Assembly (NCBI GenBank): GCA_000092065.1
Contig: CP000583.1
Length of the DNA: 64,000 nucleotides
Strand: one strand, 5' to 3'
Origin: Ostreococcus lucimarinus
Taxonomy: Eukaryota
Part shown: positions 1 to 64,000 of the stretch, piece by piece
Position numbering within the stretch: the stretch's first letter is position 1
How the letters are laid out: each line of letters opens with the position of its first letter
The notes under the pieces: generated by a model
What the model was told of the DNA's origin: nothing
Databases searched by the model: none
What the model saw: the letters and a program-made list of their open reading frames with translations, nothing else
Program-made: the position numbers and the translations under genes

Positions 1-918
1 CCGGTTAAATTTCGCGCCGCCGCACAGTTCGGCGAACGCCTGCGCCTGTTTCGCCCTGCTCGACGCGCTCATGGCGCGCGTCGCGGCGCGGTGATCGAAG
101 ACGCGCGACTTCGATTCGTTCGAGCGTCGCCGCGGCGGCGGCGAGACGTCGCTTCGACGATCCGCGGCGCGATGTGGGCGACGCGGGGCGCGTCCGGCGC
201 GTCGCCAAAAATGTGTCATTCGCGCAATACCAGCTCGCGAGGCCGCGGCTGTCGCCGCGCGCCACCGAAAACGACGCGCGCGCGCGCGAAATAAACTCCG
301 CGAGGCGCTCGCGCGAATGCCGGCGACGTTCGCGCCGTCGAGCGGTGCGATCCCGCGCCGAACCATCGCGCGCAAACCATCGCACGTCGCCTCGAATGAT
401 GCAAAATCCATCATTCGGGCGCTTAAATCGCGTCCGAATTCGACGAAAAGTCGGGAAACGCTGGAGCACGAAAAGTTCTGACCGTCGGCGCGAAGAGCAT
501 AAAGAAACCAAGCGATACCGGGGGTTCCTGACGTCTTCCGACATCGGTACTTATCCGGCCCACGCGGTCTTAACTGAGAAGTTCCGATGGGTTTCTGTGA
601 TTTTCCGCGGGTGTGGTCGCTTGATAACACCATGATACGCACGACCCTTTAGCCGCGCACCACGGGGGATTACGACGCGAAAGTTACGGGTACTTTTGAC
701 ACCATTTACGTACTGTAACACTCGAACCCCCATCATTCACAAAATGCACCCCTCCATTTATCGCTCCCCCCGCGCCGATCCGGTGATGGCGCTCGCGCCC
801 CTCTTCGTGCGCGCGTTCGCCCCGCGCGCGCGGTCGACGCGCGACCGCGCGCCGCGCGCGCGTCGACGTCGCGCGCGGCGTCCGCGCACCGCCGCGCGCC
901 GCTCGCGCGCGATCGGAC

Positions 919-1818
919 ATGTCGAACATCGCGCGCGCCGCGGCGCGCCCCGCGCCCCGAGACGCGCGCCGCGCGACGCGCGCGGCGCGCGCGGCGCCGC
1001 GCGGCGGCGGCGGCGGCGGCGAACCTCGGGCGTCGTGGTCGCCGCGCGCGTCGTCGCGCGCGCGACCGTCGCCGTTCAGCGCGCGCGCGCGCGGACGCGG
1101 ACGCGGATCGAGCGCGGACGCGGTGAGCGTGGACGCGCGCGTCGCGGCGCGGACGCGACGCGACGAGGACGAGGACGGGAGGGGGCGGGTCGTCGGCGCG
1201 AGACGACGCGCCGGCGCGGGAACGTCGGCGGTGGCGCTGGAACGGCGCGCGGACGCGGCGCGGCGGATGCGACGACGGAGGATTCGCGTGGCGCCGAGCG
1301 CGGGATCGCGGGACGACGACGACGCGGGATGGGATGAGGGACCGATCGGCGGCGACGAGGACGACGCGCGCTGGGGCGGGGCGCCGACGAAGTCGCGAGA
1401 GGACGACGGGGACGATTGGTTCGGAAGCATGACTTCGATGGACGTAGACGCGTATGGGGACGTAATGATGGGCGGTAAGCGTTCGAGCGGGTCGACGGCG
1501 TCGTCCGCCGCCGATGACATCATCGACGGCGCGAACGACTGGTTCAACAACAACGACGACTGGTTCGAGCCGCAGTACAAGGAAGTGAACGCGCCGCCGG
1601 GAACGATGCTGGAAAAGGTTCAACGCATGACTCTGAACGAACCGTCGGACTTTAGCTTCAAGGATGGGGAGTATTTTGACTTGATGGGATACGTCAAGCA
1701 CAAGACGGATAACGAGTTTTGCTTGGTGCTCGAGGTGGCGGAACGCGCGCGAGAACGCAAGCTCGAAAGATCCGAGAGTTTAAGCGGCACCGGGCCGCGT
1801 TTGCCCCCGATTCAACAG
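919..1818 (+). CDS. Hypothetical protein, exon 1. The N-terminus is Arg/Ala/Gly-rich low complexity and the true start is uncertain. The exon ends in frame at CAACAG, directly before a GTACGT donor.
   Basis: ATG at 919. The ORF is open to 1830 and its last sense codons sit directly before GTACGT (1819-1824). The C-terminal part (DWFEPQYKEVNAPPGTMLEKVQRM...) looks like real coding sequence. Confidence 0.3.
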
Positions 1819-2018
1819 GTACGTTCGTAAGGCTCGATCGCAAGACTTTTCTTGGCGATGACGAAAAACGCATTGTGGAACACCGAGTCGCAAATCATGC
1901 GGACAAAACTGCGCCATCCATTTCCGTAGCCATTTCCGAGAGTTTTTGATTTACGATTCCCGCTTTTTGACGCGTTTCGAGACGACTGACGTGTTCGTAA
2001 CTTTTCACATTCATTCAG

Positions 2019-2297
2019 GCAATCGCGGATTTAGCGCTCGAGATCGAGTTGAGCGGAGGCAAGACGTCGGCGTACTTGGCGATGCGAGAAGCCGCCGATC
2101 GGGCGCGCTTGCGCTACGAGCTTCAACAGGCTTCGTGGTGTTGGGACAAGTACTCCGAAGACTCCATGCGCGCATTGGGTGTGAGTGAAAAGGCGGAGCA
2201 GATGCTGCACCAAGGCGAGCGCATCGACGAAGCTATGGATTTCGAGCGGGAACTCATGATTGAGGACATGAACGACTCGGGCACTCGACGATTCTAA
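2019..2297 (+). CDS. Hypothetical protein, exon 2. It joins exon 1 in frame after a putative 200-nt intron (1819-2018) that has a CATTCAG acceptor and a GACTGAC branch-like motif.
   Basis: The frame is continuous from 2019 (AIADLALEIELSGGKTSAYLAM...) to TAA at 2295-2297. The track ORF 2049..2297 begins at TTG, not ATG. Confidence 0.3.
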   Translation, partial: AIADLALEIELSGGKTSAYLAMREAADRARLRYELQQASWCWDKYSEDSMRALGVSEKAEQMLHQGERIDEAMDFERELMIEDMNDSGTRRF

Positions 2298-2355
2298 ACA
2301 CCGCGATGATTTCATTAAATTCTTTGTTGTACCAGCATCATTTTTCATACAATCT

Positions 2356-5300
2356 TCATTCATTCTCTTTTTCTATGCGCGCATACATTTCGGCGATGTT
2401 TTCCTTACCCCCGACGACCGATTCCTCGTTAAAAGTTTTCCACGACGCGACGCTCGCCGACCCTGCGTGCTCGTTGATCGAGTACACCAATCGCAGAGCG
2501 CTGCGAAGTAAATCGTTGTTACGATCAATTTCTTGCTGCACCGCGTCACTCTTCACGCGCGCGGTGAACGTCTTCACCAGCGGTTCGCAAAATGCGTCCA
2601 AGTTCGCGAGCACAGCGTCCGCCGAGTTGGGCGCGACGCCGGCGCTCAACTTGCGCAGCGCCGCGTGCGCGAGCATCTTGATGTCGTAATGATCACCAAG
2701 CCCGCTCGCGAGGGCTACGACGACGTCACGCGCATTCACTAAACCGCCACACGAGTCCAAAATGGTATTAACGCATTCAAACGCGGATTTTCGGCACTCC
2801 AAGCCATCGTCGACGGTGTGCTTGAAGGCGCCGAGATCGATGACGCGAACGAGCTCCGTCGCGATGGCTGTCTGTTCAAGCAGCTTTGGTAAAACATCGG
2901 AAAGAAGAGGCGTGATGAGCGTGCTCTCGCGATGAATCACAGCAGTGAGCGTTTTTATCACCGAAGTTCGCACGTTTACGTCCTCATCCGATATGGCGCC
3001 CATGAACTCTGGCAATCGCAACTCGCTTCGGATCTTCGTGAGCTCGCCCTTTTCGCTCGCCAACACGGCGAATTTTATCGCAGAGATGAGCGTCGCCTTT
3101 TCGAGGGGCGACGCGCTCACGGCGAATCTTTTGTGTACGTCTTGTATGAGCTTGCTCGGATTTGACGCCGCCAATCTGCCGAGGCACTCGGCGACGACGT
3201 TTCGCACGCCTTCCTCCTCCGAACTCGCGGTGCCGTACAAAATCGTCAACACTTTACTCGCCTCGTCTTCGGTCAAGTTTCCGACGACGATAACCTCGCG
3301 AAGCGCCTGAAGAAGCGAGTACTGATGCTCCATAGAATCGCTCTCGAGCTTTGACACGATGAGCGGGAGATATTTCGCACGATTTCCTACGGCGACTCGC
3401 CCGAGCGTCAACGCGGACGCGCCCTTGACTTCGTCTCCGTAGCTATCGAAAGCGGAAAACAAAATGGTTTCTAATTCTTTATCAGCCGAAAGATCGGTCA
3501 AACGACCGATTTCGCCGATGCAAAGTAGCGTGTACACAGCCTCGATTCCACTGACTCCTTGGAGTTTGGCTAGCAGCGTCGACATGGTTTGCTTTATCGC
3601 CGCCGCGGCGACGCATGCGGCGGCGACGCACTTGGCTAAACTGTGCGCCACGAACTGACTATCGACGGACTGAATGTCTTTCGTGTCGGATAAAGCCTCG
3701 AAGAGAGATTCAAAATTCACCACACCGGCAAGAATGAGATTCTTATAGAGCTCTTGAAGCGATTTCAAAGTCTGTCTCTGCACCAACGGCGACCGCGTGA
3801 GCTTGAGCGCGAGTGGCATCGTCGACTTCGCCGTCTCCTGAGTCGCCTTGGGGAAGACGCTGGCGGCGGCTACGATTGTGGTTAAAAGTCCAACAGAAAG
3901 CGTAGCAAGATGCAAGTCTTCTTCGCTCAAGAGAGTCGACGCTTCGACGACGATGGGGACGACGTCGGGATCTTGTAACGCCGCGCGATGCGATGAAATC
4001 AACGCCGTGAGCGCCGCGAGCGCACTCTCGCGTAAGGATTTATTCGCCTTGCGCAGGAAAGTCGTGAGCTCGCTCGTCATCGCAGCCGCAACGGCAGAGA
4101 GATCCATTGGCCGAGAAGATCCCGCGATCATGGCGAACGCACGCACAGCAGGTAAACGAGTCGTCTCGTTTCGCGAACGTTCGAGGAGCAATCCGAGCGC
4201 TCGCGATTGATCCTGAGTGTTGATGTGATCGTTCAGCGTGGCCAGAATTACCGCCGAAGCGTGAATCGCAGCTTCTTTGACGTCTTGGTCTTCATCACTC
4301 GCGTCGAGCTTGGTGAGAACTGCATCTAGTAATGACTTGATTTGACTTGCGTTTTCGGCGGACACCGCTCCCGTGTCTTCTCGGCGCAACACAGAAACCA
4401 CAGCGGCGCACGCGCGCAACGCCTCGGTGACAAGTTTGTAATACTTGTCGGTACAGGCGGCAAAAATTTGCGGCAATAAATCTCGCACGTATGGCTCTAG
4501 GATCTCCAAGTTATTCGGCTTGCAAACACTGCAAACAAACGCGAGCGCCTCAATTCGAGCCGAACTTCCACACGCCTTGTCGCCGACGCAACGTTGGACG
4601 ATGTTCATCAACGAGCTTCGAATTTCTGCGTCCGAGATGTCGGAAAGTATGCTAGGAAACACCGATGCGAGAGAGCTCAGGAGCGCGAACGCCGCAACCT
4701 GCGTCTTAGGCGACTTTGAAGCCGATTCTCGAATGATGATTCGAATGACATCCGTCGTCGTCTCTCTCAACTTGGCGCTCATCTTGGACTCTGGATCGTG
4801 TTCGCGGAATTTTGCACCCACTCGAACGATGTCGCCGATGACAGAAAACACATCCAGTTGCACGCTCGGCTCACGATCCTTCGTTCGCGCGAGAAGTTTG
4901 CTCATGACGTCGTCGTAGTGCTCCGACAGCGTCGGCTCGGACGCGACGCCGACGAGGGCGCTAAGCATTTTCGCAGCCGCGCGACGAACTTTCCAGCTCT
5001 CGTCGTCGTCATCGTTGTATTCATCGTCGTCGCTATACACATCCTCATCTTCGTCTTCGTAAGTATCCATGTCTTCCGTTTCGTCGTCGTCAAAATTTGG
5101 ATCGTACGAGATGTACTTGAGCGCGCACGCAAAGCGTGCGGCTGTGCCCTCATCGCCTTGCACGTTCGCTGGACACGAAGAAACGACGTTATCGATCGCT
5201 TGAAGCGCACCCTCTATGTTCACGATCACCTCCTCGTCGTACTCGTCCGTGGAAGATTCGCAAACGCGAAGTAATAAAGGCATCACCTCGTTCACGTACT

Positions 5301-6060
5301 CGCCAAAGCGATAGCCGAGCGCGCGCGCGGTGGCGCCCAAGACAAACGTGTGCAAGTCACTCTTCCCTTTCTTTGCCGCAACCTTATCTTTCAACACTTC
5401 CATCACCATATTCACCGTCTGATTGAGCATGTCATCCTTCATGAACGTCGCCAAGAGCGCCAAACACTGCGCCGCGCGTTTACGCGTCCCCGACTTGCCG
5501 TGTTCCAAATGTTTCAACAACGTCTCTTGCAACTTTGCGCTGTGCTCTTCACTCAATCTCGCGTGCGGCATCTCACTGAGCACCGTCATCATGACGTGCA
5601 ACACATCCACGGCCTCCGCGGCGACGTTCATCTCATCCGCCGTCGCGCCCGCGCGCGCCGCCGTCGCCACGTGCGTCGCCAACGCCGGCGCGCACGTTCC
5701 CAAAACGCCCTCTCTCGCCCCCCCCTCGAACCCACCGATCTCCCGCACGATCGTCTTCAGGCACATGCACGCCGCGTCTCGCTTCGCCGCGTCCTTTTTC
5801 TCCCCCACGCTCGCGCACAGCGCTCTCGTCGTTCGCTCCGCCGTCGTCGTCTCGCCTCTTCGCGCGATCGCCGCCGCGCACTTCATCGCCAGTCCCGCCA
5901 CGTCCGCCGCCTGATCGAACACCGCCTTGAGCACCGCGTCCATCGCGCTCTCCTCCGTCTCGCGCGACGGGAACTTATCGAACGATTCTCGCGTCACCTC
6001 TCGCAGCAGGTCCGAGCACGCCATGTACCTGTAATCTGCCGCGTCGTCGTCGTCAGTCAT
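2356..6060 (-). CDS. CAND1: Cullin-associated NEDD8-dissociated protein 1 (CAND1/TIP120), a HEAT-repeat protein of about 1234 aa.
   Basis: Starts MTDDDDAADYRYMACSDLLREVTRESFDKF, matching the CAND1 N-terminal FRFMATNDLMTEL signature. It is HEAT-repeat-rich throughout with an internal acidic insert, and the length fits CAND1. The ATG (forward cat at 6058-6060) was verified; the track ORF continues upstream through Arg-rich junk. Confidence 0.85.
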   Translation of the reverse strand: MTDDDDAADYRYMACSDLLREVTRESFDKFPSRETEESAMDAVLKAVFDQAADVAGLAMKCAAAIARRGETTTAERTTRALCASVGEKKDAAKRDAACMCLKTIVREIGGFEGGAREGVLGTCAPALATHVATAARAGATADEMNVAAEAVDVLHVMMTVLSEMPHARLSEEHSAKLQETLLKHLEHGKSGTRKRAAQCLALLATFMKDDMLNQTVNMVMEVLKDKVAAKKGKSDLHTFVLGATARALGYRFGEYVNEVMPLLLRVCESSTDEYDEEVIVNIEGALQAIDNVVSSCPANVQGDEGTAARFACALKYISYDPNFDDDETEDMDTYEDEDEDVYSDDDEYNDDDDESWKVRRAAAKMLSALVGVASEPTLSEHYDDVMSKLLARTKDREPSVQLDVFSVIGDIVRVGAKFREHDPESKMSAKLRETTTDVIRIIIRESASKSPKTQVAAFALLSSLASVFPSILSDISDAEIRSSLMNIVQRCVGDKACGSSARIEALAFVCSVCKPNNLEILEPYVRDLLPQIFAACTDKYYKLVTEALRACAAVVSVLRREDTGAVSAENASQIKSLLDAVLTKLDASDEDQDVKEAAIHASAVILATLNDHINTQDQSRALGLLLERSRNETTRLPAVRAFAMIAGSSRPMDLSAVAAAMTSELTTFLRKANKSLRESALAALTALISSHRAALQDPDVVPIVVEASTLLSEEDLHLATLSVGLLTTIVAAASVFPKATQETAKSTMPLALKLTRSPLVQRQTLKSLQELYKNLILAGVVNFESLFEALSDTKDIQSVDSQFVAHSLAKCVAAACVAAAAIKQTMSTLLAKLQGVSGIEAVYTLLCIGEIGRLTDLSADKELETILFSAFDSYGDEVKGASALTLGRVAVGNRAKYLPLIVSKLESDSMEHQYSLLQALREVIVVGNLTEDEASKVLTILYGTASSEEEGVRNVVAECLGRLAASNPSKLIQDVHKRFAVSASPLEKATLISAIKFAVLASEKGELTKIRSELRLPEFMGAISDEDVNVRTSVIKTLTAVIHRESTLITPLLSDVLPKLLEQTAIATELVRVIDLGAFKHTVDDGLECRKSAFECVNTILDSCGGLVNARDVVVALASGLGDHYDIKMLAHAALRKLSAGVAPNSADAVLANLDAFCEPLVKTFTARVKSDAVQQEIDRNNDLLRSALRLVYSINEHAGSASVASWKTFNEESVVGGKENIAEMYARIEKENE

Positions 6061-6357
6061 CGCGCTCGACGCGTCGCGTCGCGCGTCGTCCCGCACCCTT
6101 ATCCGGCGACTGCATCTTCGACAGCGCCTGCGCGAGCGTGCCGCGCGCGGCGGCGGACGCCATCGCGTCGCGATGTCGCGACGCGATGGCGTCGTCGTCG
6201 TCGTCGCGGGCGTGGTGCGCGTGTGCGGACGGGATTTTGTGAATGTATCGAAAAACCAATCCTCTTTTCGGCCTCGCGGCGTCCCCATTCGCGCGCGCGC
6301 ATGACGCCCGCGTGCGCGTCCGTCGCGCGATCGCACGGCGCGCGGTGCACGGCGTCG

Positions 6358-7983
6358 ATGGCGCTCGCGTCCTCCTCCGCGTCGCCGCGCGCGACGACGG
6401 CGGGGGCGGCGGTGCCGTGCGGCGGCGCGCGCCGCGCGCGAGGTCCAGCGGTGGTGGCGCGACGGGCGCCGACGGTGCGGCGAGTCGCGACGCGCGCGAC
6501 GGTGGACGAGGACGCGCCGAAGTACCAATTGATCACGTTCTTTCGATTCGCCGCGATCGAGGACCCGGTGGCGGAGGTGGAGCGGCATCGCGCGCACATC
6601 GAGCGACGGGGCTGGGAACTGCGAGGACGGATATACGTCAACGAGCAAGGCATTAACGCACAGATGTCTGGACGAGGGCGAGAGGGAGAGGAGTACGCGC
6701 AATGGGTCGAGAGCGACGCGCGATTCGCTGGGATGCGGATATCGGTGTATCCGATGGATGCTCAGGCGCACCCGAGACTGGCGTTGCGATACAAACCCAA
6801 CTTGGTGCAACTCGAGGGAGGGACGAATCATTTACCGTTGACCGATCGAGAGAAGCGCGCGAAGCCGTTGTCGCCGAAGGAGTGGCACGATAATCTCATC
6901 AAGGTGAACTCGGGCGCGGAAGACGCGCCTTTGCTTTTGGATGTGAGAAACGGGTACGAGTGGGACGTCGGACATTTTCGCGGCGCCGAGAGACCGGTGC
7001 AAGAGTCTTTCAGGGAAACCGTCTATACGAACGTGCAAGACGGCTTAGGACCGCTGGCAAACGTGGATAAAGAAAAGCCGATCATGATGTACTGCACAGG
7101 TGGCATCCGATGCGACGTGTATTCTACAGTATTGCGAGAGCAAGGGTACAAGAACGTGATGACGCTCGAGGGCGGCGTGCAGGCGTACTTTGATGAGTAC
7201 GGCAAGCGCGATGATCAACTTTGGGATAACCATTTGTTTGTGTTCGACAGTCGACTCGCAATGGCCCCTGATGGACGTCCGAGCGCCGAGCTAGGCGAAG
7301 CAGCGGCGACTTTGCGATGTTACTGCTGTGGCGACAGTTCGGCGCCACCGCCGCACCGCAACTGCCCCAACGTCGATTGCAATAGGCTCTTCCTCGTGTG
7401 CAGTAAATGCACCGATAAGCTCGATGGATTTTGTTGCGAAGAATGCACGAAATCCGCGCACGTTCGACCGCAACTCGTCGTCCCTGGACGATATGAAAAG
7501 TATTCCAATTACGATACGCCTGAGAGTCGAGCGGCTCGCCGCGGTCCTGGTCGCTCTTTGAGAAAGGACAGACGCCGACAGCGGCGTAAACTCGAGCTCG
7601 CGGCGTATGTTCTCGAGAACATGACGAGCGCTGATGAAAGCCGGGCTCGTCTTGTGCACGCAACGGGTGGAACTTTCGCCGATCGCACGCGTAGCCTAGT
7701 CGATGCCAGTCGTGCCATTGTCGTCGAGGATGAGGATGACGACACTGAAGACGACGAGGAGTCCGATAGCGACTCTGGAGGTGAAGAAAATGAATATGGG
7801 AGGACTATAAACCCGGCGCTGAGTAGATATAGCAAGCAGCGCATCACGTTGCGCGAAGCGTACGCGTTGCTCGCCGAAGACGAGCGCACGCCGGAAAAAC
7901 TCGTTGAAGCTGCGGAACGCGTCGCGGAGGAACGAAAGCGAATGAAGCGCCTCGAACACGAAGAAACGACCGCGATGATGTAG
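6358..7983 (+). CDS. Rhodanese-domain protein related to the bacterial UPF0176/YceA (TrhO, tRNA U34 hydroxylase) family (TSTD2-like), with a Cys-rich C-terminal region and an acidic tail.
   Basis: YQLITFFRFAAIEDP...GRIYVNEQGINAQMSG...CTGGIRCDV has the YceA/rhodanese architecture. It is followed by CYCCGD...CPNVDCNRLFLVCSKC and an Asp/Glu-rich tail. In-frame ATGs lie at 6301 and 6358. It is divergent from CAND1. Confidence 0.7.
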   Translation: MALASSSASPRATTAGAAVPCGGARRARGPAVVARRAPTVRRVATRATVDEDAPKYQLITFFRFAAIEDPVAEVERHRAHIERRGWELRGRIYVNEQGINAQMSGRGREGEEYAQWVESDARFAGMRISVYPMDAQAHPRLALRYKPNLVQLEGGTNHLPLTDREKRAKPLSPKEWHDNLIKVNSGAEDAPLLLDVRNGYEWDVGHFRGAERPVQESFRETVYTNVQDGLGPLANVDKEKPIMMYCTGGIRCDVYSTVLREQGYKNVMTLEGGVQAYFDEYGKRDDQLWDNHLFVFDSRLAMAPDGRPSAELGEAAATLRCYCCGDSSAPPPHRNCPNVDCNRLFLVCSKCTDKLDGFCCEECTKSAHVRPQLVVPGRYEKYSNYDTPESRAARRGPGRSLRKDRRRQRRKLELAAYVLENMTSADESRARLVHATGGTFADRTRSLVDASRAIVVEDEDDDTEDDEESDSDSGGEENEYGRTINPALSRYSKQRITLREAYALLAEDERTPEKLVEAAERVAEERKRMKRLEHEETTAMM

Positions 7984-8207
7984 CTCAAATTGCGTACAGT
8001 TTAAATGATATTATTACCTGATAAATGAATGACGGAACAGTAAACGAATGATGTTATTGCGGTTGTGGAGACAACGACAAAGTGTGAAGTCAAAAATATT
8101 TTGAACTTGTGAACTTCTGTGAAGAGCTCTTGAATGCAATCAAGAGCTTCTCTTTATTTTATTGGTACGTAATATTCGTGGCAGTTTACACGCGTGCACG
8201 AGCGATC

Positions 8208-9692
8208 TTAAAAGTTCGCCAGATTCGCCGTCTGAAGCTGAACAGAAATGCTCAGCCTGCTCTTTCCGTTTTGAGACGCTCTTTGAGCGTCGCAAGCGTC
8301 GGAGTAACTTCGAAAGTTTATCACAGCGACGCCAGAACAAAGACCAGTCCAATCGTCGCGGACAATTTGGACGGAGTTGATAGCTCCGAACGGAGCAAAT
8401 GTTTTGTACAGGAATAATTCATCCGCAGCGGGTGGAAGATTTTGGATACACATCGTAGCGCCACCTTGCGCCATCGAAGTCGCCGACGCGAACTTTTGAT
8501 GGGATTGCATAGGAGCATCGAATTTATGCGAAGGGGACGAACCGAGCACCGCAAGCGCGGCAAAGTCGTCTCCGTCTTGCGGGCCAACACTGAGTAATTC
8601 AGTGAGACCGCTCTGGGAAGATATGCGGTTGAGATTCATACTCGAGCCGAGGACGTCGATCAACTCCCCCCCGTCGTGCGCGGAGTCGTCCGTGTTGTTC
8701 GACAGGCGCTGAGTATTCACGGGTACAACTTGCGTTGAACGTTTATTATTTTTTCCTTGCGCCTCGGCGTAGCGCACGACGAGTGGCGGCCCATTGGGGA
8801 CGAGCAAGCGCCCGTTGGCGCGCGTGACCGCCGCCGTGGCTTCGGACTCGCGCAAAAATCGAATCAACGCCCCGCTCGACGTGCTCCTGTTTGCGTGGAG
8901 CAAACGGCACTCAACAATGTGCCCAAAATGCGTAAAAAATGCCTTCAGATCATCGTGCGTCCAAGAAGGGGGCAGACCTTTGACGTAGACGTTATCACTC
9001 GGCGGCGCGTTTGCCGCGCCCCCCGCGCCGTCGCTCTCGCCGTCGGTGTTCGCGAATTTCACCTCGAGCATCTTTCCCGCGTATTCCTTACCGTTGAATC
9101 GCTCGATCGCGTCCTCAGCGCGCGCCGTGCTGACAAACTTAACGAACCCAAATCCTCGACTCTTATTCGTCGACACATCGCGAATGACGCAGCACGATTG
9201 CACCTCCCCGCACGCCTCGAAGAGCCTTCGAAGCGTCAACTCGTCGACGCGTTCGGAGATGTTCTTCACGTACAAATTCGCGTGTTTCCTCGACGACGAC
9301 GGCGTCGTCGCCGCGTAACCTTGACCATCAGAGTACATCATCGAACGCGTCCCGCGCGCGTGCCCCCCCCCGCCTCCGCGCTCGCGATCCTCCGAGCTCG
9401 TCGGCGACCCCCCTCGCGCCGAATCTCGCGACCGCGCGCTCGATTGCGAATCGCACGACCCCACCCCGAACCCGTACGTCGTCACCGGCCCTCCCGTCGG
9501 CGCCGGCACCGATCGCACGTCGCTCCTCGCGCGCGCGCTCGCCCGCGCGTCGCCGCCCTCGCGCGCGGGATCGCTCGTCCAGAGCCCGCGCGCGCCGCTC
9601 CAACCGCTCGGCGCCCCCTCGCATTCTTCCGTTCCGAAAACGTTCCCGCGCGTCGCGCGCGCGCGCGCGTCGTCGCGCGCGAGCGTCGCCAT
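8208..9692 (-). CDS. RNA-binding protein with three RRM domains (CELF/Bruno-like arrangement).
   Basis: RRM1 is LYVKNISERVDELTLRRLFEACGEVQSCCVIRDVSTNKSRGFGFVKF, RRM2 is VYVKGLPPSWTHDDLKAFFTHFGHIVECRLL, and RRM3 is MCIQNLPPAADELFLYKTFAPFGAINSVQIVRDDWTG. ATG chosen at 9692 (MATLARDD); the upstream track ORF is Arg-rich junk. Confidence 0.7.
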   Translation of the reverse strand: MATLARDDARARATRGNVFGTEECEGAPSGWSGARGLWTSDPAREGGDARASARARSDVRSVPAPTGGPVTTYGFGVGSCDSQSSARSRDSARGGSPTSSEDRERGGGGGHARGTRSMMYSDGQGYAATTPSSSRKHANLYVKNISERVDELTLRRLFEACGEVQSCCVIRDVSTNKSRGFGFVKFVSTARAEDAIERFNGKEYAGKMLEVKFANTDGESDGAGGAANAPPSDNVYVKGLPPSWTHDDLKAFFTHFGHIVECRLLHANRSTSSGALIRFLRESEATAAVTRANGRLLVPNGPPLVVRYAEAQGKNNKRSTQVVPVNTQRLSNNTDDSAHDGGELIDVLGSSMNLNRISSQSGLTELLSVGPQDGDDFAALAVLGSSPSHKFDAPMQSHQKFASATSMAQGGATMCIQNLPPAADELFLYKTFAPFGAINSVQIVRDDWTGLCSGVAVINFRSYSDACDAQRASQNGKSRLSISVQLQTANLANF

Positions 9693-10079
9693 CGCGCGTC
9701 GTCGCGCGCTCGTCCCTCTCGCGGCGACGCCGCGCGCGCGCGCGCTCGCGTCGTCGTCGTCGCGCGCGCGTGTGCGGCGACGCGCGATGGCGCGTGACGT
9801 CGGTCGACGCCGCGAAGCGTCACTTTCGCTGAAAAGTCGCGGGGCGTCGCGGGGGGGGGCGCGATGGCGTTCGCGGGCGCTCGAATGCGAGGTCGATCGC
9901 GTCGCGGGGGGTTTATTTCGAATGGCTCGTCCGTGGGTCGTGACTCGAGATGAGAAGGGTCGGGAGCCGCCGACGATCGCGGTCGGTCGCCGCCGCGCGC
10001 GCGGCGATCGCGGCGGCGCGCGCGCGCGGCGGCGGACGCGGCAGAGCGCGACGACGGCGCGGTGACGGACGCGCGAGGG

Positions 10080-11126
10080 ATGGGCGCGAAAGATGACGAT
10101 AAGACGCGGTTCATGGCGGTGTTCAGGGAACTCGCGGATGGGTTGGTGCGGGACGAGATCGACGATCGGCAGGTGAAGATCGCGGTGGAGTGGATAAAGC
10201 GGATGATTGATTACAACGTGCCGCACGGGAAGTTGAACCGCGGACTCGCGGTCGTGGACGGCGTGCGAGCGCTGAAGGCGGCGAAGAATGAAACGGTCGA
10301 CGAAGAGGAGCTGAAACGGGCGATGGTGGTTGGATGGTGCATCGAGTTTTTGCAGGCGTACTTCTTGGTTGCGGACGACATCATGGACGAGAGCGTGACG
10401 AGAAGAGGGCAGCCGTGCTGGTACAGGCAGCCGGACGTGAAGATGACGGCGATTAATGACGGTATCTTATTGGAGATGATGCTGTATAAGTGCTTGAAGA
10501 AGTACTGCAAGGGATTGGAGTGTTACGCGGATCTCGTGGAGCTGTTCCACGACGTGACGTACCAAACGGCGAGCGGGCAGTTGATTGATTTAATCACCGC
10601 CCCGATCGGGGTTGTGGATCTCAGTAAGTACACCATGGAGGCGTACATGCGCATTGTGACGTATAAGACGGCTTTCTACACCTTTTACCTTCCGGCGGCG
10701 TGCGCCATGCGATTGTGCGGCGTCAAGGATGAGGCGGCGTACGAAAAGGCGAATGAAATTTGCATCAAGCTCGGGCAGTTTTTCCAAATCCAAGACGATT
10801 ATTTAGACTGCTACGGTGATCCCGAGGTCATTGGTAAGATCGGGACAGATATTCAAGACAACAAGTGCGGCTGGCTCGTCGTTCAAGCGTTGCTCAAGTG
10901 CACCGACGAACAGCGCAAAATCATCGAGGAAAACTACGGAAGAGCCGACGCAGAGTGCGAAAAGAAAATTAAGGCGCTCTACGTGGATCTCGACTTAGAG
11001 GCGACGTACAAAAAGTACGAGGAAGAGTCCTACGCCGACCTTCGATCGATCATGGAGTCGCAGAAGGTTTTGCCGGAGGGTTTGTTTGGCGCGATGTTGG
11101 CGAAAATTTACAAGCGTCAAAAGTAG
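10080..11126 (+). CDS. FPPS: Farnesyl diphosphate synthase.
   Basis: FLVADDIMDESVTRRGQPCWY (first Asp-rich motif) and FQIQDDYLDCYGDPEVIGKIGTDIQDNKC (second motif) are present, the length is 348 aa, and the protein ends KIYKRQK as FPPS does. The track start at 10062 is GTG; the first ATG is at 10080. Confidence 0.9.
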   Translation: MGAKDDDKTRFMAVFRELADGLVRDEIDDRQVKIAVEWIKRMIDYNVPHGKLNRGLAVVDGVRALKAAKNETVDEEELKRAMVVGWCIEFLQAYFLVADDIMDESVTRRGQPCWYRQPDVKMTAINDGILLEMMLYKCLKKYCKGLECYADLVELFHDVTYQTASGQLIDLITAPIGVVDLSKYTMEAYMRIVTYKTAFYTFYLPAACAMRLCGVKDEAAYEKANEICIKLGQFFQIQDDYLDCYGDPEVIGKIGTDIQDNKCGWLVVQALLKCTDEQRKIIEENYGRADAECEKKIKALYVDLDLEATYKKYEEESYADLRSIMESQKVLPEGLFGAMLAKIYKRQK

Positions 11127-11173
11127 GAGTCGATTTTTTATTAATATCACATTGAAGGGGAACTCAGCGCACA

Positions 11174-12538
11174 CTAGTAATGGTCGATCGACATTGCGGA
11201 TGGCGGGGTACTAAGCATGCTAGAACCACCCGGAGAAGCCTGCATCGCGACCGCGCGCTCGCGACGTTGTCCCTTATTGTTCATGTCCTCCATCGCTTCG
11301 AACAGCTCGTTGTGATATTCCACCACGGTGTCGCGCAGTTCTTCGTACGTGCGCATGAGCCCATCCATATCGCGATTGTGCTCGTCCGTCAACTTCTTCA
11401 TCGCAGCCTCGAGCTCGGCGATTTCCTTTTGATTTTCCAACTCCTTTTGGCGCTGGTGACCAGCTCTCGCTGTTCTCGCGGCGAGCTCCTCCTGCGCTGC
11501 TCGCAGCGCAGCCTCCGCGGCGTCTTTCTTGAGCTTACCTTGGGACTCCATGCGAGCCATTTTTTCTTCCATGGCTTGTTTTTGACGTTGTAACTGCTCC
11601 ATCTTCGCGTCCAACTTCCACGTCTCCTCCTCGGCGGTGGAGACTTCTGCTTCGAGCGCCTTGAGTTTCGCCTTTTGTTCTTCGCCTTCTTTTCTGCTCT
11701 GTTCGATCCCTTTCATGACTTCAATCGTCTCGCGCATCTCCCTTTCCATGCTTTGCAAATAGTTGAATTGCTCCTGCAACTGCGCCTCTTCCCGCTGCCT
11801 CTCCGCCGCAAGTTGCTGCTCGGCACCCTCCTGATTCGCCCTGGCCGCTTTCTCGATTTCAAACTGCTCCTTCAGCCGGTTTTCCTCCTCTATCAACGCT
11901 TGAAGCTCGTTTTCAGACGCCAAAGCGCGCGCTTCTATCTCGCTCGCCTCCAAACTCGCGGCTTCGACCTCGAGTTCAAGCTGCGCCACCTCTCGCGCCA
12001 GGGCGTCTGGGTCGTTCTCGTTCACGAACGCCTCCGCCTCCGCAATCTCCGCCTTCAATCGCTCATTCTCCGCTAATGCCTCCAAATACTTTCTTTCTTC
12101 TTCATCCTTCTCCGCCAGCGCCTCTTCGTACTCGATCAATCGCTCTTCGCGAAATTTCGCAAAGTTGATAATCGCGCTCAAATTCCTCCGCGTGCGCCCG
12201 TACTCGGGCTTAAACACATCCTTCAACGAGAAATCCTCGAGCCCCGCCCCGCGCGCTAAATCTTGCATCGCCCTTATGAACGCCAAATTCGGAATCGCCT
12301 CATCATACAGTTCCGGGTAATCCAACTTCGCGTACGCCTCCTCGTCGATCGCCCCCAGCTCCGCCATCGTCGTCCCAAAGAAAATCTCAATCAGCGTCTC
12401 ATACGCCGGTCTCAGTCCATCGTGCGTCGGTTTCAGCAGATCCGTCTCGCTCAGCGGCACGTCCAGTTCGCGCAGGCACGCGAGAATCTCCGTGTTGCTC
12501 AGGATCGGGAACGAATACGTCGTCTGCGCGTGCGCCAT
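11174..12538 (-). CDS. NUF2: Kinetochore protein Nuf2 (NDC80 complex).
   Basis: The N-terminal Nuf2/CH-like domain (YSFPILSNTEILACLRELDVPLSETDLLKPT...IPNLAFIRAMQ) is followed by a long coiled coil. ATG verified at 12538. Confidence 0.65.
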   Translation of the reverse strand: MAHAQTTYSFPILSNTEILACLRELDVPLSETDLLKPTHDGLRPAYETLIEIFFGTTMAELGAIDEEAYAKLDYPELYDEAIPNLAFIRAMQDLARGAGLEDFSLKDVFKPEYGRTRRNLSAIINFAKFREERLIEYEEALAEKDEEERKYLEALAENERLKAEIAEAEAFVNENDPDALAREVAQLELEVEAASLEASEIEARALASENELQALIEEENRLKEQFEIEKAARANQEGAEQQLAAERQREEAQLQEQFNYLQSMEREMRETIEVMKGIEQSRKEGEEQKAKLKALEAEVSTAEEETWKLDAKMEQLQRQKQAMEEKMARMESQGKLKKDAAEAALRAAQEELAARTARAGHQRQKELENQKEIAELEAAMKKLTDEHNRDMDGLMRTYEELRDTVVEYHNELFEAMEDMNNKGQRRERAVAMQASPGGSSMLSTPPSAMSIDHY

Positions 12539-12755
12539 GGCGCTTCGAGTTCAAACGTTCAAACGCGATCGTTCGTTCGTTCGTTCGCGTTTCGCGCGCG
12601 TCGTCGCGTCTCTCTCGCGTCGACGCGGACTCGCGGACTCGACGCTCGAATCGCGCGTCGCGCGTCGCGTCGTCGCGCGTCGCGGTCGCCGCGTCGTCGT
12701 GTGCGGTGCGACGGTTGGCGCGCGGGCGCCATCGGGCGACGCGCGACCGCGCGCG

Positions 12756-13856
12756 ATGTCCGTCGAAGACGCCGACGCGCGCGCCGACGACGATGCGAAC
12801 GTCGCGTCGATGGGCGACGCGAGCGCGGCGGCGACGAGGAAAACGCCGCTGAACGCGGAGCAAAAGCGCGCGCTCGTGGACCAGCTCGAATTTTACTTTG
12901 GCGACGCCAACGTCGTGACGGACGCGCATCTGCGAGGGATGATGGACTCGAACGACGATGGGTGGGTGTCGCTCGCGGAGGTGTGCGCGTTTAATCGCAT
13001 GCGGGCGAAGCTGAAGAAACGTCGGTGGGAGGACGTCGCGGCGAACGCCGTTCGCGAGCTCGGGTCCAGCGTCGTCGAAGTATCCGAAGACGGCTGTAGC
13101 ATAAGAAGATTGGAGCCGGTGCCGGATTTCGACGTGGAGGAGATACAGTCTAGGACGGTGGTTGTGGAGAACGCGCGGGAGTTTACGGTGGCGGCGTTGA
13201 GAGCGGAATTCGAGACGTGCGGGGAGGTGCTAAACGTGCGCGTGCGGCAGCCGGGCGGGAAGAAGTGCGACGTGGAAAAGCCGCGCGGGTTAGATTTAAT
13301 CGTGGCGAATTCGAATTCGAATCGCGCGCACGCGTTGGTTGAGTTTAGTTGCATCGCCGAAGCGCAAGGGGCAGTGACGAGGTTGGACAATCCTACCGAC
13401 TGGCGAAATGGTATGCGCGTGCGCGTGTTGCTCAAGCCGGGCCAGAAGAAAAAAGCGAAAAAAGTTCAGAAGGACCCCCCCGCGGCGCTCGAGGATGGCG
13501 GTGACGGAGAGAAAGCAGATGGTGAGGGCGATGAGGGTGATGGAGAGAAAGCGGAGGGCGAGGCCACAACGAAAAAGTCCAAGAAGAAGAAGAAATCCAA
13601 GCCTGATTATTCCAAATGGGCCTCCGCCGCCGCTTTCCGCGAGAACAAGATGACGATCACCAGCCTCGGCGGCGATGACGAAGCGACGGATGGTAACTCG
13701 GGAGAATCACTCGAGGACGCGCTTCCCAAAAAGTTGGTTTTGACGCCGCGAAGTCCAACCATGCCAGACGGCTCGCCAGGCTTCACACGAAAGCGAACGG
13801 TCACTCCAACGATAGACATCGCCAAAGAAGCCCACGATAATGGCGGCGGTGAATAG
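12756..13856 (+). CDS. La-related protein (La motif plus RRM, Lys-rich C-terminal region).
   Basis: La motif LEFYFGDANVVTDAHLRGMMDSNDDGWVSLAEVCAFNRMRAKLKK, then an RRM-like VVVENAREFTVAALRAEFETCGEVLNVRV. ATG verified at 12756. Divergent from NUF2, with a 218-bp spacer. Confidence 0.65.
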   Translation: MSVEDADARADDDANVASMGDASAAATRKTPLNAEQKRALVDQLEFYFGDANVVTDAHLRGMMDSNDDGWVSLAEVCAFNRMRAKLKKRRWEDVAANAVRELGSSVVEVSEDGCSIRRLEPVPDFDVEEIQSRTVVVENAREFTVAALRAEFETCGEVLNVRVRQPGGKKCDVEKPRGLDLIVANSNSNRAHALVEFSCIAEAQGAVTRLDNPTDWRNGMRVRVLLKPGQKKKAKKVQKDPPAALEDGGDGEKADGEGDEGDGEKAEGEATTKKSKKKKKSKPDYSKWASAAAFRENKMTITSLGGDDEATDGNSGESLEDALPKKLVLTPRSPTMPDGSPGFTRKRTVTPTIDIAKEAHDNGGGE

Positions 13857-13906
13857 ATTCGATGCTATAATATTCGACATAGGTTTACAAGGCGGTAAAT
13901 TAACAC

Positions 13907-14944
13907 TTAGCCGACGTTAGCGTCAGTGAGTGAAGCGCACGTGCACTGACCCGCGCTCGTCAGCATCGGTAGCCCGTTCCAATTCGCTCCTTTCGTCGCA
14001 TCCGTCTTCAAATCTTTTTGAACACCCTCCCATATCTTCTTTTTCGCAACTTTATTGACGCCGTGCGGCTCGATATTCTCCGCGCCATCCCATGTGATGC
14101 GTTCGCCTGGCACGGCGCCTTCCGGAGCGCAGAGCAACTCAACATTTTCGTGCGCTGCATCGGATGCGGCTAAGAGCATACCGTTCGACTTCATCCCAGC
14201 CATATTACGTGGCTTTAAGTTCGCCACGACGATGACGAGTTTGCCTAAAACGTCGTCTTTGCTCATGTATGGCGCTAAACCAGAGCAAATGAGACGCGGT
14301 TCGTCCTCTCCGCACTCGACCATCTCAACGTATAGTTTCTCACTCTCGGGATGATTTTCTACGCTCAACACCTTACCAACCTTAAGTTCCATTCCGAGCA
14401 ACTCCTCATTCGGCGTCACAGCGGACGACGCCGATGCAGTCGTCGTCGTCGACGGTTCGTCGACGCTCGTCGCTCCTGGTCCAAAATCTGTCCCGACGCT
14501 TCCGCCCACCGCCGGTACCTTGATGAATTTCCCGTCCCAGTGCGCGCTCTCTTTCATCATCCTCTCAACGTCTTCAAAATACTCCGGTTCGTCGTCTCGC
14601 ATCCAGTCATCCGCCATGAGCCCCTCCCGTCCCGGCGCCTCGTACTCTTCCGCGTTCGACAAGTCAATCTCTCTCAACTTTCCGAACCATTTCACGATCT
14701 CGTGCACCTTGGGCGTCCAGTCTTCGATTTCCTCGTCCGTGATGTCGATTGCCGCCATCTTCGCCAGCTCGCGCAGGTCTGGGAGCGGCGGGAGCGGCGG
14801 GAGATCGCTCTCTGGGACCCTCTTGACGGACGCGTGAGAACCCTGGAGCGGGGTTGAGTTGGGGTCGAACGCGCGCGCGCGGGACGAACGACGCGTGGCG
14901 CGCGCGCGAAGCGGAGCAAGAAGCAGTTCTGCACGCGCTAACAT
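13907..14944 (-). CDS. Fusion protein: a GatC-like (Glu-tRNA(Gln) amidotransferase C subunit) N-terminal domain joined to a C-terminal EMAPII/Arc1p/Trbp111-type tRNA-binding domain (OB fold).
   Basis: N-terminal LRELAKMAAIDITDEEIEDWTPKVHEIVKWFGKLREIDLSNAE...MRDDEP...APxHWDGKFIKVP follows the GatC pattern. C-terminal ELKVGKVLSVENHPESEKLYVEMVECGEDEPRLICSGLAPYM...LVIVVANLKPRNMAGMKSNGMLLAA is the Myf/EMAPII tRNA-binding domain. The track start is TTG; first ATG near 14944 (MLARAELLL...). Confidence 0.6.
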   Translation of the reverse strand: MLARAELLLAPLRARATRRSSRARAFDPNSTPLQGSHASVKRVPESDLPPLPPLPDLRELAKMAAIDITDEEIEDWTPKVHEIVKWFGKLREIDLSNAEEYEAPGREGLMADDWMRDDEPEYFEDVERMMKESAHWDGKFIKVPAVGGSVGTDFGPGATSVDEPSTTTTASASSAVTPNEELLGMELKVGKVLSVENHPESEKLYVEMVECGEDEPRLICSGLAPYMSKDDVLGKLVIVVANLKPRNMAGMKSNGMLLAASDAAHENVELLCAPEGAVPGERITWDGAENIEPHGVNKVAKKKIWEGVQKDLKTDATKGANWNGLPMLTSAGQCTCASLTDANVG

Positions 14945-15160
14945 CGCAGCTAGTCGACGAAGCGTCAAAGCGAGGCGCGATGTGCGGCGCGTGAGTGTTT
15001 GTTACCTGCAGGTTTAGACGACGGGACGAACGACGCGCGAGTCAACGACATTTCGCGTCGTGCGAGCGACGTGCGAGCGATTAGACCGTGGCGAGCCGAT
15101 GTGTGAGCGTCATAAATCGTTCGAGAGGCGATAGGTATAATCTGAGACGGTGGTGTTATC

Positions 15161-15338
15161 ATGGTGCGAATCACGCTGGAGCTTTTGCGGCGGCGCGCCG
15201 AACACAACGACGGCGCGCTGTTCACGCTCGAGGAAGTGGCGCTGCATCAGCAAGGCATAGAGCGGTTAGAGGTGCTTCAAGAAGCGTGTCCGAAGCTGAA
15301 AATTGTGTTGCTCCACGATAACTTGATCCCAAAGATAG
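15161..15338 (+). CDS. LRRC6: LRRC6/TilB/DNAAF11 (axonemal dynein assembly factor), exon 1.
   Basis: [59 protein letters not shown] closely matches the LRRC6 N-terminus. The exon ends at AG|GTGCGG, and ATG was verified at 15161. Confidence 0.8.
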
Positions 15339-15405
15339 GTGCGGCGTTCTGGCGCTCGCGTGGTGCGCGCTTGTTGACTGACAGCGAGACGCCACGCTCT
15401 CATAG

Positions 15406-16322
15406 AAAACGTGCGCAAACTCAAGGCGATGGAGTACTTGAACCTGGCGATGAATAATGTGACGACCATAGAAAACTTGGAGAAATGCGAGTCGCTGGTC
15501 AAGCTTGATCTCACCATGAATTTCATCACGCTCAAAGGGTTGCTGAAACTGGACCGACTCGCGGTCAACCATAGTTTAAGGCAGCTGTTCTTGATGGGGA
15601 ATCCGTGCGCGGATTTCGAAGGATATCGCTCGTTTGTCATCGGAACGTTGCCGCAGCTCACCCACGTCGATGGCACGGACGTCACACACGTAGAGCGAAT
15701 AATCGCAAGGCAGCACTTGCGGCGCATCACTGAAGATTTGGAGAAGGCCGCTGCCGCCGAGACGGCGACGACGGTCAGCGTGGACGAAATCGCGTCAATA
15801 GAACCCGACGCACGTCCGTGGTGCGCGGCGACTCGCATTCTCGATAATGAAGTCAAAATGACCACATCGTCCTCAATGAAACAGCCGCAAAATCATTTCG
15901 ACGACGCCCGTGATGCATTCGATGTACTTCCAGACGACATCGCCGACGTCAAGCAGAAGAATCAAGGCGATTTCGATTTCAAGCTCACCGATTCTGAGGA
16001 TGAAACTTCGATAGAACTCGAGATTAAAGTCGGTACCATCATCGACACCTCACTCATCCACGTCGATATTCATCCAAAGTTGGTGCGCGTGAAAATCAAA
16101 GGCGAGTTGTTGCAGCTGAAGCTCTCGCACGAAGTGGCCACAGACGCGAGCGTCGCCGAACGCTCAAAAGCGACGGGCAAGCTTCTGATCACAATGCCTA
16201 AACTAAACTGGCATTTGAAACCTAAATCAGTCGTAAGGGGAGACCCAAAAATCCGAGATCATCACGCAAGAGTGACCTACCACCGCGCGGAGAACGACGA
16301 ACCGCCCGATGTGATTTGCTAA
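15406..16322 (+). CDS. LRRC6: LRRC6/TilB/DNAAF11, exon 2 (LRR repeats, LRRcap, CS/p23-like domain).
   Basis: Removing the 67-nt intron 15339-15405 (GTGCGG...TTGACTGAC...CTCATAG) gives ...[47 protein letters not shown]...LFLMGNPC, an uninterrupted LRRC6-type LRR array. The separate track ORF at 15411 starts at GTG and is in a different frame from exon 1. Confidence 0.8.
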
Positions 16323-16338
16323 GCGATTCGCCGGCGCG

Positions 16339-17052
16339 TCATTTGGGTAAATCTCGGAGTGGCGCGCGGCGCACTCGCGGTTCGTTGAATGATCTATCCA
16401 CGCCTTCGTGCGTGTGCTCAAACCTTCCTAGTGGGATGATCGTCTTGCCGTACTGTTCATTTATCAGCTCACCGGCGCCGGCGTAAAACGCTATGATGGA
16501 GACGCCCACGCCGAACAACGACGCGACGAGTTTAAGAGCAGAGCTTCCCGAATCCTTCGCCCCACCGAGCAGGAAAAACAGTGCCGCGAGGGTGAAAAAC
16601 AGCGAACTTATCGCAACGTTCGTGTTCAACGACGCACAGAAGAGCACAAGAGTGAGAAATCCCCACATGAACAACATGGCTTCTTCGGCGACTTTATCGC
16701 GAGGGATGACGGCTTCATACGCCAACACTTCGTACGTCCCGTATGAAAGCCAAAATCCGCCGTACGACGCGAACGCCACGGCGCTGAAACTTTGTCCTCG
16801 AAGTGCAGAAAGGATACCCGCGAGAAGTTGGACTAAGCCACCGAATCCAAAGGCGAACCCGATGGTCACGCCCACGGCGCCGTCGTCCGAGGCGCCCACG
16901 CGAAGCTCCTTCACACTCAGCATAGCTGTCGTCAATGCGAACGCCCACAGACCGAGCGTGCCGACGTTAGCGATCGGTGGTTTCATCGTCATCGTTTGCA
17001 TCCTCTCAAGAGCATCTAGGCGTTTTTCGATGTTTCTGACGTTAGCGTCCAT
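16339..17052 (-). CDS. GPR1/FUN34/YaaH-family acetate channel/transporter (AceTr).
   Basis: NPxxxGLxxFxxTT signature (IANVGTLGLWAFALTTAML) and six TM segments in 237 aa. ATG verified at 17052. Confidence 0.8.
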   Translation of the reverse strand: MDANVRNIEKRLDALERMQTMTMKPPIANVGTLGLWAFALTTAMLSVKELRVGASDDGAVGVTIGFAFGFGGLVQLLAGILSALRGQSFSAVAFASYGGFWLSYGTYEVLAYEAVIPRDKVAEEAMLFMWGFLTLVLFCASLNTNVAISSLFFTLAALFFLLGGAKDSGSSALKLVASLFGVGVSIIAFYAGAGELINEQYGKTIIPLGRFEHTHEGVDRSFNEPRVRRAPLRDLPK

Positions 17053-17127
17053 GATGGACCTGCGAGTCTGCGTGTGAAGGAGAAGTATCGTAGTCGCAAC
17101 GACGACGCTGGTTTTACAATCATCTAT

Positions 17128-18111
17128 CTACTCTGGATCCGGGAGTTCCGCTAGCAAGCTCAAGAGCATGGATCGCTCAGATTGAAACGACTCGTCTTCG
17201 CGCGTGGTTTGGAAATCTTCGAGGTAGGTGATGAGCTTGGCTTTGTTCTTGGACAAAATCATCGCCACCGACGCGGGTTTGTCGGGATTTGCGACAAACA
17301 CCTTGAAGATGTGAAACGCTTCAAACTGAATCGATTTCGATTCATCTCGCATCAAATTCATCATTAAGCACAGGTTTTCAACTTCCGCGACGTATTTCAG
17401 CATCACGGTCACGTTCGCGCTGTCGAGCAAGAGTTCGCCGAGCAGTTTGAGCGCCTGTCGGCGAGTGACGTAGTTACCCTTTTCCAAAAGATCCGTGTAC
17501 GCCTTGACGAACCTCTCGTAATTCGCGTTCAAGAACTCCGCCGCCACGTCTTTATGTCTCGTCAACGCCTCTCGAAACGTCGCCATCGCATCGCTCGCGA
17601 TTTCAAACGTTTCCAACTGCATGTACTCGAACATTTTCCAAAAGTTTTCCCCGTACAAAATCTTTCGCACCAGCGTCTCGTTCCTACACATATCCCTCAG
17701 CATCGCCCCGAACGTCAACGCCACGTCCGAGTTTTCGTACCCTCGCGCGATCGCCTCCAAAACCTCCGGGTTCTCGCTCAGATCCTCCACCACGACGTCG
17801 TGTCCCCGCACCGACGTGCGCACGATGCAATTAAAAACCGTCGCCGCGTCCTTCCTCGTCTCGAACGGCAGATGCGGCAGGTGCGAGACGATCTGCGCCA
17901 CCAGTCCGCACGCATTCGCCTTCACCACGAGCGTCTCGCACGCTTGCTGCGCCGACGCATCGCCGCTCAGCAACAGCGCTCGCATCTCTCCAAAGTACTT
18001 GCTCACGCTCTCCACATCCTTGGCGCTCGTGCGATCGACGCGCAGGCGCTCGAGGGCGGCGTGCGACTTCGTGACGAGCTCTTCGGGCGTGCGGACCTTT
18101 TTGCCGAACAT
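17128..18111 (-). CDS. CAB39: Mo25/CAB39 (calcium-binding protein 39, STRAD/LKB1 scaffold).
   Basis: MFGKKVRTPEELVTKSHAALERL...LVAQIVSHLPHLPFETRKD...YENSDVALTFGAMLRDMCRNE... matches Mo25 along the full 327 aa. ATG verified. Confidence 0.85.
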   Translation of the reverse strand: MFGKKVRTPEELVTKSHAALERLRVDRTSAKDVESVSKYFGEMRALLLSGDASAQQACETLVVKANACGLVAQIVSHLPHLPFETRKDAATVFNCIVRTSVRGHDVVVEDLSENPEVLEAIARGYENSDVALTFGAMLRDMCRNETLVRKILYGENFWKMFEYMQLETFEIASDAMATFREALTRHKDVAAEFLNANYERFVKAYTDLLEKGNYVTRRQALKLLGELLLDSANVTVMLKYVAEVENLCLMMNLMRDESKSIQFEAFHIFKVFVANPDKPASVAMILSKNKAKLITYLEDFQTTREDESFQSERSMLLSLLAELPDPE

Positions 18112-18197
18112 CGCGACGCGCGCGCGACGCGCGAAGCTCTGTGCGGGCGACGCGTGTCCTCGGCACCCGCAGGCGCGTCACAATCAGCCGCGGTACC

Positions 18198-18767
18198 ATG
18201 CGACCGAGTCTGTTGACGTCCGATCGCGCCCAACACAGCGCCGCGCGCCTATCCCGCGCCCGCGACGCCGTCGCGCGCCAGCGCGCGGCGTTCCAGAGGT
18301 TTCAAACGACGCGCGGAAGCGATGGATTCGCATCGACGTCGTCGCGCGAATCGCCCGCGTGTAGCGCCGTGCGCGAATCCACGCGCACGCGCGCGACGCC
18401 GAAAGACACCAACGTGTTCATCGAATCGTTCTTCGACCTCGCGGACACCGTCGCTGGCGGACGCGAAGGCCCCGGGTTCTCCAAGCTCGCCGAGCGCATC
18501 GGCGACGACGTCTACGTCCAAGTCAACGCGTGGCGACTCTACACGCGCGACATGAAATTCCACGACGGCTTGGCCAAGGTATTCGCGGTGAAAATCGCAC
18601 AAAACAGCAATAAAATCGACGACGCGGTGATCGACGAAGTCTTAGGCGTCGTTCGCGTGCCTTTGGGGGGCGGGAAATCCGACGTCCCGCTCGGCGATTT
18701 GTGCCCGTCGCCGAGCGTGAACAATTTGAAGAACATCTTGCGCGATTACGTGGACGATCGTCTGTGA
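18198..18767 (+). CDS. Conserved hypothetical protein with an Arg/Ser/Thr/Ala-rich N-terminus that could be an organellar presequence.
   Basis: Complexity-normal C-terminal domain (VFIESFFDLADTVAGG...YVQVNAWRLYTRDMKFHDGLAKVFAVKIAQ...). The track start is GTG; first ATG at 18198. Confidence 0.45.
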   Translation: MRPSLLTSDRAQHSAARLSRARDAVARQRAAFQRFQTTRGSDGFASTSSRESPACSAVRESTRTRATPKDTNVFIESFFDLADTVAGGREGPGFSKLAERIGDDVYVQVNAWRLYTRDMKFHDGLAKVFAVKIAQNSNKIDDAVIDEVLGVVRVPLGGGKSDVPLGDLCPSPSVNNLKNILRDYVDDRL

Positions 18768-18927
18768 TGCCGACGCGCATTTTCCGACGGCTTCATCCGT
18801 CCGTCCGCGCGTTCGTTCGTTCGAGCGCGCGCTCTTTAGTTATCATCAATAGACAGCCAACCTGCAGCTAATCCGCCGACCGCCCCCGCGCTCTATCTGA
18901 TCCACTTCCCGAGTCCCTTTTTTCTGA

Positions 18928-20739
<1,812 letters not shown>

Positions 20740-20878
20740 ACATCTTTCCCGTCTCTTATCGTTGCGATCGTAGGGTGACTTCTAGAGTCCTGGATTAATC
20801 TCATTTATCAACTGTCTGATATCCAAAGCCGCCTCGCCGCGCCGCCGCGCCCGCAGACCTCGACGCCCGCGAGCGGCC

Positions 20879-21679
20879 ATGAGCGACGCCGAGCGTCGCG
20901 CGGACGAAAGAGACGCGTTGAAAGCCATCCTCGGCGTCGACGCCGTCGAATACACCTCCGCGTCGACGATGCGCGTGCGCATAAAAGACGAAGCGTTTTG
21001 GTGCGACGCGTCGTTGCGAACGCCCGACGACTACCCGAGCTCGAGCGCGCTGGACGTGCACGCGGTCGTGAGCGACGCGTTGAATCGTGAGCACGAAGCG
21101 GCGATCGTCGCGCGCGCGAGAGAGGTGGCGCGCGCGAGCGTGGGCGAGGAAAGCGCGTACGCCGTCGTCGCCGAGTTGGAGCAAAGTTTCAAGGAAGTCT
21201 TGGCGGAGGCGCGGGCGGCACGCGAGAGCGCGCGGACGACGACGACGGTCGAGGAGGACTATCACGCCGTCGTGCGCATCGATCACATGAACGATTCGGT
21301 TGGATATGTGAAATTGCTCAAGAAATGGTGCGAAGGGGAAGGCTTGGGCGCGCGCGCGCTTCACAAGCCGGCGACGGCGTCGGGTCGGATCGAGGGCGTG
21401 TTCGTCGCGTTATCCGGCCCGAATGACGGCATCAAATCGTTTTTGCAACGACTGCGCACCGAGCTCGTGGACGTGGATTCGAAGGGCGTCCGGTGTCGCG
21501 AACGCAAAGCGACGACTTTGTGTCACCGCAAGCGCAGCACGGTGAAACCTGGCGAGCGCGCCGTGGAATCGTTCCATGGATTCGAGTTGATTCCGTACGA
21601 CACGGAGGGACAGCTCGAGGACGCGCTCGCGAAGCTCAACCTCTTGCACGTCGGCGACGGCGCGAGCCGATTCGCTTAG
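20879..21679 (+). CDS. RWD-domain protein (RWDD2/3-like; RWD N-terminal domain plus a conserved C-terminal domain).
   Basis: The N-terminal ALKAILGVDAVEY...WCDASLRTPDDYPSS region resembles an RWD fold, and the C-terminal VVRIDHMNDSVGYVKLLKKW is typical of RWDD2-type proteins. ATG verified at 20879. Confidence 0.5.
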   Translation: MSDAERRADERDALKAILGVDAVEYTSASTMRVRIKDEAFWCDASLRTPDDYPSSSALDVHAVVSDALNREHEAAIVARAREVARASVGEESAYAVVAELEQSFKEVLAEARAARESARTTTTVEEDYHAVVRIDHMNDSVGYVKLLKKWCEGEGLGARALHKPATASGRIEGVFVALSGPNDGIKSFLQRLRTELVDVDSKGVRCRERKATTLCHRKRSTVKPGERAVESFHGFELIPYDTEGQLEDALAKLNLLHVGDGASRFA

Positions 21680-22357
21680 AAGATATAGCCAACGTAGTAA
21701 TACATCGCCGGCGACGGATGTCGATCCGGACGACGTCGTCATCGCCGTCGCGTCGCGCGCCCGCGCGACCGTCGCGCCCCGTGTCTCTCACCTCACATCG
21801 TTCAAACCTAAATCCTTCCACGTCTCGTCTTCGTTTCCTCCCGTCCCGCCGTCCTCTGTCGCGAAAACCGAACCGTCGTCGTCGTCGTCTCGTCAGTCGT
21901 TCGCCTCGAACGCGCGCGCGTCGTCCGCGCGCCTCGTCCGCCCCACTCCACGCACCGTTCCCCTCCTCCGCGTCGTCCACCGGCGCCGCCATCTCCGCGT
22001 TCAACCGCACCGCTGCGCGCGCCGTCGTCCATCGTTCGCCTCGTCAGTCGCCGTCGCCTTTTTCCGCGTCGCCGTCGTCTCGCGTTTTTCACGCGCGCCC
22101 GCGCGTTTCGTCCCCGGTCCCGACGCACCGTCGTCCGGCAGCGCGTCGTTCGCCCACGCGTCGTCGACGACGTCGATCGCGCGCCAGTCCGCGCGCACCG
22201 CGCCGTCCTCCATCGTCGTCGTCTGTCGCGCGTGCGACGCGATTCGTTGCGACGCCGCGCGCGTGTTTTGAAAAACGCGCGAAACATACCACCGAGGGCG
22301 GACCCGAGATAGCACTATAACGGATCCGAATACCACTAAAGCGGCCCCGAACCGGAA

Positions 22358-22366
22358 AAATTTATA
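22358..22366 (+). promoter_or_regulatory. TATA-like element (TTTATATAT) in the gene-free spacer upstream of the carrier gene.
   Basis: It is one of the few AT-only stretches in the GC-rich spacer and lies 250-450 bp upstream of the candidate start codons. Confidence 0.2.
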
Positions 22367-22465
22367 TATCGCCCCTTTAGAGAGTACCTACACACATGAC
22401 GAGTCATGAACCGTGGATATATACGTATTTTACACCGAACCACTTAAAGCGGACCCAAAAAATGC

Positions 22466-22516
22466 GGTCGGTCGGTCGGTCGGTCGGTCGGTCGGTCGGT
22501 CGGTCGGTCGGTCGGT
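22466..22516. repeat. (TCGG)n tetranucleotide microsatellite, about 13 units.
   Basis: Direct reading shows gcggtcggtcggtcgg...tcggtcgccgcg. Confidence 0.95.
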
Positions 22517-22563
22517 CGGTCGGTCGGTCGCCGCGTGGGGGCCTCGCGCGCGATGATTATCGT

Positions 22564-22612
22564 CGCGTCTGGATAACGCGTCATCGCGCGACGACGCGTT
22601 ATCCAGACGCGC
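22564..22612. repeat. Perfect 19-bp inverted repeat (CGCGTCTGGATAACGCGTC ... GACGCGTTATCCAGACGCG) with an 11-nt spacer, ending 1 nt before ATG 22614.
   Basis: The arms are exact reverse complements. It would form a strong hairpin in DNA or in a 5' leader. Confidence 0.85.
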
Positions 22613-22613
22613 G

Positions 22614-23690
22614 ATGACGATGGCTCGCGACGGTGACGACGCGCGAGCGCTCATCTACGGCCTGCGACCGTTCGCGCCGAGCGCGGCGCTGCGACGACGA
22701 CGCGATGGGGGGGCGGGACTCGACGCGACGACGCGCGGCGGCCGCGCGCCGGGCGCGCGCGCGCGAGGGACGAACGCGGCGCCGTTCGCGGCGAGCGCGA
22801 GCGAAAGCGACGCGGCGGGGATGAAATTCGCGAAGGATGTGTTCGCGGGGACGTGCGGCGGGGTCACGGTGACGCTGCTGGGGCACCCGTTCGACACGGT
22901 GAAGGTTTTGTTGCAGACGCAGAGCAGTAAGAATCCGGTGTACTCGGGGGCGGTGGACGCGGCGAGCAAGGTGATCAAGGCGGAGGGCGTGGGAGGATTG
23001 TATCGTGGGGTGACGTCGCCGCTCGCGGGACAGATGTTCTTCCGGGCGACGCTGTTTTTTGCGTACGCGCGCGCGAAGGAATTCGTGGGGGTGTCTCCGG
23101 AGGACCCGCTGAGTTACGCGAAGGCGGGCGCGATGGCGTGGTTGGCGGGGACGTTCTTTGAGTCTCCGATCGATTTGTACAAATCGCAGTGGCAATGTCA
23201 ACTCGTCAAGGCGAAGGCTGATCCCACGTACAAGTCGCCGTACGGAAGCGTGGTGGACGTCGTCAAGGAGTCGTGGAAGTACAACGGCGTTCGCGGGCCG
23301 TACCAGGCGTTTCACGCGACGATGGCGCGGAACTTGCCCGCCGGCGCGGTGTACTTTGGGGTGTTTGAAAACGTGAAGAACTCGTTCGCGAAGACGAACG
23401 AGGATGGAAAAGCGACGAACGCGCAAATTATTTTATCCGGAGGCATCGGTGGTTTCTTTTACTGGTCGTTGTTCTATCCCATCGACGTCATCAAGAGCGC
23501 CTTGATGACGGACGCCGTGAACCCGGCCAAGCGCAAATTTACCGGATTCTTCGATGCCGCGGGCAAGCTGTACGCCTCGGGCGGCGTCAAGGCTTTTTAC
23601 AGAGGCCTTGTCCCGTGTCTCTTGCGCGCGTCTCCCGCCAACGCGGGTATGCTCTTCACGGTGGACTACATTCGGCGCATCATAGATTGA
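22614..23690 (+). CDS. Mitochondrial carrier family protein, carnitine/acylcarnitine (or ornithine) carrier-like. An alternative start at ATG 22821 (MKFAKDV...) would make a canonical-length carrier.
   Basis: GHPFDTVKVLLQTQ and three carrier repeats are present. The roughly 70-aa N-terminal extension encoded from 22614 is Arg/Ala-rich, so it may be a presequence or 5' UTR. Confidence 0.75.
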   Translation: MTMARDGDDARALIYGLRPFAPSAALRRRRDGGAGLDATTRGGRAPGARARGTNAAPFAASASESDAAGMKFAKDVFAGTCGGVTVTLLGHPFDTVKVLLQTQSSKNPVYSGAVDAASKVIKAEGVGGLYRGVTSPLAGQMFFRATLFFAYARAKEFVGVSPEDPLSYAKAGAMAWLAGTFFESPIDLYKSQWQCQLVKAKADPTYKSPYGSVVDVVKESWKYNGVRGPYQAFHATMARNLPAGAVYFGVFENVKNSFAKTNEDGKATNAQIILSGGIGGFFYWSLFYPIDVIKSALMTDAVNPAKRKFTGFFDAAGKLYASGGVKAFYRGLVPCLLRASPANAGMLFTVDYIRRIID

Positions 23691-23761
23691 TTTGTTTAGG
23701 AGATTTTAAGTCAGTACTATCACCGACACATCGCTCAACGGATTCTAGTGTCTAATCGGCG

Positions 23762-24379
23762 TTACAATTCTAATTTCTTCGCGGCGACGACCACACCGTC
23801 GGCGTCGGCGTACACGTAGCTCCCCGGCTCGAAATCGACGCCGGCGAAACTCACCCGCGCGTCTCGACGTCCCGGATCCCGCTTACTACTCTTCAACGGG
23901 TGCGTCCCTATCGCCTTCACGCCGACATCAAATCTCGCGATATCTTCGCTATCACGCACGCACCCATTCACGATGATACCACTCCATCCATTCGTCGCCG
24001 CCATCTCCGCCAAGTTGTCTCCCAACAGCGCGCAGCGCGTCGACGCGCCGCCGTCGACGACGAGCACTCGCCCCCTCCCCGGCTCTTCGAGCGCCGCTCG
24101 GACGAGAGGATTATTTTCGTAGCACGACACGGTCGTCACCTCACCGTGAAACCGTCGTCGACCGCCGAAATCCTTGAAATAATTCGGCGTCGCCACGCGC
24201 ACCGCGCGCGCCGTCGTCGCGTCGTCCACGTTTTCTGGATGATGCGCGTCGCACGCGTCCGCCGTGCCGAACCTCGACGCGTTCGCGGGCGGTGACGGCG
24301 TCGCGGGCGTCGCGTGCGTCGTCGTCGAACGCGCGGCCGAGCGCGCGACCTCGAGCGCGAGTCGACGCGCGCGCGACAT
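23762..24379 (-). CDS. RraA/MenG-family protein (4-hydroxy-4-methyl-2-oxoglutarate aldolase or RNase E regulator-like).
   Basis: VDGGASTRCALLGDNLAEMAATNGWSGIIVNGCVRDSEDI is the RraA-family core. The track start is GTG; first ATG at 24379. Confidence 0.65.
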   Translation of the reverse strand: MSRARRLALEVARSAARSTTTHATPATPSPPANASRFGTADACDAHHPENVDDATTARAVRVATPNYFKDFGGRRRFHGEVTTVSCYENNPLVRAALEEPGRGRVLVVDGGASTRCALLGDNLAEMAATNGWSGIIVNGCVRDSEDIARFDVGVKAIGTHPLKSSKRDPGRRDARVSFAGVDFEPGSYVYADADGVVVAAKKLEL

Positions 24380-24534
24380 CGCGCGCGCCGCTGTGGGGAC
24401 CGGTCGGGCGCGTCCCCAAACCACGGCGCGTCCCGACGCGCGCGCGACGGCGTCGACGCGTCGACGACGGATCGACGCGCGTGAGACGATAGCGTGCGAA
24501 CGCTCGATCGTCTCGCGCGCGATCGACGCGCGCG

Positions 24535-25284
24535 ATGGAGCGATGCGCGGAGGAACAAGCGATGGAAATCGAGGCGCTGGAGAGCATCCTCATGGGTGAC
24601 ATGCGTAAACTTCCCGACGATTCCGGGGACGGGATCGCCTCGATCGCGAACTGCGCGCAATACCAGATTGAAATCAGCGCGTACGGTGATAACGATAGCG
24701 TGCCCGAGGACGAGGACGAGGACGACGCGGTGTTGGGATTGGTGTTCGCGCACTCGGAGACGTACCCGGACGAGCCGCCGAGCCTGAAGTGTCGCAGCGT
24801 GCGAGGCCTGCGCGAGCACGAGTTGGCGGATATCAGCGCGAAAGTGATGAAACAGGCGAGTGAGAGCGTGGGGGCGCCGATGATTTTTGACTTGGTGCAG
24901 ACGTGTAAGGAGTGGATGCGTCGGCGCGTCGGCGCGAGCGACGTCGTCGACGAGGAAACCGAGGAGCAGCTCAAGGCTCGACTCGAGGCCGAGGCCGAGG
25001 AGCGCTTGCGTCAAATGCGTCTCGTGGGCACGCCCGTGACACCAGAGAACTTCAAGGCGTGGCAGGCGGCATACATGGCGGAGATGGGCGAATCTCTCGT
25101 GCCCGCCGAGTCGCGCGTCGACGGCAGGCTCACCGGTCGGCGATACTTTGAGACGCGTTCGGCGAAGGAATTACAGGATGATCTCGACGCCCAGGACGAG
25201 GACGGGGACTCCATCGACGGCAACGACGATGATGATGATGACTTCAGTTCTTCCGACCGATCAGACTCCGATCGCGATGATTAA
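24535..25284 (+). CDS. RWDD1: RWD domain-containing protein 1 (RWDD1/GIR2/DFRP2-like) with an acidic tail.
   Basis: MEIEALESILMGDM...YQIEISAY...PDEPPSLK is an RWD domain, followed by a coiled region and a poly-Asp/Ser tail. ATG verified at 24535. Divergent from the RraA-like gene, with a 156-bp spacer. Confidence 0.7.
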   Translation: MERCAEEQAMEIEALESILMGDMRKLPDDSGDGIASIANCAQYQIEISAYGDNDSVPEDEDEDDAVLGLVFAHSETYPDEPPSLKCRSVRGLREHELADISAKVMKQASESVGAPMIFDLVQTCKEWMRRRVGASDVVDEETEEQLKARLEAEAEERLRQMRLVGTPVTPENFKAWQAAYMAEMGESLVPAESRVDGRLTGRRYFETRSAKELQDDLDAQDEDGDSIDGNDDDDDDFSSSDRSDSDRDD

Positions 25285-25412
25285 TCGTTCGCGTAAAGCG
25301 CGCATAGCCTAGGATAGTTGTAGAGCTCGGATAGCACGAAGTCGAATAGGAAACGTCACACCGCCGCGCTGGCGCGCGCGGCGCCCCGTCGGGGCCGACA
25401 CAGCGACGCGCG

Positions 25413-26918
25413 ATGGACAATCCTTACGCTGACCTCAGCGCCGCGAACGATGAGGAATCAGCCGGCCTCGTCCGCGCGAACGACGAAAACGCGTGCGACT
25501 CGAGCTCGAACGATGAAAACGCGTCACCGCTCGTTCAGTTAGACGCCACGGAACACTCGGTCGACGCCAGGCTGCCGCGAGCGGACGTGCGGACGATTGC
25601 GCTGAACACGTGGCTTTACATGGCGACGCCGATGTCCATGCCGGCCACGGTCGCCGTCGCGGGCGCGAGATGGTCGATGGTTTTTTTCACATACAGCGCG
25701 GGGTCCACGTACTGGACCGGACGCGTGCTGGGAAAGGCGTTTTTAGCCGATCCGACGTGCACTACGTACGCGAAGATGACGTCTAAGGCGGCGTCGCGGG
25801 TGCTGATTCGTCGGGGCGTAGACGAGAGCAAAGTGGGGAAGTGGGAGCCGCGCATCGAGTTTGCGGTCCTCGTGTTGCAGTTTGTCACGTATTATCTCGA
25901 TGCAACCGTCCAGATAGTGTACATAACGCAGTACTTTGGCCAGACGTTCACAAATGTGAAGATGTGTAGCGCGACCTGGGCGTTGTTCGTGGGCGTGATG
26001 TCGTTACCCGTGGTGCAGATTCCCACGATTCACGACTCTGGGCGCGTCGTAGCGCTACCGTGCGTCGCGGTTGTCGTCGCTCTCGCGGTGTTTTTCGGTG
26101 AGATCCTGTCCACAAGACCGTGGGAGAAGTGTGACCCAGGACCAACGTACGGTCGCGTCGTGACGAGCGCGAGCGTGTTCAATTCGCTTGGGAACTTTGC
26201 GTATGGATTTGGTGGACACGGCTTGTATCCCGAGGAGTTGCGCGAGATGAAACATCCCGAAGATTGGCCGAAGGTGCTGAACATCACGTACGGCACGATG
26301 GTTCCAATATATTTGCTCGTGATGTACTGGGGTTACAAAGCATACGGTGATTTCGCGAAGGGAAATATTAACTTGAACTTTCCGCACAATGGCGCAAACA
26401 TTGTCTCCATGCTGATGCAAAGCGTTCAGTGTTATTATGGCGTCTTCTTCACCTCCATTACGCTCATGATGCGAATTGAGACGTATTTGGGAGTTGACCC
26501 AACACGAGGCTGGAGCGTCGTCACGCGATACGGCGTCTCACCGGCGGTATTTCGCCTTGTGTTTCGAACATTCTTTCTCGCCACCGAAGTCATAGTCGCC
26601 GCGATTTTCCTTGCGGTATCTGGAGACGTCATTCTCGACATCCAATCGCTCGCAGGAGCGGTTGGTATGACGGCTATGACGTTTTTCCTTCCTTCGTTGA
26701 TTCATTACGGGTTCAACATGACTGAAAGGTCGTCAAATCTCGAACGGTTCTGGGTCGTGGTGAACTTCACGATGGGCGTCGCGATCATGTTTTCGGGCTT
26801 GTACGGGTCGCTGTCGAGCCTTTTCGCGAACAAGCTCGTGGACCAGTGCCCGGTGGAGTACGTTTACGCCCCGCACGACCCGAGAGATCCGTGTTACGTC
26901 AGTGGCATTCACTACTGA
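25413..26918 (+). CDS. Amino acid transporter, AAAP/Aa_trans family (about 11 TM).
   Basis: The hydrophobic profile and motifs (NSLGNFAYGFGGHGLYPEE..., TMVPIYLLVMYWGYKAYGD) match the AAAP family. ATG verified. Confidence 0.7.
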   Translation: MDNPYADLSAANDEESAGLVRANDENACDSSSNDENASPLVQLDATEHSVDARLPRADVRTIALNTWLYMATPMSMPATVAVAGARWSMVFFTYSAGSTYWTGRVLGKAFLADPTCTTYAKMTSKAASRVLIRRGVDESKVGKWEPRIEFAVLVLQFVTYYLDATVQIVYITQYFGQTFTNVKMCSATWALFVGVMSLPVVQIPTIHDSGRVVALPCVAVVVALAVFFGEILSTRPWEKCDPGPTYGRVVTSASVFNSLGNFAYGFGGHGLYPEELREMKHPEDWPKVLNITYGTMVPIYLLVMYWGYKAYGDFAKGNINLNFPHNGANIVSMLMQSVQCYYGVFFTSITLMMRIETYLGVDPTRGWSVVTRYGVSPAVFRLVFRTFFLATEVIVAAIFLAVSGDVILDIQSLAGAVGMTAMTFFLPSLIHYGFNMTERSSNLERFWVVVNFTMGVAIMFSGLYGSLSSLFANKLVDQCPVEYVYAPHDPRDPCYVSGIHY

Positions 26919-26979
26919 GCTCCCTATGTTGTACAAAAATGTATTGTCTAACTTCACTTGGAGCCGCGAGCGCGCGCAA

Positions 26980-28116
26980 ATGTCCGCACTCGGTGCGTTC
27001 GTCCCGCGCATCTCCTCGGCGCGATTTGCGCGACGCGCCCTGACTCCCCATGCGCGCGTGATGTCCGCGAACGCGTCGAAGAGCGAGGACGAAGTCATCC
27101 TTGTCACCGGGGCGACCGGTCGCGTTGGTAAAGAAGTCGTCGCACGGTTATCGGCGATACCCGGATTCAGAGTACGCGCGGCGACGCGGGATAAATCGGC
27201 ATACGCCGAGGCGCTCGGCGCGCACGAAACCGTGGTTTTTGACCTGGAAGATAAATCGACTTGGCCAGGCGCGATACGAGGCGCGACGAGATTGTTCTCG
27301 AGCACGCAGGACAAGCACATCAGCCAGCACATGGAGTTTGTGAAGTGGTTGGGAAACACTCCAGAGGTACGAGATAGCTTAAAGCACATTGTACGGGTGA
27401 GTTGTTTCGGAGCTGATACGAATACAAACTCGTACGATGCGTCTATTCACGTATCGAGACAGAACGCCGGAATACCGCTCATGCTGCAGCATTATTGGTG
27501 GTCCGAGGAATGCTTTATCGAAGCCGGTTTCAAGGAAAAGTTGACTTCTGTTCGAGGTAACTTTTACATGAATCATTTACTGAAGAACGAGCTCGAAAGT
27601 ATAAAGACAAAGGGAATGTTCACGTCGCCTTTGGGAGACTGCAAGAATAGTTTTGTAGCGTGCAACGACATGGCGGAGGCAGCGGTGAGATGCTTCGTCG
27701 AGGGACCTGAAAGACACGGGGATAAATTCTATGACATCTGCGGTGCGCAAAGTACGAGTATGGCTGAAGTGGCTGAGATTTTAACGAAAGCTTTAGCCAC
27801 CGACGAAGCGAAAAATGTGTGCCCGGAAGCCCACGGGAAGCGCATCACGTATGTGCCACAAGACATCGAGCAGTTCGAGCAAGACTTTGGTAGTACGCGA
27901 GCAGAATTTTTCGAGTACCTTCGAAATGGATTCTATTCTCGGTGTTCGCCAGACTTTTATAACATCACCGGTAAACGGCCGATGACGTATTTTGAATATT
28001 TGACGACAAAAGGCGCCGCAGGCGATACCGGTCTGACGGAATTATTTTCTTCGCAGGGCGCGTTGTTCACCAAAGGTGTCGATCAGTTCAAAGATCTCAA
28101 GGATGTCAAGAAGTGA
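26980..28116 (+). CDS. NmrA-like NAD(P)-binding Rossmann protein (atypical short-chain dehydrogenase family).
   Basis: ILVTGATGRVGKEVVARL is a glycine-rich NAD(P) motif and the rest has NmrA-like architecture. The start is ambiguous: the track begins at GTG 26902, and ATGs lie at 26926 and 26980. It sits only 8-60 bp after the preceding gene on the same strand. Confidence 0.6.
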   Translation: MSALGAFVPRISSARFARRALTPHARVMSANASKSEDEVILVTGATGRVGKEVVARLSAIPGFRVRAATRDKSAYAEALGAHETVVFDLEDKSTWPGAIRGATRLFSSTQDKHISQHMEFVKWLGNTPEVRDSLKHIVRVSCFGADTNTNSYDASIHVSRQNAGIPLMLQHYWWSEECFIEAGFKEKLTSVRGNFYMNHLLKNELESIKTKGMFTSPLGDCKNSFVACNDMAEAAVRCFVEGPERHGDKFYDICGAQSTSMAEVAEILTKALATDEAKNVCPEAHGKRITYVPQDIEQFEQDFGSTRAEFFEYLRNGFYSRCSPDFYNITGKRPMTYFEYLTTKGAAGDTGLTELFSSQGALFTKGVDQFKDLKDVKK

Positions 28117-28193
28117 ACACTCTAAATCAGATGTATTAAAAACAGGTGTGTGTTGTCTCTGCTATGGCTCGACCAGAAGCCTTCAACGCTACA

Positions 28194-29063
28194 TCACTCT
28201 TCGTCTTCCGTCGCCTCTAGAACAACCTTCGCGGACGCCGCGTAGTGAAGTTTCGCCGCCGCGATGCACTTCATAAGCGTATCTTCCGTCGCCTCGACTT
28301 CACCGCCTGGCTTAAAAACTCCCCGAAGTAACCCGTCCTCCGTCAACACCACGCTCACCTCGCACTCGCTCAGCGCTTCCTCCTCCCGCGTCGGATCCAC
28401 CAACAAATGTTCTCGATAAAGCGCCGTCGTCAGGCACACCGGCATCGTCTGCACGTCCAAACGCGTCCCCTTTCGCACGCCATCGCCGTTCATCGCCGTT
28501 CCATCACCCTCCAGCGCCACCTTCCCTCGCGTCACCGCGACCTCCGGCAACACGCAGTCCCGCAGCGCCGCCATCACCGCCGTCACCGCGCAATCCGCCG
28601 CCCCTCCGTCATCGCACAGCACTATCACATCCACTCTCACCCGCCACGCGAACGTGCCTCGTTCGACGCACAGCTGCTTCAAATCCTTCCCCAGCACCGC
28701 CGCGTTCGCCACCGCGCTCGCGCACGCCGCCGCCGCCGCCTCCCTTCGCCCCCGCGTCCGTCCGTCTCGCGCGTCCTCGCTCGCCTGCGGCGCGTGATCC
28801 ACCGCTATCTCTAAAAACCCCTCCTCCGGCCGCGTCGCGTCCGGCGTCGCGATCGTCGCCGTGACGCCCGCGCACGCCGTCGTCGCGCCGTGTTTCGCGA
28901 GCGCGCTCCCCAGCGCGCCGCTCGCGACGCCCGTCGCGCACGTTCGCGCCCGCGCGCGCCCGAGCGGTCTTCCGTCCCCTCTCGCGCCGCTCGCCAGCGT
29001 CTTTTCGCACGCCTCGCGCGGGTACAACCGCGCGTACGCCGCGGATTCCATCGTCCGAGACGT
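28194..29063 (-). CDS. Exosome complex RNase-PH-like subunit (RRP42/RRP43/MTR3 class).
   Basis: The RNase PH fold region (GRPLGRARARTCATGVASGALGSALAKHGATTACAGV...DVIVLCDDGGAADCAVTAVMAALRDCVLPEV) is present. ATG chosen at MESAAYARLYP; the track ORF extends about 200 aa further into Arg-rich junk. Confidence 0.6.
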   Translation of the reverse strand, partial: TSRTMESAAYARLYPREACEKTLASGARGDGRPLGRARARTCATGVASGALGSALAKHGATTACAGVTATIATPDATRPEEGFLEIAVDHAPQASEDARDGRTRGRREAAAAACASAVANAAVLGKDLKQLCVERGTFAWRVRVDVIVLCDDGGAADCAVTAVMAALRDCVLPEVAVTRGKVALEGDGTAMNGDGVRKGTRLDVQTMPVCLTTALYREHLLVDPTREEEALSECEVSVVLTEDGLLRGVFKPGGEVEATEDTLMKCIAAAKLHYAASAKVVLEATEDEE

Positions 29064-29157
29064 CCGAGGTGTGGGGGAACGACGCGCGCGCCTCGCGCCC
29101 GTCGCGCCGCATCGCGACGCGCGCGCGCGCGATCTCGCGTCTCGATCGTCTCGGACG

Positions 29158-30282
29158 ATGTTCGCGAACGACGCCGCGGGCGCCGATCGGCGCGGGACGC
29201 CCGCGAGGCGCGGGCGAGACGAGGACGCGCGCGCGCTCGCGACGCCGCGCGCGGACGCGCGGGCGCGGCGCGGCGATTTCGCGTCGCCGGTGACGGCGGG
29301 GCGAACGCGCGAGCGCGACGACGGACGCGCGATCGGGACGATGGAGGAAAGGGCGGGGATCGGGTCGGCGACGCGCGACGGCGCGCGCGGCGCGGGCGAG
29401 CGGGCGAGCGAGGCGAGGGGGGCGCCAAAGTTTTCGTCGTTGCTCTTCGCGTCGCCGGGGGCGAATCGAGAGACGACGCCGAGCGGAGGGTTGTGTCGCA
29501 CGGAGAGCCTCGCGGGAGGTGGATCGACGCCGAGGACGAGCGGGGGGTCGAACAGGTACTTTGGCGGCGGTGGACCGGCGAGCGCGAACCGAGGGAAACT
29601 GGAGGAGCGCGCGACGCCGGCGCCGGCGCCCGTCATCGGAGGGGTGTCGAGCCGAGGAACGCCGCTGTTCGCGCGCACGGAGACGGGTGGGGATGATCAC
29701 ACGCCCGGATTCTTGCGAAGGGCGATCGAGAAGACGCACGCGGAGAACGCGGCGGGGATCGACGCGCGAGGAGGCGAGGAGGCGTTGAACTCGTGGTTGG
29801 GAGCGCGCGGGGCGAAAGCGATCGACGCGCGCGGCGCGCCGTCGACGACGAACGCGGCGTTCACGACAGCGGCGGTGTTGAGCGATTCAGAGGCGGAGCA
29901 TTGGGTCACCGTGTACGGGTTTTCAAAGGATGAAAAGGCTGTCGTTTTGCGCGAGTTTCAACGCGACGGCGACATCGTCAACTTTGGCGCGTTCAACGAC
30001 AGTGGGATCTCAGTGAACTGGTTGCACGTCAGATTTGCTACGAAAGAAAGCGCCCGTCGCGCGTTGCGTAGAAACGGTCAAAACATTAGCGGAATCATGG
30101 TCGGCGTGAAGGAGCTCGACGCCAAGTCCAGAGCGGACGTCGGCGCGGGCGGATCTGGCGAAGGCAGACTATCGCGAAACGCGTCCGTGCGGCGCGTGGC
30201 GCCGATGCGCGACGGTATTTCTCTTCAACCGCGCCAGCGCACGACTTGGGACAAGGTGGTTCAGTTTATTTTCGGCGCGTGA
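29158..30282 (+). CDS. NUP35: Nucleoporin Nup35/Nup53 (RRM-like MPPN domain).
   Basis: HWVTVYGFSKDEKAVVLREFQRDGDIVNFGAFNDSGISVNWLHVRFATKESARRALRRNGQNISGIMVGVKELD is the Nup35 MPPN/RRM domain. ATG at 29158 is in frame. Divergent from the exosome subunit gene. Confidence 0.6.
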   Translation: MFANDAAGADRRGTPARRGRDEDARALATPRADARARRGDFASPVTAGRTRERDDGRAIGTMEERAGIGSATRDGARGAGERASEARGAPKFSSLLFASPGANRETTPSGGLCRTESLAGGGSTPRTSGGSNRYFGGGGPASANRGKLEERATPAPAPVIGGVSSRGTPLFARTETGGDDHTPGFLRRAIEKTHAENAAGIDARGGEEALNSWLGARGAKAIDARGAPSTTNAAFTTAAVLSDSEAEHWVTVYGFSKDEKAVVLREFQRDGDIVNFGAFNDSGISVNWLHVRFATKESARRALRRNGQNISGIMVGVKELDAKSRADVGAGGSGEGRLSRNASVRRVAPMRDGISLQPRQRTTWDKVVQFIFGA

Positions 30283-30340
30283 GCTCGAGTTTGGACGAGC
30301 GACGTCGAAGGGAGCGATGAAATAAAAATCAACACGTAGT

Positions 30341-31150
30341 TTACACAATATCGTCCAGATTCAAGTGTCCCGTCGTCATAAGCTTATCAATCGCTAGTTG
30401 GGCGGTGACGACCGAGGGCATCATCATCACGCCACCGTACATTAATCGTTTCAACTCTCTCGCCGTCACGCGTTCATGCGTCATGTTAAACTCCTCCGCG
30501 TCGCGCTCACCCTCGTTGCACTCCTCACCATCGATGTTCAAGAACGGAAAGCACCTATTCCGACACCACTTCGTCTCCAACAGCCCCGGATTATCGTCGT
30601 CTAGCAGACTCATCAGCGTACCTCCGCGCAACCTCGACTCTTGCTGCAGTTCCTCGCGCGCCACCTCGTCCAAGCTCTCGTGTTTCCCCGGTTCAAAGCA
30701 CCCGCTCGGCAGCACGACGCACTCCGAATTACTCCCTTGCGCGTACTCTCGTATGATGGTAAACTCCGGCTCTCCGCTCACCGTGCGTTCGCGACTGTGA
30801 AACGGCGCCACGCACACGAACCGAAACTCGCTTCTCGGGTGTCCCACGACGTCGTACGCGAACGACCGCGTCGTCCCGTCCTCGTCCGCGAACTCGATCT
30901 CTCGATCGTACACCGTGAGATACCTCGAGTGCACCACGTCTTCGCGCGCGATCGTTCCCGCGCGCACGCTCGCCGCGCGCGTCCCCGTCCCGCCGTCGTC
31001 GCTCGCGCGCGTCTCCGTCCCGCCGTCGTCGCCGCGTCCCATCGCGCGCGCGCGCGCGCTCGGCGCCGTCGCCGCGCGTCGCGCGCGCGTCACCGCCGCC
31101 GCGCTCGATCGCTCGATCGCCGTTCGAGCGCGCGCGCACCGCGCGAGCAT
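30341..31150 (-). CDS. NUDIX hydrolase (ADP-ribose pyrophosphatase-like) with a presequence-like N-terminus.
   Basis: The Nudix box region is GEPEFTIIREYAQGSNSECVVLPSGCFEPGKHESLDEVAREELQQESRL. ATG chosen at MLARCARA (31150). Confidence 0.6.
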   Translation of the reverse strand: MLARCARARTAIERSSAAAVTRARRAATAPSARARAMGRGDDGGTETRASDDGGTGTRAASVRAGTIAREDVVHSRYLTVYDREIEFADEDGTTRSFAYDVVGHPRSEFRFVCVAPFHSRERTVSGEPEFTIIREYAQGSNSECVVLPSGCFEPGKHESLDEVAREELQQESRLRGGTLMSLLDDDNPGLLETKWCRNRCFPFLNIDGEECNEGERDAEEFNMTHERVTARELKRLMYGGVMMMPSVVTAQLAIDKLMTTGHLNLDDIV

Positions 31151-31303
31151 GGGTTTGGCGGACGCGACGTCGGACGCGACGTCGTCGGACGCGACGGGAC
31201 GGCGCGGAAGGTTTTCCGCGGGACGGACGACGCCACTCGCGCGCGCGACGACGACGCGCGCGAACGACGCGAGCGAAACGGAGCGCGGAACGCGACGCGC
31301 GCG

Positions 31304-31786
31304 ATGCTGCGCGCGGTGCGTCGAGCCGCGCGGTCGGCGGCGTCGCGCGCGAACGCGGAGGCGCTGACGACGCGAGCGATGGCGATCGCGCGCGGCGAAG
31401 ACGCGACGCGAACGGTGACGGTGGCGCGGACGGTGACGCGCGCGCACGCGACGACGGCGCCGACGATTCCGTCTAAACCGAGCCAGCCGGTGCAGACGAA
31501 ACGGCCGGGGAAGCTGCCGAGCGACGCGGCGCACACGGCGAAGTGGCTGGATTCGAGCGCGAAGCCGAGCCCGATGGAGTACAGCGCGAGCGCGGAACCG
31601 GTGGGGGTGCCGGGAGATAAGGTGAGCTGTGATTCCCCGGGGGCGTGTAAGGATCGGTTTGGTGACGCCACGGGGGGGCTGGGGGCGCCGAATACGTACT
31701 ATAAGTTGAACGATACCTCGCCCGAGTCGCCGGCGAAGTGCAAGTATTGCGGGCTGCGCTTCTACTCGCTCGGCGGACATCACTGA
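31304..31786 (+). CDS. NDUFS6: NADH dehydrogenase (ubiquinone) Fe-S protein 6, NDUFS6 (complex I 13-kDa zinc-finger subunit).
   Basis: The C-terminus VSCDSPGACKDRFGDATGGLGAPNTYYKLNDTSPESPAKCKYCGLRFYSLGGHH matches the NDUFS6 zf-CHCC domain, and the N-terminus is presequence-like. ATG at 31304. Divergent from the NUDIX gene, with a 154-bp spacer. Confidence 0.7.
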   Translation: MLRAVRRAARSAASRANAEALTTRAMAIARGEDATRTVTVARTVTRAHATTAPTIPSKPSQPVQTKRPGKLPSDAAHTAKWLDSSAKPSPMEYSASAEPVGVPGDKVSCDSPGACKDRFGDATGGLGAPNTYYKLNDTSPESPAKCKYCGLRFYSLGGHH

Positions 31787-31845
31787 CGCGGCGACGCGGC
31801 GGTACTTTTGGTCGGTACTTTTGTAACAAAAGAACAGAATGTAGT

Positions 31846-31907
31846 CAATGTCGTCGTATCGATCGTGTCATCGCGTCAATGTCGTCGTATCGATCGTGTC
31901 ATCGCGT
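31846..31907. repeat. Perfect tandem duplication, 2 x 31 bp (CAATGTCGTCGTATCGATCGTGTCATCGCGT), spanning the stop codon and last codons of the acetyl-CoA synthetase gene.
   Basis: Direct reading; copy 2 (31877-31907) contains the ACS stop (forward tca at 31899-31901). Confidence 0.85.
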
Positions 31908-34106
31908 TCCGCGCGCGTGTCTCTCGGCTTTGATGATCTCGTCTACGACCCCCGGGTCGGCCAACGCGGAGACGTCGCCGAAATCGTCGACGTCGCCGGC
32001 GGCGATTTTCTTCAAAATTCTTCGCATGATCTTTCCGCTTCGAGTCTTCGGCAAATCTTTCACGATGACGACGCGTTCTGGCGCCGCGAAGGGGCCGATT
32101 TCCATGCGAACGTTCGTGATGAGTTCTCGTTGATGGATTTCGAGCGACGACCGTTTCTCGATGCTTCGAGACGGATCTAAGATGACGTAAGCGACGATGG
32201 ATTCGCCCTTGACTTCGTGCGCGATTGAAACCACGGCGGCTTCGATGCAACTCGAGTGCTGCACTAATGCAGACTCAACCTCGGCGGTCCCGATGCGATG
32301 ACCACTGACGTTCATGACGTCGTCCAAGCGACCCGTGATGAAGAGGTATCCATCGGAATCGCGTCGCGCGCCATCGCCCGAGAAGTAGTAACCACCCTCG
32401 TACACCTTGAAGTAAGAATTTTCGTACCGCTCGTGCGCGCCGTGAACGTCGAGAAACATCCCCGGCCATGGTTCTTTGATGCACAAGCATCCTTCGCCCT
32501 CGCCTTGAATTTCAGTTCCATCTTTCGGATCAAGCAGCACGGGAACGATTCCAAAAAACGGAAAAGTCGCGCTCGAAGCCTTCAAGGGTGTCGCACCGGG
32601 TAACGGTGTGATGATATGACCGCCCGTTTCTGTCTGCCACCACGTGTCACAAATCGGGAGTTTATCGTCGCCGACGACGCTGTGGTACCACAGCCACGTC
32701 TCGCTCGAAATCGGCTCGCCGACAGTTCCAAGGATTCGCAAAGAAGCGCGCGAACTTCGCTTGACAGGATCCTCACCGTAACCTTGCAACGTGCGCAACG
32801 CCGTCGGCGAAGTGTAGAAGACAGTAACGTCGTATTTGTCCACAGTTTGCCACCACACACCTGCATCTGGATACGTAGGCACGCCTTCGAAGAGCACAGT
32901 CGCGCATCCATTCAACAGCGGTCCGTACAAGCCGTATGAATGCCCCGTGATCCATCCTAGGTCGGCGGTGCAGAACAAAACGTCCTCTCCGGCATGTAGA
33001 TCGAAGACGAACTTGCTGGTGGCGTACACGTACGTCTGATAACCGCCGACGCTGTGTACGACGCCTTTGGGTTTACCAGTCGAACCAGACGTGTAGAGAA
33101 TGAACGCCGTGTCGCAACTGTCCAGAAATTCAATAGGTGCTGGCTTTCCATCCGTCCTAAACTCGGCGACACTCTCGTTCCACCACAAATCCCGATCCGA
33201 ATGAAAAGGTACGTCTTCGACGTGCGGAACGCCTTCGATCTCAATGTCAGCGTTATGCTTCACGACAACTTTGTTTACGCAAAACCCATCGCTCTTGCAA
33301 ATCTCCATTGCTTCGTCCACGATTTTCTTCAGCGGAATGATCTTTTCGGCGCGACGGGACGCGCTCGCGGTGATGACCATTTTGGCTTTGCAATCGTGAA
33401 CGCGCTGCGCGAGAGATTTCGCGCTGTACCCGGCAAACACAACGCTGTGCACTGCGCCGATTCGCGAGCACGCGAGCATGGCGATCGGTAACGCTGGAAT
33501 CATCGGCAAGTACATGACCACGCGATCGCCCTTCTGCACGCCGTGCGCTATCAAAAATTTTGCGAAAGTCTCCACCTCGACGAGCAACTCACGGAACGTA
33601 AATTCCGTGCAATTAATCTCATCATTCGCTTCGAAAATCAAGGCTCGTTTGTCACCCATACCATTTTCAATTTGTTTTTCGAGGCAGTTGTACGCCATGT
33701 TCGTCCTCGCGCCCTCGAACCATTTCACGTGAACGGGCCCCCGAGACGGGTCAAAGTTGTGCGTCGACGCGCTCGAGTCCAAATTTTCAAAGTACAGTTC
33801 GCCCGCGATCTCGGTCCAGAACTGATCACGCTCGTGAATTGAGCGATGATACATGCTCCGGTACTGTTCGATCGTGCGCACGTGCGCGCGCGATGCGAGC
33901 TCGATCGGTGGAAAGAACACATCTGACGCCTCCTCCACTTCTCTGAGGCGGTGCGCGTTGTTCTGTATGTCAATGGAACTACTGCGCGAATTCGGCGAGC
34001 CTGGTGGATCCGATGTAGCGGTTATGGCGACTGATTTACGACGTGATCGAGAGTTTCGCTTCGGGGCGAAGTGCGTTGGCACGTGGCGCGAAGTTGCCGA
34101 GCGCAT
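31899..34106 (-). CDS. ACS: Acetyl-CoA synthetase (AMP-forming).
   Basis: YTSGSTGKPKGVVH (AMP-binding motif), ...FWTEIAGE..., YFSGDGARRDSDGYLFITGRLDDVMNVSGHRIGTAEVE and C-terminal VKDLPKTRSGKIMRRILKKIA are present. ATG verified at 34106. Confidence 0.9.
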   Translation of the reverse strand: MRSATSRHVPTHFAPKRNSRSRRKSVAITATSDPPGSPNSRSSSIDIQNNAHRLREVEEASDVFFPPIELASRAHVRTIEQYRSMYHRSIHERDQFWTEIAGELYFENLDSSASTHNFDPSRGPVHVKWFEGARTNMAYNCLEKQIENGMGDKRALIFEANDEINCTEFTFRELLVEVETFAKFLIAHGVQKGDRVVMYLPMIPALPIAMLACSRIGAVHSVVFAGYSAKSLAQRVHDCKAKMVITASASRRAEKIIPLKKIVDEAMEICKSDGFCVNKVVVKHNADIEIEGVPHVEDVPFHSDRDLWWNESVAEFRTDGKPAPIEFLDSCDTAFILYTSGSTGKPKGVVHSVGGYQTYVYATSKFVFDLHAGEDVLFCTADLGWITGHSYGLYGPLLNGCATVLFEGVPTYPDAGVWWQTVDKYDVTVFYTSPTALRTLQGYGEDPVKRSSRASLRILGTVGEPISSETWLWYHSVVGDDKLPICDTWWQTETGGHIITPLPGATPLKASSATFPFFGIVPVLLDPKDGTEIQGEGEGCLCIKEPWPGMFLDVHGAHERYENSYFKVYEGGYYFSGDGARRDSDGYLFITGRLDDVMNVSGHRIGTAEVESALVQHSSCIEAAVVSIAHEVKGESIVAYVILDPSRSIEKRSSLEIHQRELITNVRMEIGPFAAPERVVIVKDLPKTRSGKIMRRILKKIAAGDVDDFGDVSALADPGVVDEIIKAERHARGTR

Positions 34107-34163
34107 GCCGAGTTGTGACGTGCTTCGTCTCGGGATCGCAAACGCAATCGACAGGACGGCGTG

Positions 34164-36023
34164 TCATTGAAACAATGTCGACAAGTTTGTGACGTCGACG
34201 CGCATGTTCGGAGCTGGCTGCGCGGACGGAGAGCTGTTCGCATCGTCGGGTTTACGCTTCGCGTCGTCGGTCGACTCGTCTTGTTTCGGCTTTGCATCCT
34301 CCTTTGACTCGGCGACGATCGGCGCTACGATCGGCACGTAGCTGCTCGCGCTTTTCACGATTGACGAAAGCCATTCTTGATCTGGTTGCTTCATCGATGA
34401 CGATGACGATGACATAGATGACATAGACGATGATGGTCTTCGCTTTGAAGCGGGCGGTTTTCGGATCGGTTTCTTCGGCGGCGTTTTCGGCGTGTCAATC
34501 TCGCTCGCCACTTCTTCATTCAGAGCAACTTGCGCGAGGGACATGTCGTGGATGACAGACTGCGGTACGCCAGTGTAATTTTCCAACGTAGGCGGAGCCG
34601 CGAGCATGGTTTTCAAGTTTTCAAGCTCTTCGATACCAGTCTGCAAATCAGGACGAGTCAACCAGAAGAATTTTTCTTGACGTGCGACGCCCACACCGAG
34701 TACAAGAGCAAAAGCCCGCTGCGAACGGTCGTTCGGTAATGGATACTTGATCACGGGCATTCCTAACGCGCGCGCGTTTTCTATTGCATCAGTATCACCA
34801 GATCGCGTCGCGCGACAGAACACTTCAGCTCGGTGTCTCGTGATACGTTGCACGATCTGTTCTGATCGTGGACGCTGACGCGAGTACATGAGTACCAAGT
34901 CATCATTCGCTGGCGTAAGCCAAAACTCGAGTGCACTTTGCGTGAAACGCGTAGATACATCGTGTTTAAGTGTACACGGTCCCGATAATCGTCCCGACCT
35001 TCCGTAGCATGGTAAAAGAATTCCGCATCGTACAGCGGCGATGGGCTCGTCGAGCGCTTTGGCGACGCTCTGAATATCGTCAATTGTCAGAACGATTTCC
35101 CGACTCGTCGTGACCATTTTATACTTCGTACTAGTATTGCTCGTCTCGTCATTTCGCTTCTGTAAGTGCTTCACCTTGATGCTCATTCCGATACTCGTCA
35201 TGCTCGAAGCCTCGACGCGCTTGAGTTCGGCTTCGGACGCCCCGGCAAATTCTGCGTGCTGATCACGACATCCCGCGAAGTGCGCGATTATCGGGACGTT
35301 TTCTGCCGTGGAAGTAGACGCTAAAGATTCGTCGTCCATGTCACTGTCGTCGATACGAAGCATTCCAATGTCGATCAAGTCATCAGGAATCGAAAAGTTG
35401 GCATTCAGCCCGACGCTTACGCCGCACTCGTAACAGCATCCAAGAGAAGGGGTCAAGCATTCTCCGCTATCGACTGGACAACATCGACAGAGCGTACGAA
35501 TCACACTCGCCTCGGCCGCGCTCGCGTTCGCGCTAAAGCTCCGAATGAAGTGAATCTTGACTTTGTTCTTGTGCGCCGTTTCTAGAATCGCCGCAGCTTC
35601 GTCGTGGGTCATCTCCAACGCCTCGTCCGCCAAAACGACACAGTGCTTGTTGTCCTTATCGCCTCGATAACTCTTCAAAGCTAAGATGGCGTACCTCAAC
35701 GCCGATCCAACGAATCCCGCGTTGTGCGAACCTGGCTCTCTCAATTTTCGCACGTCGCGCTCCAACGCCGACCACCACGCGTCGTTAAACTCCGTCGTCA
35801 TCGAACGCACCGCGCATCCTCTCGACTTCCCGCGGCCTACGCTCCCATCTATGATTATCGCACCGCACGCGCGCGCGCGCTCACCGCGGCAAATCGCCTT
35901 CGCCGTCGAAACGAAACGATCCTCCGCGGCGTTTGTCTCTACATCTTCCACCGCCTCTCCCGCAGCCGTGCGCGCGAACACGAACGCCACCGCGGGTTCG
36001 CGCGCGACGTCCTCGACGAACAT
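34164..36023 (-). CDS. Hypothetical 619-aa protein with a possible vWA-like N-terminal region and a Cys cluster (CRCCPVDSGECLTPSLGCCYEC); function unassigned.
   Basis: Long ORF of normal composition with ATG verified at 36023. It is divergent from the PPR gene (142-bp spacer). I recognise no confident family. Confidence 0.4.
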   Translation of the reverse strand: MFVEDVAREPAVAFVFARTAAGEAVEDVETNAAEDRFVSTAKAICRGERARACGAIIIDGSVGRGKSRGCAVRSMTTEFNDAWWSALERDVRKLREPGSHNAGFVGSALRYAILALKSYRGDKDNKHCVVLADEALEMTHDEAAAILETAHKNKVKIHFIRSFSANASAAEASVIRTLCRCCPVDSGECLTPSLGCCYECGVSVGLNANFSIPDDLIDIGMLRIDDSDMDDESLASTSTAENVPIIAHFAGCRDQHAEFAGASEAELKRVEASSMTSIGMSIKVKHLQKRNDETSNTSTKYKMVTTSREIVLTIDDIQSVAKALDEPIAAVRCGILLPCYGRSGRLSGPCTLKHDVSTRFTQSALEFWLTPANDDLVLMYSRQRPRSEQIVQRITRHRAEVFCRATRSGDTDAIENARALGMPVIKYPLPNDRSQRAFALVLGVGVARQEKFFWLTRPDLQTGIEELENLKTMLAAPPTLENYTGVPQSVIHDMSLAQVALNEEVASEIDTPKTPPKKPIRKPPASKRRPSSSMSSMSSSSSSMKQPDQEWLSSIVKSASSYVPIVAPIVAESKEDAKPKQDESTDDAKRKPDDANSSPSAQPAPNMRVDVTNLSTLFQ

Positions 36024-36164
36024 ATTTTTCTATACCGATACGCTCGCCGACGCGCGACGTCGCTCGAGCGACACCGCTGGGGCGTCGCGCTCTGCATTTC
36101 GTGCGAGCGTTTTTTTTCGCCTCGTGACCTGAACCTTCAACCTTCAGTGCGCGACTCTCGCGCG

Positions 36165-38499
36165 ATGTTTCGCGCGGTCGCGCGCGCCTGCGCCCGGGCG
36201 CGATCGCGCGCGGACGCGCAAACGTGCGGTCGAACGCGCGCGCGCGACGAGTCGGCGGTGTGGACGTCGGTGCGCGCGACGACGCCGAGGTGTTGGCTCG
36301 GGACAAAGGTTGAACTCGCCGAAGACGACGGGACGAGCGCGAGCGCGAGAGAGGACAGCGCGAGAGAGCAGACGCTGCGCCGACGGCACGTGGCGAGCAT
36401 GCGACGCGCGCTTCGCGCGAATGATTTTGAGGGCGTGCGGAGAGAGTTTGAGGCGCTCGCGGCGTCGACGACGAAACCGGGACGCGCGGCGTGGAACGTA
36501 AACGTGCTCGCGGCGGCGCGAGCGCGAGAGCCCGAGGCGGCGCTGTCGATCGTCGAGTCAATGCTCGCGGATAATATCGGACCGGATGTGAGCACGCACA
36601 CGGCGGTGATGCAGGCTTACGTGCGCGCGGGACGATACGGGGACGCGTTTAACTGGTTGAAGATGCACCTGTACGGCGTACCGAAGGACGTTGAACAAGG
36701 CTTTGATGGCGAAGATAACGTAGAAATGGACACGAGGTATGATCTATCACATGTGATTGGGGACATGATCGATGGCGATGAGGAACACGTGTCGAAGACG
36801 CGCGTGAATAGCATGATGTTTACAACCGTGATGAACGGCGCGGCAAAGGCGGGCGACCGAGCAACGGTGCAAGAAATCGAGACGATGATGTTTGAGTTCG
36901 ATGTGGCACCTTTAGCAGATACGTTACACTGTTTGCTCAAGCTCGAGCGCGTCGCGGGGACGAGTGCATCGGTGGAATCTGTGTGGGATCGTTCCAAGCT
37001 CAAAGCGCGCGCGTTGAAAGCACATCAAGAACGCGTCGTCGCTCACGCGTTTCTGGGTCGCCAAAGAACGCAGCGCGCCGCCGAATCGCGTGCGCTCGCA
37101 GTGAAAGCATTAGAAGATCTGTACGATCGCGTGGGTCGGAAGCGCTCGGACGAAGACTTTGCGAAGCTGGAGAAGAACAATCATTCAGGGTCGAGATATG
37201 CTCGCTGGACCGGCGAACGTGGTTTAGAAGAGTACCGAAACAACTTGGTGAGCGACGACGATATCAAGAAAGTCGGAACGAAGGAAGTTTTAATAGCCAC
37301 GAACGCCGTGATGCTCGCGCATGCTGCGGTCGGTGACACGGACACAGTCAATACATGGTTTGTTCGAATGGAAGAGGATTTGGGCATCAACGCAGACGTG
37401 CGAACGTTCAACGCAGTACTACGCGCCGAATACATGCGAGATAAGATAAAGCTCGGTGTCGTGGATCATGAGCAAGCAATGATGCGATTTCAAGAAGTGA
37501 TGCTTGCGATGGAAGATCGAGAAGTCGAGCCGACGACGTACACGTTTTCGACACTTCTCTTGGCGCACGCAGAACAAAGCCACTTACCCGGTGTCGCAGA
37601 GGTTTTGAAGCTCATGCAAGAGCGAGGACTCGCGCTTGATACTACGATGTACAATATTTTATTGGGTGCTTGCGCGCGAGCGGGTGATTTAGACGCTGCG
37701 CTCAACGCGCGGGCAAGCATGGTCAAGTCTGGCATTGCCGCCGGCCCAGACACGTTCGTGCCGCTCTTCGCCGCGTGCACGAAACAGGCGGAGGAACTGG
37801 ACTTGGACGGTGATATGTTTGAATTAGATGAAGAAGTCGTTGGACCTCTGTTAGATCGCACACGAGCGACTTTAGATAGCGTGGAGTTGGATATGCTCTC
37901 AAGCAACGTCGAGCACAACACGCAGTCGTTCACGGCTTTGGTCAAAGCCAGAGGGGCTTTGGGTCAGCCAGACGCCGTGTTCGACATGATCAGCGAATTG
38001 CCAGAAAACATCGAACTCGACGAAGTCGCCATCGGCCTGAGTGTTTTGGCGGTTGCGAAGCGTGAACCAACCAAGGCTATTGCGCTCGCCGATTCCCTCA
38101 TGGACGAGTCGATGGTGCTGGATCCGTGGCTTCTCAACTGCATCATCACCGCTTACTCTCATCTCGGTCAAATCAAAGCAGCTACCGAGCGCGTGCAAGA
38201 CTTCATCAAGCGAGGCGGTGTGCCGACTGTCGCAACGTACAACGCGCTCTTCCGATGCGCCGCCCAGAGCGGCAGCTTTGCCGAATACGCCCCGCTCGTC
38301 ATGAACGAGATGTCATCGCGCGATCTCAAACCGGACAAGTACACTCGCAAATTTATCGCTGCTGTCACCGCCGGTTCATCCGTCCTCGATCGCGAGACGG
38401 CGGAAGCGCTTCTCAAAAAGTGTCCCGGCGGCGACAAGTTCTTCGTCGCCGAAGACGCCGCCGGACAGGACGACTTCGATTTCCTCGCCGACGCCGGCT

Positions 38500-38530
<31 letters not shown>

Positions 38531-38543
38531 TCTATTATTGTAA
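36165..38543 (+). CDS. Pentatricopeptide-repeat (PPR) protein with a C-terminal poly-Asp tail.
   Basis: Multiple 35-aa PPR units (VSTHTAVMQAYVRAGRYGDAFNWLKMH; TYTFSTLLLAHAEQSHLPGVAEVLKLMQERGLALDTTMYNILLGACARAGDLDAA...). ATG verified at 36165; the track ORF starts 147 codons upstream. Confidence 0.75.
38502..38531 (+). repeat. (GAC)10 trinucleotide repeat encoding the poly-Asp tail of the PPR protein.
   Basis: Direct reading gives ttcgacgacgac...gacgatcta. Confidence 0.9.
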
Positions 38544-38695
38544 TCTCCTTCTGCACACATCCCACGCAGTTCGCGCGTCCACCGCTCTTCGCTCTTCGCT
38601 CATCGCTCAAAGCGTCTCGACTCGCGCCGAGCGCGAGCGCGCGCCAACGAAAAACCCGAACCGCTTTTTCCCCACTCGCGCGCGCTGCCCTCGCG

Positions 38696-40597
38696 ATGCC
38701 CTCGACCGCGTCCGACGCGCGCGAGCGCCGCGCGCGCGCGAGCGCGATGTCCAGCGCATCGTCTCCGAAGCGCCGAAGCACGCTCACGCTGCCGAGGCGC
38801 GACGCCGTGACGCGAAACACGAACAAGCTGCAATTGCCCGGTTGGGTCTCCATGCCGAACTCTGCGCTCGCGTCCTGCCTCGCGGTGCTCGCGACGAACC
38901 CGATGGACCGCGCGAAAACGATCATGCAACTCCCGGGCGTCGGCGCGTCGTGGGGCAAGAACATGCGGGAGGTGACGATGAATATGGTGAAGAAGGAAGG
39001 CGCGCTGCGCGGGCTGTACAGAGGTTTACCCGTGGCGATGGTGCGAGAGTCGTCGAAGAATGTGTTTCGAATTGGGCTGTTCTTACCGGTGCTGAAGGTG
39101 ATACACACGGATGATGATAACCCAGCACCGGCGTGGAAACGGTTCATGGCGGGATGTCTGAGCGGGGGGATCGGGGCGGTGTCGAGTAATCCGTTTGATT
39201 TGATCAAGACGCGGATGCAAGTGCCGGCGGCGATGTGCGAATACGAAAATGGAATGGTGGCGTTGAAGAAGATTTGCGCCAAGGAGGGGTGGAAGACGTT
39301 ATATAAAGGTGTGGGCGCGAGTGTTATGAGGGACATGCTCGGCTCGAGCGTGAATTTGACCGTGCAGTCCATCGCAAGCGAGGCGCTCGTGAGGAATATG
39401 ATTTTATCGCCGGGTTCGCCCGTGCTCGGCGCGCTGAGCGGCGTTTTAAGCGCGGCGGCGTCGGTGGCGGTGATGCAGCCGATCGACACGTCGCGAGCGT
39501 ACGTGTATCTCAAGCCGCACATACACAAAGATACTATTAGAGCATTTAGGTACATAGTTTTGAGGGAAGGGCCGTTGGCGTTGTACAAAGGCTCGCGCGC
39601 ACACTTTTTCCGCACCGCGCCGCACTATGCGGCAATGTTTGCGCTACTGGAGATGATCACCGGCGGTGAACGGAAGGTTTTACTGTCAAGGAACAAGAAT
39701 GTACTGGAGAACGTGCATATGTTCGACGCTCTGTCCAAGGACAAAAGAATCCGACTGGCGAGCATGGTCCAAATGAAACACTTTAAAGCGGGTGAGCAAA
39801 TCATCGGCGCCGGCGACGAAACGCCTGGGGAGATGTACATCATGACTCGTGGATGCGTCAAGATTGACCAAGCGAATAAAAAGGGGAAGAAGGGGAAGAA
39901 TACGGAAGATCAAGGGAGCGACGTCATCCATAGTGGCGGTTACTTTGGCGAATCCTACATGTTCTCCTCTGAGGCGAGCAATGAGACGGTCACGGCCGTC
40001 AACGACGTGACGTTGATGGCTGTGCCACGAGAAGCCTACGAAACGTGTCGCAAGGGCGAATTTGCTTCTGCTACTCTCTTCGACGAAGGGTTCGATGACC
40101 CTTCGAAGGAAATCGGTATGGCTTGGCGTCGGCTTCGCTACGAACGCACGTTGGCAAAGATCCCTGTTTTCGCCGACCTCGGCTCCTACGAGCGTGCCAT
40201 GGTAGTTAAACAAGCCAAACGGTTCAGTTTTAAGCCCGGTGAGAAAATCATACGCCAAGGTGAAGTTGCGGACAAGTTTTACGTCATCCTTAAGGGTTCA
40301 GCCGTTTCCACTAAATCCGACGGCGACGTCGACCACGTCGCCCCGGGATCAAAAATCCCTCCCGACCGCATCATGCGCAACTTTAGCCAGGGTCAATACT
40401 TTGGCGAGCTCGCGCTGCTTACTGGCCAGCCTCGCTTAGCAACCATCGTGGCGAACGACTCCTTGGAAGTTCTCGCCATCGATCGCGACGTCTTGAAATC
40501 GTTGCGCGAAACATTGCCGACGCTTGAAGACGAGATCATTCGCAATCTTCGCAGATTCGACCACATGGATTCATTTACCACAATGTCTATAGCGTAG
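38696..40597 (+). CDS. Fusion protein: a complete mitochondrial carrier (SLC25) domain followed by two cyclic-nucleotide-binding (CNB/cNMP) domains.
   Basis: Carrier repeats end ...NPMDRAKTIMQL, ...NPFDLIKTRMQV and ...MQPIDTSRAYVYL, followed by the C-terminal FFRTAPHYAAMFALLE. Two CNB domains follow, with FKAGEQIIGAGDETPGEMYIM...GGYFGESYMF and FKPGEKIIRQGEVADKFYVILKG...GQYFGELALLTGQPRLATIVA. ATG verified at 38696. Confidence 0.8.
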   Translation: MPSTASDARERRARASAMSSASSPKRRSTLTLPRRDAVTRNTNKLQLPGWVSMPNSALASCLAVLATNPMDRAKTIMQLPGVGASWGKNMREVTMNMVKKEGALRGLYRGLPVAMVRESSKNVFRIGLFLPVLKVIHTDDDNPAPAWKRFMAGCLSGGIGAVSSNPFDLIKTRMQVPAAMCEYENGMVALKKICAKEGWKTLYKGVGASVMRDMLGSSVNLTVQSIASEALVRNMILSPGSPVLGALSGVLSAAASVAVMQPIDTSRAYVYLKPHIHKDTIRAFRYIVLREGPLALYKGSRAHFFRTAPHYAAMFALLEMITGGERKVLLSRNKNVLENVHMFDALSKDKRIRLASMVQMKHFKAGEQIIGAGDETPGEMYIMTRGCVKIDQANKKGKKGKNTEDQGSDVIHSGGYFGESYMFSSEASNETVTAVNDVTLMAVPREAYETCRKGEFASATLFDEGFDDPSKEIGMAWRRLRYERTLAKIPVFADLGSYERAMVVKQAKRFSFKPGEKIIRQGEVADKFYVILKGSAVSTKSDGDVDHVAPGSKIPPDRIMRNFSQGQYFGELALLTGQPRLATIVANDSLEVLAIDRDVLKSLRETLPTLEDEIIRNLRRFDHMDSFTTMSIA

Positions 40598-40727
40598 TTA
40601 CTCTTGTTATTTTAGCTTTTCATTCACGCGACGCCCGTCATCACCGGCCAAAATCGCGTCTTCGTCGCCGCTGGCGCGAACCCTCCGCCGCCGCTGGGAG
40701 CGCCGCACTCGTCGTCGCGCGTGCGCC

Positions 40728-42614
40728 ATGGACTCCAAGTGGTTCACGCGCGATGTCGCGGAGCTGAGGACCTGGCGAATCATCGGCGCGTGCGCGTGGT
40801 CCACGCTCGCTATTTTCGTCGCCGTACGTCGCGCTCGCGTCGATTTGATTTCGATTTCGCCAACGTCCGCATTTGATTCTCGACGAAGGCGACGACTGAC
40901 GGAGCGCCATCGCGACGCGCGCGCACAGGCATACGCATACTTCACGTGTGTACACATTCTTGGTGGTGACTTCCCGCACTGGTCGCGCGTGGCCGTGGCG
41001 TTGACGTACGCGGCGACGCAACTGCCAGCGAGCGCGGCGACGGCGATGTGCGCGAGAGCGAGCACGGCTGATTTCGTGCCGAACGGCGAAAGGGACGCGT
41101 GTGGAATCGTGCGAGGGGAGAGAATCGGTGAACGGTTCGCAACGGCGATGATGCGGGATGGGATGACGATCGGGGCGTTGGGCGGCGCGTTTGCATGCTC
41201 GGGGAGTTTGGCGTGCTCGCTCGCAGCGAGGACGACGCCGACGCGGGGCTTGGTGGGGATGATGACGGTGAACGCGTCCGACGCTACGTTCGCAGCGCAA
41301 TTTGGCTGTGTGTTGGGGGTGATGACAGTGGTGAACTTTTGGTTCAACGATGGTTTGGTGGTGAAGTTTTCATCGGTGCAGCGACCGCGCGGGTTGCGGT
41401 TGAAACGCGCATTTGCGCCGTGCGCTCTAAGTGGATTGAAGCGTTCCCTTTATGCGTGCGTGGTGCATATTTTGGTGGTAATTGCGAGTCGATTCCTCGT
41501 CCAGCTCAGCGCGAAATCGTCTCGAGGTTTGTTCTTGGGGTCGATGTCGTGTTGGGGCGCTGGGGCGCTCGCGAGCGCTTCGTGGGCGCTCGCAATTTTC
41601 TGCGCCGAGATCGTGCACACCGAGCGCTATGAGTTCAGACCGCAAAGTTTGACGCAAGGTCCGAAAGTTGCGAGCGAACCTCTGATGGCGGCTTTGCATT
41701 ATTTCGAAGTTCCGTTCGTGCAGCACTTGGCGTTTGCAGACTTGTGCAACGTCGCCGAGAGCGGTGGACGCGGACGGCGCCAGCTCATCTACGGCGATAC
41801 CCCCGATGCGGCGTGGTCTGTGGTGATATCGATCGCTCTCGCGCCGTTGGCATCGATTTCGCGTTCGGTGAACAAGGCGATGGACCGCACTATGTTGGCG
41901 GCGTTGCGAGACACGGATGCGGATGCGGCGCAAAGGATTAGTGAAAAGTACGCGCAAATGAATACGCCAAAGCCCAAATTTCGACACGAGAGCGCGCAGA
42001 CGCAACAAGCGTGGAATGCGTTGCGTCAAAGCGAGGTGCTCTCGACCGATGTTGCGGCGCGTGAGTTGTGCACGGTGGTCAAGGCGTACGGGCAATTGGC
42101 GATTTGGGGCGCGCGCGCTTCGTCTTCGCTCGCCGTCGCCGCGAAAAAGGAAGATGTTCGCGGAAACGCGCGTTCGATCAATCCGTCGCTCAGTGCGATT
42201 GTGCGAACGTTACTTACGGCACAATTAGCATGTCGGACGATCATCGAGCAAGGTTCTCCTCCCGTGCGCGCCTCCAGTGGGTTCACCTCTAGCGATTTGG
42301 CGTCGACGTCAAAGGCGAATTCCATCGTCGCGAAGCGAAACGAGATCATCAACAACGTCTTGTACGTTTTAGGAATCACCGCCACCAATAGAAATGATGC
42401 AAACGGTGCTGTGACGCCGGCTTTCACGCCCGCAGTGGAGACTGCGAAGAGAATATCGGACACCGTGGAGATCGCTTTGGGCGCGCTCGTCGTCGAGTAC
42501 GGCGACGACGTCAAAGTCATGCTTCGCGAATCCGAACAATTCGGGCCGCCAGAGTTCGGCACACCGAACGAGCTGTTTGATGCCTTAGAAACAATCGCCA
42601 CCGACTTGGCGTGA
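40728..42614 (+). CDS. Multi-pass membrane protein (about six TM in the first 310 aa) with a roughly 300-aa soluble C-terminal domain; function unassigned, with a speculative NDC1-nucleoporin-like topology.
   Basis: ATG verified at 40728. The hydrophobic segments are WRIIGACAWSTLAIFVAV, VAVALTYAATQLPASAATAM, MTIGALGGAFACSGSLACSLAA, FAAQFGCVLGVMTVVNFWF, LYACVVHILVVIASRFLV and GLFLGSMSCWGAGALASASWALAIFCAEIV. Confidence 0.5.
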   Translation: MDSKWFTRDVAELRTWRIIGACAWSTLAIFVAVRRARVDLISISPTSAFDSRRRRRLTERHRDARAQAYAYFTCVHILGGDFPHWSRVAVALTYAATQLPASAATAMCARASTADFVPNGERDACGIVRGERIGERFATAMMRDGMTIGALGGAFACSGSLACSLAARTTPTRGLVGMMTVNASDATFAAQFGCVLGVMTVVNFWFNDGLVVKFSSVQRPRGLRLKRAFAPCALSGLKRSLYACVVHILVVIASRFLVQLSAKSSRGLFLGSMSCWGAGALASASWALAIFCAEIVHTERYEFRPQSLTQGPKVASEPLMAALHYFEVPFVQHLAFADLCNVAESGGRGRRQLIYGDTPDAAWSVVISIALAPLASISRSVNKAMDRTMLAALRDTDADAAQRISEKYAQMNTPKPKFRHESAQTQQAWNALRQSEVLSTDVAARELCTVVKAYGQLAIWGARASSSLAVAAKKEDVRGNARSINPSLSAIVRTLLTAQLACRTIIEQGSPPVRASSGFTSSDLASTSKANSIVAKRNEIINNVLYVLGITATNRNDANGAVTPAFTPAVETAKRISDTVEIALGALVVEYGDDVKVMLRESEQFGPPEFGTPNELFDALETIATDLA

Positions 42615-42784
42615 CGGATGACGTCGTCGATAGAAGTTAAATTTGTAACAGCGAGCGCGTCGAGAGCTCTACCTACGACCCACACCGCACCTCGCGACGC
42701 GACGCTCTCGGCGCCGCCGAGCGCTCGCTTTCGAGCGTCGACGGTTTTAACTGCGCACGTCGCGACCACGTTTCGTTCCGCGCG

Positions 42785-44041
42785 ATGTTTCGCGCGTCTG
42801 TGGCGCTCGGCGCGCGTCGTCTCTCGAATGGGTACCTTTTCGCGTGCCCGCGCGCCGCCGGCGCGCGCGCGCGACGACGATACCGCCCGAGCGGCGCGAC
42901 GTGTCGACTCGACGTAGAATGTCGTCCGTCGTCGTACGACGAAGAATTGCGAGAGAAGACGGCGCACGCGCGCGCGCACTTTGACGGCGTGGCGACGCTG
43001 CCGAGCCGCACGGAGACGTTCGAGAGCGCGCGAGAGGAGTTTCGCATGCGCGCCGAATTCAAGGTGTGGCACGACGGCGATAGGAGTTACTTCGCCATGT
43101 GTGATTCCGATCGACCGAAGGACCCGGTGGAGGTGGTGGACTTTCCGATGGCGAGCGCGCGCATTCGCGAACTCATGCCAGAGTTGCTGCGCGAGGTGAC
43201 GGCGACGGAGACGCTGCGAAGAAAGCTGTTTCAAGCGAATTTCCTCACCACGACGACCGGAGATGCGGTGGTGAGTTTGTTGTACCACAGACAGTTGGAT
43301 GAAGATTGGGAACGCGAGGCGGAGGCGATGCGGGCGCGGTTGGGGATCGACGTCATCGGTCGCGCGAGGAAGCAAAAACTTGTCCTCGCCAAGGATTTCG
43401 TGACCGAGAAGGTGTTGATCGATGGGAAGGAATTTAGTTACAAGCAGTTGGAGGGGTCGTTCACGCAACCGAACGCTGGAATTGCGGCGCAAATGCTCGC
43501 GTGGGCTCGCTCGGCGGCGGTGAGCGATTCACCAGACGTCGTCGCGGCGGCGACGCCGCGAGACGCGAATCGAGATTTTCTCGAGCTCTATTGCGGCAAC
43601 GGACATTTCACGATCGCGCTCGCGCCCTTGTTTCGCAAATGTTTGGCGACTGAAATATCGAAATCGTCCGTCGCCGCCGCGCACGTGAACATGGCCGCGA
43701 ACGGAATCGACAACGTCGTCACCGCGAGACTATCGGCGGAGGAGCTGTGCGACGCCCTCGACGGCGGACGCGAGTACACGCGCCTGAAGGATATAGATCT
43801 CACGACGTACGATTTGAGCACCGTGCTCGTCGATCCGCCGCGCGCCGGCATGGGCGACGAAGTGAGCAAATTCTGCGCGCGCTTCGACAGGATCATTTAC
43901 ATCTCGTGCAATCCGGAAACTTTGGCGCGAGACTGTAAAATTCTCGGCGAGACGCACGAAATCAAACGATTCGCCGTCTTCGACCAGTTCCCTTACACCC
44001 CGCACTTAGAGTCGGGCGCGCTCTTGGTGAAGCGCGCGTGA
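42785..44041 (+). CDS. tRNA (uracil-5-)-methyltransferase, TrmA/TRM2 family.
   Basis: LELYCGNGHFTIALA (SAM motif), TVLVDPPRAGM and IIYISCNPETLARD are TrmA signatures. Stop verified at 44039-44041. Confidence 0.8.
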   Translation: MFRASVALGARRLSNGYLFACPRAAGARARRRYRPSGATCRLDVECRPSSYDEELREKTAHARAHFDGVATLPSRTETFESAREEFRMRAEFKVWHDGDRSYFAMCDSDRPKDPVEVVDFPMASARIRELMPELLREVTATETLRRKLFQANFLTTTTGDAVVSLLYHRQLDEDWEREAEAMRARLGIDVIGRARKQKLVLAKDFVTEKVLIDGKEFSYKQLEGSFTQPNAGIAAQMLAWARSAAVSDSPDVVAAATPRDANRDFLELYCGNGHFTIALAPLFRKCLATEISKSSVAAAHVNMAANGIDNVVTARLSAEELCDALDGGREYTRLKDIDLTTYDLSTVLVDPPRAGMGDEVSKFCARFDRIIYISCNPETLARDCKILGETHEIKRFAVFDQFPYTPHLESGALLVKRA

Positions 44042-44095
44042 TGCGCGGCGAAACGTCCCGGCGGTGATCTCATTGTACAAATAAATATTCTACAA

Positions 44096-44680
44096 CTAGT
44101 GATGATACGGTTCGCCGCGTAAAATCGTGTGCGCTCGATACAACGCCTCCGTCACCACCAACCTCGCCACTTGATGATTCAGCACCATCTTCGACAACCG
44201 CAGGCTCTCGTTCGCTCGATCGATCACGTCTTTCCCGTGTCCGAACGGCCCACCCAAAACGAACACCCCTCGCTCGTAGCCCTCGTCCCCGATCCTCGCC
44301 ACCAATTCCGCCACCTCCTCGCTCGACGCGTCCCGCCCGCGCTCGTCCAGCAGCACGACGTAATCCCGCGCCGTGATCGCCCGCATCACCCGCTCGCCCT
44401 CGTGAACCTTCTGCAGCTCGGTATCCTTGACGTTCTTCGGGTTTTGTTTCACCGTCTTCTCCTCGAACGGCGCGTAGCGCGCGCACCGCCGCGCGTACTC
44501 GTCGACCGCGTCGTCGACTTTCGCGCCGCCGCCCTTGCCGACGACGACGACGACGAGCGGGACCGCGCGCGTGGACCGCGCGGTCGAGGACGCGGACGAC
44601 GCCGCGCGCGCGGACGCGGCGATGCGTCGACCGCGTCGCGCGCACGCGCCGGACGCGCGCAGGAGCGCCGTCGTCGCCAT
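44096..44680 (-). CDS. RlmH-type SPOUT rRNA (pseudouridine-N3) methyltransferase, organelle-type, with a presequence.
   Basis: YVVLLDERGRDASSEEVAELVARIGDEGYERGVFVLGGPFGHGKDVIDRANESLRLSKMVLNHQVARLVVTEALYRAHTILRGEPYHH is the RlmH C-terminal core. ATG chosen at MATTALLRA (about 44680). Confidence 0.7.
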   Translation of the reverse strand: MATTALLRASGACARRGRRIAASARAASSASSTARSTRAVPLVVVVVGKGGGAKVDDAVDEYARRCARYAPFEEKTVKQNPKNVKDTELQKVHEGERVMRAITARDYVVLLDERGRDASSEEVAELVARIGDEGYERGVFVLGGPFGHGKDVIDRANESLRLSKMVLNHQVARLVVTEALYRAHTILRGEPYHH

Positions 44681-44978
44681 GCGTCGCGCTCTGCGCGCGG
44701 CGTCGAGCGACACCGCGAGGTCGCCGCGCCGCGCGCGCGCCGACGCCGCCCCGGCGCGACCGGGCGTCCGAGCTCGTTTTTTTTCGTCGATCCGCGCGCG
44801 ACGCGACGCGACGCGATCGCGCCGTCGCGTCGACGCGCGTCGCGGTCGCGCGCGTCGTCTCGATCGTCGATTCGTTTCGCGTTCGCGATTCGAACGCCGT
44901 GCGATCGATCGCGACCGCGACCGCGACGCGCGACACACGACGACGACGACGACGGACCGACGCGCGACGACGACGGTG

Positions 44979-46046
44979 ATGCGAGCGAAACGAACGCCGT
45001 CGCCGACGGCGCGCGACGGCGCGGACGTCGCGCCGACGGGGAATAAAAAACCGAAAAAGGCGACGACGACGACGACGGTCGAGCGGAGCGACGCGGCGCG
45101 ACGGGACGCGCCGCGAGACGCGCGCGCGTTCACGGCGATCGCGTGGAACGTCGCGGGATTGCGCTCGTTTCACGAGAAATCGCTCGATCGGTTGCGAGGG
45201 GTGATCGCGGGAGAGGCGCCGGACGTGGTGATTTTGCAAGAGCACAAGCTGCAGGAGACGCACTGCGCGGCGTTTACGGAGCGGTTGAGGCGGGACTTTC
45301 CGATGTATAAGACGGTGCAGTTCGCGGTGAGCGTGGCGAAGAAGGGGTACAGTGGAGTGGTGGTGATGTGTAAGGCGGCGCGGAATGGGACGAGTGGGTC
45401 GACGCAGGGCACGTTGGACGCGATGTTCGGCGGCGGGGCGAAGGACGAGGAGGCGACGTACGACGGGCCAAAGTTGTTGGAGATTCGCGAAGGGTTGGGC
45501 GCGCGAGGATACACGGACGAGGGACGGACGATGACGCTGGAGTTTGAGGGGTTTTACCTCGTCACCGCGTACGTGCCGAACAGTGGACAAGATCTGAAGC
45601 GTTTGGATTATCGAATCGGCGAGTGGGAGCGCGACATGCGCGCGCATCTCAAAGAACTCGACGCGAAGAAACCGGTGGTGTACATGGGCGATTTGAACGT
45701 CGCGCATCTGGATTCTGATATTTGGAACGTCGGTGCGTCGCATATTAAGAAGAGCGCGGGGACGACGCCTCAAGAGCGCGAGGCTTTCGGGGTCATGCTC
45801 GAGGAGAACGACTTGCGCGACGCGTTTCGACATTTCCACGGCGACGCCGTCGGTTGGTTTTCTTATTGGAGCGTTCGCGCGGGGAATCGCCCGTTCAACA
45901 AAGGTCTTCGACTCGATTACACCTTGGCGTCGAAAAGAGTCTTCGACGGCGGCGCTGATGGCGTCGAAGTTGTGGACGCGTTCATTCTCGACAAGGTCCT
46001 TGGGTCTGACCACGCGCCAGTCGGCGTGACGCTCGCGCTCCGATGA
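44979..46046 (+). CDS. AP endonuclease (exonuclease III/APE1 family) with a basic NLS-like N-terminus.
   Basis: IAWNVAGLRSF, VVILQEHKL, GYSGVVVM, YVPNSG, DLNVAHLDSDIWN, LDYTLAS and LGSDHAPV are the ExoIII family motifs. Start chosen at MRAKRTPSP (44979) to avoid head-on overlap with RlmH. Confidence 0.8.
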   Translation: MRAKRTPSPTARDGADVAPTGNKKPKKATTTTTVERSDAARRDAPRDARAFTAIAWNVAGLRSFHEKSLDRLRGVIAGEAPDVVILQEHKLQETHCAAFTERLRRDFPMYKTVQFAVSVAKKGYSGVVVMCKAARNGTSGSTQGTLDAMFGGGAKDEEATYDGPKLLEIREGLGARGYTDEGRTMTLEFEGFYLVTAYVPNSGQDLKRLDYRIGEWERDMRAHLKELDAKKPVVYMGDLNVAHLDSDIWNVGASHIKKSAGTTPQEREAFGVMLEENDLRDAFRHFHGDAVGWFSYWSVRAGNRPFNKGLRLDYTLASKRVFDGGADGVEVVDAFILDKVLGSDHAPVGVTLALR

Positions 46047-46106
46047 TTTCTCGCCGCGAGAAAAAATTGGGGGTTAGGCCGCTGCAATTAAAATACAAAT
46101 TTTATG

Positions 46107-48059
46107 CTATGGGTCGCCGACGATCTTTTGCCGTTTCGCCGGCGTCGTCGACGTCGAACGTTTTTGCCGCGTTTTCTGCCATCGCAGCCGTTGTCGTTGG
46201 TAAGTCAAGTTCTCGATGACTTCGCTCGACAGTCCGTAATCGTCGTCTTCCGCGTCTTCCGCGACGTGTCGCGGCGCCGTTTCTAATCTCTTTTCTTTTT
46301 TCCTCCTGATCCTTGTTTCAGCGGCACGCTTGGCCGGGTCCAACATGCGTCCGTACAAATCTCTTCGGCCCTTCGCGGTATCTCTGATTTGCGCGCTGAA
46401 CGCTTTGTATTCCTTACTCGCGGACTCTTTACTTTCAATGTAATCGAGGCGTGCCTCGACTTGACGATAACGAGCCTCGGTGGGCTTTCCCGGATAGAGC
46501 ACAACCATGATAATGTAATGCACGCGCAACCATACGATTTCTTCTTTTGAAGGACGTCTAATTTCTCCAACCTTCAACGGTGCTTTTTCATCCTTCTTTT
46601 TGAAAAGGGTATCCGGCCACCATTGTCGTTCGTCGTCGAAAACGTGCTGAATCGTCGCCTCATCAACCGGGTTGCATGCAAACATCTCAGCCGCCTTGTC
46701 CACTTCCAAATCGTCGTCTTCTATACCCGTGAGTTCGCTGCGAATATCGCTGATGTCAGTATGCGTGATACCCAAGCCTTTGATACCAGTCAACATCGTC
46801 GCCAGCATGACCCAGGCGCGTTTATTCGTTGGTTGTACCTCGACGCACGTCGCGATCGACTCGAGCATAATTCGTCTCATCTGCTCAACGTTTGCTTTTT
46901 CTTTTTCTCCAGCTAGTAGCTTCCACAGCATCATCAACGATGTGTTCGACGTCGGATCGATTCGCAGCACAGCCTTGCACGCGTTGGTTACTTCTAGTCG
47001 AAAGGCGTCCGAGTCCAAAGTTGAGCCTTTCGGATGTCGCGTCTGCATGGCGTTCATCAAGAGTTCCGCGTACGCTGCGTTTACGTCCGCATCGTTGGGG
47101 TTCTTCATCAAGCACTTTGTCAGTACTTCTCTCGTTCTCAGAAAGCTGCCTTGAAAAGCTTCAACCTGCGCCAACGCCACCGCGCACGCGGCATCGCCTT
47201 CATCTAAACGAATCGCCTCTTGCAACGCCGCCTTGGCCTCACCGCCTAATTTCACCGCCTCGACGTCATCCACGGGTTTGTGATGTTTACTCCCCGGCCG
47301 CCACACGAGTGGTAGCACCCTATCTCCATCGTCCGATAACCCTGAAAACCTAATCGCGCGCATCCTTCGCACCCAACGTAAATGCCGCAGCAGCGCCGTC
47401 GTCTTCGCCAACGGGAATTTCGTATCGTCTCGCACGGGATTTTTCGGCGATTTTTTCCGTCGCTCTCGGAGCACGGCAATCGCGCCTTCGATATCATCAT
47501 CGTCAACTAAAAGTCTCGCCGCGCGTTCCATCGTATCCGCGTCGCTCCGCGCGCTTCCCACCGCGCTCAGCGTCTTGACGCGCTCCCGCACGCGCGCTTC
47601 GTCCATCCTCGTCGACGCCGCGACGCGATACTCGCTCGATCCCGCCATCGCTTCCTCGCTGATCAGCGTCTCCAGCGCGCAGTACAGCACCTCACGATCG
47701 ATCCAAGACCGCTTATCCGAAACGCCAGCCGCTCCTCGCGCTCGGTCTCGCGTCTCCGCCTCGCGCGCGCCGGCGCCGCTCAGCGTCCCCATCGTCGCCC
47801 TGAGCATAGTCACCGCGCACAGCGCCGCCCGCGCGCGGTCGCCTCTTCCGCACGCATCGCGAAGCAACGCAATGAGGCTTCGCGCGACGTTCGACGCGCT
47901 TCCGCACCGCGACACGAGCGTCGACGCGCATAACTCGGTGGATTCCTGACGAACCGCGCGCAGGCGCCGACGCAAATCGCTGCGAGCGTCGTCGAAGCTC
48001 GCGAACGCGCGCACGGCGACGGGAAACGTGCGCTCGTGTTCGTGGTGTCGAGCGAACAT
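46107..48059 (-). CDS. Hypothetical alpha-helical repeat (TPR-like) protein of 650 aa; family not recognised.
   Basis: ATG verified at 48059. Composition is normal in the helical middle (LTKCLMKNPNDADVNAAYAELLMNAMQ...RIDPTSNTSLMMLWKLL), with a C-terminal basic region. Confidence 0.5.
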   Translation of the reverse strand: MFARHHEHERTFPVAVRAFASFDDARSDLRRRLRAVRQESTELCASTLVSRCGSASNVARSLIALLRDACGRGDRARAALCAVTMLRATMGTLSGAGAREAETRDRARGAAGVSDKRSWIDREVLYCALETLISEEAMAGSSEYRVAASTRMDEARVRERVKTLSAVGSARSDADTMERAARLLVDDDDIEGAIAVLRERRKKSPKNPVRDDTKFPLAKTTALLRHLRWVRRMRAIRFSGLSDDGDRVLPLVWRPGSKHHKPVDDVEAVKLGGEAKAALQEAIRLDEGDAACAVALAQVEAFQGSFLRTREVLTKCLMKNPNDADVNAAYAELLMNAMQTRHPKGSTLDSDAFRLEVTNACKAVLRIDPTSNTSLMMLWKLLAGEKEKANVEQMRRIMLESIATCVEVQPTNKRAWVMLATMLTGIKGLGITHTDISDIRSELTGIEDDDLEVDKAAEMFACNPVDEATIQHVFDDERQWWPDTLFKKKDEKAPLKVGEIRRPSKEEIVWLRVHYIIMVVLYPGKPTEARYRQVEARLDYIESKESASKEYKAFSAQIRDTAKGRRDLYGRMLDPAKRAAETRIRRKKEKRLETAPRHVAEDAEDDDYGLSSEVIENLTYQRQRLRWQKTRQKRSTSTTPAKRQKIVGDP

Positions 48060-48168
48060 GGTCGAGAGGTCAGGGCGGTGGGCGAACGCGCATCGCGCGC
48101 GAGTGGCGGTTTGAGGCGACGCGCGCGCAGTCTAACAGTCTAAAATGAAATTACACGAAGAAGGGCGA

Positions 48169-49272
48169 TCAGTCGTCGCCGTCGCGAAATAAGTCGTCCA
48201 ATTCGCCCCCGCGCAGTTGGTTCATGTGTTTGTGAGCCTTGCGCGCTTGCTTCTTTTGAACTTTTTGTTGGTACTTGGTGACGTCGCGCTTTTTGGATTC
48301 GGCGCGCTGGGCGTTCGGGGAGACAAAGGTTTCGTCCTCGAATAATACCGCGCCGCCGAACGCGCCAGCGAAGATTTTGATCGGGTGCAAGCACAACCGA
48401 GGACCCGTCTCGGAGAGGGTCAAGCCTTGGGTTTTCACCTCCTTCCCCGCGGGATGGACGACTTGATAATTCCGAAACCACACGCGATTGTCCTCCCAGT
48501 AAAAGCACATTTGATGATCGTAGAACGGCTTAGATTTGAAGTGTCGGTACGGCGTCGCGAAGGTTTGAATCAACGCTTCCTTTATCAACCGTCTGTGCGC
48601 CGTCTCATCGAACGCCGGCGCGAAGTGCAACGACGGTCGACTAAACTTCAAGTGATTCCCCGTCATCTTCAGCTCCGCCATCGTGTGCACGTTTTCCACG
48701 TGAAATTTAATCGAAGGCCCGCTCGGCGTCTTCGCCAGCCACATGTAACAATCTTGTTTCTTCCTGCACTCAAAAAACATCGCGCTCGAGCATCCTCGCA
48801 GATCCGCCGCCTCCACGACGACGTTTCTCTCGTTCTTCGTGTCCAACTTCGCGTCCTTCTTCGCGTTCGGCACGAGCGTCAGCAGGTCCAGCATCAGGTG
48901 TCTGTACCTCGACGTCGCCCCTCGGCTCGTCAGCACGAGCGTCTTTTCGTTTTTATTCACCAGGCTCGCGTCGACGCTCTTCGCCTTTCCCTCCGGGACG
49001 TAGCCCGTGCCCGGGACGACGCTCGCGCGTCGTCGCTTCGCGTGCGCGTCGTTCACGGTTTCGTCCTCGCTGTCGCTCGCGACGTCGCCGAGCGCGCTCG
49101 CGGGGCGCGCGCGGAGCTCGGCGAGGGCGTCTTCGTCCGCGCGCGCGCGCTCTTGGCGCTTCTTCTTGTTCTTCATCGCGCGCGCGTCGTGCGAGCGACC
49201 GCGGGCGGCGGCGTGTGCGAACGAGGCGCGGCGGCGGCGGCGGCGGACCACCGGGACGGCGCTGGGGGACAT
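48169..49272 (-). CDS. BRX1: Brix-domain ribosome biogenesis protein (Brx1/BRIX1-like).
   Basis: KTLVLTSRGATSRYRHLMLDLLTLVPNAKKDAKLDTKN...HVENVHTMAELKMTGNHLKFSRPSLHFAPAFD...FYWEDNRVWFRNYQV is a Brix domain. ATG verified at 49272 (alternative at 49176). The track ORF extends 207 codons upstream. Confidence 0.8.
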   Translation of the reverse strand: MSPSAVPVVRRRRRRASFAHAAARGRSHDARAMKNKKKRQERARADEDALAELRARPASALGDVASDSEDETVNDAHAKRRRASVVPGTGYVPEGKAKSVDASLVNKNEKTLVLTSRGATSRYRHLMLDLLTLVPNAKKDAKLDTKNERNVVVEAADLRGCSSAMFFECRKKQDCYMWLAKTPSGPSIKFHVENVHTMAELKMTGNHLKFSRPSLHFAPAFDETAHRRLIKEALIQTFATPYRHFKSKPFYDHQMCFYWEDNRVWFRNYQVVHPAGKEVKTQGLTLSETGPRLCLHPIKIFAGAFGGAVLFEDETFVSPNAQRAESKKRDVTKYQQKVQKKQARKAHKHMNQLRGGELDDLFRDGDD

Positions 49273-49307
49273 TTCGCGAGCGGGACGGAGGCGAGGGAGA
49301 TTTTGGA

Positions 49308-50882
49308 TTACAGCTCCGCGGACGGCGATGCGAGGTCGAAAGGGGGAGAAGACGGCCGCGTTGACGCGTTGGAATCGCGCGCGGCGTCGTCGACGGTGGC
49401 GTGGGATCGATCGGCGTCGGCGGGGAGGAGGGAGAAGTCGGCGGCGCGCGAACGCCGAGACGCCGACGAAAGGAGCGGCGGCGCGGAGACGCACGGGATG
49501 ATGATCTTGCACGCGGCGACGAGCACGAGGAAGGCGGTGAGAGGTGACCACGAACGATCGGTTGGAATGACGGCGCCGGTGGTGTCCGTGCGCGTGGGCG
49601 CACCGATGTGTAGGGCGCGGACGACGCCGGCGGAGACGTAGGCGGAGACGAGCGCGCCGACGTCGCTGGCGAAAATCAGCGCCGCGAAACCGACGGCTTC
49701 GAGGTTTTGCGGAGCCATGATCGCGCCTAATGTGACGATTGGCATGTAACCCACGCGCAAGCCAAAAATTGCGAGCGCGTTGACGATAGATAACGCCGCC
49801 ACGGCGCCGGTTGCGGGCGGCCGCCACACGATGAAGAGTCGACAGAGACCCAGCGCCGCGTCTACGACGGCGCCGAAGACGAACATCATCCACGTGGGCG
49901 ACGAGACGAGAAGCGCACGAATCTTCGTCAACGTTCCGGCGTCGTTTTCACCCACAGAACTACCAGACGCGCTTGCGTCTCCGAACGCCCAACCGAACGC
50001 CGCCGGCGCGGCGAGCGCGCCGAGCGACGTAAAGAACGCCACCAAACCAAACTCATAATCCTTCATCCTATCGCTGAACACGGCGTACGTATACGACGCG
50101 AATGTATCCAACGCCGTCGGTGCGATGCGGTATAAAAACACCAACGCGGCGCACCGTAAAAAATCAACCTCGGCGAGCGGCGCGTACGCCTCCTTCGCTC
50201 GCGCCGTCCACGACGCGCACGACCGCGACTCCATTTCACGCTCATCTTCTCTTCCCGAATCGACATCTCGCGATATATCACTCTCATCCACGCTCACTAA
50301 CGCCACAGCGATCGCGACGAGCATCCAAATCCCGCTCGCCGCCGCCGCCGTCCGCGCGCTCGCCGCCGCCAGTCCTCCCGCGCTCGCTAAATCCCCCACC
50401 ACGCTCCCCGCCGTCCTCGCCGCCATCGCGCACGCCTGCGCCATCACCACCTCATCCCTCGACCTTCCCGCTTCCCCGCCGAACCTCTCGACGACGTATC
50501 CATCCAACGACGCGTACGCGTGCGCCGCGCCCGCGCTCGCCAGCGTCCCGAACCCGTACGTCTGCGCCGTCGTCCGCGCCGCGCTCGACCCGAGCGCGCC
50601 CGCCAGCGCGACCGCGCATCCGAGCGCGACGTGCGCCGCTCGCGTGCCCCCCCTCGCGCGCGATCGGTCGCTCACCGACGCGTACAGCGGCTTTAACGTC
50701 GCCACCGCGAACACAAAGGCGTAAAAGCGATTCGCGCCCTCGGGCGTTTCGTCCCACGCGAGCGCGCGATTCCGCACCAGCGCGAGCGGCGTCGTCGACG
50801 ACTCCACGGCGAGGGTCAGGAAAAAGTAGCACGCCAGCGCCGGGGCGTGACGCGCGAGCTCGGCGCGCGTCGGGCGCGTCAT
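49308..50882 (-). CDS. Polytopic membrane transporter (MFS-like, possibly folate-biopterin-transporter-like); the family is uncertain.
   Basis: About 12 hydrophobic segments. Candidate starts are ATG 50978, 50894 and 50882; the two lower ones avoid overlapping the UBL exon on the other strand. The track start at 50993 is GTG. Confidence 0.5.
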   Translation of the reverse strand: MTRPTRAELARHAPALACYFFLTLAVESSTTPLALVRNRALAWDETPEGANRFYAFVFAVATLKPLYASVSDRSRARGGTRAAHVALGCAVALAGALGSSAARTTAQTYGFGTLASAGAAHAYASLDGYVVERFGGEAGRSRDEVVMAQACAMAARTAGSVVGDLASAGGLAAASARTAAAASGIWMLVAIAVALVSVDESDISRDVDSGREDEREMESRSCASWTARAKEAYAPLAEVDFLRCAALVFLYRIAPTALDTFASYTYAVFSDRMKDYEFGLVAFFTSLGALAAPAAFGWAFGDASASGSSVGENDAGTLTKIRALLVSSPTWMMFVFGAVVDAALGLCRLFIVWRPPATGAVAALSIVNALAIFGLRVGYMPIVTLGAIMAPQNLEAVGFAALIFASDVGALVSAYVSAGVVRALHIGAPTRTDTTGAVIPTDRSWSPLTAFLVLVAACKIIIPCVSAPPLLSSASRRSRAADFSLLPADADRSHATVDDAARDSNASTRPSSPPFDLASPSAEL

Positions 50883-50906
50883 ACTCTGACGCATCGGCGC
50901 CGCGTC

Positions 50907-51014
50907 ATGGCGACGGCGTCCATCGACGCCCTCGGGCCGAGCGAGCGCGACAGCGTGCGCGTGAAGATACGCGTGCATCCGAGCGGCGAACACTTCGTGC
51001 GCGTGCCGAAGACG
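50907..51014 (+). CDS. Ubiquitin-like/ZZ-finger protein, exon 1 (first half of the ubiquitin-like domain).
   Basis: MATASIDALGPSERDSVRVKIRVHPSGEHFVRVPKT supplies ubiquitin-fold strands beta1-beta2. The exon ends at ACG|GTGCGC. ATG verified at 50907. Confidence 0.5.
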
Positions 51015-51190
51015 GTGCGCGAGACGACGCGAACGCGACGACGCGAAGCGAAGCGAGGGGACATCTTAAAATAACCGACGCGAGCGCGCGGCGGCGCGGT
51101 GACGATCGCGGCGGCGAGGCGGAGGCGCGAAAACGGCGCGCGGCGAGGCGTTCTCGAGGACTGACCGAGCGACGACGGCGACGATCGCAG

Positions 51191-53194
51191 GCGCTGATGC
51201 CGGCGGTGAAGCGAATCGTGGAGGGCGTCTCGGGCGTGCCGGCGAACGCGCAGCGGTTGCTGTGTCGAGGACGCGTGCTCGCGGACGAAGCGTCGATGGA
51301 GAGCGCGCGAGTGGAGGATGGAGACACGCTGCTGCTGGTGACGCGAGCGCCGGAGACGGAGGCGAATCCGAATTTGGCGAGGGATCCGCACGCGCCGGAA
51401 AACGCGGAAGCTCGCGGAAACGGACGAGGCGAGGGGACGATCGGGGACTTGTCGCAGATGATAACGTCGTTACTCACGGCGAATCCAGCGATGTTAGGGG
51501 CGGTAGGACCGGCGGGGGGGGCGGTGACCGTGGAGTTTAGCATCGGCGGACCGCCGATGGGGGGCGGGGGGGCGCGAGCTCCGGCGGCGGGTCAACGCCG
51601 CGAAGAGCGGGCGGCGGGCCGGGGTGGGCGTGGACAACCCACGAACGCCACGGCGACGACGGCGGTGCAGCAAAACACGCCCGAAGAGACCTTGCGTAGA
51701 TATCTGCAGAACGTTTTACGGTTGTTGCGCGGTTTACAAGTGCGCTCGACGCCGTTGTCCACGCCGGGTGATGGAAACTCGGTCGCGAGCGAGGACGCAT
51801 CTCGGACGATAGAGCAGCGTCCCATACATTTTGGCGTGCAATGCGATGCGTGTGAGGTTATTCCCGTCCGAGGGACGCGGTACAAGAGCGTGGCTCACGA
51901 CGATTACGATCTGTGCGAGCGTTGTTTCTTCGCTGGTCGAGGCGCCGCGTGCGGACCGTACGCGAAGCTCGACTTGCCGTTGCCGGCTGGTTTACCCCCA
52001 GTCGTTCAAAACGACGATGAAACGGACATGAATCAAGGCACAACACGTGAACAACGCAGTGAAGCCGATGTGGATACTCTCGGTGGCATGTTGAGCACGG
52101 CGGGAGAGATCGCTCGTCAAGCCGCACCGCTCATCGATGTCGTCGCGGCGAGATTCGCTCGAGACAGTAGGCAAAACACAGTCGAGACGCAGGCCGCGAA
52201 CTTGCAAGTCGCCAGTCTAATGCATTCAGTCGGCGCGCTTTGGTGTGAGCTCGCGCGATGCATGGCTGTCGTGCCACCGCCTCCAGGCGTCATGACACCA
52301 CAGGGTGCCGCGATCGCCGGCGACGACATCAACAACGCCCAAAGTTTTTTTAGCTATCCGCAGGTATCTTACATCGCTAATTCAGGTGAGTTTCCGCACA
52401 CTCGACCGCCTGGGATGCCATTGCATACCCAAGACGGCCTTTTTGTGCAAGGAAACCCTCAAGCTCAGGCTGTGAGACCTGTAGGCGTCATGCATGTCAT
52501 GCACCAGGTGCATGGATTGCAGCAAGGCTTGGAAGGTTTGCCGCCAGAGCTTCGCGAACTGCTGATGCGTCAGGCGGCGCAAGCTACACCAGCGCCAGGT
52601 ACTAATCCTGCCGCCTCTGCCGCTACGACTGAGGCGCAGCAACCGCCGCCGCCTTCTCAAATGGTCAACCCGCACGGTCGTCGGCAAGCGCAAGCGCAGT
52701 CTTCACAGAGAGCGTTGAGTCGATTTTTGGGATCTGTACTTAGGGCAATTCCGAGTCCGAGCTTCATGACGTCGCAAGCTGATCACACCATCGACGCGAC
52801 GACACAAAGCGGCGGTATTCAAATCCCTACCGTCCCCGCGCATCGGGATTCAACGACTCTCGCGCATGATTTGAACTCTGCGGTGACGGGCGCGGCGGGT
52901 CAACGCCCTCCAGTGGCGCCGAGTCAACCCGTCGGCACGGTCCCAACGAGCGCGACGAGCGCAAACGACAGCATTTCTCGCTCTGGACAAAACGAAACGC
53001 CGAATCGCGCTCGAACGCGTGGTGATTCCAAGGAGGAGGACGCCAATGGGCGCGCGGCAAAGGCGTCCAACACTGGGAACGGCATGTCTCCCGCCGCGAG
53101 CGCCGCTCACCTCGCGAGAGATCAAGCGACGAAATCGAACTTAGGAGCGAGCACTTCGCACGTCACTCGAAATGAGGAAGACGACAAAGAATAA
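51191..53194 (+). CDS. Ubiquitin-like/ZZ-finger protein, exon 2 (second half of the UBL, ZZ-type zinc finger, long Gln/Pro/Ala-rich disordered region).
   Basis: After the 176-nt intron 51015-51190 (branch-like GACTGAC, acceptor GATCGCAG) the frame continues ALMPAVKRIVEGVSGVPANAQRLLCRGRVLADEASMESARVEDGDTLLLV, completing a ubiquitin-like fold. The ZZ finger is HFGVQCDACEVIPVRGTRYKSVAHDDYDLCERCFFAG. Confidence 0.65.
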   Translation, partial: ALMPAVKRIVEGVSGVPANAQRLLCRGRVLADEASMESARVEDGDTLLLVTRAPETEANPNLARDPHAPENAEARGNGRGEGTIGDLSQMITSLLTANPAMLGAVGPAGGAVTVEFSIGGPPMGGGGARAPAAGQRREERAAGRGGRGQPTNATATTAVQQNTPEETLRRYLQNVLRLLRGLQVRSTPLSTPGDGNSVASEDASRTIEQRPIHFGVQCDACEVIPVRGTRYKSVAHDDYDLCERCFFAGRGAACGPYAKLDLPLPAGLPPVVQNDDETDMNQGTTREQRSEADVDTLGGMLSTAGEIARQAAPLIDVVAARFARDSRQNTVETQAANLQVASLMHSVGALWCELARCMAVVPPPPGVMTPQGAAIAGDDINNAQSFFSYPQVSYIANSGEFPHTRPPGMPLHTQDGLFVQGNPQAQAVRPVGVMHVMHQVHGLQQGLEGLPPELRELLMRQAAQATPAPGTNPAASAATTEAQQPPPPSQMVNPHGRRQAQAQSSQRALSRFLGSVLRAIPSPSFMTSQADHTIDATTQSGGIQIPTVPAHRDSTTLAHDLNSAVTGAAGQRPPVAPSQPVGTVPTSATSANDSISRSGQNETPNRARTRGDSKEEDANGRAAKASNTGNGMSPAASAAHLARDQATKSNLGASTSHVTRNEEDDKE

Positions 53195-53260
53195 TTGATT
53201 GATGATGAGTGCACCAGTGATTGCGACGCCGATTGATTTGTAAAACAAATTTGCGAACAT

Positions 53261-54373
53261 TTACATGGATATTCTCCCGCGCCGTCCCCTTGTGCGCAGC
53301 ATCGCGAGCGCTAACGCTCCGACGGCCGCGCCTCCGAGATGACCAGCGTGCGCCACACCAGACCCACGCGAATCTTGAATGCCCACGATATCTCTCATGA
53401 GGAATAAACCTCCTAGTAGTATGCTAGGCACTGGTACGATCGCGTAAAGGTAAATCGTCCGCAGTGGGTAAAGCAACACCTCGAACGCCACGATCGCGTT
53501 CACCGCCCCGCTCGCTCCGAGAGCGGCGGGAGTGAAGTAATACCCTCGCTTCGCACCGCTATCTTCTACGAACCTAGCGACGTACGCGTCGAGACGGTCG
53601 AAGAAGTTCCCTCGGCCCTCCTTGTACCGCTCCATTCGTTTGCGTCGTTGCCTCGCGCACCACGCCACGTGCGCGGCCGAAGCCCCGACGCCCCCGACGC
53701 AATACAGCGTGAGCAAATACCGACCTCCGAATCGCTCGCACACGCTTCGCCCGAAAAAGTACAGCGCGATCATGTTCATTCCCAGATGCGTCAAATCAAA
53801 ATGAGAAAACGCCGAAGTCAACATCGTGTGCCATCGCCCGTGCGCGAGCGCCTCCTCGCTCACCATGAAATTCTTCCGCATGAACCGCCCGTCCTCGGTC
53901 GTGGCCCAGGCGTAATACACCGCCCCATTCAGTCCTATCAGCGCCCACAGCGCGCGATCGCCGTCCGCGGATCCACCGAGCGCGTCCCAACCGCGTCCCG
54001 GCGGCGGCGCGCCGCGGTACGCGCGTCTCGTCCCGTCCCACCCCCCGGTCCTCCCCGCCTCCCTTCGCGCGCCTTCGAACAGCGACGACGACGCGTGGGA
54101 CGCGCGCGCGGACGTCGCCGTCGTCGCCGTCGCCATCGCGCGTCCCGCGGCCGTCGTCGCGCGCGGCCGTCGTCCAGTCATCGTCTCCGTCTCAACCACC
54201 CTCGCGCCCGCGCGCGCGCCCGCGCGCGCCACCTCGCGCGCGACGCGCGTCGCCGTCGACGCGCGCATGATTTTAGACGACCGCGCGCTCGAGCGAGCGA
54301 ACGCGCGCGCGCGCGAGCGACGGACGCGTCGTGAAGTCGCACTACAAATCATCCGCGTCGAGCTAAAATACAT
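53261..54373 (-). CDS. Rhomboid intramembrane serine protease (mitochondrial PARL-like, long presequence-like N-terminus).
   Basis: LTHLGMNMIALYFFG, GASGAVNAIVAFE (catalytic Ser) and HAGHLGGAAVG (catalytic His) are present. ATG verified at 54373. Confidence 0.8.
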   Translation of the reverse strand: MYFSSTRMICSATSRRVRRSRARAFARSSARSSKIMRASTATRVAREVARAGARAGARVVETETMTGRRPRATTAAGRAMATATTATSARASHASSSLFEGARREAGRTGGWDGTRRAYRGAPPPGRGWDALGGSADGDRALWALIGLNGAVYYAWATTEDGRFMRKNFMVSEEALAHGRWHTMLTSAFSHFDLTHLGMNMIALYFFGRSVCERFGGRYLLTLYCVGGVGASAAHVAWCARQRRKRMERYKEGRGNFFDRLDAYVARFVEDSGAKRGYYFTPAALGASGAVNAIVAFEVLLYPLRTIYLYAIVPVPSILLGGLFLMRDIVGIQDSRGSGVAHAGHLGGAAVGALALAMLRTRGRRGRISM

Positions 54374-54424
54374 CCCAGCCTCCCTCGCCTCGCCTCGCGC
54401 GCCTCGCGCGCCGCGCCGCGCGCG

Positions 54425-54472
54425 CTACAAGAACTTCTTCCTCGGTCGTCCGTACCGATCGTCGTTCGCGTC
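54425..54472 (-). CDS. Small single-TM protein, exon 2 (DANDDRYGRPRKKFL-stop).
   Basis: It follows the putative 160-nt intron 54473-54632 (branch-like GACTGAC, acceptor GATCGCAG). Unspliced read-through gives only an Arg-rich junk tail. Confidence 0.35.
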   Translation of the reverse strand, partial: DANDDRYGRPRKKFL

Positions 54473-54632
54473 CTGCGATCGTCGTCGTCGTCGTCAGTCG
54501 TCGGTCGATTCGATTTAGGTTCGTTCGATCCCTCGCCCGTTCGCCGCGTCGCGCCCGCGCGCGCGCGTCGCCCCCGCGCGCGCGCCGCCCGCGCGCGCGC
54601 ACGCCTCGCGTCGCCTCGCGTCGCGCACGCAC

Positions 54633-54806
54633 GAAATCCCTGACGGCGCCGCGATAGATGAGCGCCGGGACGAAGACGCCGAAGACGGCGAAGAGCCCGA
54701 TCGTTCGCGGCGTCAGGCGGAACGCGCGCTCGATCGTCTCGCGCGCCGCGCCGTTGGCCTCGATGAAGGCGTTGGGCTTGAGCCCGGTGGGGTCGGCGCC
54801 GGCCAT
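54633..54806 (-). CDS. Small single-TM protein (about 73 aa once spliced), exon 1; it resembles small mitochondrial respiratory-complex subunits, but that is unassigned.
   Basis: MAGADPTGLKPNAFIEANGAARETIERAFRLTPRTIGLFAVFGVFVPALIYRGAVRDF. The exon ends at TTC|GTGCGT. ATG verified at 54806. Confidence 0.35.
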
Positions 54807-55262
54807 CGCGCGCGACGGCGACGCGACGACGCGCGGGGGTGTGCGAGCGCCAGAGCGGGACGCGGCGGGGACGACGGGACGACGGCGCCCGCGGACGCGA
54901 TCGCGCCCGCGCGTCGGCGACGAGACGACGCGCGCGGACGTCGGCGACGACGCGACGCGCGCGGACCCGCGCGCGGGCGCGACGCGACGACGCGGGGGGG
55001 AGAGGATTCGGCGTCGGGATTCGGGACGGGGACGTTCGCGTCGCCGAACGGCGTCGACGCGCCGGGCGACGGCGACGCGGGCGCGGAGAATAAGAGTTTG
55101 AGCTCGCTCGGGGTGTCGCCGGGAGATCTGGCGCGGCGCGCGGTGAAGGCGCGCGGCGAGGGGGACGGCGGCGCGCGAGGGACGGCGACGACGCGACGAG
55201 ACGAGACGAGGGCGCGCGAACGCGAGCGCGAACGCGAGCGCGACGAGGGAGACGCGAGCGCG

Positions 55263-56396
55263 ATGGAGTCGGACGCGACGAGGACGCGCGACGAGGACGC
55301 GGGCGCGATGCCGAGGACGATGCGAGAGGCGCTCGGGGAGTGGCGGGGCGAGTTGGAGGCGGCGGAGGCGGCGTTTTTGGCGATTCACGCGTTGATGCTG
55401 GATTCGGGGGCGAAGACCGCGGGAGAGATTGAATTGCGCGATGGACTCGCGCGGCGAGGGTGTTACTCGGCGCGCTATGCCGTCGGAGCGCGCGGGAGAG
55501 AGGATACGGTGACGTGCTCGGTGCGCGCGCAGCCGGTGGAGTCGCGACTGTCGGTGTTCGGGACGCTGGAATCGGACGCGGGATCGGCTGGCGTCGCGTA
55601 CGCGACGCTGATTCAAGCCAGCGATTACGTGGACGAGGGGGGGTCGATCACGCCCGAGGGTTGTCGCGCGCTGTGGGCGAAAGTGAAAGAAGCGATGACT
55701 ACGAAGCTCTTCGAAGCGGCCGAGGCGCAGTTGGCGGGGATCCTTTCGCCCGGCACGCTCATGTCTCTTCCCACGGACGTCAAACGTAGAATCGCCGAAA
55801 ATCTAGACGCGTACGGGTTGGCTTACTGCGCGTGCACGTGCAAAGAACTCCGCGCGGTGTGCTCGGACGACGAGCTTTGGACGCGGCTTTTACAGACGGA
55901 TTTCGACGTGCCTCCGATGCCAACTGGAATTTCTTCTCGCTCGTTGTACAACAAGCACGCGATGCGTAGATCGGCCGAGCGAGAGGAACGATTACGGATG
56001 GAGTCTTACCATCCGATGCCTGGTCGTTTGCCGCGTCATGGCTTCATGCCCGATCCCGATCGCGACATTTACGCCGGAATTCCCGGCCACGTGCCCGGCA
56101 TCATCGGCGGCGATTACGATTTGTGGCCCGGCGGTCTCAACCCGAATCCGCCGCCGCGCCCGATCCCTGGTTACGGTAGAGGAGGATTAGGTGGACCCGG
56201 ACGACCGAGAGGAGGCTGGCCCGGCGGAGGGCCTCCTTTCCCGCCGCAACCGGGCGGGTTGCCTTACAATCCCGATCCCGACGCCGATTTGCGAAACCCT
56301 CCCGACATTCCCGGGCGAGGCCGAGGCGGATTCCCGAGCATGCCTCCCAATCCGGGATGGGACGGACGACCACGACCGCCGCCTGATTTCTTTTAG
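55263..56396 (+). CDS. F-box-like protein with a Pro/Gly/Arg-rich (RGG/PPG) C-terminus.
   Basis: RRIAENLDAYGLAYCACTCKELRAVCSDDELWTRLLQTDF is F-box-like. The track start at 55098 is TTG; first ATG at 55263 (MESDATR...). Confidence 0.5.
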   Translation: MESDATRTRDEDAGAMPRTMREALGEWRGELEAAEAAFLAIHALMLDSGAKTAGEIELRDGLARRGCYSARYAVGARGREDTVTCSVRAQPVESRLSVFGTLESDAGSAGVAYATLIQASDYVDEGGSITPEGCRALWAKVKEAMTTKLFEAAEAQLAGILSPGTLMSLPTDVKRRIAENLDAYGLAYCACTCKELRAVCSDDELWTRLLQTDFDVPPMPTGISSRSLYNKHAMRRSAEREERLRMESYHPMPGRLPRHGFMPDPDRDIYAGIPGHVPGIIGGDYDLWPGGLNPNPPPRPIPGYGRGGLGGPGRPRGGWPGGGPPFPPQPGGLPYNPDPDADLRNPPDIPGRGRGGFPSMPPNPGWDGRPRPPPDFF

Positions 56397-56520
56397 CTCC
56401 CTTTTAGCGGTCAGATTTAGCGAAACGAGATCGATTTGAATGTATAAAACAGTTGCCGCTTTTGCTTGCATTTAAAGCCGCGTTCGTGTCGTGGTATCGA
56501 ATTCGAATTTTTAGTCGGGA

Positions 56521-56606
56521 CGCTATGGTTCTACTTGTTTTTCTTTTTTCGTAAAGCATCGGCCGCTATGGTTCTAGTTGTTTTTCTTTTTTCGTAAAGC
56601 ATCGGC
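56521..56606. repeat. Tandem duplication, 2 x 43 bp with one mismatch (CGCTATGGTTCTACTTGTTTTTCTTTTTTCGTAAAGCATCGGC), in the convergent 3' intergenic spacer.
   Basis: Direct reading. It lies between the stops of the F-box-like gene (56396) and the minus-strand coiled-coil gene (56574), overlapping the latter's stop region. Confidence 0.85.
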
Positions 56607-57314
56607 GCGCAGGTAACGCGCCTCGCGTCGCACGCGATCGAGAAGTATGTCCAACCGAGCGAGCTGCCGCTTTTCGTTCGCGATTGATTGGTTCACCCGT
56701 TCGCGAGCGTTCGTGAGGTCTGAAATCGACTCTTTGCTGCATTCCTGCATCTCCATCAGGTCTCTCTCGAGCAATCGAACGAAATCCGCGTCGAGCGACG
56801 ACGGTATCGCCGCCGCGGAGTCCTCGACCTCCGCCGCCGCCGCGCTCGCGGGGGCCTCCGCCGCCGTCTCCGCCGCCGTCTCCGCCGCCGTCTCCGCCGC
56901 CGCCTCCTCGACCGCCTCCTCGACCGCCGGCTTCTCCGCCGATTTCTTCTCCGCCGATTTCGCCTTCATCGCTCGCTCCGCCTTCACGCGCTCCATGATC
57001 AGCGCCACCTCCGAGTCGATCTTTTCCTTCTCGCGCGCCCGCTCCGCGCGCTGCCGCGCCTGCGCCCCCGCCAGCGCCTCCCGAAACGCGTCGTTGAAGT
57101 ACGGCGAGTCCTCAGCCGCGGCGACTAAATCCTCGATGTCCTCTCCCGCCGCCTCCGCCGCGCGCGGTCGCCCGTCGTCGTCGTCCCGCGCGTCGAAGAC
57201 GCCGTCGAAGAGGTCCCCCGCGCGTCGCCGCGGCGTCCTCGCGCGCGCGCGCGCGCGCCTCGCGCCCGGCGCGCGCGCGACCGCGACGCGCGGCGCGCGC
57301 GACGTCGCCCGCAT
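56574..57314 (-). CDS. Hypothetical coiled-coil protein (Ala/Glu-rich repeats AAETAAETAAE).
   Basis: ORF with ATG verified at 57314 (MRATSRAPR...). The C-terminal half is charged and coiled (ERAREKEKIDSEVALIMERVKAERAMKAKSAEKK...). Confidence 0.4.
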   Translation of the reverse strand: MRATSRAPRVAVARAPGARRARARARTPRRRAGDLFDGVFDARDDDDGRPRAAEAAGEDIEDLVAAAEDSPYFNDAFREALAGAQARQRAERAREKEKIDSEVALIMERVKAERAMKAKSAEKKSAEKPAVEEAVEEAAAETAAETAAETAAEAPASAAAAEVEDSAAAIPSSLDADFVRLLERDLMEMQECSKESISDLTNARERVNQSIANEKRQLARLDILLDRVRREARYLRADALRKKKNN

Positions 57315-57394
57315 GTCCTCGCCGCGCCGCGCGCGCGGTGTCGGCGCGCGCGCGAGTGAAGGCGCGACCGGCGGTCGGTCGGACGCGGCGGCGA

Positions 57395-58321
57395 ATGTTC
57401 CGCACACCGCGACGCGCGCGAGCGACGCGCGCGGCGGCGATGGCGCGACGCGCGCGCGGGACGCGACGCGAGCGATTCGCGCGCGCGTGCGCGGCGCTGG
57501 CGCTGGCGACGACGCGCGCGGCGCGCGCGTCGACGCCCGAACGCGACGCGAGCGAGTGTCAGTGCCTGAGCATTCACGACCCGCGGTTCGTGTGCGCGCC
57601 GCGCGCGCACGCGGGAGCGCTGCCGACGGAGACGGCGCGACGAGTGCTCGAACAGGCGATAAAACGCGGCGACGCGCACGGCTGGGAGCGGACGAGGCTG
57701 AGGCACGCGTACCTGGACGAGACGTACGAGGTGAAGGTGAGCGACTTGCCGGAGACGACGAGAAACGAGGTTCGAAGCGCGTACGAAAAGTACTTCATAC
57801 CGCTCGCGCGCGAGCAGTGCATGGTGGATGATCACTTTAAGTTTGAGGATGAGGAGTTTTTCGTGGTGAAGTACGACGCGAAGGGAGATTTTAAGAGCGC
57901 GGCGACGCACGTCGACGGGAAACACTTGAGCTTCGTGGCGTCGCTAAACAACGTCACGGAATACTCGGGCGGGGGGAATAATTTCGAGGGAATGTCGTTT
58001 TCTGTCCCACACGGTGGCGTGCATAAGTTGGACGATCACGTCGTGCCCGCGCAGCCGATCGGGAGCGTCGTCGTGCACGGCTCGCAGCTGGAGCATAGTT
58101 CGTTTGACGTCACCTCGGGACAGCGATACGTGCTCGTCGTCGAGGCGCACGTGAATAAGTCGTGTTGCTTTGATTTCACCACATTCATGAACAAATTCGT
58201 CACGAGATTGCTCATCGTCATTTTTGCCGTCATCGCCGTCATGGGTGGCGTCGTGGACTACATGCAAAAGAGCATTCAAAAAGCGCGCAACGGCGGCGTC
58301 GCGCACGAAAAGGTGTGGTAA
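57395..58321 (+). CDS. 2-oxoglutarate/Fe(II)-dependent dioxygenase, prolyl-4-hydroxylase-like, with an N-terminal signal-like segment and a C-terminal TM anchor.
   Basis: HxD...H facial triad context (ATHVDGKHLSFVASL...VVVHGSQLEHSSFDVTSGQRYVLVVEAH). The C-terminal hydrophobic segment is LLIVIFAVIAVMGGVV. The track start is GTG; ATGs at 57395 and 57440. Confidence 0.65.
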   Translation: MFRTPRRARATRAAAMARRARGTRRERFARACAALALATTRAARASTPERDASECQCLSIHDPRFVCAPRAHAGALPTETARRVLEQAIKRGDAHGWERTRLRHAYLDETYEVKVSDLPETTRNEVRSAYEKYFIPLAREQCMVDDHFKFEDEEFFVVKYDAKGDFKSAATHVDGKHLSFVASLNNVTEYSGGGNNFEGMSFSVPHGGVHKLDDHVVPAQPIGSVVVHGSQLEHSSFDVTSGQRYVLVVEAHVNKSCCFDFTTFMNKFVTRLLIVIFAVIAVMGGVVDYMQKSIQKARNGGVAHEKVW

Positions 58322-58499
58322 CTCAGCGTGGGACGGACTCGAGCCATGCGATTCCATAATTAATATTACATAGCTTTTCTTTTTTCGAATCATCGTGCGT
58401 AGAATCGACATCGCCTCGCCGCGGCTCGGTGAAAGTCGCGTCTATCCGCGTCGTCTGCGTCTGCGTCTGTTAACGTCACACACGCGCGCGTCTTTAGTC

Positions 58500-59765
58500 A
58501 TGGACCCCGATGGGCAACCTAGCGCGGACGCGGGTCCGTCAAAGTCTCCGCGTTCGCCTCGTCCGCGCGGCGCGACGATCGGCGACGACGCGAGCTGGCG
58601 TTTGGACGCGCACGAACTCAGTTCGAGAATGGCGCGTACGCCCTCGCAAGCCGACGTCCCGAACGGCGAAAGACCGTCCGTAAGCGCGTCCGCGAACGTT
58701 AACGGTACCGCGACGACGCTGCGTCGCCGGTCGGCGCCGCGACACGCCGCGGCGGAGGCGAAACAAGTGGCTGGATACTACAAGAAGCAAAACCAACTCG
58801 TCGAGCAGTTTCACGAGTTGGAAAGTTTCCTCGAACGCACGAGTGGAAGAAGCGACGAAGAGTCGCGTGGGAAGACGGAAGCGGAAGAAAACGAGGAAAG
58901 AAGAACGCAAATTGCGCTCCAAGTGTCGTTCTATGCGAATATCGTGCTGCTCGGGGTAAAATTGTTCGCCGCTATTAGCAGTGGGTCCCTGAGCATCATC
59001 ACGAGCGCGTTGGATAGTTTTTTAGATTTGGTGAGCGGTTTGATTTTGTTCATGACGGATAAGACCATTCGAAAGCAAAATAAGTACCTGTATCCGATCG
59101 GCAAGAGTCGAATGCAGCCTTTGGGGATCATCGTGTTCAGTTGCATCATGGGCACGCTCGGCTTCCAGGTGCTCATTGAAGGCATTCGGCAGCTCATCGG
59201 CGACGAACACACGCATCACCTGGAGCATTTAGTACTCACGATTGGGATCATGTGCGGAGTCATTGTGCTGAAGTTTTTTCTTTTTTTGTTCTGCCGCAAC
59301 AGCACGTCTAGTTCAGTTCAGACGTACGCGCAAGACCATAGAAATGACGTCGCGACGAACAGCATCGGGTTAGCCGCCGCGCTCGTGGGCGATAGGGTGT
59401 ACTATTGGGTCGATCCTTTAGGGGCTATTTTGCTCGCAATCTACATCGTCATCAACTGGAGTCAAACGGCTATGGAGAATATACGCTCGATGGTCGGTAT
59501 GAGCGCCCCTCCAGAGTTTTTAGCGTCGTTGACGTACCTGGCGTGGAACCACCATCCAGACATCGTGCTCATCGACACCATTCGAGCGTACACGTTTGGG
59601 CCGAAATACTTTGTCGAAGTCGACATCGTGCTCGAGGAAGATATGCCATTGAGACGCGCGCACGACATAGGAGAGCAATTACAAAACCGCATCGAGCGAC
59701 TGGAAGACGTCGAGCGAGCTTTCGTTCATCTTGATTTTGAAAGCGAACACGCGCCCGAGCACTAG
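58500..59765 (+). CDS. Cation diffusion facilitator (CDF/MTP) metal efflux transporter.
   Basis: ANIVLLGVKLFAAISSGSLSIITSALDSFLDLVSG (TM2 HxxxD-type region), a six-TM core and a C-terminal cytoplasmic domain (IVLIDTIRAYTFGPKYFVEVDIVL). ATG verified at 58500. Confidence 0.85.
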   Translation: MDPDGQPSADAGPSKSPRSPRPRGATIGDDASWRLDAHELSSRMARTPSQADVPNGERPSVSASANVNGTATTLRRRSAPRHAAAEAKQVAGYYKKQNQLVEQFHELESFLERTSGRSDEESRGKTEAEENEERRTQIALQVSFYANIVLLGVKLFAAISSGSLSIITSALDSFLDLVSGLILFMTDKTIRKQNKYLYPIGKSRMQPLGIIVFSCIMGTLGFQVLIEGIRQLIGDEHTHHLEHLVLTIGIMCGVIVLKFFLFLFCRNSTSSSVQTYAQDHRNDVATNSIGLAAALVGDRVYYWVDPLGAILLAIYIVINWSQTAMENIRSMVGMSAPPEFLASLTYLAWNHHPDIVLIDTIRAYTFGPKYFVEVDIVLEEDMPLRRAHDIGEQLQNRIERLEDVERAFVHLDFESEHAPEH

Positions 59766-59804
59766 AAAGGTTGTACACAAATTTCAATTCACATTAAATG
59801 TTGA

Positions 59805-61325
59805 TTATACGTGATGATGCGCCTGCGTCATCGGCTGGGGCATGAGGCAGGAATGCGTAGTGTAGTCCGCCGTGCGTTTGTTGAACGTCACCACGAACAG
59901 CTTGCTCAATTGCTGCATCACGCCTTCCACTGGTGGAGGCAAAAGAACGCTCACGAGTGAATCCTCTGCTTCCAAACTGGTCTGTTCCGAAACTTTCGTG
60001 ACGTTTTCTCGACCACTCGGCAGTGGAATGGCACCCGAATACTTTTTGCGTTCCATTTTCTCCCTTTGTTCGTTCGTCCAAGCGCTCGTCGTCGCGACAG
60101 CACCGGGTTCGGCGTTAGCTTCATCGCTTCCCTTGAATTTGAAAACCTCGGTACACGACACGCGACTGAGAAGGTTGACGTGCTGTGGCATTCCCGCCGC
60201 CTTGAACGCGCTGAACCACGGATCGTTGACGTTGGTAGATTTAAGGACATTCACGATTCGGCCATCAGAAGTCTTATCTCCCCACAGCGCGATACCTTCC
60301 GCCACGGCTCTGTCCGGTAACGAAAACGTCCGCTCGTCGTCGTTTCTCATGATTTCCTCTCGCAGGGAAGTCACATTGACGCCAATCTTCGTCAAAGGAT
60401 CCTCCGGTGCCGCTGTGATGGCTAATAATCGACGACTGCTTGACGAGAATTGAGTCCCCGCCGAATTCGAGCGCGGCGCCGCGAGTCCCACCACGGATAG
60501 GGCACCCAACGCCAACGCCGTCACTGACGCGGCGACCGTTTTCTTCCGCCGCTTCGGCGCCGGTTTCTTCAAATCTAACTGCGGTGATGGCGGAGTTTCA
60601 ATGATTGGAGCGTCTAACGGCGGTAACGGCAACTTGGGCGTCATCGTCGGGTACGGCGCCGGCACCATGACGGTCGGCAACGCCACCCCCGTGGCGGCTT
60701 GCAGATTCATCCTCAGCGCGTGATTCTCATTCGTCAAGTGCATCACCATCCCTTGCAACGCCCCGTTTTGTTTTTCCAGCGCACTCGCGCGCTTTTCTAA
60801 ATCCCTGACGTACTCCCGTTTCCGCGCTCGCATGTTCTTCGCGCTCTCGCGATTGCGTCGCAATCGCTCCAATCGCTCCGCCTCCGTCTCCGTCGCGTTC
60901 CCGTCCACCTTCCCCGCGCTCCTCGCCGACATCGACGACGTCCCACCGTCGTCCGACGACGTCCCTCCGCCCTTCCTTCCGCTCCCGCACTCGCTCTCCG
61001 CGCGTCCGCTCGCGTCCTCGTTCGTCGTCGTCGTCGCCCATCCCTCGCCGTCGTCGTCCGGCAGCCAATCGTCCAACATCGACTCCAGCGCCCCGAGTTC
61101 GTACGGAAACCCCTCCAGCACCCCGTCGTCGCGCGCGCCGTCGAATTCCAACCACTCGCTCGCGTCCGCGCGCGCTCGCGCCGTCGCGTCCGTCGTCGTC
61201 GTCGTCGGCACCGTCGCGTCGTCGCGCCGCGGTCGCCGCGCGATCGTCGCGTCGCGCTCGGGCGTGCGCGGCGGCGACGTCGACGACGCGCGGCGCGCGA
61301 CGTCGACGCCGTCGGACGGTTTCAT
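59805..61325 (-). CDS. bZIP transcription factor with a predicted transmembrane segment C-terminal to the bZIP (ATF6/OASIS/bZIP17/28-like membrane-tethered type).
   Basis: Basic region plus leucine zipper LERLRRNRESAKNMRARKREYVRDLEKRASALEKQNGALQGMVMHLTNENHALRMNL. Hydrophobic TM segment AASVTALALGALSVVGLAA is followed by a roughly 230-aa luminal-type domain. ATG verified at 61325. Confidence 0.7.
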   Translation of the reverse strand: MKPSDGVDVARRASSTSPPRTPERDATIARRPRRDDATVPTTTTTDATARARADASEWLEFDGARDDGVLEGFPYELGALESMLDDWLPDDDGEGWATTTTNEDASGRAESECGSGRKGGGTSSDDGGTSSMSARSAGKVDGNATETEAERLERLRRNRESAKNMRARKREYVRDLEKRASALEKQNGALQGMVMHLTNENHALRMNLQAATGVALPTVMVPAPYPTMTPKLPLPPLDAPIIETPPSPQLDLKKPAPKRRKKTVAASVTALALGALSVVGLAAPRSNSAGTQFSSSSRRLLAITAAPEDPLTKIGVNVTSLREEIMRNDDERTFSLPDRAVAEGIALWGDKTSDGRIVNVLKSTNVNDPWFSAFKAAGMPQHVNLLSRVSCTEVFKFKGSDEANAEPGAVATTSAWTNEQREKMERKKYSGAIPLPSGRENVTKVSEQTSLEAEDSLVSVLLPPPVEGVMQQLSKLFVVTFNKRTADYTTHSCLMPQPMTQAHHHV

Positions 61326-61562
61326 CGTCGGCGTCCGGGCGCGGCGCGCGTCGCGATCGCGATCGCGCGGCGTCGCGAGATGACGTCAAGATGAATCTTC
61401 GATCGCCGTCTCGGGGCGTCTCGGAAATCTCGGACGGATCGACGGCGATCCGATGGTCCGATTGTCCGATCGGACGCGCGAGGGCGAGGGAGACGCGAAG
61501 GCGAAGGCGAAGGCGAGACGAAGGTAAAGCGTGAAACGATGCGATGAAAAGAGACGAACGAA

Positions 61563-62753
61563 TCATGGATGGTCGAAGATGTCGCGCTCGGGGGAGGCGG
61601 CGATGCTGGCGAAGACGGGGAGACGACGGAGGTCGTCGTCGTCGTCGTCGTCGTCGGAGACGTCGTCGGAGGCGCGCGCGGAGACGCGCGCGGCGGAAGG
61701 ATCGGTGGTGGTGGTGAGGGAGACGGGTTTGACGTCGGTGGTGCGCTCGGGGACGGCGCCGGGGACGGCGCGCGCGGTCGAACGGTCGTCGGTGGTGGTG
61801 AGAGTGGCGTCGTCGACGAGGGCGGAATCGTCGCGGAACGCGGCTCGACGCGCGGGACGCGGATCGAGCGGCGCGGGGGTGCCTAAGAATGCGTCTCCCC
61901 AGTCCGTGACGCCCGTCGATGCGCCGGATATGAGCGCCGATAGCGCCGTGCGGTGTTGCGTGGCCATCTCACCGGTAGACGCGACGTCATTCGGTCTGTA
62001 ATGGATGAATCGACATCGAGAACCGTACGGGCAATTGCCCTGCGCGGCAAACGTCCTGCACACCTCCGTCTTGTACTTTGGGTGACGTAGCACCGGACGA
62101 AGCTCATCGCGACCGTGTGCGAATTGACATTTGGCGCCATAACGACACGACCCACTCTCCTCCCAGCTGCGACAGAGCTCCGTCTTGTACAACGAGTGCT
62201 GTTGCTTGGGCGATCCCGGACTCGCGCCGCCGCCGTACGCCGGACTCGCGCTCAGAGACCTCGCGCCGTCATCCCGCGAGTTTCCGCCTTGATCGCCGTA
62301 CCCACCGTACGCGGGGGAGCGCGGTGACGTGAGACTGACTCCGAAACTCGATGCCGGCGACGTCGGGCTGAGATTGAGTTGAAACATCCCTTGCGCCAGG
62401 TGCGCGTCGTTCGCCTGATGCGAAGACCGAGAGTACGCGCTCGCGCTCGATCCCGTGAGATCGCTTCCATACGGCGTTTGGTGCATCGCGCGCTGCGGTG
62501 ACTGCGATACCGAATGTACACCATATCGAGACAGTATGGGCGACTGCGGTAACACCGTCGCGGTCGGGATGTCATCGTACGCGCTCGTCGGCGTCCTCGG
62601 GGGCGTTCTCGGCGGGCTCGCGCGCTCCGCGTCCGCGTACGTCGAGATCAACGCGCTCGAGAAATGCTCGGAAAGCTCCCGCGCGCGCTCGAGGGGGTCG
62701 AACAGCGCGCTCAAGTCGTCATCCTCGGCGTGCTCCGCGCCCGAGCGCCGCAT
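61563..62753 (-). CDS. Tandem CCCH zinc-finger protein (TIS11/tristetraprolin class).
   Basis: Two C-x8-C-x5-C-x3-H fingers: [26 protein letters not shown] and [29 protein letters not shown] verified at 62753. Confidence 0.75.
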
Positions 62754-63059
62754 ATCGAAAGATAAAGTTTTTGGGACGGTGCTCGCGCGGAACCTCGGCG
62801 CGCGCGCGCGACAGACGGAGAAGGCTTAAGCGTCGACCGACACGTCCGCGCGCGCGTGTGCGCGGGTAAAATATACCGAGAATAAATCTTCGATAAGATT
62901 CGCGCGTTGGTCGCGGCGCGTTGGACGCGCGCGCTTGTGTTCACACGACAAATTTTCGTGGGCACTCAGAACCAACATTGTTAGCTTACGAGACGAGAAC
63001 ACGAGAACGACGACGCATCGCGTGTGTAGCGCCGTCGGTTGCGCTGTTATTGAATAGAG

Positions 63060-64000
63060 CTAGACGTATTTCAAGTACGTATCGAGGTGCACGCCGAGGT
63101 TTTGTGCGAGTCTTTCGGCTAAATCACGAGAGATGTTGCATTGGTACAGCCCACCCTCCATCGCGCTCCCGCGGTTGATGGAGAGCATTCCGAGCTGCGT
63201 CATGCTCGAGATTTGCATAAAGACGTCGGCGCTGAGGAGCTCCTCCTCAAGATCTGCGACTTCAGCGCCGTGTTCATCGCATGCTGAGCGTGTGATAAAG
63301 TGAAACCACGCGATAAGACGTTCGAGCTTGAAGACACGTCGTTTATCCACGGCGGCTTCAGCGGCGGCGGCTCGTTCTCGATCTTGCGCGTTTCGATCCT
63401 TGCGCTTGGCCCTTGCCACGTGCCCTTCTATTTGACCGCCAAACATGCGCTTGTCCACCTCATCAGAGTTGTGCGAGCACAGAAATGCTGCGACTAATAA
63501 GAATTTCGTCAGACGCGGGATCTCGAAATCCAAACGTCCACCCGCGCCGCTTCCCGTGGCGTCGCGCCGCACCGGCCATTCGCCGCGACCGAGAGCCAAC
63601 GCCGCCGGGCTCAGCGGCACGGTTAATCCCGTGTGCACGTTCGGTTGCTCCCGCTTCGGCGCCGACGACGAACCTCCGTCTCTCGCATTAGCGCACTCAT
63701 CTCCTTTCGTCGATCCTTTCTTCGAGTTCAACGCCGCGTACAGCGCTCGAGGTTCGGGAAGCGGATCGCCCCGCGCGCGCGCTTCCTCGTACGGCTTGAC
63801 GTACTGCGCCCACAATGGCGCCACAGTGGCGCGCAGCTCGTGTAAATTCCTACACGTCGCCGTGAACGTGTTCAGCATAACACCTAAGAACCCATTGTAC
63901 AGCATCTCGTCCGCATCCGACGGGCGTTCCTTTAACAAGATGTACCGCAGCTCCTCTCGAGAGTACGCCGGAAAGTAAACGCCCTCGTACGGCGTCGTCC
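63060..64000 (-). CDS. ORC5: Origin recognition complex subunit 5, C-terminal part; the gene is truncated by the window edge.
   Basis: The C-terminus ...EGGLYQCNISRDLAERLAQNLGVHLDTYLKYV-stop matches the conserved ORC5 terminal motif (...Y.C..S...i..iA..vnf.i.kYL.dfl). The minus-strand frame stays open to position 64000, and the track 'M' at 63938 is TTG. Confidence 0.5.
   Translation of the reverse strand, partial: TTPYEGVYFPAYSREELRYILLKERPSDADEMLYNGFLGVMLNTFTATCRNLHELRATVAPLWAQYVKPYEEARARGDPLPEPRALYAALNSKKGSTKGDECANARDGGSSSAPKREQPNVHTGLTVPLSPAALALGRGEWPVRRDATGSGAGGRLDFEIPRLTKFLLVAAFLCSHNSDEVDKRMFGGQIEGHVARAKRKDRNAQDRERAAAAEAAVDKRRVFKLERLIAWFHFITRSACDEHGAEVADLEEELLSADVFMQISSMTQLGMLSINRGSAMEGGLYQCNISRDLAERLAQNLGVHLDTYLKYV

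What the first reader, a model, noticed from the sequence alone, without database searches (positions are those of the whole stretch)
13907..14944. GatC-like domain fused to an EMAPII/Trbp111-type tRNA-binding domain
The N-terminal roughly 110 aa align in pattern with bacterial/organellar GatC (LA.LA.L.ITDEE...F...L..I..F..L...D......P...MR.DEP.....E.......DGKF.VP). The C-terminal roughly 160 aa are a textbook OB-fold tRNA-binding domain (Arc1p/EMAPII/MetRS C-terminus). An organellar amidotransferase subunit with its own tRNA-binding appendage would suggest a tRNA-channeling adaptation of the indirect Gln-tRNA(Gln) pathway. A 70-aa Ser/Thr/Gly-rich linker separates the two parts.
Basis: partly seen in the sequence, partly recalled or inferred. 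Interest (0 to 1): 0.6.

Follow-up and report, generated by a model that had tools for sequence, protein, structure and literature searches.

The report
Algal GatC with tethered tRNA-binding domain
This Ostreococcus gene encodes the small C subunit of the organellar Glu-tRNA(Gln) amidotransferase joined by a floppy linker to an EMAPII-type tRNA-binding domain. The fusion is real and conserved across many green algae, it is already in databases under assorted automatic names, and I found no paper that describes or tests it.

Summary
Window 13907-14944 (-) is one uninterrupted 345-codon ORF. It has four parts:
- a roughly 45-aa Arg/Ala/Ser-rich presequence;
- a GatC domain at residues ~56-146 (Pfam 33.6 bits against a cut-off of 23);
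- an EMAPII-type OB-fold domain at residues 184-345 (Pfam 96.8 bits; TM 0.90 to the human TyrRS C-domain).

A transcriptome ORF of identical length supports a single mRNA.

The fusion is not an Ostreococcus oddity. The same architecture occurs in O. tauri, Micromonas, Chlamydomonas, Volvox, Dunaliella, Haematococcus, Monoraphidium and Bryopsis. The land plants and trebouxiophytes sampled showed only a separate EMAPII protein with an N-terminal extension (the AT3G59980 family). Separate GatC proteins were found in Tetraselmis and in some unnamed algal sequences.

The residues that Trbp111 uses to grip the tRNA 3' end are conserved here. The best explanation is a GatCAB subunit carrying a tethered, non-specific tRNA-capture module that feeds Glu-tRNA(Gln) to GatB. 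It would be a covalent counterpart of the YtpR-GatB contact reported in Bacillus subtilis.

The domain identities are secure; the mechanism is inferred. Orthologues are already deposited and auto-annotated, but I found no publication on the fusion. Interest is moderate.

The parts
13907..14944 (-). Complete coding sequence: 345 codons plus a TAA stop at 13907-13909, with no intron
   Evidence: ORF list and sequence. The identical protein is called as a single gene on metagenome contigs L001-L004. The MMETSP transcript ORF P0125 is 345 aa and marked 'complete'.
14810..14944 (-). Residues 1-45: putative organelle-targeting presequence (8 Arg, 8 Ala, 5 Ser, net charge +6; predicted disordered)
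   Evidence: Composition. AF2 pLDDT is 41-58 over residues 1-40. The region varies in length and sequence among orthologues. No targeting predictor was available, so the assignment is an inference.
14507..14779 (-). Residues 56-146: GatC domain (two N-terminal helices, an extended loop with the R116-x-D118 motif, and a C-terminal F-I-K-V-P strand)
   Evidence: Pfam PF02686 33.6 bits. TIGR00135 matches residues 56-146. Profile against PDB GatC chains gives 5e-12. Residues conserved at 90% or more across 61 GatCs, bacterial ones included, are all present: A61, E72, L90, R116, D118, V143, P144. The nine best Foldseek hits of the AF2 model of this segment are all GatC chains.
14396..14506 (-). Residues 147-183: low-complexity Ser/Thr/Gly/Ala linker, predicted disordered
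   Evidence: pLDDT is below 50 for residues 146-171. Every fused orthologue has a low-complexity linker of variable length and sequence.
13910..14395 (-). Residues 184-345: EMAPII-type tRNA-binding domain. The OB fold covers residues 187-281 (nt 14102-14386), followed by a C-terminal pseudo-dimer extension.
   Evidence: Pfam PF01588 96.8 bits. phmmer to 1ntg_A covers residues 185-344 at E 7e-33. AF2 pLDDT is about 97, and Foldseek gives 1ntg_A TM 0.90 and 1euj_A 0.88. Equivalents of the Trbp111 tRNA 3'-end contacts are K203, K244, R246, M248, S253 and M256.

Best explanation
The gene encodes the GatC subunit of the nucleus-encoded, organelle-targeted GatCAB amidotransferase, the enzyme that converts Glu-tRNA(Gln) to Gln-tRNA(Gln) in plastids and mitochondria. 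Its C-terminus carries an EMAPII-type OB-fold tRNA-binding domain on a flexible tether of about 40 residues.

Proposed mechanism, with the status of each step:
1. Shown by sequence and fold: the N-domain is a GatC and the C-domain is an EMAPII-like tRNA_bind domain, joined by a disordered linker in one polypeptide.
2. Inferred: after import, the GatC part wraps the GatA/GatB interface as in bacterial GatCAB, leaving the OB fold swinging near GatB.
3. Inferred from conserved contact residues: the OB fold binds the single-stranded 3' CCA end or acceptor arm of tRNAs non-specifically with modest affinity, as Trbp111 and Arc1p do.
4. Inferred: this raises the local tRNA concentration and lowers the Km. 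It hands Glu-tRNA(Gln) to the GatB active site and may shield the mischarged ester. The domain would act as a cis cofactor, like the EMAPII/Trbp domains appended to MetRS and TyrRS, and as a covalent equivalent of the YtpR-GatB contact in B. subtilis.

In evolutionary terms the module is the orthologue of a stand-alone green-lineage EMAPII protein with an N-terminal extension (the AT3G59980 family). The fusion therefore predicts that this plant protein also works with GatCAB.
For: Domain identities.

One polypeptide:
- The ORF is uninterrupted.
- An MMETSP 'complete' transcript ORF has the same length.
- Tara entries marked 'complete' exist for Micromonas-type orthologues.
- The apparent stand-alone GatC hits P0252 and P0253 are frameshifted long-read contigs in which a tRNA_bind ORF follows directly.

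Conservation of the architecture over deep divergence (40-78% identity):
- Ostreococcus tauri and Micromonas commoda and pusilla.
- Chlamydomonas, Volvox, Gonium, Pleodorina, Dunaliella, Haematococcus, Monoraphidium and Bryopsis.
- Several unnamed lineages.

Flexible tether: pLDDT below 50 for residues 146-171, and low-complexity linkers of variable length in all orthologues.

tRNA 3'-end contacts of Trbp111 (K33, K73, R75, I77, S82, M85; PMC11286949) map to K203, K244, R246, M248, S253 and M256. K244, R246, S253 and M256 are invariant in 22 fused and 23 stand-alone sequences.

Organellar context:
- The N-terminus looks like a presequence.
- The closest non-fused relatives of the C-domain are plant and algal proteins of about 250 aa that consist of a Ser/Thr-rich N-terminal extension plus an EMAPII domain.
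- A Camelina member carries the exact AT3G59980 peptide whose N-terminus was mapped at residue 76 by N-terminomics.
- Chlamydomonas Cre08.g364650, the fused orthologue, was recovered on plastid ribosomes in the same response cluster as GatA/GAT1.

Precedents:
- In-cell crosslinking plus AlphaFold-Multimer found that the B. subtilis tRNA_bind protein YtpR binds GatB. The authors suggested it presents Glu-tRNA(Gln) to GatCAB (PMC10090944; PDB 9a77 appeared as a fold hit).
- The T. maritima transamidosome was crystallised with an engineered GatC-linker-GluRS fusion, so the GatC C-terminus tolerates a tethered tRNA-binding partner (3al0_C).
Against: - No biochemical data exist for any fused protein, and complex formation with GatA and GatB was not tested.
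- GatA and GatB were not located. They are absent from the 64-kb window (motif scan), and I had no way to search the rest of the genome.
- A second, canonical GatC in the same genome was not excluded.
- The Mamiellophyceae GatC domain is diverged. It scores 28-37 Pfam bits, against 51-59 for Tetraselmis, Volvox and the P0035 clade, and it falls below the NCBIfam equivalog cut-off.
- Trbp111 F78 is Ala here.
- If the OB fold sequesters the 3' end, it competes with GatB for the same end. A hand-off step therefore has to be assumed.
- Post-import cleavage in the linker cannot be excluded.
- Targeting was judged from amino-acid composition only.
Confidence: 0.6

Rival explanations
1. Polyprotein precursor. 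The fusion serves only to co-express and co-import two proteins behind one presequence. After import the linker is cut, and free GatC and a free EMAPII-type tRNA-binding protein act separately, as in land plants.
For: The two halves are separate genes in streptophytes and trebouxiophytes. The linker is disordered and poorly conserved, so it would be accessible to proteases. AIMP1 is naturally cleaved to release EMAPII (PMC11286949).
Against: No conserved cleavage motif is visible in the linkers. Chlorophyceae keep a separate EMAPII paralogue alongside the fusion, which makes a mere delivery vehicle redundant. No processing data exist either way.
Confidence: 0.15
2. GatC-derived adaptor rather than the working GatC. 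A canonical GatC exists elsewhere in the genome. This diverged N-domain merely docks an EMAPII cofactor onto GatAB or another partner, or has lost its function.
For: The GatC score is low in Mamiellophyceae, and the TIGR00135 cut-off is not met. Ostreococcus has an insertion in the loop where other GatCs carry the D-x-x-V-x-P motif.
Against: All positions conserved at 90% or more across 61 GatCs are retained. The profile search for GatC relatives turned up no separate Mamiellophyceae GatC, only fragments or frameshifted copies of the fusion. That search is limited by its word seeding. UniRef names the chlorophycean fused orthologues Glutamyl-tRNA(Gln) amidotransferase (names cut off in the listing).
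Confidence: 0.12
3. The EMAPII domain serves a function unrelated to transamidation, with GatC as an incidental carrier. Candidates are tRNA import into mitochondria (as in Plasmodium tRip), a general organellar tRNA chaperone, or ribosome association.
For: EMAPII-type folds are used for tRNA trafficking in other systems (PMC11286949). The Chlamydomonas orthologue is recovered with plastid ribosomes.
Against: Fusion to the same partner in the same order is kept across Mamiellophyceae, Chlorophyceae and Bryopsis. An independent bacterial GatB-YtpR contact exists. GatA shows the same ribosome-association behaviour.
Confidence: 0.1
4. Artefact: two adjacent genes, or an assembly or gene-model chimera, read as one ORF.
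For: Some public models are split or truncated: O. lucimarinus XP_001416935.1 (161 aa) and Tetrabaena P0601.
Against: The identical ORF is indexed in 961 blocks of the metagenome/assembly collection (24 contigs read), and the transcript ORF has the same length. There is no stop between the domains in any of more than 40 diverged orthologues. The split cases are frameshifted or truncated versions of the same fusion.
Confidence: 0.02

Closest known systems
Bacterial and organellar GatC (PF02686; subunit C of GatCAB, e.g. Aquifex 3h0l_C, S. aureus 2df4_C; plant dual-targeted GatCAB)
   Same: The N-domain matches the full-length GatC profile, keeps the residues conserved across GatCs, and its model retrieves only GatC chains.
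   Different: Canonical GatC is a free-standing protein of about 95-100 aa. Here it is preceded by a presequence and followed by 200 extra residues. The Mamiellophyceae domain is diverged, with an insertion in the central loop.
Green-lineage stand-alone EMAPII proteins with an N-terminal extension (AT3G59980 family; Marchantia, Closterium, Parachlorella, Volvox VaNZ11_002668)
   Same: These are the best non-fused matches to the C-domain (about 175 bits, 45-56% identity). They share the EMAPII-type extension and the same invariant K/R/S/M contact residues.
   Different: They lack any GatC part. Their function is unpublished as far as I could find. Chlorophyceae have both the stand-alone and the fused form.
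Bacillus subtilis YtpR-GatB interaction (PMC10090944; PDB 9a77)
   Same: A tRNA_bind OB-fold protein is physically attached to GatCAB, with the proposed role of presenting Glu-tRNA(Gln).
   Different: The association is non-covalent, goes through GatB rather than GatC, and uses a different N-terminal adaptor. Similarity is only at superfamily level: NCBIfam YtpR scores 18.9 bits against a cut-off of 100, and Foldseek TM is 0.38.
EMAPII/Trbp domains appended to aminoacyl-tRNA synthetases and cofactors (plant and bacterial MetRS C-terminus, human TyrRS C-domain, Arc1p, AIMP1)
   Same: The fold is the same (TM 0.84-0.93). They share the logic of a non-specific cis or trans tRNA-binding cofactor that lowers the Km for tRNA.
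   Different: The carrier here is an amidotransferase subunit, not a synthetase. No GST-like or Arc1p_N domain is present, so the automatic names 'AIMP1' and 'MetRS beta chain' are wrong.
Yeast mitochondrial GatF (the fungal GatC orthologue carrying an extra extension; PMC4027206)
   Same: It is another lineage-specific elaboration of the C subunit of an organellar amidotransferase.
   Different: GatF has no tRNA_bind domain. Foldseek places it far below the GatC chains (4n0h_F, E 5.2).
Engineered GatC-linker-GluRS fusion in the T. maritima glutamine transamidosome crystal (PDB 3AL0)
   Same: The GatC C-terminus is joined through a linker to a module that binds the same tRNA.
   Different: It is artificial, and the partner is the non-discriminating GluRS, not a generic OB fold.

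Membership tests
GatC (Pfam PF02686) | Score at or above the Pfam gathering threshold over the whole model | tested here: met
   33.6 bits against a cut-off of 23, profile positions 1-66/66, residues 68-143.
GatC (NCBIfam TIGR00135 equivalog) | Score at or above the curated equivalog cut-off | tested here: not met
   38.7 bits against 47.1. The model is built for bacterial and archaeal annotation. The eukaryotic, diverged domain falls short.
GatC | Residues conserved across the family (helix-1 Ala, helix-2 Glu/Leu, the R-x-D motif, the C-terminal V-P strand) | tested here: met
   A61, E72, L90, R116, D118, V143 and P144 are the columns conserved at 90% or more in a 61-sequence alignment that includes bacterial GatCs.
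GatC | GatC fold | tested here: inconclusive
   The AF2 model of residues 46-150 has pLDDT 81. Its nine best Foldseek PDB hits are all GatC chains, but TM is only 0.37-0.45. That is expected for an extended subunit that folds on its partners.
GatC | Forms a heterotrimer with GatA and GatB; GatA and GatB encoded in the same genome | not tested
   No amidase or GatB motif is present in the 64-kb window, and the rest of the genome was not available. In Chlamydomonas the fused orthologue and GatA respond alike in plastid-ribosome pull-downs.
tRNA_bind / EMAPII-like OB fold (Pfam PF01588) | Profile score above threshold, plus the EMAPII-type C-terminal extension | tested here: met
   96.8 bits against 27. 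Residues 185-344 align with 1ntg_A positions 10-169. Foldseek TM is 0.90.
tRNA_bind / EMAPII-like OB fold | Residues that contact the tRNA 3' CA end in Trbp111 (K33, K73, R75, I77, F78, S82, M85) | tested here: met
   The equivalents K203, K244, R246, M248, S253 and M256 are present. F78 is Ala249. K244, R246, S253 and M256 are invariant in 45 green-lineage sequences. It is consistent with the PDB alignment ranges and with the residue numbers in PMC11286949.
tRNA_bind / EMAPII-like OB fold | Binds tRNA | not testable with these tools
   Needs EMSA or fluorescence polarisation with the recombinant domain.
Arc1p / AIMP1 multisynthetase scaffold (a name given by JGI annotation) | GST-like or Arc1p_N N-terminal domain that docks synthetases | tested here: not met
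   No such Pfam hit in this protein. True Arc1p_N-containing relatives (P0476, P0479, P0544) are distinct.
Methionyl-tRNA synthetase (the label used for Cre08.g364650 and by some JGI annotations) | Class I catalytic domain | tested here: not met
   Only the C-terminal roughly 110 positions of the MetRS models match (NF001100 positions 565-675 of 676; 93 bits against a cut-off of 587).
YtpR family (NCBIfam NF045760) | Score at or above the equivalog cut-off | tested here: not met
   18.9 bits against 100. The relationship is functional analogy and a shared superfamily only.

The most novel reading that the evidence does not exclude
The chlorophyte fusion is a Rosetta-stone record of a general, so far unrecognised fourth component of the transamidation machinery. 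On this reading, a Trbp/EMAPII-type OB-fold module works with GatCAB in bacteria (YtpR), in chlorophyte organelles (fused to GatC), and in land-plant plastids and mitochondria (the free AT3G59980-type protein). It captures the 3' end of mischarged Glu-tRNA(Gln) and channels it from the non-discriminating GluRS to GatB, keeping it away from the ribosome.
Probability: 0.35. Interest if true: 0.65.

Novelty: new variant of a known kind. Interest (0 to 1): 0.45.

Why it matters
Mischarged Glu-tRNA(Gln) must be kept away from translation until it is amidated. How that is achieved outside the few bacterial 'transamidosomes' studied so far is an open detail of the indirect pathway.

A natural fusion of GatC to a generic tRNA 3'-end-binding module, conserved across green algae, gives three things:
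- A testable prediction about how plastid and mitochondrial GatCAB recruits its substrate.
- A candidate function for an uncharacterised, conserved plant protein family (AT3G59980-type).
- Independent evolutionary support for the YtpR-GatB link proposed in B. subtilis.

There is also a practical point. Public annotations of this protein are inconsistent: GatC, AIMP1, MetRS beta chain, 'methionyl tRNA synthase', and truncated models.

Tried and rejected
1. Stand-alone GatC in Mamiellophyceae. The high-scoring short hits P0249-P0256 looked like separate GatCs. P0252 and P0253 turned out to be frameshifted long-read contigs with a tRNA_bind ORF directly downstream. The others are fragments on short contigs.

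2. Single or multiple origin of the fusion. NJ trees of the EMAPII domain gave 70/100 support for Mamiellophyceae plus P0030/35 in one set. A broader set gave 0/100 for all fused sequences as one clade, and the chlorophycean groups were themselves weakly supported. This is unresolved, and I draw no conclusion from it.

3. GatA and GatB in the window. A six-frame motif scan found nothing credible. I had no GatB query that would pull Ostreococcus out of thousands of bacterial hits, so the idea that the OB fold compensates for a lost GatB YqeY tail could not be tested.

4. An intron in the linker. Many in-frame GT..AG pairs exist by chance, but the transcript ORF is collinear with the genome (P0125), so this was rejected.

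5. Literature. Ten full-text searches found no description of a GatC-tRNA_bind fusion. 'GATC' hits are mostly the DNA motif. The review 'OB or not OB' is not in the library.

6. The full-length AF2 model gives no usable information on inter-domain contacts (pTM 0.56; PAE was not available).

7. The organism behind the distinct fused clade P0030/P0035 (contig L007) could not be named.
Full report
**What is in the sequence**

The minus strand of the window carries one uninterrupted ORF at 13907-14968. The first ATG is at 14944, giving 345 codons, and the stop is TAA at 13907-13909. The neighbouring genes are eukaryotic: La, Nuf2, polyprenyl synthase, Mo25, and an LRR/CS gene resembling DNAAF11. 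G+C is about 0.6.

The exact protein is indexed in 961 blocks of the metagenome and assembly collection. It is 99% identical to an MMETSP transcript ORF of the same length marked 'complete' (P0125). It is 70% identical to the cluster that holds O. tauri XP_003078155.2, and 76% identical to the cluster that contains the O. lucimarinus protein. The window therefore comes from an Ostreococcus species other than those two.

**Domain test**

Pfam finds GatC (PF02686) at 33.6 bits against a gathering cut-off of 23, at residues 68-143, covering the whole profile. It finds tRNA_bind (PF01588) at 96.8 bits, at residues 187-281.

NCBIfam's bacterial/archaeal GatC equivalog TIGR00135 matches residues 56-146 but scores 38.7 bits, below its cut-off of 47.1.

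Further tests support GatC:
- A profile of the N-domain from 13 fused orthologues hits, below E 1e-4, only GatC chains in the PDB (3h0l_C 5e-12, 2df4_C 2e-6, 4wj3_C, 3al0_C).
- In a 61-sequence alignment that includes bacterial GatCs, every column conserved at 90% or more is kept here: A61, E72, L90, R116-x-D118, V143-P144.
- An AF2 model of residues 46-150 (pLDDT 81) retrieves GatC chains as its nine best PDB matches. TM is low (0.37-0.45), as expected for an extended subunit that folds on its partners.

The C-terminal 160 residues align end to end with EMAPII-type domains: human TyrRS C-domain 1ntg at 7e-33 and AIMP1/EMAPII at 1e-28. They are modelled at pLDDT of about 97, with TM 0.90 to 1ntg.

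**Anatomy, with corrections to the finding**

- Residues 1-45 are Arg/Ala/Ser-rich, carry a net charge of +6, and are predicted disordered. They look like an organellar presequence. This rests on composition only, because no targeting predictor was available.
- GatC is at residues ~56-146, not the first 110 residues.
- The linker is about 40 residues (147-186), not 70. It is low-complexity, with pLDDT below 50.

**One gene or two**

The ORF has no stop between the domains, and the transcript ORF is collinear with the genome.

The same order, presequence-GatC-linker-EMAPII, is found in every relative examined. Short 'GatC-only' proteins that scored highly were fragments. In the two I looked up (P0252, P0253), they were frameshifted long-read contigs in which a tRNA_bind ORF follows immediately. 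Synteny with La, Nuf2 and polyprenyl synthase is preserved there.

**Distribution**

An exhaustive HMMER scan, followed by name look-ups, shows the fusion well beyond Ostreococcus:
- Micromonas commoda (XP_002501308.1) and M. pusilla (XP_003062387.1).
- Chlamydomonas reinhardtii (CHLRE_08g364650v5, 344 aa), Volvox africanus and V. reticuliferus, Pleodorina, Astrephomene, Gonium, Edaphochlamys, Dunaliella, C. eustigma, Haematococcus and Monoraphidium.
- The ulvophyte Bryopsis.
- Several unnamed lineages (P0035, P0412, P0417, P0422).

MMETSP transcript ORFs also exist for chlorophycean members (P0578, P0590).

The non-fused state looks like this:
- Tetraselmis (P0257) and some unnamed algae (P0260-P0264) have stand-alone GatC with a presequence.
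- Land plants, Closterium, Mesostigma and trebouxiophytes show only a stand-alone protein of about 250 aa, made of a Ser/Thr-rich N-terminal extension plus an EMAPII domain.
- Chlorophyceae have that stand-alone protein as well as the fusion.

The stand-alone proteins are the closest non-fused relatives of the C-domain: about 175 bits, against 117 for human TyrRS-C. A Camelina member contains the exact AT3G59980 peptide whose N-terminus was mapped at residue 76 by N-terminomics, which fits removal of a transit peptide.

Whether the fusion arose once or several times is unresolved, because the NJ bootstraps are uninformative.

**How it most likely works**

The 2024 Trbp111-tRNA structure shows that this OB fold grips the terminal C75-A76 of tRNA through K33, K73, R75, I77, F78, S82 and M85. 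R75A nearly abolishes binding. The authors argue that appended copies raise the local tRNA concentration, lower the Km, and may tolerate or protect an aminoacyl group (PMC11286949).

Here the equivalents are K203, K244, R246, M248, A249, S253 and M256. K244, R246, S253 and M256 are invariant in 22 fused and 23 stand-alone green-lineage sequences.

I therefore propose that GatC anchors the protein on GatA/GatB, and that the tethered OB fold captures tRNA acceptor ends and passes Glu-tRNA(Gln) to GatB.

Two precedents make this reasonable:
- In B. subtilis, in-cell crosslinking plus AlphaFold-Multimer found that the tRNA_bind protein YtpR binds GatB. The authors speculated that it presents Glu-tRNA(Gln) to GatCAB (PMC10090944). 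The deposited model 9a77 appeared among my fold hits.
- The T. maritima glutamine transamidosome was crystallised using an engineered GatC-linker-GluRS fusion (3al0_C). The GatC C-terminus therefore tolerates a tethered tRNA-binding partner.

In Chlamydomonas the fused orthologue Cre08.g364650, mislabelled 'methionyl tRNA synthase', was recovered on affinity-purified plastid ribosomes. It fell in the same heat-response cluster as GatA/GAT1 (PMC8894945). This shows that the protein is made and is plastid-associated.

What is shown: the domain identities, the single ORF, conservation of the architecture, and conservation of the contact residues. What is inferred: the targeting, assembly with GatA/GatB, tRNA binding, and any kinetic or channelling benefit.

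**Rivals**

- Post-import cleavage in the linker, making the gene a polyprotein. This is not excluded. No conserved cleavage site is visible, and Chlorophyceae also keep a free EMAPII paralogue.
- A GatC-derived adaptor alongside a separate canonical GatC. The Mamiellophyceae domain is diverged, but all family-wide residues are retained, and no second GatC surfaced in a seed-limited search.
- A function unrelated to amidation, such as tRNA import or chaperoning.
- A gene-model artefact, which is effectively refuted.

**Novelty and score**

Orthologues are already in public databases. Some are auto-named GatC, for example O. tauri 'Asp/Glu-tRNA amidotransferase C subunit' and UniRef entries named 'Glutamyl-tRNA(Gln) amidotransferase' (the names are cut off in the listing). 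Others are named AIMP1, MetRS beta chain or hypothetical. At least two models are truncated.

Ten full-text searches found no paper that notes or studies the fusion. The library does not cover all journals.

I rate it a new, uncharacterised variant of a known kind: an appended Trbp/EMAPII cofactor, here on an amidotransferase subunit rather than a synthetase. A specialist would find it neat rather than startling. Its value lies in the testable link it draws between GatCAB, the plant AT3G59980 family and bacterial YtpR. Interest: 0.45.

Noticed in passing
window 15161-15457 (+) and 15411-16322 (+): Two overlapping ORFs in different frames together look like one LRR + CS_DNAAF11_C gene, resembling a dynein-arm assembly factor. 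The same split appears in the metagenome gene calls, which suggests a short intron. Such a gene is unexpected in a genus known as non-flagellate.
   Followed up: no
P0135 (O. lucimarinus XP_001416935.1) and P0601 (Tetrabaena socialis): These public gene models of the orthologue are truncated. The O. lucimarinus model is 161 aa with tRNA_bind only. The Tetrabaena 'GatC, chloroplastic/mitochondrial' model breaks off inside the EMAPII domain.
   Followed up: partly
P0574 = Chlamydomonas Cre08.g364650; JGI names: Annotation is inconsistent. The same fused protein is called 'Methionyl tRNA synthase' (PMC8894945 Table 1), 'AIMP1', 'methionine--tRNA ligase beta chain', 'GatC' or 'hypothetical protein'.
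   Followed up: yes
window 14393-14395 (codon for Met184): A Met at the first hydrophobic position of the EMAPII domain (motif LLGM-E/S-L) is kept in nearly all Mamiellophyceae-type fusions I aligned (Phe in P0417). Other lineages have Leu. It may simply be a core residue, or it could serve as an internal start that yields a free EMAPII domain.
   Followed up: no
P0010-P0027, P0202 (alignment A1 columns ~150-200): Mamiellophyceae other than Ostreococcus carry a conserved extra motif, 'ERLAxALxEDTxLPxNPNPLxxPPLPDL', in front of the GatC domain. Micromonas adds a further ~100 residues or more in front of it. The function is unknown.
   Followed up: no
L005 and L006 compared with window 11174-14944: The gene order GatC-EMAPII / La / Nuf2 / polyprenyl synthase is conserved between the window and Micromonas-like contigs. 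In those contigs a class I tRNA-synthetase (tRNA-synt_1) gene lies just upstream.
   Followed up: partly
L007 (contig NODE_375423, gene 2129-3106): A distinct fused clade (P0030/P0035) is 40% identical to the window protein and has a much more canonical GatC domain (58.7 bits). It sits on a compact eukaryotic contig from an organism I could not name.
   Followed up: partly
alignment, position K203: The Trbp111 K33 equivalent is Lys in 12 of the 22 fused proteins I aligned, the window protein among them. It is Ser in most stand-alone proteins and in the other fused ones. This is a lineage-specific difference in a tRNA-contact position.
   Followed up: no

What the first reader, a model, noticed from the sequence alone, without database searches (positions are those of the whole stretch)
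15339..15405. Clear 67-nt spliceosomal intron in LRRC6, and a shared GACTGAC branch-like motif
Exon 1 (frame 2) and the downstream ORF (frame 0) join exactly, through a phase-1 codon GAA, only if 15339-15405 (GTGCGG...CTCATAG) is removed. This restores a contiguous LRRC6 leucine-rich-repeat register (LHDNLIPKIENVRKLKAMEYLNLAMNNV). All four candidate introns in the window (1819-2018, 15339-15405, 51015-51190, 54473-54632) carry (T/C)GACTGAC 15-32 nt upstream of the AG. Their donors are GTGCG(G/T/C) or GTACGT. Together these define a simple, self-consistent intron grammar for this genome that could be used to re-scan other genes.
Basis: seen in the sequence. Interest (0 to 1): 0.5.

Follow-up and report, generated by a model that had tools for sequence, protein, structure and literature searches.

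The report
Known Ostreococcus intron and branch-site motif
The 67-base stretch is a genuine, ordinary spliceosomal intron in the dynein-assembly gene DNAAF11/LRRC6 of the tiny green alga Ostreococcus lucimarinus; both the intron and its GTGCG…GACTGAC…YAG signals were already annotated and published in 2007-2008.

Summary
Removing 15339-15405 (GTGCGG…TGACTGAC…CATAG, phase 1) joins 15161-15338 to 15406-16322. The result is a 364-aa LRR + CS-domain protein.

The window is Ostreococcus lucimarinus CCE9901. The spliced product is letter-for-letter GenBank XP_001416645.1, so the intron is already annotated.

Nine distinct Ostreococcus-like orthologues, including the annotated O. tauri gene, carry an intron at the same codon and phase. 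All have a GTGCGN donor, GACTGAC or GACTAAC, and YAG. Length (60-100 nt) and the rest of the sequence diverge.

The "grammar" is published for this genome (Irimia & Roy 2008). Among EST-confirmed introns outside chromosome 2, 87% have ACTGAC and 66.5% have GACTGACG. The 5' consensus is GTGCGTG.

Eight of the nine GACTGAC copies in the window lie in these introns.

Two are absent from the GenBank models. One is exon 1 plus the intron of a ubiquitin-like/ZZ gene. The other is an in-frame 105-nt intron in an Ndc1-like gene.

Caveats:
- A loose motif scan alone is at chance level.
- One intron has GGACTGAC, not (T/C)GACTGAC.
- No spliced transcript was found for the DNAAF11 intron itself.

Novelty: none. 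Interest is low.

The parts
15161..15338 (+). DNAAF11/LRRC6 exon 1 (59 codons plus the first base of codon 60)
   Evidence: Starts at ATG 15161. The peptide aligns 100% to 63% with orthologous loci L001-L017. It is part of the exact match to XP_001416645.1.
15339..15405 (+). 67-nt U2-type GT-AG intron, phase 1
   Evidence: Its removal gives the 364-aa protein identical to XP_001416645.1. An intron of 60-100 nt sits at the same codon and phase in nine distinct orthologue sequence types.
15339..15344 (+). 5' splice site GTGCGG
   Evidence: GTGCGN is invariant in all orthologous introns. It matches the published atypical consensus GTGCGTG.
15375..15382 (+). Branch-site motif TGACTGAC; the inferred branch adenosine is 15381, 24 nt from the intron end
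   Evidence: GACTGAC or GACTAAC is present in every orthologous intron, while the surrounding sequence diverges. ACTGAC is in 87% of EST-confirmed O. lucimarinus introns outside chromosome 2. The choice of A15381 as the branch nucleotide is an inference from the CTRAY rule and was not mapped.
15403..15405 (+). 3' splice site TAG
   Evidence: It is the first YAG at a workable distance after the branch motif. Orthologues have TAG or CAG.
15406..16322 (+). DNAAF11/LRRC6 exon 2, through the stop codon
   Evidence: ORF shown. Pfam CS_DNAAF11_C matches residues 236-325.
1819..2018 (+). 200-nt intron of a conserved unnamed gene (GTACGT...CGACTGACG...TTCAG, phase 0)
   Evidence: The spliced model starting at Met117 is exactly XP_001416641.1. 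The 40-nt exon-exon junction is present in Logan contig L090. The junction aligns without a gap to the Micromonas commoda protein.
6036..6096 (-).
   Evidence: The spliced 1248-aa model is exactly XP_001416932.1.
21856..21955 (-).
   Evidence: The 69-aa three-exon model is exactly XP_001416938.1. The junction is present in Logan contigs L086 and L087. Pfam Apc13p E 5.5e-4.
22013..22128 (-).
   Evidence: Same evidence as for intron 2.
40824..40928 (+). Probable 105-nt in-frame, stop-free intron in an Ndc1-like nucleoporin gene (GTACGT...CGACTGACG...CACAG, phase 0); not in the GenBank model
   Evidence: Signals shown. GenBank XP_001416658.1 is the unspliced 628-aa ORF. A 96%-identical relative (P0292) is frameshifted and stops inside this segment. 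Other relatives lose similarity right after exon 1 and regain it at exon 2. The only indel among population variants lies in this segment.
50907..51014 (+). Unannotated exon 1 of the ubiquitin-like/ZZ gene (36 codons)
   Evidence: The peptide is conserved at 82% and 73% in L088 and L089, directly before a GTGCG donor. With this exon the Pfam ubiquitin match covers profile positions 1-71 of 72. GenBank XP_001416661.1 starts at Met39.
51015..51190 (+). 176-nt intron of the ubiquitin-like/ZZ gene (GTGCGC...GGACTGACC...CGCAG, phase 0)
   Evidence: Relatives have an intron at the same position: 189 nt in L088 and 74 nt in L089, each with GTGCG, GACTGACG and YAG. No spliced transcript was found, and contig L085 retains the intron.
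54473..54632 (-). 160-nt intron of a 73-aa membrane protein gene (GTGCGTG...CGACTGACG...CGCAG, phase 0)
   Evidence: The spliced model is exactly XP_001416949.1. Logan contig L085 lacks exactly these 160 nt. Introns of 190 nt (L088) and 206 nt (L089) are conserved at the same position.

Best explanation
15339-15405 is a constitutive U2-type (GT-AG) spliceosomal intron in the Ostreococcus lucimarinus orthologue of DNAAF11 (LRRC6/tilB). It belongs to the published class of O. lucimarinus introns outside chromosome 2, which have unusually rigid signals.

Inferred mechanism, from the established splicing pathway:
1. U1 and later U6 snRNA read the donor GTGCGG.
2. SF1/BBP and then U2 snRNA read GACTGAC. 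This is the CTRAY branch site, in which G pairs as a G-U wobble where yeast has A. A15381 is bulged out as the branch nucleophile.
3. The first usable YAG, 24 nt downstream, is the acceptor. There is no polypyrimidine tract.

Splicing rebuilds the split codon G|AA and joins the N-terminal LRR cap to the rest of the LRR and CS domains.

Shown here: the frame and homology restoration, identity to the deposited gene model, and conservation of position and signals across lineages. Inferred: the snRNA contacts, the identity of the branch nucleotide, and actual splicing of this particular intron in vivo.
For: - The spliced product is 364 aa with one continuous LRR_9 match plus CS_DNAAF11_C.
- It is letter-for-letter XP_001416645.1 / ABO94938.1 / UniProt A4RUC3 of O. 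lucimarinus CCE9901. The window is that genome, because the neighbouring Mo25 ORF is exactly XP_001416937.1 on a 982,987-nt record.
- The O. tauri orthologue is also 364 aa (69% identity, 99% coverage). Its annotated gene has a 72-nt intron at the same codon and phase: GTGCGA...TGACTAAC...CGTAG.
- Eight more metagenomic Ostreococcus-like sequence types have an intron there, 60-100 nt long. All have GTGCGN, GACTGAC or GACTAAC, and YAG. The rest of the intron and its length diverge, and the lengths are not multiples of three.
- The junction aligns without a gap to algal and animal DNAAF11.
- The same signals occur in seven other introns of the window. Five of them match GenBank proteins exactly, and four of those five have exon-exon junctions in transcript-like contigs.
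- Published data for this genome: 87.2% ACTGAC, 66.5% GACTGACG, 5' consensus GTGCGTG in 319 EST-confirmed introns outside chromosome 2.
Against: - No RNA-level evidence exists for this particular intron. No contig encoding the exact spliced product is on record, and its junction 40-mer is in none of the fetched loci.
- The host organism has no cilia, so expression of a dynein-assembly gene cannot be taken for granted.
- The GenBank model is a 2007 prediction, not proof.
- The motif word itself is not enriched window-wide, and a motif-only scan is at chance level.
- A second in-frame donor (GTGCGC at 15363) exists inside the intron.
Confidence: 0.95

Rival explanations
1. The intron is real but uses the internal donor GTGCGC at 15363. 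That would give a 43-nt intron and insert 8 residues (GAAFWRSR) after Ile59.
For: GTGCGC at 15363 fits the donor pattern, and 24 extra nt keep phase 1.
Against: No homologue has an insertion at this point. The O. tauri and GenBank models use the upstream donor. The branch motif would lie only 18 nt from that donor. The internal GTGCG is not conserved in orthologous introns.
Confidence: 0.02
2. There is no splicing. The locus is a decaying gene or two separate ORFs, as prokaryote-style gene callers report it (98 aa plus about 298 aa). This would be a leftover of lost flagella.
For: Metagenome annotations split it into two ORFs. More than 100 cluster members are exon-2-only 'protein TilB' fragments. 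Ostreococcus lacks cilia. No spliced transcript was found.
Against: Both exons are conserved at the protein level (57-100% identity) across nine lineages with no frame disruption, whereas the interval between them diverges freely in sequence and length but keeps its splice signals. Ostreococcus is known to retain I1/f dynein heavy chains and the assembly factor WDR92, so a working DNAAF11 is plausible.
Confidence: 0.02
3. The introns are copies of a mobile introner-like element, as in Micromonas, and GACTGAC is part of the element rather than an independent splicing signal.
For: Some intron pairs share about 25 nt around the motif and the 3' end (UBL against the 73-aa gene: local score 50).
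Against: The similarity is limited to the motif plus (GAC)n low complexity. The DNAAF11 intron shows nothing beyond the motif itself: z is at most 2.6 against six introns and 4.5 against CAND1, which shares TGACTGAC. The introns are at orthologous positions in lineages with only 57-69% protein identity, so they are old rather than recently inserted.
Confidence: 0.01
4. GACTGAC in these intervals is a compositional coincidence of a GC-rich, (CGA)n-rich genome and not the branch site.
For: There are 9 copies against 8.1 expected in the window. The grammar scan is at chance level. The depletion in coding sense strand is not significant (0 against 1.8).
Against: Eight of nine copies fall in 985 nt of intron, always on the sense strand and always 17-37 nt before the acceptor. 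The motif is retained, with only the R position changing, in every orthologous intron while flanks diverge. It is found in 87% of 319 EST-confirmed introns.
Confidence: 0.02

Closest known systems
O. lucimarinus introns outside chromosome 2 (Irimia & Roy 2008, PLoS Genet 4:e1000148, 'The Peculiar Case of Ostreococcus')
   Same: Same genome. Donor GTGCG(N), where the published consensus is GTGCGTG. Branch motif ACTGAC extended to GACTGAC(G). Short distance from branch to acceptor. Located in the intron-poor part of the genome.
   Different: Nothing essential differs. This intron has GACTGACA rather than GACTGACG and GTGCGGC rather than GTGCGTG, which is within the published variation.
Annotated intron of the O. 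tauri DNAAF11 orthologue (CAID01000003.2, protein P0003, 364 aa)
   Same: Same codon, same phase, GTGCG donor, TGACTRAC, TAG acceptor, and syntenic neighbours La/RRM, GatC-tRNA_bind, Gpr1/Fun34/YaaH, Mo25 and DUF3181.
   Different: 72 nt instead of 67. GACTAAC instead of GACTGAC. The intron body cannot be aligned.
Hemiascomycete yeast introns (GTATGT ... TACTAAC ... YAG)
   Same: An intron-poor genome with near-invariant donor and branch-site words, a branch close to the 3' splice site, and little or no polypyrimidine tract. This is the convergence described in PMC2483917.
   Different: The words differ: GTGCGT against GTATGT, and GACTGAC against TACTAAC. The leading G would not pair with the canonical U2 GUAGUA box (my own reasoning, not tested).
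Introns of the low-GC half of Ostreococcus chromosome 2
   Same: Same organism and a similar small size (40-65 nt there).
   Different: Those introns have weak branch signals (4.6% share any one hexamer) and a typical GTRNGT donor. The intron here has the strong signals.
Micromonas introner elements
   Same: Spliceosomal introns in a related alga of the Mamiellales.
   Different: Introner elements are repeated sequence families. The introns here share only the splice signals and lie at conserved orthologous positions.

Membership tests
U2-type GT-AG spliceosomal intron | GT at the 5' end and AG at the 3' end | tested here: met
   GTGCGG ... CATAG. Also true in all nine orthologue sequence types.
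U2-type GT-AG spliceosomal intron | Branch-site CTRAY with an adenosine roughly 15-40 nt upstream of the acceptor | tested here: met
   GACTGAC at 15376-15382, with the A 24 nt from the intron end. GACTRAC is conserved in the orthologues. The branch nucleotide itself was not mapped.
U2-type GT-AG spliceosomal intron | Removal restores a continuous reading frame that matches homologues without a gap | tested here: met
   The product is identical to XP_001416645.1.
U2-type GT-AG spliceosomal intron | The interval evolves as non-coding sequence (length not constrained to multiples of three, sequence diverges) while the flanking exons are conserved | tested here: met
   Lengths are 60, 64, 66, 67, 70, 72, 92 and 100 nt. 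The bodies cannot be aligned between clades.
U2-type GT-AG spliceosomal intron | Spliced RNA observed | tested here: inconclusive
   No contig encodes the exact spliced product, and the junction 40-mer is absent from the fetched loci. The same test was positive for four other introns of the window. Raw RNA-seq reads cannot be searched with these tools.
O. lucimarinus intron class outside chromosome 2 (Irimia & Roy 2008) | Contains ACTGAC (87% of the class); extended form GACTGACG (66.5%) | tested here: met
   It has GACTGAC followed by A, so the 8-mer is matched at 7 of 8 positions. Six of the eight window introns have the full GACTGACG.
O. lucimarinus intron class outside chromosome 2 (Irimia & Roy 2008) | Strong atypical donor GTGCGTG | tested here: met
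   GTGCGGC matches the first five positions. Across the window the donors are GTGCG in six introns and GTACG in two.
O. lucimarinus intron class outside chromosome 2 (Irimia & Roy 2008) | Located outside the atypical part of chromosome 2 | tested here: inconclusive
   The record is 982,987 nt long. The region is syntenic with O. tauri chromosome 3 contig CAID01000003.2, and GC is about 0.54-0.71. The chromosome number of the O. lucimarinus record was not shown by any tool.
DNAAF11 / LRRC6 / tilB protein family (host gene) | N-terminal LRR (LRR_9-type) followed by the DNAAF11-type CS domain | tested here: met
   Pfam LRR_9 E 1.2e-10 and CS_DNAAF11_C E 9.2e-27. Identity to animal DNAAF11 is 39-47% over about 90% of the length.
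U12-type (minor) intron | Donor [AG]TATCCTT and branch TCCTTAAC | tested here: not met
   The sequence reads GTGCGGCG and GACTGAC.
Introner elements (Micromonas-type repeated introns) | Extended sequence similarity among many introns of one genome | tested here: not met
   Pairwise local alignments of the eight introns share only the motif and low-complexity runs of about 25 nt.

The most novel reading that the evidence does not exclude
Two readings remain open.

1. The rigid heptamer GACTGAC, and especially its leading G, would mismatch the canonical U2 GUAGUA box. It is kept in orthologous introns of lineages whose proteins are only about 45-70% identical. This could reflect a lineage-specific change in branch-site recognition: a co-evolved U2 snRNA or SF1 in the Ostreococcus lineage.

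2. Applying the same grammar genome-wide would reveal a set of in-frame, stop-free introns that current gene models translate as protein. The Ndc1-like case at 40824-40928 is one example.

The probability and interest given here refer to reading 1. Reading 2 is more likely than that (I judge the Ndc1-like and UBL introns about 70-85% likely to be real), but it would only be an annotation fix.
Probability: 0.15. Interest if true: 0.3.

Novelty: already known. Interest (0 to 1): 0.08.

Why it matters
It does not change knowledge. The intron has been in GenBank since 2007 and the signal grammar in the literature since 2008.

Its practical value is as a sanity check. A sequence-only reader recovered the true splicing code of an intron-poor genome from four examples.

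The same code, combined with frame or homology evidence, exposes two gaps in the deposited annotation:
- a missing first exon that completes a ubiquitin-like domain;
- an in-frame intron translated as 35 extra residues in an Ndc1-like nucleoporin.

It also shows why prokaryote-style gene calling on marine metagenomes systematically truncates these algal genes.

Tried and rejected
- Exact look-up of the spliced DNAAF11 protein in assemblies, to find a cDNA-like contig: nothing on record. The same was true for CAND1.
- Junction 40-mers for DNAAF11, CAND1, Ndc1-like and UBL were absent from all fetched loci.
- Motif-only statistics: GACTGAC is not enriched in the window, GACTAAC is absent, and the loose grammar scan is at chance level. 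I therefore dropped "the motif alone finds introns".
- Depletion of GACTGAC from exons as a sign of selection against cryptic branch sites: not significant against a codon-shuffle null (0 against 1.8).
- Introner-element hypothesis: rejected.
- My first models for three genes were not in the collection. One (g1) only had the wrong start codon. The other two differ from GenBank because GenBank lacks the intron.
- The Rfam scan found no snRNA in the window, only a 5S rRNA, so the U2 branch-pairing idea could not be tested.
- Apparent gene-free gaps that might hide extra exons (6.2-8.2 kb and 49.9-50.9 kb) turned out to be ordinary genes, rhodanese/UPF0176 and BT1.
- I did not build a complete intron census of the window. 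Introns lacking the motif could have been missed.

Full report
**What is at the coordinates**

Positions 15339-15405 read GTGCGGCGTTCTGGCGCTCGCGTGGTGCGCGCTTGTTGACTGACAGCGAGACGCCACGCTCTCATAG, 67 nt.

The ORF that opens at ATG 15161 ends its conserved part at ...AAG ATA G (15338). The downstream ORF resumes at AA AAC GTG (15406). Deleting the 67 nt rebuilds the codon G|AA in phase 1. This yields a single 1095-nt reading frame of 364 aa. If the interval is kept, the exon-1 frame stops at 15457 after 98 aa.

The spliced protein has one uninterrupted Pfam LRR_9 match (residues 1-165 to profile 1-163/175) and a CS_DNAAF11_C domain (E 9e-27). Its junction sequence ...NLIPKI|ENVRKLK... aligns without a gap to O. 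tauri, Micromonas-like, Mantoniella, Edaphochlamys and fish DNAAF11.

**Where the window comes from**

The gene order around the locus is La/RRM, GatC-tRNA_bind, LRR/CS, Gpr1-Fun34-YaaH, Mo25, DUF3181. This is the same as on Ostreococcus tauri contig CAID01000003.2.

The Mo25 ORF at 17131-18111(-) is letter-for-letter XP_001416937.1 of Ostreococcus lucimarinus CCE9901, on a 982,987-nt record. The window is therefore O. lucimarinus CCE9901 or an indistinguishable strain.

**The intron is already annotated**

The 364-aa spliced product is exactly XP_001416645.1 / ABO94938.1 / UniProt A4RUC3, named [quoted passage not shown]. The deposited gene model must therefore use these same splice sites.

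**Comparative evidence**

The O. tauri orthologue is also 364 aa, with 69% identity and 99% coverage. Its annotated gene contains a 72-nt intron at the identical codon and phase: AATAG|GTGCGAGACG...GGTTGACTAACTGATGAACCGTAG|AAAAC.

A scan of metagenome contigs returned 79 related loci. Sixteen of them, falling into eight further sequence types, are Ostreococcus-like, with 57-100% protein identity and GC 0.52-0.58. All sixteen have an interruption at the same place, of 60, 64, 66, 67, 70, 92 or 100 nt. Every one starts GTGCGN, contains GACTGAC or GACTAAC, and ends CAG or TAG. The rest of the interval cannot be aligned between clades.

Nearly all more distant homologues, GC 0.63-0.70 and presumably Micromonas and others, read straight through with a gap of 0 or 3 nt. 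A few loci do show gaps, but where checked (L065) they lie at other positions. This is the pattern expected of an old intron specific to the Ostreococcus lineage. It is not the pattern of coding sequence, a frameshift site or an assembly error.

**The other three candidates**

- **1819-2018.** The spliced model starting at Met117 is exactly XP_001416641.1. A 1293-nt Logan contig (L090, SRR17229574) contains the exact 40-nt exon-exon junction. The junction aligns without a gap to the Micromonas commoda protein.
- **54473-54632(-).** The 73-aa spliced product is exactly XP_001416949.1. Logan contig L085 (SRR28326253) lacks exactly these 160 nt. Two related lineages have introns of 190 and 206 nt at the same position, with GTGCG or GTACG and GACTGAC.
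- **51015-51190.** GenBank does not have this intron. XP_001416661.1 is the 665-aa ORF starting at Met39.
  - Even so, a 36-codon exon 1 (50907-51014, MATASIDALGPSERDSVRVKIRVHPSGEHFVRVPKT) is conserved at 82% and 73% in L088 and L089.
  - There it is followed directly by GTGCGCG or GTGCGTG, then (C/G)GACTGACG, then CAG or TAG.
  - Only with this exon does the Pfam ubiquitin match cover profile positions 1-71 of 72.
  - Against it, contig L085 retains the intron. That contig runs antisense to this gene, so the retention is weak evidence.

One stated detail fails. This last intron has GGACTGAC, not (T/C)GACTGAC.

**Re-scanning the window with the same signals**

The window contains nine GACTGAC copies on both strands.

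- 6096..6036(-) in CAND1. The spliced 1248-aa model is XP_001416932.1.
- 22128..22013(-) and 21955..21856(-) in a three-exon APC13 gene. The 69-aa model is XP_001416938.1. Both junctions are present in Logan contigs L086 and L087.
- 40824-40928(+) in an Ndc1-like nucleoporin gene.

These rest.

The Ndc1-like intron is 105 nt, in frame and free of stop codons. GenBank XP_001416658.1 simply translates it. Several observations suggest it is really an intron:

- A 96%-identical relative (P0292) is frameshifted and terminated inside this segment.
- More distant relatives lose similarity right after exon 1 (...FVA|VR...) and regain it at exon 2.
- A 38%-identical homologue lacks the 35 residues.
- The only indel among population variants of the ORF lies in this segment.

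Only the ninth copy (62333, +) has no intron context.

**Signal table for the eight introns**

- Donors: GTGCG in six, GTACG in two.
- Branch motif: GACTGAC in all eight, followed by G in six.
- Distance from branch A to the intron end: 17-37 nt.
- Acceptors: CAG in seven, TAG in one.
- Lengths: 61-200 nt.
- Pyrimidine content between branch and acceptor: 0.30-0.50 in seven of eight, so there is no polypyrimidine tract.

**Is it more than chance?**

The word GACTGAC is not enriched in the window (9 against 8.1 expected). A loose scan for GTRCG ... ACTRAC ... first YAG gives 13 sites against 11.5 +/- 3.5 in shuffles.

What is non-random is the location. Eight of nine copies sit in 985 nt of intron, on the sense strand, at a fixed distance from the acceptor. 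The 47 kb of coding sense strand has none. A codon-shuffle null expects only 1.8 copies there, so "avoidance in exons" is not demonstrated.

**Comparison with what is known**

Irimia & Roy 2008 (PMC2483917) devote a section to this genome. They examined 319 EST-confirmed O. lucimarinus introns outside chromosome 2. Of these, 87.2% contain ACTGAC and 66.5% contain GACTGACG. The 5' splice site is strong (4.8 bits) with the atypical consensus GTGCGTG. Chromosome-2 introns have weak signals and GTRNGT.

The introns are not an introner-like repeat family. Pairwise alignments share only the motif and (GAC)n runs. The intron is not U12-type by sequence.

**Mechanism**

By the established pathway, GTGCGG is read by U1 and U6. 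GACTGAC is read by SF1 and then U2, with A15381 bulged as the nucleophile. The G/A alternation seen between orthologues sits at the CTRAY "R" position, where G-U or A-U pairing with U2 is possible. The first suitably spaced YAG is then used as the acceptor. These steps are inferred, not shown here.

The conserved leading G would not pair with a canonical U2 GUAGUA box. This is my own reasoning. Whether it reflects a changed U2 or SF1 could not be tested, because the window contains no snRNA gene.

**Remaining weakness**

I found no transcript-level evidence for the DNAAF11 intron itself. Ostreococcus has no cilia, yet it is known to keep I1/f inner-arm dynein heavy chains and the assembly factor WDR92 (PMC6727741). 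A conserved DNAAF11 fits that known oddity, but it may be weakly expressed.

**Verdict**

Both the intron and the motif are already known. The only small additions are two probable corrections to the 2007 GenBank models: exon 1 plus the intron of the ubiquitin-like/ZZ gene, and the in-frame intron of the Ndc1-like gene.

Noticed in passing
window 40824-40928 (+): Probable 105-nt intron (GTACGT...CGACTGACG...CACAG) that is in frame and has no stop codon. GenBank XP_001416658.1 (628 aa, Ndc1-like nucleoporin) translates it as 35 extra residues. A close relative is frameshifted inside it.
   Followed up: partly
window 50907-51190 (+): GenBank XP_001416661.1 (ubiquitin-like/ZZ protein, 665 aa) starts at Met39 and lacks a conserved 36-codon first exon and the 176-nt intron. 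With them, the ubiquitin domain is complete.
   Followed up: yes
window 6036-6096 (-), 21856-21955 (-), 22013-22128 (-): Three further annotated introns, one in CAND1 and two in APC13, carry the same GTGCG...GACTGACG...CAG signals.
   Followed up: yes
window 15161-16322 (+): A conserved orthologue of the axonemal dynein assembly factor DNAAF11/tilB is present in an alga without cilia or basal bodies. This fits the known retention of I1/f dynein heavy chains and WDR92 in Ostreococcus (PMC6727741). Its function there is unknown.
   Followed up: partly
window 507-624 (-): A 5S rRNA gene (Rfam RF00001, 71 bits), the only Rfam family hit in the window. No tRNA genes were found.
   Followed up: no
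L081-L084; protein clusters of P0001, P0177 and P0340: Prokaryote-style gene calling on marine metagenomes splits or truncates these algal genes at their introns. DNAAF11, for example, is reported as 98-aa plus about 298-aa ORFs, and more than 100 cluster members are exon-2-only 'protein TilB' fragments. This species' exact Mo25 protein occurs in 1198 blocks of the collection, so it is very abundant in public marine data.
   Followed up: no
L085 (Logan SRR28326253) against window 50271-56492: One 5.9-kb contig has the 73-aa gene's intron precisely removed but keeps the intron of the neighbouring opposite-strand UBL gene. It also has one copy of a segment of about 66 nt that occurs twice, 149 nt apart, in the window (around 54873-55087). 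It is probably a read-through or chimeric transcript assembly; the library type was not checked.
   Followed up: partly
all eight introns (table): There is no polypyrimidine tract between branch site and acceptor. The pyrimidine fraction is 0.30-0.50 in seven of eight introns, and T is often below 10%. The exception is the 200-nt intron at 1819-2018, which is also much less GC-rich (0.47).
   Followed up: no
coding regions of the window (38 gene models, 47 kb): The pentamer CTGAC is about two-fold depleted on both the sense strand (14 against 29.9) and the antisense strand (19 against 31.5), relative to codon-shuffled controls. This is unexplained. The heptamer GACTGAC is too rare to test.
   Followed up: partly
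window 22465-22530: A perfect (CGGT)16.5 microsatellite lies in the intergenic region between APC13 and the mitochondrial-carrier gene. There is also a 43-nt unit repeated twice at 97% identity at 56521-56606.
   Followed up: no

What the first reader, a model, noticed from the sequence alone, without database searches (positions are those of the whole stretch)
38696..40597. Mitochondrial carrier fused to two cyclic-nucleotide-binding domains
A complete three-repeat SLC25-type carrier is followed in the same ORF, with no stop or frame change, by two canonical CNB domains. Each has the FGE(L/S) phosphate-binding-cassette motif and an Arg/Thr-containing loop. Known carrier regulation works through N-terminal EF-hands (Aralar/SCaMC), so a C-terminal cNMP sensor on a carrier would make transport directly cAMP/cGMP-gated. 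I do not recognise this architecture from model organisms.
Basis: partly seen in the sequence, partly recalled or inferred. Interest (0 to 1): 0.72.

Follow-up and report, generated by a model that had tools for sequence, protein, structure and literature searches.

The report
Mitochondrial-type carrier fused to cAMP sensor
A tiny marine green alga (Ostreococcus group) encodes a mitochondrial-type metabolite transporter joined at its last membrane helix to a protein-kinase-A-style cyclic-nucleotide sensor; this gene design is real, conserved and apparently undescribed, and it would let cAMP control organelle transport directly.

Summary
Window 38696-40597 (+) is one uninterrupted 633-codon ORF with three Mito_carr repeats (E 5.5e-46) and two cNMP_binding domains (E 2.3e-31). 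The fusion is not an artefact. It recurs at 45-81% identity in Ostreococcus (including O. tauri XP_022838497.1), Micromonas (complete transcripts) and a third lineage, in conserved synteny, with pN far below pS in every domain.

One detail of the finding is wrong. In this Ostreococcus-type protein the first CNB domain has lost the phosphate-binding Arg, so only CNB-B is canonical.

New points:
- The CNB tandem is colinear with PKA regulatory subunits up to the C-terminal capping residue, but has no docking domain or inhibitor site.
- Carrier helix H6 is predicted to run as one helix into CNB-A.
- The carrier keeps the matrix gate and three binding-site arginines but lacks the whole cytoplasmic salt-bridge network.
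- Its nearest relatives are carriers with C-terminal EF-hands, so a Ca2+ sensor was probably swapped for a cNMP sensor.
- An exhaustive profile search found the fusion only in this algal group.

Best reading: a cAMP-regulated SLC25 carrier. Ligand, substrate and location are untested. I found no paper on it.

The parts
38696..40597 (+). Whole coding sequence: 633 codons plus stop, no intron needed
   Evidence: A 633-aa product differing at only two residues, and further 633-aa variants, are called in metagenome and SRA assemblies.
38696..38842 (+). N-terminal extension (residues 1-49). It is rich in Arg/Ser/Ala, poorly conserved and predicted disordered. It may be a targeting sequence.
   Evidence: pLDDT is below 50 for residues 1-49. 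Highest dN/dS of all segments, 0.27-0.48. Variable in the alignment.
38858..39661 (+). SLC25/mitochondrial-carrier domain (residues 55-322): three repeats, six predicted transmembrane helices
   Evidence: Pfam Mito_carr x3. phmmer gives UCP1 at E 3.7e-24. Foldseek gives UCP1 8hbv at TM 0.82 normalised to the target. 64-88% identical across the family.
38900..38917 (+). Matrix-gate signature on H1: P69-M-D-R-A-K74
39191..39208 (+). Matrix-gate signature on H3: P166-F-D-L-I-K171
   Evidence: invariant in the family
39479..39496 (+). Matrix-gate signature on H5: P262-I-D-T-S-R267
   Evidence: invariant in the family
39662..39745 (+). Junction (residues 323-350): predicted continuation of H6 into the N-terminal helix (N3A) of CNB-A, with invariant G323, E325, R326, N333 and F343
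   Evidence: AF2 predicts a single helix from 300 to 338. Invariant columns are listed. BLASTP colinearity with PKA-R starts at residue 329.
39746..40060 (+). CNB-A (residues 351-455): beta-barrel domain with a degenerate phosphate-binding cassette and a low-complexity Lys-rich insert (residues 394-407)
   Evidence: Pfam cNMP_binding, one of its two stretches. AF2 strands span 359-444. dN/dS 0.11-0.20.
39944..39994 (+). Phosphate-binding cassette of CNB-A, FGESYMFSSEASNETVT. Gly-Glu are kept; the Arg is absent.
40061..40180 (+). Inter-domain helices (residues 456-495), equivalent to the B/C helix of domain A and the N helix of domain B
   Evidence: AF2 helix 469-487. W477 and R481 are invariant. 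Aligns to RI-alpha 'RKRKMYEEFL'.
40181..40510 (+). CNB-B (residues 496-605): canonical cyclic-nucleotide-binding domain
   Evidence: Pfam best stretch 511-605. PKA RI-alpha B domain at 58.9 bits.
40400..40450 (+). Phosphate-binding cassette of CNB-B, FGELALLTGQPRLATIV, with E571 and R580
   Evidence: F569, G570, P579, R580 and T583 are invariant in 19 sequences.
40511..40594 (+). C-terminal helix/lid (residues 606-633), highly conserved to the last residue. F621 aligns with the cAMP-capping Tyr371 of PKA RI-alpha.
   Evidence: The alignment to RI-alpha runs to its C-terminus. 89-96% identical among Ostreococcus-type proteins; R619, D622, F627, M630 and A633 are invariant.

Best explanation
This is a genuine single gene for a six-helix SLC25 (mitochondrial-carrier-family) transporter. 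Its last transmembrane helix, H6, continues directly into a protein-kinase-A-regulatory-subunit-type tandem of cyclic-nucleotide-binding domains (CNB-A, CNB-B). Carrier termini face the intermembrane space/cytosolic side (established knowledge), so the sensor would sit at the cytoplasmic mouth of the carrier. Proposed mechanism (inferred): a cyclic nucleotide, most likely cAMP, binds the intact CNB-B site. The resulting rearrangement is relayed through the Arg-less but conserved CNB-A and its N-terminal helix to H6. H6 is one of the three gate helices that must move to close or open the cytoplasmic side, so binding would switch transport on or off. The carrier has lost its own cytoplasmic salt-bridge network, so the appended module may supply or control that gate. 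In evolution, the cNMP sensor replaced a C-terminal EF-hand (Ca2+) sensor that the nearest relatives of this carrier carry at the same position. The substrate is unknown. Three binding-site arginines plus an R-D pair suggest a small anionic or zwitterionic metabolite such as a carboxylate or amino acid.
For: Shown:
- One ORF holds Mito_carr x3 and cNMP_binding x2.
- The fusion is conserved at 45-81% identity in about 40 full-length proteins, including O. tauri XP_022838497.1 and complete Micromonas polaris transcripts.
- Every close 'carrier-only' hit runs into CNB-A and then goes out of frame, so none is a stand-alone carrier.
- Gene order is the same in three Ostreococcus genomes.
- pN is far below pS in all domains, including CNB-A.
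- The CNB tandem is colinear with PKA-R: RI-alpha at E 3.6e-26 and Yarrowia PKA-R residues 131-374 matching query residues 329-609. The match runs to the C-terminus, with F621 opposite the cAMP-capping Tyr371 of RI-alpha and Y498 opposite W260, the RI-alpha Trp that caps the A-site nucleotide (residue numbers assigned by me on the alignment).
- CNB-B keeps G570, E571, R580 and T583, all invariant.
- AF2 predicts one helix from 300 to 338 bridging H6 and CNB-A.
- The matrix network is complete and contact-point residues R117, R212-D213 and R306 are present. The cytoplasmic [FY][DE]xx[KR] motifs read FLPVL, QSIAS and LEMIT.
- The nearest carriers carry C-terminal EF-hands, and P0050 is sister to the fusion clade in a neighbour-joining tree.

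Context from papers: Ostreococcus and Micromonas genomes encode 1-2 canonical cyclase domains (PMC4620153). Light-dependent cAMP changes are reported in Ostreococcus (PMC12558739 citing Moulager 2010).
Against: - No ligand binding, transport, localisation or regulation has been measured.
- The AF2 model has pTM 0.48, so the position of the CNB domains relative to the carrier is not reliable. The continuous helix is a prediction from a 19-sequence alignment.
- CNB-A in this species lacks the Arg. The third lineage has lost the Glu of CNB-B (FGGK). The sites are therefore evolutionarily labile, and some may bind nothing or something else.
- Loss of the cytoplasmic network is shared with the EF-hand sister P0050, so it is not specific to the cNMP version.
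- One paper states that Chlamydomonas-type class III cyclases have no orthologues in Ostreococcus (PMC5508029), although another counts 1-2 cyclase domains.
- Some carrier-family members reside in plastids or peroxisomes.
Confidence: 0.55

Rival explanations
1. The CNB cassette is a sensor or regulatory plug that no longer responds to cAMP/cGMP. It would bind another small molecule (as trypanosome PKA-R binds nucleosides) or act constitutively, while the carrier remains a regulated or unregulated transporter.
For: CNB-A has lost the phosphate-binding Arg in all Ostreococcus-type sequences, and one has FNE instead of FGE. The third lineage has lost the Glu of CNB-B. Solved Arg-less PKA-R domains bound to inosine or guanosine appear among the fold matches (6hyi, 6hyq). 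The cyclase repertoire in these algae is minimal.
Against: CNB-B of this protein keeps every canonical contact (G-E...P-R-x-A-T) and an aromatic capping residue, all conserved. Micromonas-type proteins keep both sites canonical. cAMP is reported as a light-dependent messenger in Ostreococcus.
Confidence: 0.22
2. The protein is mainly a membrane-anchored PKA-type regulatory subunit. The carrier would serve as an anchor that tethers and inhibits a kinase catalytic subunit at the organelle surface, releasing it on cAMP binding.
For: The tandem is PKA-R-like over both domains and up to the C-terminus. JGI pipelines name it 'cAMP-dependent protein kinase regulator'.
Against: There is no RIIa docking domain (Pfam). 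There is no conserved RRx[SA] inhibitor site. In the colinear alignment the inhibitor site of Yarrowia PKA-R lies about 30 residues upstream of the match start, which falls inside carrier helix H6, and the junction residues are not RRxS-like in Ostreococcus. The carrier is the most conserved part (64-88% identity, dN/dS about 0.08-0.13), with an intact binding site and matrix gate. That is not expected of a mere anchor.
Confidence: 0.1
3. The carrier domain no longer transports. Having lost the cytoplasmic network, the whole protein would be a membrane-bound receptor ('transceptor') or structural protein.
For: All three cytoplasmic-network motifs are gone.
Against: The three PxDxxK/R matrix motifs, the Gln braces and the three contact-point arginines are invariant. 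The carrier has the lowest dN/dS among the larger domains. Weak cytoplasmic networks are known in functional carriers (own knowledge: Robinson, Overy and Kunji 2008).
Confidence: 0.08
4. The fusion is an artefact: two adjacent genes joined by a sequencing or assembly error or by read-through, as in the fish SLC25A20-PRKAR2A model.
For: One unrelated database protein with both domain types (P0437, Leuresthes tenuis 'SLC25A20 isoform X2') looks like such a read-through. It has only two carrier repeats followed by a complete PKA-R with an RIIa domain.
Against: Here the frame is continuous with no spacer, and the junction itself is conserved. The same architecture occurs in many independent assemblies, in at least three lineages and in complete transcripts. 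No stand-alone version exists. pN is far below pS throughout.
Confidence: 0.02

Closest known systems
Ca2+-regulated mitochondrial carriers: aspartate/glutamate carriers Aralar/citrin (SLC25A12/13) and ATP-Mg/Pi carriers SCaMC/APC (SLC25A23-25)
   Same: An SLC25 carrier is covalently joined to a soluble second-messenger sensor that sits on the intermembrane-space side and controls access to the carrier (own knowledge). They were the strongest annotated hits outside the family in the full-length search.
   Different: Their sensor is an EF-hand module at the N-terminus and the messenger is Ca2+. Here the sensor is a PKA-R-type CNB tandem at the C-terminus, and Pfam finds no EF-hand. The carrier domains are only about 21-30% identical.
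Uncharacterised carriers with C-terminal EF-hands (P0050 from an MMETSP alga; Vermistella, Syssomonas; Balamuthia KAL6053934.1, annotated 'tricarboxylate transport protein')
   Same: They are the closest carrier domains: P0050 is 50% identical and sister in the NJ tree, and the others score about 160-215 bits against the carrier-domain profile. They carry a regulatory extension of about 190-220 residues at the same C-terminal position. P0050 also lacks the cytoplasmic network and has the R-D contact point.
   Different: Their appended sensor is an EF-hand pair, not CNB domains. Most non-algal members keep part of the cytoplasmic network and have R-[SAG] at contact point II. I found no paper describing them either.
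PKA regulatory subunit, especially type I-alpha
   Same: It has a tandem CNB-A/CNB-B in the same order, the inter-domain helices, the phosphate-binding-cassette residues in CNB-B, aromatic capping positions (F621 against Tyr371, Y498 against Trp260) and a matching C-terminal tail.
   Different: The window protein has no dimerisation/docking domain and no inhibitor or pseudosubstrate site, and its CNB-A lacks the Arg. A transporter takes the place of the N-terminal half.
Cyclic-nucleotide-gated/HCN channels with bacterial SthK and MloK1, and the sperm Na+/H+ exchanger SLC9C1
   Same: A membrane transport protein has a CNB domain attached after its last transmembrane helix, so ligand binding is mechanically coupled to the gate (own knowledge). 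SthK, MloK1 and HCN2 CNB domains are detectable sequence relatives.
   Different: The membrane folds are unrelated (tetrameric channel or NhaA-type exchanger). They have a single CNB domain joined through a C-linker, not a PKA-R-type tandem, and they are not organellar carriers.
UCP1/UCP2 and the oxaloacetate carrier group (JGI label SLC25A34/35)
   Same: They are the best solved-structure matches for the carrier domain (UCP1 E 3.7e-24, TM 0.82). Arginines occupy the three contact points. An oxaloacetate carrier is a distant member of the same broad clade.
   Different: They have no appended domain and keep cytoplasmic-network motifs (YDTVQ, YDLMK, FEQLK in UCP1). Identity is only about 24-29%.

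Membership tests
SLC25 / mitochondrial carrier family | Three tandem repeats of about 100 residues (Pfam Mito_carr) | tested here: met
   Three stretches, E 5.5e-46
SLC25 / mitochondrial carrier family | Signature PX[DE]XX[KR] on H1, H3 and H5 (matrix salt-bridge network) | tested here: met
   PMDRAK, PFDLIK and PIDTSR, conserved in all homologues
SLC25 / mitochondrial carrier family | Cytoplasmic network [FY][DE]XX[KR] on H2, H4 and H6 | tested here: not met
   FLPVL, QSIAS and LEMIT in the UCP1-anchored alignment. Absent in the whole green-algal clade. This feature varies in strength among accepted family members.
SLC25 / mitochondrial carrier family | Six-helix barrel fold | tested here: met
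   AF2 helices, and Foldseek to UCP1 8hbv with TM 0.82 normalised to the target and rmsd 4.4
SLC25 / mitochondrial carrier family | Location in the mitochondrial inner membrane and measured solute transport | not testable with these tools
   Needs localisation and reconstitution experiments
Cyclic-nucleotide-binding domain (PF00027) | Beta-barrel domain matching the family profile | tested here: met
   Two stretches, E 2.3e-31. Fold matches to PKA-R and PKG tandems at E about 1e-15.
Cyclic-nucleotide-binding domain (PF00027) | Phosphate-binding cassette with Gly-Glu and the phosphate-binding Arg | tested here: inconclusive
   CNB-B meets it (FGELALLTGQPRLAT). CNB-A does not, because the Arg is absent (FGESYMFSSEASNETV).
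Cyclic-nucleotide-binding domain (PF00027) | Binds cAMP or cGMP | not testable with these tools
   Needs a binding assay. The residue after the Arg varies (L, S, G, V, I, R, Q), with no conserved Thr of the cGMP type.
PKA regulatory subunit | Colinear CNB-A/CNB-B tandem with a C-terminal lid | tested here: met
PKA regulatory subunit | N-terminal dimerisation/docking domain (RIIa) | tested here: not met
   No RIIa hit in Pfam at E up to 0.1
PKA regulatory subunit | Inhibitor or pseudosubstrate site RRx[SAG] N-terminal to CNB-A | tested here: not met
   The junction reads GGERKVLLSRNKN. The equivalent position maps into H6.
Ca2+-regulated carriers (Aralar, SCaMC) | N-terminal EF-hand domain | tested here: not met
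   No EF-hand family in Pfam. The N-terminus is 49 disordered residues.
CNG/HCN-type cyclic-nucleotide-gated channels | Tetrameric pore domain with a C-linker | tested here: not met
   Pfam returned only two families for the protein, Mito_carr and cNMP_binding. The resemblance is functional only.

The most novel reading that the evidence does not exclude
This would be the first solute carrier of the mitochondrial carrier family gated directly by a cyclic nucleotide. A PKA-R-derived sensor would be rigidly spliced onto gate helix H6 of a carrier that has given up its own cytoplasmic gate. In picoalgae with only one or two cyclases it could be a principal cAMP effector, linking light-dependent cAMP to mitochondrion-chloroplast metabolite exchange. 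It also exposes a widespread, undescribed class of carriers with C-terminal EF-hand sensors, from which it arose by a sensor swap.
Probability: 0.45. Interest if true: 0.82.

Novelty: new variant of a known kind. Interest (0 to 1): 0.66.

Why it matters
Regulation of mitochondrial carriers by an appended sensor is so far known only for Ca2+, through N-terminal EF-hands. A carrier with a cyclic-nucleotide sensor on its C-terminal gate helix would add a second messenger and a second geometry to that principle.

It would also be a natural experiment on how the cytoplasmic gate can be controlled from outside. This family lacks the usual salt-bridge gate.

For algal biology, it would name a concrete cAMP effector in organisms with a minimal signalling toolkit, where light-dependent cAMP changes have been reported. 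O. tauri is genetically tractable (own knowledge), so the idea can be tested directly.

The modular swap of EF-hand for CNB at one position also suggests that carriers could be engineered with other sensors.

Tried and rejected
- Stand-alone carrier orthologues: the apparent 'Mito_carr only' hits (P0040, P0041, P0043, P0045, P0046, P0048) all continue into CNB-A and then go out of frame. They are truncated or frameshifted predictions.
- Independent carrier-CNB fusions elsewhere: a local HMM screen of all 459 collected proteins found only P0437. It is a fish gene model with two carrier repeats plus a complete PKA-R including RIIa, which I judge to be a read-through of neighbouring SLC25A20 and PRKAR2A. 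Their adjacency is from my own knowledge.
- Literature: five searches combining mitochondrial carrier, CNB, cNMP, the Pfam names, Ostreococcus, Micromonas and C-terminal EF-hand found no description of the fusion.
- Fold search against AFDB (afdb50) was not available.
- Species of the window: the look-up of encoding contigs gave only an SRA assembly. I can say only that it is Ostreococcus-type, at 75% identity to O. tauri and 81% to a Tara Ostreococcus-type contig.
- Identity of the nearest free PKA-R-like proteins (about 400 aa, 30% identity): they come from unnamed marine metagenome contigs, so the donor of the cassette is unresolved.
- Within-population variants were too few (2-11 substitutions) for a polymorphism test.
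- Between-species dS is saturated, so dN/dS values are only qualitative.
- The diel metatranscriptome paper mentions carriers only generically.
Full report

Window 38696-40597 (+) starts with ATG and runs 633 codons to a stop without interruption. The longer formal ORF from 38126 is only an Arg-rich read-through overlapping the end of the upstream gene.

Pfam finds Mito_carr in three stretches (E 5.5e-46) and cNMP_binding in two stretches (E 2.3e-31) in this one protein, and nothing else. The carrier signatures are PMDRAK (69), PFDLIK (166) and PIDTSR (262). FGE motifs lie at 417 and 569.

The described architecture is therefore present at the stated coordinates and far beyond chance.

**2. 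Is the fusion genuine?**

- The word-indexed protein search returned about 40 full-length proteins with both domain types at 45-81% identity.
- Named members are O. tauri CEF97119.1/XP_022838497.1, annotated only as 'RmlC-like jelly roll fold', and Micromonas polaris transcripts marked complete. The M. commoda reference annotation holds only a 266-aa 'partial' carrier.
- In a 19-sequence alignment the junction is conserved, with G323, E325, R326, N333 and F343 invariant.
- The hits that carried only Mito_carr in the precomputed Pfam column all continue into the start of CNB-A and then drift out of frame. They are broken predictions, not stand-alone carriers.
- The gene order acetyl-CoA synthetase, unknown ORF, PPR protein, carrier-CNB, Ndc1 nucleoporin, tRNA U5-methyltransferase is seen in the window. 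O. tauri chromosome 3 shares it, with the gene upstream of the carrier carrying no Pfam hit on record. A Tara Ostreococcus-type contig shares it from the PPR gene onward.
- Between these three genomes pN is 0.08-0.23 and pS is 0.5-0.8 in every folded domain. dS is saturated, so the ratios of about 0.05-0.2 are only qualitative.

The artefact explanation can be set aside.

**3. How widespread is it?**

A profile of the alignment was run with HMMER against 1.84 billion cluster representatives, with no word filter. The top of the list held only three full-length fusion representatives, plus fragments:

- P0004, Ostreococcus-type.
- P0013, which groups with the Micromonas-type sequences in the alignment.
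- P0037, a third lineage. A contig of its clade-mate P0035 has 51% GC, so it may be Bathycoccus-like, but this is not established.

The only other protein with both was P0437. It is an NCBI model from a fish, 'carnitine/acylcarnitine carrier isoform X2', with two carrier repeats, an RIIa domain and two CNB domains. I judge it a read-through of the neighbouring SLC25A20 and PRKAR2A genes; their adjacency is from my own knowledge.

With these data the fusion is confined to the Ostreococcus/Micromonas group of picoalgae (class Mamiellophyceae, from my own knowledge of the taxonomy).

**4. Anatomy of the sensor**

The C-terminal 309 residues match PKA regulatory subunits best (RI-alpha, E 3.6e-26). 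The alignment of the second domain runs to the very end of both proteins: '...RNLRRFDHMDSFTTMSIA' against '...RNIQQYNSFVSLSV'.

By my reading of that alignment and my own knowledge of RI-alpha numbering, F621 (Tyr in Micromonas) sits opposite Tyr371, the residue that caps cAMP in the B site. Y498 sits opposite Trp260, the cap of the A site.

BLASTP against Yarrowia PKA-R is colinear over both domains (query 329-609, subject 131-374). Foldseek gives PKA-R and PKG tandems at E about 1e-15, and no solved chain covers both halves of the protein.

Two defining PKA-R features are missing:

- There is no RIIa docking domain.
- There is no inhibitor site. The RRTS site of the Yarrowia protein lies about 30 residues before the aligned region, which in the window protein falls inside helix H6. 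The junction reads GGERKVLLSRNKN.

The cassette is therefore PKA-R-derived, but the protein is not a PKA-R.

**5. The two sites are not equivalent**

CNB-B reads FGELALLTGQPRLAT, with F569, G570, P579, R580 and T583 invariant across the family.

CNB-A reads FGESYMFSSEASNETV. The phosphate-binding Arg is absent here and in all five Ostreococcus-type sequences, and one of them even has FNE. Micromonas-type proteins have a textbook FGEQALLVDEPRAASV.

The third lineage keeps the Arg in CNB-A but has FGGK in CNB-B.

CNB-A is the least conserved folded part (55-75% identity among Ostreococcus-type proteins) but is still under purifying selection. I read it as a relay domain in this species rather than a nucleotide site.

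The residue after the CNB-B Arg varies (L, S, G, V, I, R, Q), and there is no conserved Thr of the cGMP-selective kind. This leans to cAMP but does not decide (the basis for that rule is my own knowledge of PKA and PKG cassettes).

**6. Anatomy of the carrier**

The closest solved structures are UCP1 and UCP2 (E 3.7e-24 and 2.8e-20; TM 0.82 to UCP1).

Reading positions from the UCP1 alignment:

- The arginines at the three substrate contact points are present and essentially invariant (R117, R212, R306).
- Contact point II is R-D. In the Robinson and Kunji scheme this is typical of amino-acid carriers (own knowledge). Non-algal relatives have R-[SAG] there.
- All three matrix-gate motifs are intact.
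- The cytoplasmic network [FY][DE]xx[KR] is absent on all three even helices: FLPVL, QSIAS and LEMIT, against YDTVQ, YDLMK and FEQLK in UCP1. This holds for every member of the green-algal clade.

AlphaFold2 (mean pLDDT 73.4, pTM 0.48) predicts H6 as one helix from 300 to 338. That is about 16 residues beyond the membrane part and into the N-terminal helix of CNB-A. The relative placement of the domains is not reliable at that pTM.

**7. Origin**

Outside the fusion, the best-scoring carriers are proteins of about 500-550 residues with the carrier first and a C-terminal extension of about 190-220 residues. Pfam identifies that extension as EF-hands in P0332 (Vermistella), P0339 (Syssomonas), P0333, P0342, P0354 and P0050. 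P0346 (Balamuthia) carries an extension of the same length that was not scanned. Some fungal relatives lack the extension.

P0050, from an MMETSP alga, is 50% identical in the carrier. It shares the R-D contact point and the missing cytoplasmic network. It is sister to the fusion clade in a neighbour-joining tree without support values.

The simplest reading is that a C-terminal Ca2+ sensor was exchanged for a cNMP sensor in the ancestor of this algal group. I found no paper on either type.

**8. Mechanism proposed**

Established knowledge of the family places both carrier termini on the intermembrane-space side. It also has the cytoplasmic ends of H2, H4 and H6 move to close that side.

In this protein:

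- a PKA-R-type cassette is predicted to be joined helically to H6;
- the N-terminal helix of such cassettes is known to move on ligand binding;
- the carrier's own cytoplasmic lock is missing.

I therefore propose that nucleotide binding at CNB-B, relayed through CNB-A, sets the position of H6 and so switches transport. This is analogous to a CNB domain pulling on S6 in CNG/HCN channels, or to EF-hand modules controlling access in SCaMC and Aralar.

The domain composition, conservation, motif states and homology are shown. The helix continuity is predicted. The coupling, the ligand, the sign of regulation, the substrate and the membrane are inferred.

Context from papers:

- These algae encode one or two canonical cyclase domains (PMC4620153).
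- Light-dependent cAMP changes that control cyclin A are reported in Ostreococcus (PMC12558739 citing Moulager 2010).
- One study found no orthologues of Chlamydomonas class III cyclases (PMC5508029).

**9. Rivals**

- A sensor that has drifted to another ligand or to none. The labile sites and the nucleoside-binding trypanosome PKA-R precedent make this serious. I give it about 0.2.
- A membrane-anchored PKA-R that tethers a kinase. The missing inhibitor site and docking domain, and the carrier being the most constrained part, weaken it. About 0.1.
- A non-transporting receptor. About 0.08.
- An artefact. About 0.02.

**10. Verdict**

The finding is real and the architecture is conserved, lineage-restricted and, as far as I could search, undescribed. 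The proteins are in public databases under uninformative names.

It is a new variant of a known principle, the sensor-regulated SLC25 carrier, and not a new kind of system. Its function is still untested.

Interest 0.66. If direct cAMP gating were demonstrated, it would deserve about 0.8.

Noticed in passing
Proteins P0050, P0332, P0333, P0339, P0342, P0345, P0346, P0354 (not in the window): A widespread set of mitochondrial-type carriers has EF-hand domains at the C-terminus rather than the N-terminus as in Aralar and SCaMC. Named sources are an MMETSP alga (P0050), Amoebozoa (Vermistella, Balamuthia) and Syssomonas. Balamuthia copies are annotated 'tricarboxylate transport protein'. I found no paper on them.
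   Followed up: partly
P0437 = XP_072238263.1 (Leuresthes tenuis): A fish gene model named 'carnitine/acylcarnitine carrier isoform X2' joins two carrier repeats to a complete PKA regulatory subunit (RIIa plus two CNB domains). It is most likely a read-through of adjacent genes. It is the only other carrier-plus-CNB protein seen among the proteins collected here.
   Followed up: partly
P0196 = XP_002501272.1 (Micromonas commoda); cluster of P0038: The reference annotation of M. commoda lists only a 266-aa 'mitochondrial carrier family, partial' protein. Metagenomic and transcript members of the same 90% cluster show the full fusion (up to 691 aa), so the reference gene model appears truncated.
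   Followed up: no
window 39875-39916 (residues 394-407); homologues P0008-P0027: CNB-A carries a low-complexity Lys/Gly-rich insert between beta strands, with pLDDT below 50. It expands to about 60-100 residues in Micromonas-type proteins. CNB-B has a similar variable insert before its binding cassette.
   Followed up: no
window 35724-38543 (+): The upstream gene encodes a PPR protein (PPR_2 E 3.3e-32) that ends in a run of about ten Asp residues. Its 3' end overlaps the formal upstream extension of the carrier ORF in another frame.
   Followed up: partly
window 31899-34106 (-), 40728-42614 (+), 42785-44041 (+): The neighbours are an acetyl-CoA synthetase-type AMP-binding enzyme, an Ndc1 nucleoporin and a tRNA (uracil-5)-methyltransferase. 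The same genes flank the orthologue on O. tauri chromosome 3. None has an evident link to cNMP signalling.
   Followed up: yes
window 44070-46013 (-) and 34164-36023 (-): Two long ORFs (646 and 618 aa) have no significant Pfam match. The second has only a sub-threshold ANAPC15 hit. They were not examined further.
   Followed up: no
L002 2647-4710 (third-lineage orthologue): In the lower-GC lineage the pattern of site decay is reversed: CNB-A keeps its Arg but CNB-B reads FGGK, with the Glu lost. Each lineage seems to retain at least one near-canonical site, but not the same one.
   Followed up: partly
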